Source: Patescibacteria group bacterium
Lineage (GTDB): Bacteria > Patescibacteriota > Patescibacteriia > Magasanikbacterales > GWA2-37-8
Direction: 5' to 3'
NCBI GenBank assembly: GCA_004321885.1
Contig: SCQK01000023.1
Coordinates: 1 to 8,335, forward strand
DNA: 8,335 nucleotides
Part shown: one piece after another, positions 1-8,335 of the stretch
Layout of the letters: each line of letters starts with the position of its first letter
Position numbering within the stretch: position 1 is the first letter of the stretch
Translations under genes and position numbers: made by a program
Notes under the pieces: model-generated
Told to the model about the DNA's origin: nothing
Databases searched by the model: none
What the model saw: only the letters and a program-made list of their open reading frames with translations

Positions 1-593
1 TAGGCTGGGAGGATCAGATAGGAAGGGTTCAGGACGATTCCATCCCCCCGGTTGAACCCATAGTAGGCTGGCAAAAGCAAGGTTCGGTTGTCCCAGGTGA
101 TTGCAAGGTGTTTTCTGATCCCCTCAACAATTTTGAGTCCCTCTGTCTTGTAGCCGATATCATCCCATTTGGCAGACGCCTTGAGGAGCGCATAGGCGAT
201 CAGCAGATCGCCGTCTGTTGCGTTGTTGTAGTCGATAATCCCCCAAAGGTCATTTGGCCTTTTGCCCCAGGCCCACACAAAGAGGTTGTCTTGCCTTGAC
301 TGTAGATTATTCTTTGTCCATTGCCAGATCTTGTGAAATGTGGCCCTGTCGTCATACAAGACGCTACTAAGCATCCCATAACCCTGGCCTTCCGAGTGGC
401 TGATGTGCATCTGTCGCTTATCGGTAACTCGACCATCAGCTTGAATGAACGTAGCCTTATACTGCTCCCAAAGCTTTTCAGCCTGAGCATTCGGCACTGG
501 CACCGATTGTGCCTGAGTATATGCAGGAGAGGCGAGCACCGCTAAAAGCACTGTGAGCAACCATATGTTAACCCTCAGAATCAGTCGGTGCAT
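1..593 (-). CDS. bcsZ: Endo-1,4-beta-D-glucanase, glycoside hydrolase family 8 (cellulose-synthase-associated BcsZ). N-terminal ~197 aa only; the gene continues past the window's left edge.
   Basis: The ORF track does not list this because there is no in-window stop. My minus-strand translation from the ATG at 591-593 has no stop codon down to position 1. The translation is MHRLILRVNIWLLTVLLAVLASPAYTQAQSVPVPNAQAEKLWEQYKATFIQADGRVTDKRQMHISHSEGQGYGMLSSVLYDD...NATDGDLLIAYALLKA...ILNPSYLILPA. It has a signal-peptide-like N-terminus. The GH8 catalytic signature (I)SHSEGQGYGM and the NATDGDLLIA block match E. coli BcsZ (WEQYKQQFISSDGRVID...ISHSEGQGYGM...NATDGDLLIALAL) as I recall it. A strong SD, AAGGAGG (revcomp of 601-607), sits 7 nt upstream of the ATG. 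The start overlaps the 3' end of bcsB by 26 nt. Confidence 0.82.
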   Translation of the reverse strand, partial: MHRLILRVNIWLLTVLLAVLASPAYTQAQSVPVPNAQAEKLWEQYKATFIQADGRVTDKRQMHISHSEGQGYGMLSSVLYDDRATFHKIWQWTKNNLQSRQDNLFVWAWGKRPNDLWGIIDYNNATDGDLLIAYALLKASAKWDDIGYKTEGLKIVEGIRKHLAITWDNRTLLLPAYYGFNRGDGIVLNPSYLILPA

Positions 594-2751
594 CCTTAAA
601 CCTCCTTGCCCTGTATCGCCTGAGGAGGTAGAAGAGGACCAGCCCCATGGCGATTATGACGACAGCCACCGCGATATAATAGAGCCACGGATAAAAAAAC
701 AGGTACCTGTCGATCAGGGAGACCTTCCCGGTCTTTCCTGAAAAATACCGTTTGCCAACCTGTAATGACGAAACGGTATAGTCCGGCGGCGAGAGATCGA
801 TCAGGACGAGGCCGCCTTCGGACTTCGATTGCACCCCAGGTTCGAGAAGCGCCCTGCTCAAAGTCTGTAGATCTTCAGAAGTTGCAGCCGTTGCGAGTAG
901 AACCGTGCGGCCCTCTGTGAATGGCGAGAGAAACTCCATCAGTACACCTTTACCAGGTTTGAACTCGCTGATCTGTTGGCTATAGGCCAGGGTGACCTCG
1001 TCGTTCCAGCTCCTGATGACCGGATGGGGCACGATAGTCTCTTTGGTCAGTGTCAGCGGGGCGGCCTTTTTATACGTCTCTGGGATGGTGTTGACTTCGC
1101 CTACAACGATCAGTTCGCCATCGAATCGTTTGGGATCTGTATACGTGACCTTTACCTCAATGAGGGGATAGCCGTTTTTCTGCGTCATCACGCCGATGAG
1201 GTTCAAAGCGGAATTGATCGTTGCTAAATTGTTATTCGTCAGGTAGATCATCGACTCGTGGCCATCCGGCCAGCGGGTAAATGGGAACCCGCTGAGCATC
1301 AGCAGCTCGATCCTTGGCAGATCCGTCAAATGTGGCATCGGCGGGAACAAGAGCGTTGAGTTTTCAAAGATGGTAATAAAGAGATTTGCGTCCTGTATGA
1401 ACTCGCAGGCTTTACCACTGGAGGGTGTCAAGACCGGCTCGAACCGGAAGATATTATCGCCCGGTTTGAACATGTAGGTCGGGACCTTGATCTTGTACCC
1501 TTCGATGGTGTCCCCCTTGCTATTGTCGAGATGGATGCCCCTCACCAGTTGCCCATTGAGGGAGATGTTCAGAGCCGAATCGGTGCGGAGGGCTGCACCA
1601 TAGGCAAAATACAGAGAGAGGTCAGCATAGATATTGGGTCTGACGAGAAAATCGGGTGGCAGACGGAAGGCTATCTCTAGCGATGATGGGTTAAGCCCTT
1701 TGAAGGTGTGAGATCGAACGTCCAGGTTTTTGAAAGTGTACTGTTTGTCCGGGGTGATGACGAGCCTCCCGCTGTACATCGTGATGTCTGGAAGGGTAAA
1801 TCCTGTGACCAGCATCTCGTCAGCGTTGGGAAGCGAAGTGGACATGATGGCAAACGTCTCGGCAGCTAGTTTCAGGTGGTCTGCGTTGAGACCTGAAACC
1901 ACGATAAGGGCATGGTTTGGGTCGACTCGTCCCTCGCCGCCTGGCAGGTGCAAGATCTTAAGATACGGTCCCTGAATCTCTGGTGGGCCGATACCCTTTG
2001 ACCTCAGGAAGCCTTGAACAAAGTCCCGGCTGCCTAGCAGGAAGTTGTCGGACCCTGGCTTTACCGTATCCGATACCGTGAAGGAGACCGGCCTGTAGTC
2101 AAACCGCCTTGCAACGCCTGATGCCAGGATGGCAGCGATCGTGAGCAGCTCGGAGTTGGTGTCTTTCAGGACGATATTGACCGCCCCCTGCGGGCTGATC
2201 TTCGGGTCGAACAACAGCCCGTTGATTGCAGGGAGTTTTAACGGGATGGGTTTGAGTGTGTAATCTACTTCGAAGAAGGCCTGATCCAACTTCAGCGTGG
2301 TCCAGAGGTCAGGGGCGCAGGGATTTTCACACTCGAGCGTATAGTGCTGTGAGACCTGAAAGCCAATCTTGTTATAACCAGGCTCCAATAAAAATGGCGG
2401 GATCGACAACCTGACCGACCCTTCTGGCGCTGACGGATTCAGGTTGACCTGCGCGACTGGATAGTCGTTGACCTTTAGCGCGAGCCTAGACTTGTTAGCC
2501 AGGAGGCCCGTCGAGTTGACGTAGTTAAAGCTCAGTACGGCCTTTTCAATCCTCCACCGCTCCGGTATGGGGATCATGAGGTTGTGACTCGCGTTGCTAC
2601 ACTTCAGATCGACGGTCTTCGCGGCGGTGAGTTTGTACAGGGGGATCCTGAGAACCTCGCCAGACACCTCCCCAGCCCAAGACAGGAGGAGCAAAAGTAA
2701 GGTAGAAGTCCACAACCTCATAAGCCGTTTCGTCATCCTCTGTCGCATCAT
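568..2751 (-). CDS. bcsB: Cellulose synthase periplasmic subunit BcsB (cyclic-di-GMP-binding protein family), 727 aa. The true start may be an internal Met at 2736 or 2721.
   Basis: 727-aa ORF in the track. It has an N-terminal signal peptide (MMRQRMTKRLMRLWTSTLLLLLLSWAGEVSGEV). A large domain with no further hydrophobic segments follows. A single C-terminal transmembrane anchor closes it (YLFFYPWLYYIAVAVVIIAMGLVLFYLLRRYRARRF) with a short charged tail. This is the characteristic BcsB architecture. Its position right after bcsA and before bcsZ fits. I find no convincing SD for any of the three candidate Met starts, so the start is uncertain. Confidence 0.8.
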   Translation of the reverse strand: MMRQRMTKRLMRLWTSTLLLLLLSWAGEVSGEVLRIPLYKLTAAKTVDLKCSNASHNLMIPIPERWRIEKAVLSFNYVNSTGLLANKSRLALKVNDYPVAQVNLNPSAPEGSVRLSIPPFLLEPGYNKIGFQVSQHYTLECENPCAPDLWTTLKLDQAFFEVDYTLKPIPLKLPAINGLLFDPKISPQGAVNIVLKDTNSELLTIAAILASGVARRFDYRPVSFTVSDTVKPGSDNFLLGSRDFVQGFLRSKGIGPPEIQGPYLKILHLPGGEGRVDPNHALIVVSGLNADHLKLAAETFAIMSTSLPNADEMLVTGFTLPDITMYSGRLVITPDKQYTFKNLDVRSHTFKGLNPSSLEIAFRLPPDFLVRPNIYADLSLYFAYGAALRTDSALNISLNGQLVRGIHLDNSKGDTIEGYKIKVPTYMFKPGDNIFRFEPVLTPSSGKACEFIQDANLFITIFENSTLLFPPMPHLTDLPRIELLMLSGFPFTRWPDGHESMIYLTNNNLATINSALNLIGVMTQKNGYPLIEVKVTYTDPKRFDGELIVVGEVNTIPETYKKAAPLTLTKETIVPHPVIRSWNDEVTLAYSQQISEFKPGKGVLMEFLSPFTEGRTVLLATAATSEDLQTLSRALLEPGVQSKSEGGLVLIDLSPPDYTVSSLQVGKRYFSGKTGKVSLIDRYLFFYPWLYYIAVAVVIIAMGLVLFYLLRRYRARRFKDAPTDSEG

Positions 2752-2848
2752 AGTCTGGTTTACTCCACTGGTGCGTCAATTGCTTGACGGTCACTGGTCC
2801 GCTTCACTCCTGCTATCTGAGACTGTGATGGACAGTCGTACCCTCTGT

Positions 2849-2864
2849 GACCCGGTCCCGGGTC
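2849..2864 (-). other. GC-rich hairpin/dyad. The transcript reads GACCCGGGACCGGGUC: a 6-bp stem GACCCG/CGGGUC with tetraloop GGAC, or a 7+7 DNA dyad.
   Basis: Read directly from the sequence. It is not followed by a U-tract on the transcribed strand (next bases are ACAGAGGGUACG), so it is not a canonical intrinsic terminator. Confidence 0.5.
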
Positions 2865-2894
2865 TGCATCTAACCGGTACTGGTAACAGTCGAA

Positions 2895-2905
2895 GTGAGC
2901 CTCAC
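2895..2905. repeat. 11-bp perfect palindrome GTGAG-C-CTCAC, 10 nt downstream of the DHH-gene stop codon.
   Basis: Read directly from the sequence. It is too short and its loop too small for a stable RNA hairpin, so it is more consistent with a protein-binding dyad. It may also be chance. Confidence 0.4.
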
Positions 2906-2915
2906 AAGAGATTCT

Positions 2916-3923
2916 TCAATTCCCCCAGATTGAGCATGGACAGGTCTTACCGCACATGTGACAGTTGAAGTATCCTAGTAAGAGACTCTTCAAGAAACTG
3001 TGTTGCAATTCACCGATGAGCTTTCCTAAGACGTCATCGGCCTGATCGCCTCTGGCTTGGCAGGTGCCGGCATTGGCATGTCCTCCCCCTCCGTATTGTT
3101 CCAGAATCGTTCCGATATCCCTTCCGTATGACCTGTCAAGAATAGATTTACCTACCGCAAAAACAATCTTATCGCTATCTGAATCGGCAATAACCTGGAG
3201 GGAGACACTACACTCTGGAAACAGCGCATGGATCATAAACCGATTGCCAGGGTACATCACCTGTTCTTTTCGCATATCCGTGACGACCAGATTGAAATGG
3301 ACTGTAGCGCACCGGAGTAGCTGGGCCTTATACTGTTCTATACACGAAAAGTATAGATTGAGCCTCTCCTCTACGTCTGGCAGGTTTAGCACATCCCAGA
3401 TCGTATGGTCTCTACAATAGTCGACCAGTCTCATAATGAGTTCAGGGGTGGAGGTCGGAAATCGTTGAAATATTTCCAGGCCGGTTCGGTGATCGATGAG
3501 GTGATTCAGGAGCATCCAGCCGGTTGGATACAGGATATCATCGATGCCGATGTTCCCGCTAAAACCCTTGTCGACGGCCTTCAGCATATCAGGCGAGACG
3601 CGTCTAAAACGTTCTCGTCCATAATAGTTGTAAATCACCCGTGACGTTGAAGGCATCCTCTGATCGACAACGAGGTTCCTGGTCTTGCCTTTGATCTCAG
3701 ATCTGCTTGGGTAATGATCAAAGGCTAAGTGAGCAGTCTCTCTGTAAGGAAGTCCGGCCGTGATGTCGGAAGCCGCGATTGCTACCTTGCCACTCTCAAT
3801 GTCTTTTGGATGCGCAAAGGCAATCCGGTCGATGAGCGCCATCTCCTTGAGCAGGACGCCGCATGCGAGCCCATCGAAGTCGCGCTTGGTCACGAGTCTA
3901 TACTGTTGCTTGTCGTTCATCAC
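2916..3923 (-). CDS. DHH/DHHA1-family phosphoesterase, NrnB-like (COG2404-type: oligoribonuclease/nanoRNase or cyclic-nucleotide phosphodiesterase), 335 aa, with a Cys-rich C-terminal tail.
   Basis: The ORF starts GTG(3921-3923)-ATG(3918-3920) and overlaps the bcsA stop codon (TGA at 3920-3922). DHH motif I is KRDFDGLACGVLL; compare B. subtilis NrnB ..NDLDGVGCGIV.. as I recall it. Motif II is AIAASDIT. Motif III is LAFDHYPS, i.e. DHY instead of the canonical DHH. The DHHA1 signature is YGGGGHANAGTCQ (the GGGH-x2-A-x-G motif). The C-terminus ends ..GYFNCHMCGKTCPCSIWGN (C-H-x2-C-x3-C-x-C). Family assignment comes from motifs only. Substrate is unknown. Confidence 0.68.
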   Translation of the reverse strand: MMNDKQQYRLVTKRDFDGLACGVLLKEMALIDRIAFAHPKDIESGKVAIAASDITAGLPYRETAHLAFDHYPSRSEIKGKTRNLVVDQRMPSTSRVIYNYYGRERFRRVSPDMLKAVDKGFSGNIGIDDILYPTGWMLLNHLIDHRTGLEIFQRFPTSTPELIMRLVDYCRDHTIWDVLNLPDVEERLNLYFSCIEQYKAQLLRCATVHFNLVVTDMRKEQVMYPGNRFMIHALFPECSVSLQVIADSDSDKIVFAVGKSILDRSYGRDIGTILEQYGGGGHANAGTCQARGDQADDVLGKLIGELQHSFLKSLLLGYFNCHMCGKTCPCSIWGN

Positions 3924-6196
3924 GCCGCTTGCTCAAGCTTCCGCCTTCGGATGATGAGTTTGGCATAGGTTACTGGTACATGAAGAAGCCGCTTATAGGC
4001 AAGCAGGCTCACCGTGAAGCCCTTTCCCGCCATCTTGACAATAAACCAGAGCATCTTAAAGAAACTGACCTTCCTTGTTCGCTTGCTCCAGTAGTCCATC
4101 CATCGTTGACTGTCGCCGTATACAAATCGTGTCGCAGTCAGCCTCGCCTGTTCATCAGGGAGGATGAACTCGGTGCCGCATAGAAACATCTCTCCTCTTT
4201 TCACAAATCGCTGGATGCGGGCCTCTAAGCCGTATCGTCCGCCGTAGCTATCCCTGGCTTCCATAATGATGTGTTCCCGAGATGTTAAGGGAAACGGGAT
4301 GTGGAACAAGAGGCCAATCCCTGAAAGCGAGATGTCCTGGATACTGGCCTCTACCGTTATTTTCAGTCGTGGGAAAAAGACCGACAATTTGCCCTTGGCC
4401 CACATCCGGTGGTGGCGTCTTATCTGTCGTCTGTCAAGGAAGGCCCCTAAACCTGCCATGGACAGCAGCAGGTTATACAGGCACCAGACGAGGGCGATGA
4501 ATGTCGTACCCCGGTAAAGGGGGTATTTGAACCACTCAACGATAGCCGTCGGGATCGCGATGGTCAGCACAGTACACATGATGAGGAATGGGAGCGCGAG
4601 CCTGCTGAGATCGTCGCTCTCCAGAGTTTTGCCTTTAGGCGTGACCTTGAACGATGGCTTCCTTGGGTTGACCATGGCTGAAAAAACAACCGGCAGCAGG
4701 AACAGCGATTGGATACTCTCATGCAGATCGGACAGGAGCGGCCACCGGTACTTTCCATAAAAGAAATTTATCAAGATCATTGAGCACAGTAGATGTGGGA
4801 CGGCGTAGGCGAGCACCTGTGGGACAGAGGCATAATAGACATGCAGGCCAAGGAACAAAAAGGCTGCCGGCGCCAGAAGGAAGATAACCCTGGGGATGCC
4901 AAAGAACCAGTATAGGCCGTTGTTAAAATAGCACAGGCGCTGATAGAGCTTCAGCCCCTTTTCAAAGAGGGGATTCCTTAAGATCATGATCTGCGTCATG
5001 CCCTGGGCCCATCGGCTTCTCTGGAGAATCAGGTCATCGAAGGTCTCTGGAGAGAGACCGCAGACCATGGATCGAGCAATGTAGGCACTGTTGTAACCTC
5101 TTCGATGTAGCGCGTAGGCGGTTTCGCAATCCTCGGTAACAGTCTCTCCTGAAAAGCCACCGACCTCTTCCAGATACCTCCTTCTCAGGATGCCGGCCGA
5201 GCCGCAAAAAAAGCTGGCGTTCCAAAGGTCAAGACCGAGATGGCTGGCGCGGTAAAACAGCTCGCTCTCACTGGGCGCATCACGCAACGCCTCTACATTC
5301 TTTTCGACAGGGCTTGGATTGATGAAGAAATGTGGTGTCTGGACCATTGCAAGTTTTGAGTCTTTTATGAACCACCCGACGGTGTTTTTGAGGATGTCCC
5401 TCGCAGGGACATGGTCACAGTCTAGGATTAAAACGAGGTCTGAGGTCGTATGACGAATTGCGTGATTGATATTGCCGGCCTTGGCCCTCACATTCCTTTC
5501 ACGCGTGATGTAACTCACGCCGAGCGCTCTTGCCATCCGTCTTAAGGCATAGTGTCGTTCCCAGGCTGCCTGGGCAGTCTCGGGATCGTTCCGCTTCGCC
5601 ACCGTGGCGCCATCATCCAGGACATGGACCGTTAGTCGGTCTTTTGAATAGTCTATATTGAGCGCTGCTATAGCTGTCGTCTCGATGATGTCGAGCGGTT
5701 CGTTGTAGGTGGGGATGAAGACGTCAACAGAGGGGTACTTGGAGGTCTCTTCCGGCAATGGCATAATCTTCCTCTCCTGAGGCCATACGTTCACAAAGAT
5801 ATTCAGGAGATGGAGGACGATGGCATAGACCTCAGCCGCATAGATGAGGATCGTTCCACTGAAATCTAGCAGGCGTTCATAGATTAATGTCTCAGAGGTG
5901 CGCCATATCAGGTAGCGAATGTCCACAAAGACCGAGAGAAGGATAAACAGGAGCCTTAACGGCGGTCTTGTGAAGCGCGTGATCCTCTCGCAGATCAGTA
6001 ACGCAAGAACCGATCCCCATCCGACGATGAACTGCCCCGGCAAGGCTAGATAAAATTGCGCTAAGTGAAAAAAAAGATAGACCAGGATCGACACTCCCGC
6101 ATAGGTGATGCCCTTGGTCAATCGCTCCTGATCGGTCAGGAGATCGGTTATGAATGCGCGAAGCGTCTGTTTCGTGAGGGCGTAGGGGCGCGGCAT
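3920..6196 (-). CDS. bcsA: Cellulose synthase catalytic subunit BcsA (GT2 processive beta-glucan synthase with C-terminal PilZ c-di-GMP receptor domain), 758 aa.
   Basis: N-terminal TM helices are followed by a GT2 domain with all hallmark motifs: VLDDGATVA (DDG), ILDCDHVP (DCD), FFCGSAGILRR, TEDCETA (TED), QRSRWAQG (QxxRW). More TM helices follow, then a PilZ domain with RRHHR (RxxxR) and DISLSGIGL (DxSxxG). An in-frame stop lies 15 codons upstream of the ATG at 6194-6196, so this is the only available start. No clear SD precedes it. Confidence 0.93.
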   Translation of the reverse strand: MPRPYALTKQTLRAFITDLLTDQERLTKGITYAGVSILVYLFFHLAQFYLALPGQFIVGWGSVLALLICERITRFTRPPLRLLFILLSVFVDIRYLIWRTSETLIYERLLDFSGTILIYAAEVYAIVLHLLNIFVNVWPQERKIMPLPEETSKYPSVDVFIPTYNEPLDIIETTAIAALNIDYSKDRLTVHVLDDGATVAKRNDPETAQAAWERHYALRRMARALGVSYITRERNVRAKAGNINHAIRHTTSDLVLILDCDHVPARDILKNTVGWFIKDSKLAMVQTPHFFINPSPVEKNVEALRDAPSESELFYRASHLGLDLWNASFFCGSAGILRRRYLEEVGGFSGETVTEDCETAYALHRRGYNSAYIARSMVCGLSPETFDDLILQRSRWAQGMTQIMILRNPLFEKGLKLYQRLCYFNNGLYWFFGIPRVIFLLAPAAFLFLGLHVYYASVPQVLAYAVPHLLCSMILINFFYGKYRWPLLSDLHESIQSLFLLPVVFSAMVNPRKPSFKVTPKGKTLESDDLSRLALPFLIMCTVLTIAIPTAIVEWFKYPLYRGTTFIALVWCLYNLLLSMAGLGAFLDRRQIRRHHRMWAKGKLSVFFPRLKITVEASIQDISLSGIGLLFHIPFPLTSREHIIMEARDSYGGRYGLEARIQRFVKRGEMFLCGTEFILPDEQARLTATRFVYGDSQRWMDYWSKRTRKVSFFKMLWFIVKMAGKGFTVSLLAYKRLLHVPVTYAKLIIRRRKLEQAA

Positions 6197-6356
6197 CAGG
6201 GTGTCGCCCGTAAGGCACAGACATACATTATGAGGCCGATCTCACCATCGATGATTGGAGTCCCGCTTCTGGCCCGCGGGAATGACGTGATGAGCCGTAT
6301 GGCAATCGCTCTCTAGGCCACTCGCGTCCATTATGTCTAGCACATTACTGTTCTCC
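6197..6356 (-). promoter_or_regulatory. 160-nt untranslated spacer between the cyclase stop and the bcsA start. Candidate promoter or 5' leader of bcsA, with an 8-bp GC palindrome CCCGCGGG (6272-6279) and a TAATGT -10-like hexamer (revcomp of 6225-6230).
   Basis: I found no ORF in any frame. The long leader and the weak or absent SD for bcsA contrast with the tight coupling elsewhere in the array. A -35 partner for TAATGT is poor (TCGATG), so I do not call a promoter with confidence. Confidence 0.3.
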
Positions 6357-7190
6357 CTATTTGGATGGTTCAGATGGGGGGGTGATGGTGTGTTGTTTCG
6401 TTCTGGTCTCCTCGGCCCTCTCGGGTTTCGTGCCTATTCCTTTAAAGAGAACGAAGAGGAGGATCAAGATAGGGATCAGGACGAGGAGGATTTTCATCAC
6501 TGGTGACGCACCCGCCTTCTCTTGGGTCTGGACGGGTGCTTTATCGGTCAGGTCACGTTCGACCTCTTTTGGGTTCCAAAACGCCTTATAGACATTCACG
6601 GGCTCTTTTTTGCCTTTGAGGCTGGTCGTCTTGAGGAACCGGCAGTAGACCTCTGACTTGTCGGCCAGAGCATTATAAGTCTCTTCAGAACAACAGATTT
6701 CGCCAGGACTTGCGGACGATTCAAAGCGTGAAGCGGTATTGACTACATCGCCGAATATATCGTCCTTCTCGATGATGCATTTGCCGGTATGCAGGCCGAT
6801 ACGCATCAGGATAGGGGTCTTCAGTTGTTTGGTCAGGTTCAATTCATCGATGCCCTTTTGTATCTGAACGGCCGCTCTCAGACCGTCCTGCGCATGCTCA
6901 AAATGGGATAGAGTCCCGTCACCAATCGTCTTGACCAACACCCCGTTATGACGTTTGATGATGGGGAAGACGATATCGTTATGGTGTTTGATCAGCATGC
7001 GGGCCGAGAGATCGCCTTCAGCCTCTGCAATGGAGGTTGAGCCTTTCAGGTCAGTGAACATGACGGTGAGTATCTTGGTGAACTTCTCCTGAAAAAGGGT
7101 CTCCATCTGTTCCCTTTGTTCAAGATACTGCTCGATGTCTGAGCGGTCCTGGTCGTCCCCTTGTCTCGTTTCGGCATCATCTGGTGACAT
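6357..7190 (-). CDS. Class III nucleotidyl cyclase (CHD domain), predicted adenylyl cyclase. It has an N-terminal acidic/coiled-coil segment, a central catalytic domain, and a single C-terminal transmembrane helix (tail-anchored).
   Basis: The track ORF starts at TTG 7196. I prefer the ATG at 7188-7190 because a GAGGAGG SD (revcomp of 7200-7206) lies 9 nt upstream. CHD motifs: VMFTDLKGST (metal-binding Asp), LVKTIGDG (second Asp; Lys at the purine-specifying position, as in KTIGD of adenylyl cyclases versus ETIGD of guanylyl cyclases), RIGLHTG, DDIFGDVVNTASR (Asp at the second specificity position, cf. DIWG in mammalian AC C2). No GGDEF or EAL motif is present. The C-terminal hydrophobic stretch MKILLVLIPILILLFVLF is followed by the Lys/Arg-rich tail KGIGTKPERAEETRTK. 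Confidence 0.85.
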   Translation of the reverse strand: MSPDDAETRQGDDQDRSDIEQYLEQREQMETLFQEKFTKILTVMFTDLKGSTSIAEAEGDLSARMLIKHHNDIVFPIIKRHNGVLVKTIGDGTLSHFEHAQDGLRAAVQIQKGIDELNLTKQLKTPILMRIGLHTGKCIIEKDDIFGDVVNTASRFESSASPGEICCSEETYNALADKSEVYCRFLKTTSLKGKKEPVNVYKAFWNPKEVERDLTDKAPVQTQEKAGASPVMKILLVLIPILILLFVLFKGIGTKPERAEETRTKQHTITPPSEPSK

Positions 7191-7211
7191 CGTCAAGACC
7201 CTCCTCGTAGA

Positions 7212-7376
7212 TCACGGAACTTTGTTCACGATCTCCGACACCTGAGTGGTGATGGCCTCATCGCCGGATTCGCCGGCTACCCCCTCCGCTCGGAAGCCCA
7301 CCAGAGATGACCGATAGCCAAGACGCGATGTGTCGAGGATGGCACCGATGTTCTTGTGCGCCTGGGTAGCGATCAT
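7212..7376 (-). CDS. Hypothetical small protein, 54 aa (below the ORF-track length cutoff): MIATQAHKNIGAILDTSRLGYRSSLVGFRAEGVAGESGDEAITTQVSEIVNKVP.
   Basis: My own translation. ATG at 7374-7376 and stop TGA at 7212-7214. It fills the napB-cyclase gap, with 34 nt to the napB stop and 21 nt to the cyclase start. A GAGGG SD-like sequence sits about 11 nt upstream. Third-codon positions are strongly G/C-biased, consistent with neighbouring genes. I recognise no family. Confidence 0.3.
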   Translation of the reverse strand: MIATQAHKNIGAILDTSRLGYRSSLVGFRAEGVAGESGDEAITTQVSEIVNKVP

Positions 7377-7410
7377 GACAGGGAACACCCTCGACTTTCT
7401 TCGGATCTCT

Positions 7411-7743
7411 TCACTCCGGTCTCTTCCCTTCCCGAGACGAAGCAGCCGGGAATGCCTTCACCGAAAGATCTTGGCCGATGTGGCACTGCAAGCAAACATA
7501 ATTGCGCGTCGGATGCGGGACGATCGGAGCCCCGGCGAACCCTTTTTCGTGGCAATCCAGGCAGGCTCCTTTCCTCCTTTCCACATCGTGGGGGATCAAA
7601 GGCGGGGCGCCTTTATAGGCACGAGGCAGTTTCTTGCTGCCTTGTTTGGGAGCACCCTGTTCAGAAAGCGCGCTCCCGCTCAGAGTAACGAGTAAGCACA
7701 AGAGAAAAATACCTCCAAAAGAATATTTCTTGAGTGACTTCAT
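7411..7743 (-). CDS. napB: Periplasmic nitrate reductase diheme cytochrome c subunit NapB, 110 aa.
   Basis: Signal peptide MKSLKKYSFGGIFLLCLLVTLSGSALS. NapB hallmark APPLIPH (E. coli QPPMIPH). Two CxxCH heme-binding motifs, CLDCH and CLQCH (E. coli has CLQCH twice). SD AGGA (revcomp of 7749-7752) sits 5 nt upstream of the ATG and overlaps the napA stop. It lies 9 nt downstream of napA. Confidence 0.85.
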   Translation of the reverse strand: MKSLKKYSFGGIFLLCLLVTLSGSALSEQGAPKQGSKKLPRAYKGAPPLIPHDVERRKGACLDCHEKGFAGAPIVPHPTRNYVCLQCHIGQDLSVKAFPAASSREGKRPE

Positions 7744-7752
7744 GATTATCCT

Positions 7753-8335
7753 TTACACTTTCTCGATCCGAACTGCGCATTTCTTAAAGTCTGGCTGCTT
7801 GGAAATAGGATCGTAGGCATCAAGCGTCACCAAATTGATGAGGACATTTTCGTCGAAGAACGGTACAAAGACCACGCCTTTCGGGACCGTATTTCTGCCG
7901 CCTATTTGAGCCTTTGTGACGATCTCCCCGCGGCGCGATTGGACACGAACCGAATCCCCAGTCTTGATTCCCAAGGCGCCTGCGTCCTCGGAGCTGATCC
8001 ACACAGGAGCAAAGGGGACGGCACGGTGCAACTCAAGGACTCTCCTCGTAATGGTCCCTGTATGCCAGTGCTCAAGGACGCGACCTGTCGTGAGCCACAA
8101 AGGATATTGCTTATCGGGCTGCTCGGCTGGCGGCTCGTAGGGCCGTGCCCAGATCACGGCACGACCATCAGGCTGGCCGTAAAAACGGACGCCTTCACCC
8201 TGCTTGACGTACGGGTCGAAGCCCTCCCGGTACCGCCACCGTGTTTCTTTGCCCTCGACAACCGGCCAGCGCAGCCCGCCACGGACCTTCGCGTACACAT
8301 CATAGGGCGCGAGATCTTTTCCCGACCCCTCGCCG
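7753..8335 (-). CDS. napA: Periplasmic nitrate reductase catalytic (molybdopterin) subunit NapA, C-terminal ~193 aa. The gene start lies beyond the window's right edge.
   Basis: The reading frame stays open from 8335 down to TAA at 7753-7755. The track's Met at 8298 is an internal GTG, not the start. The C-terminal sequence ..[66 protein letters not shown] closely parallels the E. coli NapA C-terminus (..[65 protein letters not shown]) as I recall it. Confidence 0.9.

What the first reader, a model, noticed from the sequence alone, without database searches (positions are those of the whole stretch)
2916..3923. A DHH/DHHA1 (NrnB-like) phosphoesterase gene sits between bcsA and bcsB, translationally coupled to bcsA
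In described bcs operons bcsA and bcsB are adjacent or fused. The accessory genes I know of (bcsC, Z, Q, R, E, F, G, D, H, K, O, etc.) include no DHH-family enzyme. Here a 335-aa DHH/DHHA1 protein is inserted between them, and its start (GTGA/ATG at 3918-3923) overlaps the bcsA stop. It is therefore almost certainly co-translated with the c-di-GMP-activated synthase. NrnA/NrnB-type enzymes are known to hydrolyse short oligoribonucleotides including pGpG, the linear product of EAL phosphodiesterases. COG2404 members have also been reported as cAMP/cGMP phosphodiesterases. One plausible role is local clearance of pGpG, which competes for and feedback-inhibits c-di-GMP turnover. The other is hydrolysis of the product of the adjacent cyclase. 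Either way this would be an undescribed nucleotide-turnover accessory of a cellulose synthase.
Basis: partly seen in the sequence, partly recalled or inferred. Interest (0 to 1): 0.82.

Follow-up and report, generated by a model that had tools for sequence, protein, structure and literature searches.

The report
Inactive pGpG-hydrolase relative inside cellulose operon
The gene between the two core cellulose-synthase genes is a close relative of PggH, the enzyme that destroys the c-di-GMP breakdown product pGpG. It has lost PggH's metal-binding catalytic residues but kept its nucleotide-binding residues, and it recurs in this position in several bacterial phyla, so it is probably an undescribed regulatory or sensor subunit of the synthase rather than a hydrolase.

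Summary
A 334/335-aa ORF (2916-3920/3923, minus strand) lies between bcsA and bcsB, and its start overlaps the bcsA stop (GTGATGA). Pfam and NCBIfam do not recognise it: DHHA1 scores 17.7 bits against a cut-off of 25.9, and DHH gives no hit. It is nevertheless a clear homologue of Vibrio cholerae PggH, the pGpG-specific DHH/DHHA1 phosphodiesterase (PDB 7d62: E 5.5e-84; AF2 model TM 0.94, rmsd 2.0 A).

Three of PggH's five Mn2+ ligands are replaced: N55G, H69Y and D121F. D121A abolishes PggH activity. The nucleotide-binding residues R146, N227, R228 and the GGGH histidine are kept.

This degenerate pattern, together with a new aromatic C-terminal tail (…KNLFxGYFN…), defines a clade. Every member whose context I could see was bcs-linked. 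Most sit as cyclase-bcsA-X-bcsB-bcsZ-bcsC(-bcsG), in Nitrospirota, Elusimicrobiota, Trichlorobacter and metagenomes. A Planctomycetes/anammox subclade sits beside the operon instead. None of 93 loci with canonical PggH has bcs neighbours. dN/dS is about 0.18, like bcsA.

Its hydrolase ("local clearance") mechanism probably is not. The best reading is a non-catalytic guanine-dinucleotide-binding accessory subunit of cellulose synthase, which I did not find described in the papers available to me.

The parts
2916..3923 (-). Gene X, a PggH-like DHH/DHHA1 protein with a degenerate metal site. It is 335 aa from the GTG at 3923, or 334 aa from the ATG at 3920. Residue numbers below use the ATG start.
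   Evidence: ORF. (7d62 PggH, E 5.5e-84). (AF2 pLDDT 89.5; Foldseek TM 0.94 to 7d62_A).
3917..3923 (-). The bcsA stop / X start overlap, GTGATGA. The TGA stop of bcsA is at 3922-3920, the GTG start at 3923-3921 and the ATG start at 3920-3918.
   Evidence: Comparable junctions (-4 to +18 nt) occur in 16 distinct loci.
3753..3755 (-). Gly56 codon, at the position of the PggH Mn2+ ligand Asn55.
   Evidence: Gly in 69 of 71 sequences of the bcs-linked clade; Asn in 34 of 34 canonical sequences.
3711..3719 (-). Asp68-His69-Tyr70: the DHH motif degenerated to DHY. The PggH ligand His69 is replaced by Tyr.
   Evidence: Tyr in 57 of 71 and Phe in 6 of 71 clade members; His in 34 of 34 canonical sequences.
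3561..3563 (-). Phe120 codon, at the position of the PggH Mn2+ ligand Asp121. D121A is inactive in PggH.
   Evidence: and PMC8861645.
2964..3011 (-). Clade-specific C-terminal extension ELQHSFLKSLLLGYFN (consensus LKY[GS]xLKNLFxGYFN), absent from canonical PggH. Proposed docking or membrane-interface tail.
   Evidence: Low pLDDT in the model beyond residue 310.
2919..2963 (-). Lineage-specific Cys-rich end, CHMCGKTCPCSIWGN.
3920..6196 (-). [quoted passage not shown] It has a GT2 domain and a PilZ domain with RxxxR (RQIRR) and DxSxxG (DISLSG) motifs.
568..2751 (-). bcsB.
   Evidence: PF03170, 369.7 bits.
1..593 (-). bcsZ (GH8) 5' part. It runs off the window, and its start overlaps the bcsB end.
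   Evidence: tblastn with the GH8 proteins of L002 and L003: 75-76% identity, E 1e-92 to 1e-97.
6357..7196 (-). Tail-anchored class III nucleotidyl cyclase (PF00211). Catalytic residues are intact and the Lys/Asp pair indicates ATP specificity. It is conserved directly upstream of bcsA in the same loci.
   Evidence: and synteny.

Best explanation
Gene X encodes a cytosolic paralogue of the pGpG-specific phosphodiesterase PggH that has been converted into a non-catalytic accessory protein of the BcsA-BcsB cellulose synthase.

Shown: it has the PggH fold. It has lost the Mn2+ site: N55G, H69Y and D121F, with positions 68 and 121 free to vary across the clade. It keeps the residues that hold the two guanosines of pGpG in PggH (R146, N227, R228 and the GGGH histidine). 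It has gained a conserved aromatic C-terminal tail (…KNLFxGYFN…). It evolves under purifying selection at the same rate as bcsA. It is tightly placed after bcsA, with an overlapping or near-abutting start, in operons of the form cyclase-bcsA-X-bcsB-bcsZ-bcsC(-bcsG).

Inferred: translational coupling delivers X in step with BcsA. X docks on the cytosolic face of the synthase or on the membrane through the new tail. It binds, but does not cleave, a guanine dinucleotide. pGpG is the most likely ligand and c-di-GMP is possible. Synthase output would then be tuned by the turnover state of c-di-GMP. This is functionally analogous to BcsE, the degenerate-enzyme c-di-GMP sensor of E. coli-type systems.
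For: Homology. phmmer to 7d62 PggH gives E 5.5e-84. The AF2 model has pLDDT 89.5 and a long inter-domain helix at residues 181-204. Foldseek gives 7d62_A TM 0.94 and rmsd 2.0 A, while all other DHH proteins are at 16% identity or less.

Active site. D15 and H68 are kept, but N55G, H69Y and D121F replace three ligands. Across 71 clade members, position 55 is G in 69. Position 69 is Y/F in 63. Position 121 is F/V/I/Y/A/S. Position 68 is H 49, Y 18, R 2, S 2. In 34 canonical relatives these positions are invariant N, H, D and H. H68A and D121A abolish PggH activity, whereas D121A barely affects pGpG binding (PMC8861645).

Binding residues kept in the clade: R146 in 69 of 71, N227 in 66 of 71, R/K228 in 68 of 71, H282 in 67 of 71.

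Clade-specific tail.

Context. All degenerate-type loci with enough flank (L001-L004, L084-L085, L088-L105) have bcsA upstream and/or bcsB downstream. None of 93 canonical loci has a BcsA, BcsB or cyclase hit in the fetched flanks of up to 10 kb (genome scan) or 7 kb (metagenome scan). The GNYY subclade lies next to bcs operons. Taxa include Nitrospirae (L004), Elusimicrobia (L084) and Trichlorobacter ammonificans (L088).

Selection: dN/dS is 0.18 for X and 0.19-0.21 for bcsA.

Junctions.
Against: No biochemistry was done. Loss of activity is inferred from mutants of a 46-52% identical homologue.

D13, D15, D51 and D67 remain nearly invariant and Tyr at position 69 is strongly conserved. The site is therefore remodelled rather than simply decayed, and could still bind a metal or another ligand.

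A subclade that is still located in the bcs operon (P0005 = L003, plus P0006, P0018, P0024, P0044) has also lost N227 (to Y) and partly lost R228 and the GGGH motif. Nucleotide binding is therefore not indispensable for retention in the operon.

No direct evidence exists for contact with BcsA/BcsB or for the role of the tail.

The ligand could be something other than pGpG, for example c-di-GMP, GMP or the product of the adjacent cyclase.
Confidence: 0.55

Rival explanations
1. X is an active phosphodiesterase that clears pGpG, or another nucleotide, locally at the synthase. It would use a remodelled active site built from D14, D16, D52, D68, H69 and Tyr70.
For: It is a close homologue of a pGpG-specific hydrolase. 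The acidic residues D13, D15, D51 and D67 and, in this protein, H68 are retained. The substrate-binding residues are retained.
Against: Three of the five Mn2+ ligands are replaced by G, Y and F. Positions 68 and 121, whose Ala mutants are dead in PggH, vary freely among non-ligand residues in the clade. Canonical PggH, with all ligands invariant, is never bcs-linked in 93 loci.
Confidence: 0.15
2. X is a purely structural or scaffolding subunit, a DHH-fold pseudoenzyme like Cdc45. Its role in assembling or stabilising the BcsA-BcsB(-cyclase) complex would not depend on binding any nucleotide.
For: The P0005/P0006/P0018/P0024/P0044 subclade has lost N227, R228 and partly the GGGH motif, yet P0005 is still encoded between bcsA and bcsB in L003. 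A new conserved C-terminal tail suggests a protein-protein or membrane contact. Catalytically dead members of the DHH fold exist (Cdc45 hits; their inactivity is from my own knowledge).
Against: In about 90% of clade members the four residues that bind pGpG in PggH are strictly kept. That is hard to explain without a ligand.
Confidence: 0.2
3. X works with the co-conserved tail-anchored class III cyclase. It would either sense the cyclase product (probably cAMP) or regulate the cyclase, forming a second nucleotide input to cellulose synthesis.
For: A cyclase gene sits directly upstream of bcsA in nearly every locus that carries X. Its catalytic residues are intact in most of them.
Against: In PggH, N227 reads guanine-specific groups, and N227 is conserved in X. 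In Trichlorobacter the cyclase homologue is catalytically degenerate while X keeps its binding residues. The GNYY subclade has X but no cyclase hit in the fetched flanks of L086.
Confidence: 0.08
4. The gene is an artefact or decaying remnant: a chimeric contig, or a pseudogenised PggH inserted by chance.
For: Pfam and NCBIfam fail to recognise it. The catalytic motifs are degenerate.
Against: The ORF is intact. dN/dS is 0.18. There are 85 full-length homologues with the same signature among the best 120. The same synteny appears in at least 16 distinct junctions across several phyla. An independent 99%-identical contig exists.
Confidence: 0.01

Closest known systems
PggH (VCA0593), the pGpG-specific DHH/DHHA1 phosphodiesterase of Vibrio cholerae (PDB 7d62; Heo et al. 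2022, PMC8861645)
   Same: [quoted passage not shown] Identity is 46% in the Foldseek alignment. D13, D15, D67, H68, R146, N227, R228 and GGGH-H282 are conserved.
   Different: The Mn2+ ligands N55, H69 and D121 are replaced by G, Y and F. R11 is replaced by K. There is an extra conserved aromatic C-terminal tail. The gene is embedded in a bcs operon, whereas none of 93 canonical PggH-type loci has bcs genes in the fetched flanks.
BcsE, the c-di-GMP-binding GIL-domain subunit of E. coli-type (type II) Bcs systems
   Same: Functional analogy only. BcsE is a cytosolic, operon-encoded accessory protein built from catalytically degenerate nucleotide-enzyme modules, and it adds a second nucleotide-sensing input to BcsA. 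(Background from the review PMC8892547, and from my own knowledge.)
   Different: There is no homology: BcsE is built from degenerate REC/GGDEF-like modules, while X has a DHH/DHHA1 fold. No BcsE gene was called in the X-containing loci listed. The ligand of X is untested.
Cdc45 / GAN-type RecJ homologues (DHH-fold proteins used as non-catalytic replisome subunits)
   Same: They are a precedent for a DHH-family fold that has lost catalysis and serves as a structural subunit of a larger machine. Cdc45 structures appear among the distant Foldseek hits.
   Different: They are very distant (9-14% identity), belong to a different cellular system, and have no nucleotide-second-messenger link.
NrnA/NrnB nanoRNases and GdpP/Pde2/DhhP DHH-DHHA1 phosphodiesterases
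   Same: They belong to the same superfamily and share the GGGH nucleotide-binding motif.
   Different: Identity is only 10-16% and TM only 0.33-0.52. These enzymes are active, have complete DHH motifs and a flexible inter-domain linker, and are not bcs-linked.

Membership tests
PggH family (pGpG-specific DHH/DHHA1 phosphodiesterases) | Full-length sequence and fold similarity to PggH, including the rigid helical DHH-DHHA1 linker. | tested here: met
   phmmer E 5.5e-84 over residues 6-305. Foldseek TM 0.94 and rmsd 2.0 A to 7d62_A. The model has a helix at residues 181-204.
PggH family (pGpG-specific DHH/DHHA1 phosphodiesterases) | Mn2+-coordinating residues D15, N55, H68, H69 and D121. H68A and D121A are inactive. 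| tested here: not met
   D15 and H68 are present, but N55G, H69Y and D121F replace three ligands. The replacements are clade-wide. The mutant data come from PMC8861645.
PggH family (pGpG-specific DHH/DHHA1 phosphodiesterases) | pGpG-binding residues R146, N227, R228 and the GGGH motif histidine H282. | tested here: met
   All are present in the window protein as R145, N226, R227 and H281. They are conserved in about 90% or more of the clade.
PggH family (pGpG-specific DHH/DHHA1 phosphodiesterases) | Specific hydrolysis of pGpG to 2 GMP. | not testable with these tools
   This needs an enzyme assay. The sequence predicts loss of activity.
Pfam DHH (PF01368) / DHHA1 (PF02272) | A score above the Pfam gathering threshold. 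| tested here: not met
   DHH gives no hit. DHHA1 scores 17.7 bits against a cut-off of 25.9, E 0.005. NCBIfam gives no hit. Most homologues also lack a precomputed Pfam hit.
   No NrnB sequence or COG profile was available. The DHH motif is DHY here. Database names for homologues are 'exopolyphosphatase' and 'nanoRNase/pAp phosphatase'.
Bcs (bacterial cellulose synthesis) operon accessory component | Conserved co-location and co-orientation with bcsA/bcsB across divergent genomes. | tested here: met
   Every degenerate-clade locus with enough flank is bcs-linked, against 0 of 93 canonical loci.
Bcs (bacterial cellulose synthesis) operon accessory component | Physical association with, or functional requirement for, the synthase. 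| not testable with these tools
   This needs co-purification, cryo-EM or genetics.
Named Bcs subunits (BcsC-Z, E, F, G, H, K, O, P, Q, R, S ...) | Identity with a described subunit family. | tested here: not met
   The 2021 Bcs review has no mention of DHH, phosphoesterase, pGpG or cyclases. No paper links PggH or DHHA1 to bcs operons. The 2015 Romling & Galperin catalogue could not be read.

The most novel reading that the evidence does not exclude
X would be the first dedicated pGpG receptor: a pseudo-phosphodiesterase subunit of cellulose synthase that reads the linear breakdown product of c-di-GMP. Together with the co-conserved tail-anchored adenylate-cyclase-like protein, it would make the synthase of Nitrospirota, Elusimicrobiota, Geobacterales and Planctomycetota integrate c-di-GMP (through PilZ), its turnover (pGpG through X) and possibly cAMP. 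That would define a new type of Bcs secretion system.
Probability: 0.3. Interest if true: 0.88.

Novelty: new variant of a known kind. Interest (0 to 1): 0.72.

Why it matters
pGpG is known as an intermediate that feedback-inhibits EAL phosphodiesterases. To my knowledge no protein is known that senses it as a signal. A conserved PggH paralogue that keeps the pGpG pocket, has lost the catalytic metal site, and is hard-wired by translational coupling to the archetypal c-di-GMP effector BcsA is a concrete, testable candidate for such a receptor.

It also defines a previously uncatalogued bcs operon architecture, cyclase-bcsA-X-bcsB-bcsZ-bcsC(-bcsG), in poorly studied phyla. This architecture breaks the rule that bcsA and bcsB are adjacent or fused.

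It is a clean example of how an enzyme becomes a pseudoenzyme subunit: loss of ligands, gain of a docking tail, and capture into an operon.

A practical point follows. Databases annotate these proteins as 'exopolyphosphatase' or 'nanoRNase', which is probably wrong for this clade.

Tried and rejected
- **Pfam and NCBIfam on X.** Only a sub-threshold DHHA1 hit. This was not taken as absence of homology, because the PDB and fold searches are decisive.
- **Exact-sequence lookup of the window protein.** Not on record. I used P0001 and other homologues instead.
- **Genome-contig scan with the full-length alignment.** I used those loci as a negative control. I then repeated the scan on metagenomes with an N-terminal alignment so that the clade-specific pattern DITAGLPY was chosen.
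- **Rfam on the whole window at E <= 1.** Nothing found, so no riboswitch or other RNA element in the 164-nt X-bcsB spacer.
- **Promoter and terminator scan.** Nothing above the shuffle expectation, and no terminator between X and bcsB.
- **Romling & Galperin 2015.** Not retrievable by PMC id or DOI.
- **NrnB paper and nanoRNase review.** No mention of PggH or cellulose.
- **PDB search with the DUF6271-like partner of the GNYY subclade.** No hit.
- **Search of 50%-identity representatives.** It collapses the bcs-linked clade to essentially one representative (P0014), so it gives no extra diversity. It did show that other PggH-like lineages also have non-canonical metal sites. My first residue indexing was off by one and was corrected.
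- **Pseudogene, chimera and 'active hydrolase' readings.** Weighed and down-ranked as set out under the rival explanations.
Full report
**1. What is in the window**

All genes of interest lie on the minus strand:
- the napA 3' end (7753-8298) and a napB-like cytochrome gene (7411-7743)
- a class III nucleotidyl cyclase with a C-terminal transmembrane segment (6357-7196; PF00211, 82 bits)
- bcsA (3920-6196; TIGR03030 801 bits; a PilZ domain with RQIRR and DISLSG motifs)
- the ORF in question, here called X (2916-3923 from the GTG, 2916-3920 from the ATG)
- bcsB (568-2751; PF03170, 370 bits)
- the 5' part of a GH8 bcsZ (1-593), 75-76% identical to the bcsZ genes of related loci

The bcsA stop codon TGA (3922-3920) overlaps both possible X starts within GTGATGA. 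The observation as stated is correct.

**2. Is X a DHH/DHHA1 protein?**

Profile libraries nearly miss it. Pfam DHHA1 gives E 0.005 and 17.7 bits against a cut-off of 25.9. DHH gives no hit and NCBIfam gives none. Most of its homologues also carry no precomputed Pfam domain.

A phmmer search of PDB sequences gives one overwhelming hit: 7d62, PggH of Vibrio cholerae, E 5.5e-84 over residues 6-305. An AlphaFold2 model built on 40 homologues is confident (pLDDT 89.5, pTM 0.85). It superposes on 7d62_A with TM 0.94, rmsd 2.0 A and 46% identity. Every other DHH/DHHA1 structure (DhhP, GdpP, TM1595, NrnA, RecJ, Cdc45, family II pyrophosphatases) is far more distant, at 9-16% identity and TM 0.53 or less.

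PggH is the only enzyme described as specific for pGpG, the linear product of EAL phosphodiesterases (Heo et al. 2022, PMC8861645). The label 'NrnB-like' is imprecise.

**3. The catalytic site is degenerate and the nucleotide pocket is not**

The PggH paper lists the Mn2+ ligands as D15, N55, H68, H69 and D121, with D13 and D67 in the second shell. D13, D67, H68, D121 and H282 mutants are all inactive. D121A still binds pGpG. R146, N227 and R228 hold the 3' guanosine, and H282 of the GGGH motif holds the 5' guanine.

Aligned to PggH, X keeps D13, D15, D67, H68, R146, N227, R228 and GGGH. It carries N55G, H69Y, D121F and R11K. In window coordinates these are the codons at 3755-3753 (Gly), 3713-3711 (Tyr, so the DHH motif reads DHY) and 3563-3561 (Phe).

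This is not a private oddity. The best 120 database homologues (90% clusters) contain 119 full-length sequences:

| Group | Sequences | Pos. 55 | Pos. 68 | Pos. 69 | Pos. 121 |
|---|---|---|---|---|---|
| Canonical | 34 | N (all) | H (all) | H (all) | D (all) |
| Degenerate, main group | 71 | G in 69 | H 49, Y 18, R 2, S 2 | Y 57, F 6 | F 34, V 12, I 7, Y 7, A 3, S 3 |
| Degenerate, 'GNYY' subclade | 14 | G (all) | N (all) | Y (all) | Y (all) |

Two positions whose alanine mutants kill PggH (68 and 121) drift among residues that cannot bind the metal. That is the signature of a lost metal site. In the main group the pocket residues stay: R146 in 69 of 71, N227 in 66 of 71, R/K228 in 68 of 71 and H282 in 67 of 71.

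One caveat is that D13, D15, D51 and D67 remain nearly invariant and Tyr69 is itself conserved. The site is remodelled rather than eroded, so I cannot exclude a new metal or ligand site.

A second caveat concerns a small subclade close to the window protein (P0005, P0006, P0018, P0024, P0044). It has additionally lost N227 (to Y), R228 (to W in three of the five) and part of the GGGH motif. P0005 is still encoded between bcsA and bcsB (L003).

**4. A gained feature**

Both degenerate groups end with a conserved aromatic extension of about 15-20 residues, …L(K/R)Y(G/S)x(L/F)KNLFxGYFN(YY). Canonical PggH-type proteins end about 15 residues earlier, with …ITADG. In the model this tail has low confidence (pLDDT 70 falling to 34 beyond residue 310), as expected for a peptide that folds on a partner or a membrane.

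In the window the tail reads ELQHSFLKSLLLGYFN and is followed by a lineage-specific Cys-rich end, CHMCGKTCPCSIWGN. A relic of the ancestral tail-coding sequence lies just downstream of the stop (about 2870-2901), which points to a local duplication.

**5. Genomic context**

I fetched the context of homologues in three ways.

(a) Exact-protein lookups.
- P0001 (99% identical) gives bcsA-X-bcsB on an independent contig.
- P0003 (75%) and P0005 (68%) give cyclase-bcsA-X-bcsB-GH8-bcsC.
- P0041 (Elusimicrobia) gives cyclase-bcsA-X-bcsB-bcsG followed by a GAF-HD_5 gene.
- P0076 (Trichlorobacter ammonificans chromosome) gives a cyclase-like gene, then bcsA-X-bcsB-GH8-SPOR/TPR-bcsG.
- P0035 gives cyclase-bcsA-X-bcsB-GH8-TPR-bcsG.
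- P0062 and P0065 (Planctomycetes and Kuenenia, the GNYY subclade) place X behind a DUF6271-like gene. In the Kuenenia locus this pair is divergent from a bcsA-bcsB-GH8-TPR operon 1-3 kb away. In the Planctomycetes locus a bcsA gene lies about 8 kb away on the opposite strand.

(b) A scan of one genome per species returned 80 loci. One is the degenerate type (Nitrospirae GWB2_47_37, with cyclase-bcsA-X-bcsB). The other 79 are canonical N/H/D, and none has a BcsA, BcsB or cyclase hit in flanks of up to 10 kb.

(c) A metagenome scan seeded with the clade-specific N-terminal motifs returned 29 loci. Fourteen are the degenerate type, and every one has bcsA directly upstream and/or bcsB directly downstream as far as the contig reaches. 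Fourteen are canonical, with no bcs genes. One (L113) is an unrelated degenerate lineage on a short contig.

Some loci are redundant: L004 and L097 are the same contig, and L084/85, L088/89 and L090/91 are pairs. Even so, 16 distinct bcsA/X junction sequences exist. In all of them the X start lies between -4 nt (ATGA overlaps) and +18 nt of the bcsA stop. The association of motif state with bcs context has no exception in this sample.

An NJ tree separates a monophyletic canonical clade from the two degenerate groups. The shared G55, Y69 and tail argue that the two degenerate groups have a common origin.

**6. Selection**

Against the orthologues in L002 and L003, X has dN/dS 0.18, against 0.19-0.21 for bcsA, 0.18-0.28 for bcsB and 0.15-0.18 for the cyclase. 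Its amino-acid divergence tracks that of bcsA and bcsB in more distant operons. X is a functional, vertically co-inherited member of the operon. It is not a decaying insertion.

**7. The cyclase**

The upstream gene is conserved with X in almost all inserted-type loci. It keeps the class III catalytic set: FTD, K-T-x-G-D-G and D-I-F-G-D-x-V-N-x-x-S-R. The Lys/Asp pair indicates ATP specificity. It also has a C-terminal membrane anchor and a short conserved RTKQH tail. In Trichlorobacter the homologue (31% identity) has lost these residues. Its relation to X is unknown, and I list a cyclase-linked role as a minor rival.

**8. Mechanism**

Shown:
- a PggH fold
- loss of the metal ligands
- retention of the guanine-dinucleotide pocket
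- a new tail
- tight coupling to bcsA
- clade-wide bcs linkage
- purifying selection

Inferred: X is made in step with BcsA and docks at the cytosolic face of the synthase or at the membrane through its tail. It binds, but does not cleave, a guanine dinucleotide. pGpG is the most economical candidate because all four pGpG-contacting residues persist. c-di-GMP is possible. This would modulate synthase activity or the local nucleotide pool according to c-di-GMP turnover.

This works like BcsE of E. coli-type systems, a degenerate-enzyme c-di-GMP sensor, without being related to it. I put about 0.55 on this composite. Broken down, that is about 0.98 for PggH-family ancestry, about 0.95 for a genuine bcs component, about 0.75-0.8 for catalytic inactivity and about 0.45 for a nucleotide-sensing role.

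The rivals are an active hydrolase (0.15), a pure scaffold (0.2), a cyclase-linked role (0.08) and an artefact (0.01 or less).

**9. Novelty**

Full-text searches found no paper linking PggH, DHHA1, nanoRNases or pGpG with bcs operons. The comprehensive 2021 Bcs review mentions no DHH protein, phosphoesterase, pGpG or nucleotidyl cyclase. The 2015 catalogue of bcs subunits could not be read. From memory it lists no DHH-family member.

Public annotations call these proteins 'exopolyphosphatase', 'nanoRNase/pAp phosphatase' or hypothetical. I therefore rate it a new variant of known kinds: a known enzyme family turned pseudoenzyme, recruited as an undescribed accessory component of a known secretion system.

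At 50% clustering the whole bcs-linked clade collapses to essentially one representative. It is a compact, young-looking family. Other PggH-like lineages with non-canonical metal sites also exist.

**10. Verdict**

Interest is 0.72. The most novel reading not excluded, a dedicated pGpG receptor subunit that defines a new Bcs system type, has a probability of about 0.3 and an interest of about 0.88 if true.

Noticed in passing
window 6357-7196 (-); L002 505-1338; L003 161-994; L084 6914-7729; L090 6718-7527; L088 6903-7685: A tail-anchored class III nucleotidyl cyclase is conserved directly upstream of bcsA in nearly all operons that carry X. It has an intact FTD / KTxGDG / DIFGDxVNxxSR set, with Lys/Asp indicating ATP specificity, plus a C-terminal transmembrane segment and a conserved RTKQH tail. 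The Trichlorobacter homologue has lost the catalytic residues. I found no bcs-associated cyclase described in the papers searched.
   Followed up: partly
window 2870-2963 (-): The window's X ends in a unique Cys-rich peptide, CHMCGKTCPCSIWGN, after the GYFN motif. A relic of the ancestral tail-coding sequence (…TTACCAGTACCGGTTAG, equivalent to YYQYR*) lies about 15-45 nt downstream of the stop. This indicates a local duplication or insertion at the 3' end. It is also present in the independent 99%-identical contig L001.
   Followed up: partly
window 1-593 (-): The 5' part of a GH8 bcsZ gene starts about 26 nt before the bcsB stop and runs off the window. The operon therefore continues as in L002 and L003 (bcsZ, then bcsC).
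   Followed up: yes
window 568-2751 vs L003 4576-6750: BcsB of L003 is 88% identical to the window's BcsB (dS 0.24). BcsA and X of the same contig are only 72% identical (dS 0.84-0.88). This suggests recombination or mosaicism within the operon.
   Followed up: no
L086 8797-10957; L121 8565-10999: In Planctomycetes and anammox bacteria (Kuenenia), the 'GNYY' subclade of X follows a DUF6271-like gene instead of bcsA. In Kuenenia the pair is divergently oriented next to a bcsA-bcsB-GH8-TPR operon in which bcsA is split into 250-aa and 491-aa genes. In the Planctomycetes locus a bcsA gene lies about 8 kb away on the opposite strand. The DUF6271-like protein has no PDB relative.
   Followed up: partly
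P0121 (631 aa); P0122, P0123, P0127, P0131 (593-694 aa); L113: The wider PggH-like family contains other non-canonical forms. One is a tandem of two degenerate modules with pattern RDNGNYYA[T/I]. Others are canonical modules fused to N-terminal extensions of about 300 aa. About half of 70 full-length 50%-identity representatives deviate at one or more Mn2+ ligands.
   Followed up: no
L003 3470-4513 (P0005) and P0006, P0018, P0024, P0044: A subclade of bcs-embedded X proteins has additionally lost the pGpG-pocket residue N227 (to Y). R228 is W in three of the five, and the GGGH motif is partly lost (GWGGH, GGRGD, NGEGH).
   Followed up: partly
L084 13149-17328 and 19490-19900: The Elusimicrobia operon continues with bcsG, an unknown 256-aa gene and a GAF-HD_5 (HD-GYP-type) gene. 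A cNMP-binding protein is encoded nearby. bcsG occurs in several X-type operons in which no bcsE or bcsF gene was called.
   Followed up: no
window 7411-8298 (-): A napA 3' end (molybdopterin-binding domain) and a small di-haem NapB-like cytochrome lie upstream of the cyclase. The two genes lie close together and upstream of the bcs genes. They are the only taxonomic or physiological hint in the window. The closest named relative of the bcs module is Nitrospirae bacterium GWB2_47_37, at 58-64% identity.
   Followed up: no

What the first reader, a model, noticed from the sequence alone, without database searches (positions are those of the whole stretch)
2916..3720. Non-canonical DHH motif III (DHY) and a Cys-rich C-terminal knuckle (CHMCGKTCPC) in the embedded phosphoesterase
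By my alignment to NrnB, motif III reads FDHY rather than DHH, replacing the second His with Tyr. Second-His variants exist in active DHH enzymes, for example DHR in Drosophila prune, a cAMP phosphodiesterase. Such a change could shift substrate preference or metal use. The last ~20 residues carry C-H-x2-C-x3-C-x-C, which resembles a small metal-binding or zinc-knuckle element that NrnA/NrnB proteins do not typically have. It could mediate docking to BcsA or BcsB, or redox sensing.
Basis: inference. Interest (0 to 1): 0.5.

Follow-up and report, generated by a model that had tools for sequence, protein, structure and literature searches.

The report
Dead pGpG hydrolase inside cellulose operon
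The gene between the cellulose synthase genes bcsA and bcsB is a relative of the pGpG-degrading enzyme PggH that has lost most of its metal-binding catalytic residues but kept its nucleotide-binding ones, so it is probably a regulatory subunit rather than an enzyme, and its cysteine-rich tail is a recent accident of one lineage.

Summary
The ORF 2916..3923 (-) is not NrnB-like. It is a close relative of Vibrio cholerae PggH, the pGpG-specific DHH/DHHA1 phosphodiesterase (7d62; E 5.5e-84; model TM 0.95). DHY does sit at motif III, but it is one of three coordinated losses among PggH's five Mn2+ ligands: N55 to G57, H69 to Y71, D121 to F121. The pGpG-contacting residues R146, N227, R228 and H282 are kept.

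The same pattern defines a clade of 86 of the 120 best homologs. That clade also carries a conserved aromatic C-terminal tail (KNLFxGYFNYY). In 11 distinct contexts its members lie between bcsA and bcsB, usually downstream of a class III cyclase gene. In two anammox-type loci they lie beside a bcs cluster. All 79 genome loci with the full ligand set have no bcsA or bcsB within about 6 kb.

The Cys-rich CHMCGKTCPCSIWGN occurs only in this lineage. It arose from a tandem duplication of the 3' end, loss of the stop codon and an out-of-frame read-through. AlphaFold gives it pLDDT below 50.

Best reading: a catalytically inactive, guanine-dinucleotide-binding accessory subunit of the cellulose synthase. 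I found no description of it in the papers I could search.

The parts
2916..3923 (-). ORF X, 335 aa with a GTG start (334 aa from the ATG at 3920). A PggH-family DHH/DHHA1 protein with a degenerate metal site.
   Evidence: 7d62, E 5.5e-84; AF2 pLDDT 91.9; Foldseek 7d62_A, TM 0.95 by target, rmsd 1.6. The start overlaps the bcsA stop (GTGATGA).
3873..3881 (-). Motif I, D15-F16-D17, equivalent to PggH D13 and D15. Retained.
3753..3755 (-). G57 in place of the Mn2+ ligand N55 of PggH.
   Evidence: Gly in 98% of clade B and Asn in 100% of clade A.
3711..3719 (-). Motif III, D69-H70-Y71. Y71 replaces the Mn2+ ligand H69. H70 (PggH H68) is kept here but is Y, N, R or S in 42% of clade B.
3561..3563 (-). 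F121 in place of the essential Mn2+ ligand D121 of PggH (motif IV).
   Evidence: Never Asp in the 87 clade-B sequences; F, Y, V or I in 75 of them.
3486..3488 (-). R146, retained. Contacts the 3'-guanosine in PggH.
   Evidence: 98% Arg in clade B.
3240..3245 (-). N227-R228, retained. Recognise the 3'-guanine in PggH.
   Evidence: N 94%, R or K 97%.
3078..3092 (-). GGGGH, the DHHA1 nucleotide-binding motif. H282 recognises the 5'-guanine in PggH.
   Evidence: H 95%.
2964..3008 (-). Clade-specific C-terminal tail L306..N320 (LQHSFLKSLLLGYFN; clade consensus LxYGxxKNLFxGYFN). It is absent from canonical PggH.
   Evidence: every clade-B sequence, no clade-A sequence; G317 and Y318 invariant; short helix, pLDDT about 80.
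2916..2963 (-). Lineage-specific Cys-rich extension CHMCGKTCPCSIWGN plus the stop codon.
   Evidence: pLDDT below 50.
2869..2952 (-). Decayed second copy of the tail-coding DNA (ancestral ...GELKNLFLGYFNYYQYR*). It overlaps the end of the ORF and runs into the X-bcsB spacer.
   Evidence: In one search the orthologue's tail DNA aligns at 35 of 41 positions, score 47 against shuffles of 14.2 +/- 2.1.
3920..6196 (-). bcsA, the cellulose synthase catalytic subunit. Its PilZ domain carries RxxxR (589) and DxSxxG (621).
   Evidence: (TIGR03030, E 7.5e-241).
568..2751 (-). bcsB.
   Evidence: PF03170, E 3e-110.
6357..7196 (-). Class III nucleotidyl cyclase with a C-terminal hydrophobic anchor. It is the conserved first gene of the cluster.
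   Evidence: Also upstream of bcsA in the related loci.
3..572 (-). bcsZ (GH8 endoglucanase), N-terminal part; it runs off the window.
   Evidence: PF01270, E 6.5e-46.

Best explanation
ORF X is a cytosolic paralogue of the pGpG-specific phosphodiesterase PggH that has been turned into a non-catalytic accessory subunit of the BcsAB cellulose synthase.

Shown:
- It has the PggH fold.
- Three of PggH's five Mn2+ ligands are replaced by Gly, Tyr and Phe.
- The residues that hold pGpG in PggH are retained.
- It belongs to a distinct, conserved clade that is embedded in or adjacent to bcs clusters, and its start overlaps the bcsA stop.

Inferred:
- It no longer hydrolyses pGpG.
- It still binds a guanine dinucleotide: pGpG, the product of EAL phosphodiesterases, or possibly c-di-GMP.
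- It passes that occupancy to the c-di-GMP-gated BcsA by protein contact, or buffers the ligand locally. The conserved aromatic tail KNLFxGYFNYY is the likely docking or membrane-interface element.

The Cys-rich end is not part of this design. In this lineage an approximately 90-nt tandem duplication of the 3' end was followed by Tyr-to-Cys/His transitions, loss of the stop codon (TAG to AAG) and a 9-codon out-of-frame read into the second copy.
For: Family and fold:
- Sequence match to PggH 7d62, E 5.5e-84 over residues 6-305.
- AF2 model pLDDT 91.9. Foldseek gives 7d62 at TM 0.95 and rmsd 1.6; NrnA, GdpP and RecJ score below TM 0.55.

Lost catalysis:
- PggH's ligands are D15, N55, H68, H69 and D121. 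Mutations at H68 and D121, and at the second-shell D13 and D67, abolish activity.
- The query has G57, Y71 and F121 at the positions of N55, H69 and D121.
- In 87 clade-B sequences, position 121 is never Asp, G57 is at 98%, Y or F at 71 is 90%, and H70 is only 58%.

Retained binding:
- R146 98%, N227 94%, R or K at 228 97%, H282 95%.
- PggH binds pGpG with Kd 14 nM in 1 mM EDTA, and D121A keeps that affinity. The metal site is therefore not needed for binding.

A separate clade:
- An NJ tree built without the signature columns gives an exact clade A | clade B split.
- At 50% clustering, clade B stands apart at 570 bits against 382 or less for the canonical proteins.

Genomic context:
- X lies between bcsA and bcsB in Nitrospirae, Elusimicrobia, Trichlorobacter and unassigned loci.
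- It lies beside a bcs cluster in anammox-type loci.
- 79 of 79 canonical-ligand loci have no BcsA or BcsB hit within about 6 kb.
- The X start overlaps the bcsA stop, and no terminator was found before bcsB.
- The BcsA PilZ motifs are intact.

Tail origin.
Against: - No biochemistry exists for any clade-B member.
- The query still has D15, D17, D69 and H70, which might hold one metal ion in a new geometry.
- A sub-lineage (P0005, P0006, P0018, P0024, P0044) has also lost N227 and/or R228 and part of GGGH, yet P0005 still sits between bcsA and bcsB. Nucleotide binding is therefore not universally required, and a purely structural role is possible.
- The ligand identity is inferred only by homology to PggH. 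PggH's own pose for pGpG is a docking model, not a co-crystal.
- Contact with BcsA or BcsB is inferred from gene order alone.
- I could not read model coordinates, so I could not check how Y71 and F121 fill the former metal site.
Confidence: 0.6

Rival explanations
1. X is still an active phosphodiesterase whose altered motif III (DHY) changes its metal or substrate preference, acting as a local pGpG or cyclic-nucleotide degrading enzyme at the synthase.
For: D15, D17, D69 and H70 remain in the query. The GGGH motif and the substrate residues are intact. From my own knowledge, some DHH enzymes tolerate variants of the second His. An apparently intact cyclase gene sits in the same operon, so a partner phosphodiesterase would make sense.
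Against: Three of five direct ligands are replaced by residues that cannot coordinate metal in the same way (Gly and Phe; Tyr at best weakly). In PggH, mutations at D121 and H68 each abolish activity. Across the clade the remaining His is itself replaced by Y, N, R or S in 42% of members, and position 121 is free to vary among F, Y, V and I (entropy 2.3 bits). That is not how a catalytic residue behaves.
Confidence: 0.12
2. X is a purely structural adaptor, an inactive DHH-fold scaffold like Cdc45, that helps assemble or stabilise BcsA-BcsB and binds no nucleotide.
For: The sub-lineage P0005, P0006, P0018, P0024 and P0044 has lost N227 and/or R228 and part of GGGH, yet P0005 keeps the bcsA-X-bcsB position. 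CDC45 and RecJ-Cdc45 appear among the distant structural matches. The clade has a conserved clade-specific tail.
Against: R146, N227, R or K at 228, and H282 are at 94-98% in clade B. Their entropy is far below the protein's mean (0 to 0.7 bits against 1.39), while the former metal ligands drift. This implies selection on the nucleotide pocket in most lineages.
Confidence: 0.2
3. In this particular lineage the Cys-rich tail has become a functional zinc-binding or redox-sensing element.
For: C321, H322, C324, C328 and C330 lie within 10 residues. The identical tail is present in a second assembly from another sequencing run. Three Tyr codons became Cys, His and Cys.
Against: It is absent from all orthologues. 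It is made up of a mutated YYRYR*, a lost stop codon and an out-of-frame read of duplicated DNA. pLDDT is below 50. The two carriers differ at only 11 of 3746 bases, so there has been no time for selection to be tested. The preceding conserved tail has itself drifted at near-invariant positions (Y308H, N313S).
Confidence: 0.06
4. X is a decaying pseudogene left over from a PggH gene captured by the operon.
For: Loss of catalytic residues. The 3' end has been rearranged.
Against: Intact ORFs of 314-335 aa occur across at least four phyla, with mean pairwise identity of 55% and 25 invariant columns. The AF2 model is confident. The gene keeps a fixed operon position and overlaps the bcsA stop.
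Confidence: 0.02

Closest known systems
PggH (VCA0593) of Vibrio cholerae, the pGpG-specific DHH/DHHA1 phosphodiesterase; PDB 7d62; PMC8861645
   Same: - 45% identity over about 300 residues.
[quoted passage not shown]
- Same motif I aspartates, D67 and H68 equivalents, and GGGH.
- Same pGpG-contacting R146, N227, R228 and H282.
   Different: - N55, H69 and D121 are replaced by G, Y and F, so the Mn2+ site is dismantled.
- R11 is replaced by K.
- There is an extra C-terminal tail of about 20 residues.
- The gene is embedded in a bcs operon, whereas 79 canonical homologs examined are not bcs-linked.
- It is predicted not to hydrolyse pGpG.
BcsE (GIL domain; degenerate REC and GGDEF modules) of enterobacterial type II Bcs systems
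   Same: Same logic (from my own knowledge and the review PMC8892547): a cytosolic, operon-encoded accessory subunit built from a degenerate fold of a c-di-GMP-metabolising enzyme. It binds the dinucleotide and boosts or regulates BcsA.
   Different: The folds are unrelated and there is no sequence similarity; no Pfam family other than a weak DHHA1 hit was found. BcsE occurs with BcsF, BcsG, BcsR and BcsQ. Here the partners are a class III cyclase, bcsZ, bcsC and bcsG.
Degenerate EAL, HD-GYP and GGDEF receptors (for example FimX, LapD, PelD)
   Same: Enzymes of c-di-GMP turnover that lost catalysis but kept ligand binding and became receptors. [quoted passage not shown]
   Different: Those derive from the first step of c-di-GMP degradation or from its synthesis. 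X derives from the second-step, pGpG-specific enzyme, for which I found no described degenerate receptor form.
Cdc45 and RecJ-like inactive DHH-family scaffolds
   Same: A DHH/DHHA1 superfamily fold reused without catalysis as a structural subunit of a larger machine. They are distant Foldseek matches.
   Different: The relationship is very distant (TM 0.45-0.52, about 10-14% identity). They belong to eukaryotic and archaeal replication, and have no nucleotide-pocket conservation comparable to that of X.
   Same: Same superfamily. The GGGH motif is shared. One database source labels some homologs 'nanoRNase/pAp phosphatase'.
   Different: Fold match is only TM 0.3-0.46. There is no significant sequence hit to any solved NrnA or NrnB chain. 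No Pfam DHH hit was found, and the DHHA1 hit is below threshold.

Membership tests
PggH family (pGpG-specific DHH/DHHA1 phosphodiesterases) | Full-length sequence homology to PggH | tested here: met
   phmmer against PDB: 7d62_A, E 5.5e-84, residues 6-305 aligned to 18-319.
PggH family (pGpG-specific DHH/DHHA1 phosphodiesterases) | [quoted passage not shown] | tested here: met
   AF2 pLDDT 91.9 with a long helix at 182-205. Foldseek 7d62_A: TM 0.95 by target, rmsd 1.6 over 301 columns.
PggH family (pGpG-specific DHH/DHHA1 phosphodiesterases) | Complete Mn2+ ligand set D15, N55, H68, H69, D121 | tested here: not met
   The query has D17, G57, H70, Y71 and F121, so only 2 of 5 are kept. The same holds across clade B.
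PggH family (pGpG-specific DHH/DHHA1 phosphodiesterases) | pGpG-contacting residues R146, N227, R228 and H282 of GGGH | tested here: met
   All four are present in the query and at 94-98% in clade B. R11 is Lys.
PggH family (pGpG-specific DHH/DHHA1 phosphodiesterases) | Mn2+-dependent hydrolysis of pGpG to 2 GMP | not testable with these tools
   Needs purified protein. Predicted absent, from the loss of D121 and H69.
NrnA/NrnB nanoRNases (COG0618, COG2404) | Canonical DHH motifs I-IV, a Pfam DHH (PF01368) match and a DHHA1 match above threshold | tested here: not met
   Pfam gives only DHHA1 at 17.7 bits, below the 25.9 cut-off, and no DHH hit at E up to 1. NCBIfam gives no relevant family.
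NrnA/NrnB nanoRNases (COG0618, COG2404) | Structural similarity to NrnA-type dimers with a flexible linker | tested here: not met
   NrnA (5j21, 5ipp, 8iu7) matches at TM 0.37-0.46 and rmsd 10-12.
Zinc knuckle or other small Cys-rich metal-binding module | Cys and His ligands conserved in orthologues | tested here: not met
   The tail is present only in the query and in P0001/L168 (99.7% identical DNA). The other 85 clade-B sequences end in GYFN(YY..).
Zinc knuckle or other small Cys-rich metal-binding module | Confidently predicted compact fold around the ligands | tested here: not met
   Residues 321-335 have pLDDT below 50 and no secondary structure. No Pfam hit.
Zinc knuckle or other small Cys-rich metal-binding module | Stoichiometric metal binding | not testable with these tools
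   Needs ICP-MS on purified protein.
Bcs accessory subunit (operon-encoded partner of BcsAB) | Conserved position within bcs clusters across taxa | tested here: met
   bcsA-X-bcsB in L001-L004, L006, L007, L106, L112, L117, L131, L134, L146, L166 and L167. Adjacent to a bcs cluster in L005 and L165. Control: 0 of 79 canonical loci are bcs-linked.
Bcs accessory subunit (operon-encoded partner of BcsAB) | Physical interaction with BcsA or BcsB and an effect on cellulose production | not testable with these tools
   Needs pull-down, two-hybrid or cryo-EM experiments and a deletion phenotype.
Bcs accessory subunit (operon-encoded partner of BcsAB) | Identity with an already named Bcs protein (BcsE GIL domain, BcsQ, BcsR and so on) | tested here: not met
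   No Pfam or NCBIfam hit to any Bcs accessory family. The Bcs review PMC8892547 has no mention of DHH, pGpG or cyclase. Romling & Galperin 2015 could not be read.

The most novel reading that the evidence does not exclude
X is a dedicated receptor for the linear dinucleotide pGpG, built into the cellulose synthase complex. The breakdown product of c-di-GMP would then act as a second signal at BcsA, for example by reporting local EAL phosphodiesterase activity and shutting down or sustaining synthesis. The membrane-anchored adenylate-cyclase-like protein encoded just upstream would add a third nucleotide input. This would be the first enzyme-derived pGpG receptor and a new class of Bcs regulatory subunit.
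Probability: 0.25. Interest if true: 0.85.

Novelty: new variant of a known kind. Interest (0 to 1): 0.62.

Why it matters
Whether pGpG is only a waste product or a signal with its own receptors is an open question. [quoted passage not shown]

A conserved PggH paralogue that has lost its metal site, kept its pGpG pocket and sits between bcsA and bcsB gives a concrete candidate that is easy to purify. It also comes with an obvious output to measure: cellulose synthesis.

It adds an apparently undescribed component, together with a co-conserved class III cyclase, to the bcs operons of Nitrospirota, Elusimicrobiota, Desulfuromonadota and anammox Planctomycetota. These lineages lie outside the well-studied proteobacterial models.

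It also corrects database labels. These proteins are named 'exopolyphosphatase' or 'nanoRNase/pAp phosphatase', which implies an activity they very probably lack.

Tried and rejected
- NrnB/NrnA as the reference family: rejected. There is no significant PDB sequence hit and TM is below 0.5.
- Exact look-up of the window's protein in the assembly collection: not on record. The 334-aa version P0001 was found.
- Genome-collection scan with the clade-B profile. I used the canonical loci as a negative control.
- Degenerate DNA pattern for [KE]NxxxGYFNYY in metagenomes: 78 matches, of which 6 were real X genes, all bcsA-X-bcsB.
- Sequencing or assembly artefact as the cause of the Cys tail: rejected. 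An independent run (SRR8426592) has the identical 3' end. The evolutionary frameshift and duplication explanation was kept.
- c-di-GMP riboswitch or any other Rfam element in the window: none at E up to 1.
- Terminator or promoter between X and bcsB: none.
- Identity of the DUF6271 gene that precedes X in the anammox-type loci: no informative hit.
- Literature searches for a DHH or PggH-like bcs component: nothing found. Romling & Galperin 2015 is not held.
- A fused BcsA+X structure prediction was considered but not run.
Full report
**What is in the window.** All genes lie on the minus strand:
- the end of napA and napB (8298..7411);
- a class III nucleotidyl cyclase with a C-terminal hydrophobic anchor (7196..6357);
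- bcsA (6196..3920; TIGR03030, E 7.5e-241);
- the ORF in question, here called X (3923..2916, 335 aa);
- bcsB (2751..568; PF03170, E 3e-110);
- the start of a GH8 bcsZ (572..3).

The X start overlaps the bcsA stop in the string GTGATGA. No terminator-like site lies between X and bcsB. BcsA carries the PilZ motifs RxxxR and DxSxxG, so this synthase is expected to be gated by c-di-GMP.

**Checking the observation.** The residues F68-D69-H70-Y71 and the terminal CHMCGKTCPCSIWGN are in the sequence at the stated place. The spacing is C-H-x-C-x3-C-x-C.

The reference family was wrong, however. The only significant solved relative is PggH of Vibrio cholerae (7d62, E 5.5e-84). An AlphaFold model built on 73 homologs (pLDDT 91.9) superposes on 7d62 at TM 0.95 and rmsd 1.6. 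NrnA, GdpP, DhhP and RecJ reach only TM 0.3-0.5. PggH is the pGpG-specific DHH/DHHA1 phosphodiesterase (PMC8861645).

**The active site.**
- In PggH the single Mn2+ is held by D15, N55, H68, H69 and D121, with D13 and D67 in the second shell. Mutations at H68, D121, D13 and D67 abolish activity.
- In the nearly gap-free alignment, DHY falls exactly on D67-H68-H69.
- Two more ligands are gone: N55 is G57 and D121 is F121. Only 2 of the 5 direct ligands survive.
- The residues that PggH uses to hold pGpG are all present: R146, N227 and R228 for the 3'-guanosine, and H282 of GGGH for the 5'-guanine.
- PggH binds pGpG with Kd 14 nM in 1 mM EDTA, and D121A keeps that affinity. Losing the metal site should therefore end catalysis but not binding.

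**This is a clade property, not a quirk of one sequence.** Among the 120 best database homologs, 34 carry the full PggH ligand set (signature RDDNDHHDRNRH, about 310 aa, ending ...ITADG). I call these clade A. The other 86, plus the query, show the degenerate pattern; I call these clade B.

In clade B:

| Position (query numbering) | Role in PggH | State in clade B |
|---|---|---|
| 57 | Mn2+ ligand N55 | Gly 98% |
| 71 | Mn2+ ligand H69 | Tyr or Phe 90% |
| 121 | Mn2+ ligand D121 | never Asp; F, Y, V or I in 75 of 87 |
| 70 | Mn2+ ligand H68 | His only 58% (Tyr 21%, Asn 16%) |
| 146 | 3'-guanosine contact | Arg 98% |
| 227 | 3'-guanine contact | Asn 94% |
| 228 | 3'-guanine contact | Arg or Lys 97% |
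| 282 | 5'-guanine contact | His 95% |

Column entropies say the same thing. The former ligands at 70 and 121 drift (1.6 and 2.3 bits), while the nucleotide-site residues are nearly fixed (0 to 0.7 bits, against a protein mean of 1.39).

A neighbour-joining tree built without the signature columns still gives an exact A | B split. In a profile search of 1.8 billion representatives, clade B stands alone at 570 bits or more, followed by a drop to 382 bits for canonical proteins.

**The tail.** Every clade-B protein, and no clade-A protein, has an extra C-terminal segment with the consensus LxYGxxKNLFxGYFNYY. It is modelled as a short helix after the last DHHA1 helix at pLDDT about 80, both in the query and in the orthologue P0002.

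The Cys-rich part is different in kind. It is found only in the query and in a contig from another sequencing run that is 99.7% identical over 3.7 kb. Its pLDDT is below 50. The DNA shows how it arose:
- Directly after, and overlapping, the present stop lies a decayed second copy of the tail-coding sequence.
- An orthologue's ...KNLFLGYFNYYRYR* DNA aligns to window 2915..2874 at 35 of 41 positions. The score is 47 against 14.2 +/- 2.1 for shuffles. The window copy has one inserted base and an in-frame TGA.
- In the first copy, the ancestral YY(Q/R)YR* has become CHMCGK by point changes: TAT to TGT, TAC to CAC, TAC to TGC, and the stop TAG to AAG.
- Translation then runs nine codons out of frame into the second copy (TCPCSIWGN*).
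- The first copy has also drifted at two near-invariant tail positions (Y308H, N313S).

So the knuckle is a recent by-product of a tandem duplication and a stop loss. A new function in this one lineage cannot be excluded, but nothing supports it.

**Genomic context.** X lies between bcsA and bcsB in the following places:
- Nitrospirae MAGs (L001, L002, L007, L134, L146);
- a 367-kb JGI contig (L003);
- an Elusimicrobia MAG (L004);
- Trichlorobacter ammonificans (L006);
- several further metagenome contigs (L106, L112, L117, L131, L166, L167).

The usual order is cyclase - bcsA - X - bcsB - bcsZ - TPR/BcsC - bcsG.

In two anammox-type contigs, X follows a DUF6271 gene and lies next to a bcs cluster. 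In L165 the divergent bcsA-B-Z-C cluster is about 3 kb away. In L005 a bcsA-like gene at the edge of the locus is about 8 kb away.

As a control, none of the 79 genome loci that carry a canonical-ligand homolog has a BcsA or BcsB match within about 6 kb. Ligand loss, the tail and bcs linkage therefore go together.

**Mechanism.**
- Shown: the PggH fold, the dismantled metal site, the conserved nucleotide pocket, the conserved operon position and the start-stop overlap with bcsA.
- Inferred: X does not hydrolyse pGpG. It binds pGpG, or possibly c-di-GMP, and acts on the c-di-GMP-gated BcsA either as a sensor of local c-di-GMP turnover or as a local ligand buffer. The aromatic tail is the likely contact or membrane-interface element. 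The aromatic replacements at 70, 71 and 121 could also provide new base-stacking surfaces; this is speculation.

The main caveat is a sub-lineage (P0005, P0006, P0018, P0024, P0044) that has also lost N227 and/or R228 and part of GGGH. P0005 nevertheless still sits between bcsA and bcsB. This keeps a purely structural, Cdc45-like role alive as a rival.

An active enzyme with a re-wired metal site is unlikely, but only biochemistry can exclude it.

**Comparison with what is known.** X is a structural member of the PggH family but fails its defining catalytic feature. In logic it resembles BcsE and the degenerate EAL and GGDEF receptors, which are enzymes of c-di-GMP metabolism recycled as ligand-binding regulators. 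It is unrelated to them in fold.

I found no mention of a DHH or PggH-like bcs component, or of the co-conserved cyclase, in the Bcs review PMC8892547, in a 2025 survey of bcs clusters, or in full-text searches. The 2015 Romling & Galperin catalogue could not be read, so prior naming cannot be fully excluded.

The PggH paper states that the family is highly conserved only among Vibrio. The present searches show canonical homologs in many phyla.

**Verdict.** The DHY observation is right, but it understates what is there: a coordinated loss of the metal site in a bcs-specific clade. The zinc-knuckle idea is not supported. The finding is best classed as a new variant of a known kind, with moderate to high interest because it offers a testable candidate pGpG or c-di-GMP receptor built into a cellulose synthase operon.

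Noticed in passing
window 6357..7196 (-); also L001 4880-5695, L003 4832-5653, L004 4887-5711, L166 161-994, L167 4718-5527: A class III nucleotidyl cyclase (PF00211) of about 270-280 aa with a C-terminal hydrophobic anchor is the conserved first gene of these bcs clusters. D49, K89, D93, D146, N153 and R157 are present in the window protein. By my recollection of the mammalian adenylate cyclase residues, that pattern looks like an active, adenine-specific cyclase. D49, K89, D93, D146 and R157 are kept in 10 of 11 related loci; N153 was not checked there. The Trichlorobacter homolog is highly diverged and has no Pfam hit. A cAMP-type cyclase, rather than a GGDEF protein, next to a c-di-GMP-gated synthase is unexplained.
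   Followed up: partly
P0005, P0006, P0018, P0024, P0044; L166 3470-4513: A sub-lineage of clade B (339-347 aa) has also replaced the guanine-binding N227 (by Tyr) and in three members R228 (by Trp), and has partly degraded GGGH (for example GWGGH, GGRGD). P0005 is still the only X gene between bcsA and bcsB.
   Followed up: partly
L005 6797-8957; L165 8565-10999: In anammox-type Planctomycetes contigs, the X homolog (short tail ending GYF, GYFN or GYFH; N at position 70, Y at 121) is not between bcsA and bcsB. It follows a DUF6271 gene, overlapping it in L005. In L165 it lies about 3 kb from a divergent bcsA-B-Z-C cluster; in L005 a bcsA-like gene at the locus edge is about 8 kb away. The DUF6271 protein gave no informative PDB or Pfam match.
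   Followed up: partly
P0121 (631 aa): A tandem fusion of two degenerate PggH-like domains. Motif I reads DLN, motif III reads NYY, the N55 position is Gly, and there is no GYFNYY tail. This looks like a second, independent kind of inactivated PggH. Its genomic context was not examined.
   Followed up: no
P0123-P0127, P0156 (593-726 aa): PggH domains fused to an N-terminal domain of roughly 290-400 residues. P0123, the only one whose sequence I read, keeps N55 and D121, though its motif III reads DHHL rather than DHHH. The N-terminal domain was not identified.
   Followed up: no
L008-L086: Homologs with the complete PggH ligand and substrate signature occur widely, in Cyanobacteria, Oxalobacteraceae, Magnetococcales, Rhodospirillales, Pelosinus and others. 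The PggH paper describes the protein as highly conserved only among Vibrio.
   Followed up: partly
window 7411..7743 (-) and 7753..8298 (-): A NapB-like dihaem cytochrome c (two CxxCH motifs) and the C-terminal molybdopterin-binding domain of a NapA-type nitrate reductase lie upstream of the bcs cluster. They suggest a nitrate-respiring host. Related Nitrospirae loci instead have thiamine genes and an HD protein in that position.
   Followed up: no
window 3..572 (-): The start of a GH8 endoglucanase gene (bcsZ) overlaps the end of bcsB and runs off the window. Related loci continue with a TPR/BcsC gene and bcsG, which implies a phosphoethanolamine-cellulose type of cluster without bcsE or bcsF.
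   Followed up: partly
L002 6387-7994 compared with L001 5724-7994: In the NCBI Nitrospirae MAG (GCA_001803605.1) bcsA is called as only 535 aa, against 756 aa in the near-identical ENA contig. The cause may be a frameshift, an assembly problem or a gene-calling difference at the 5' end.
   Followed up: no
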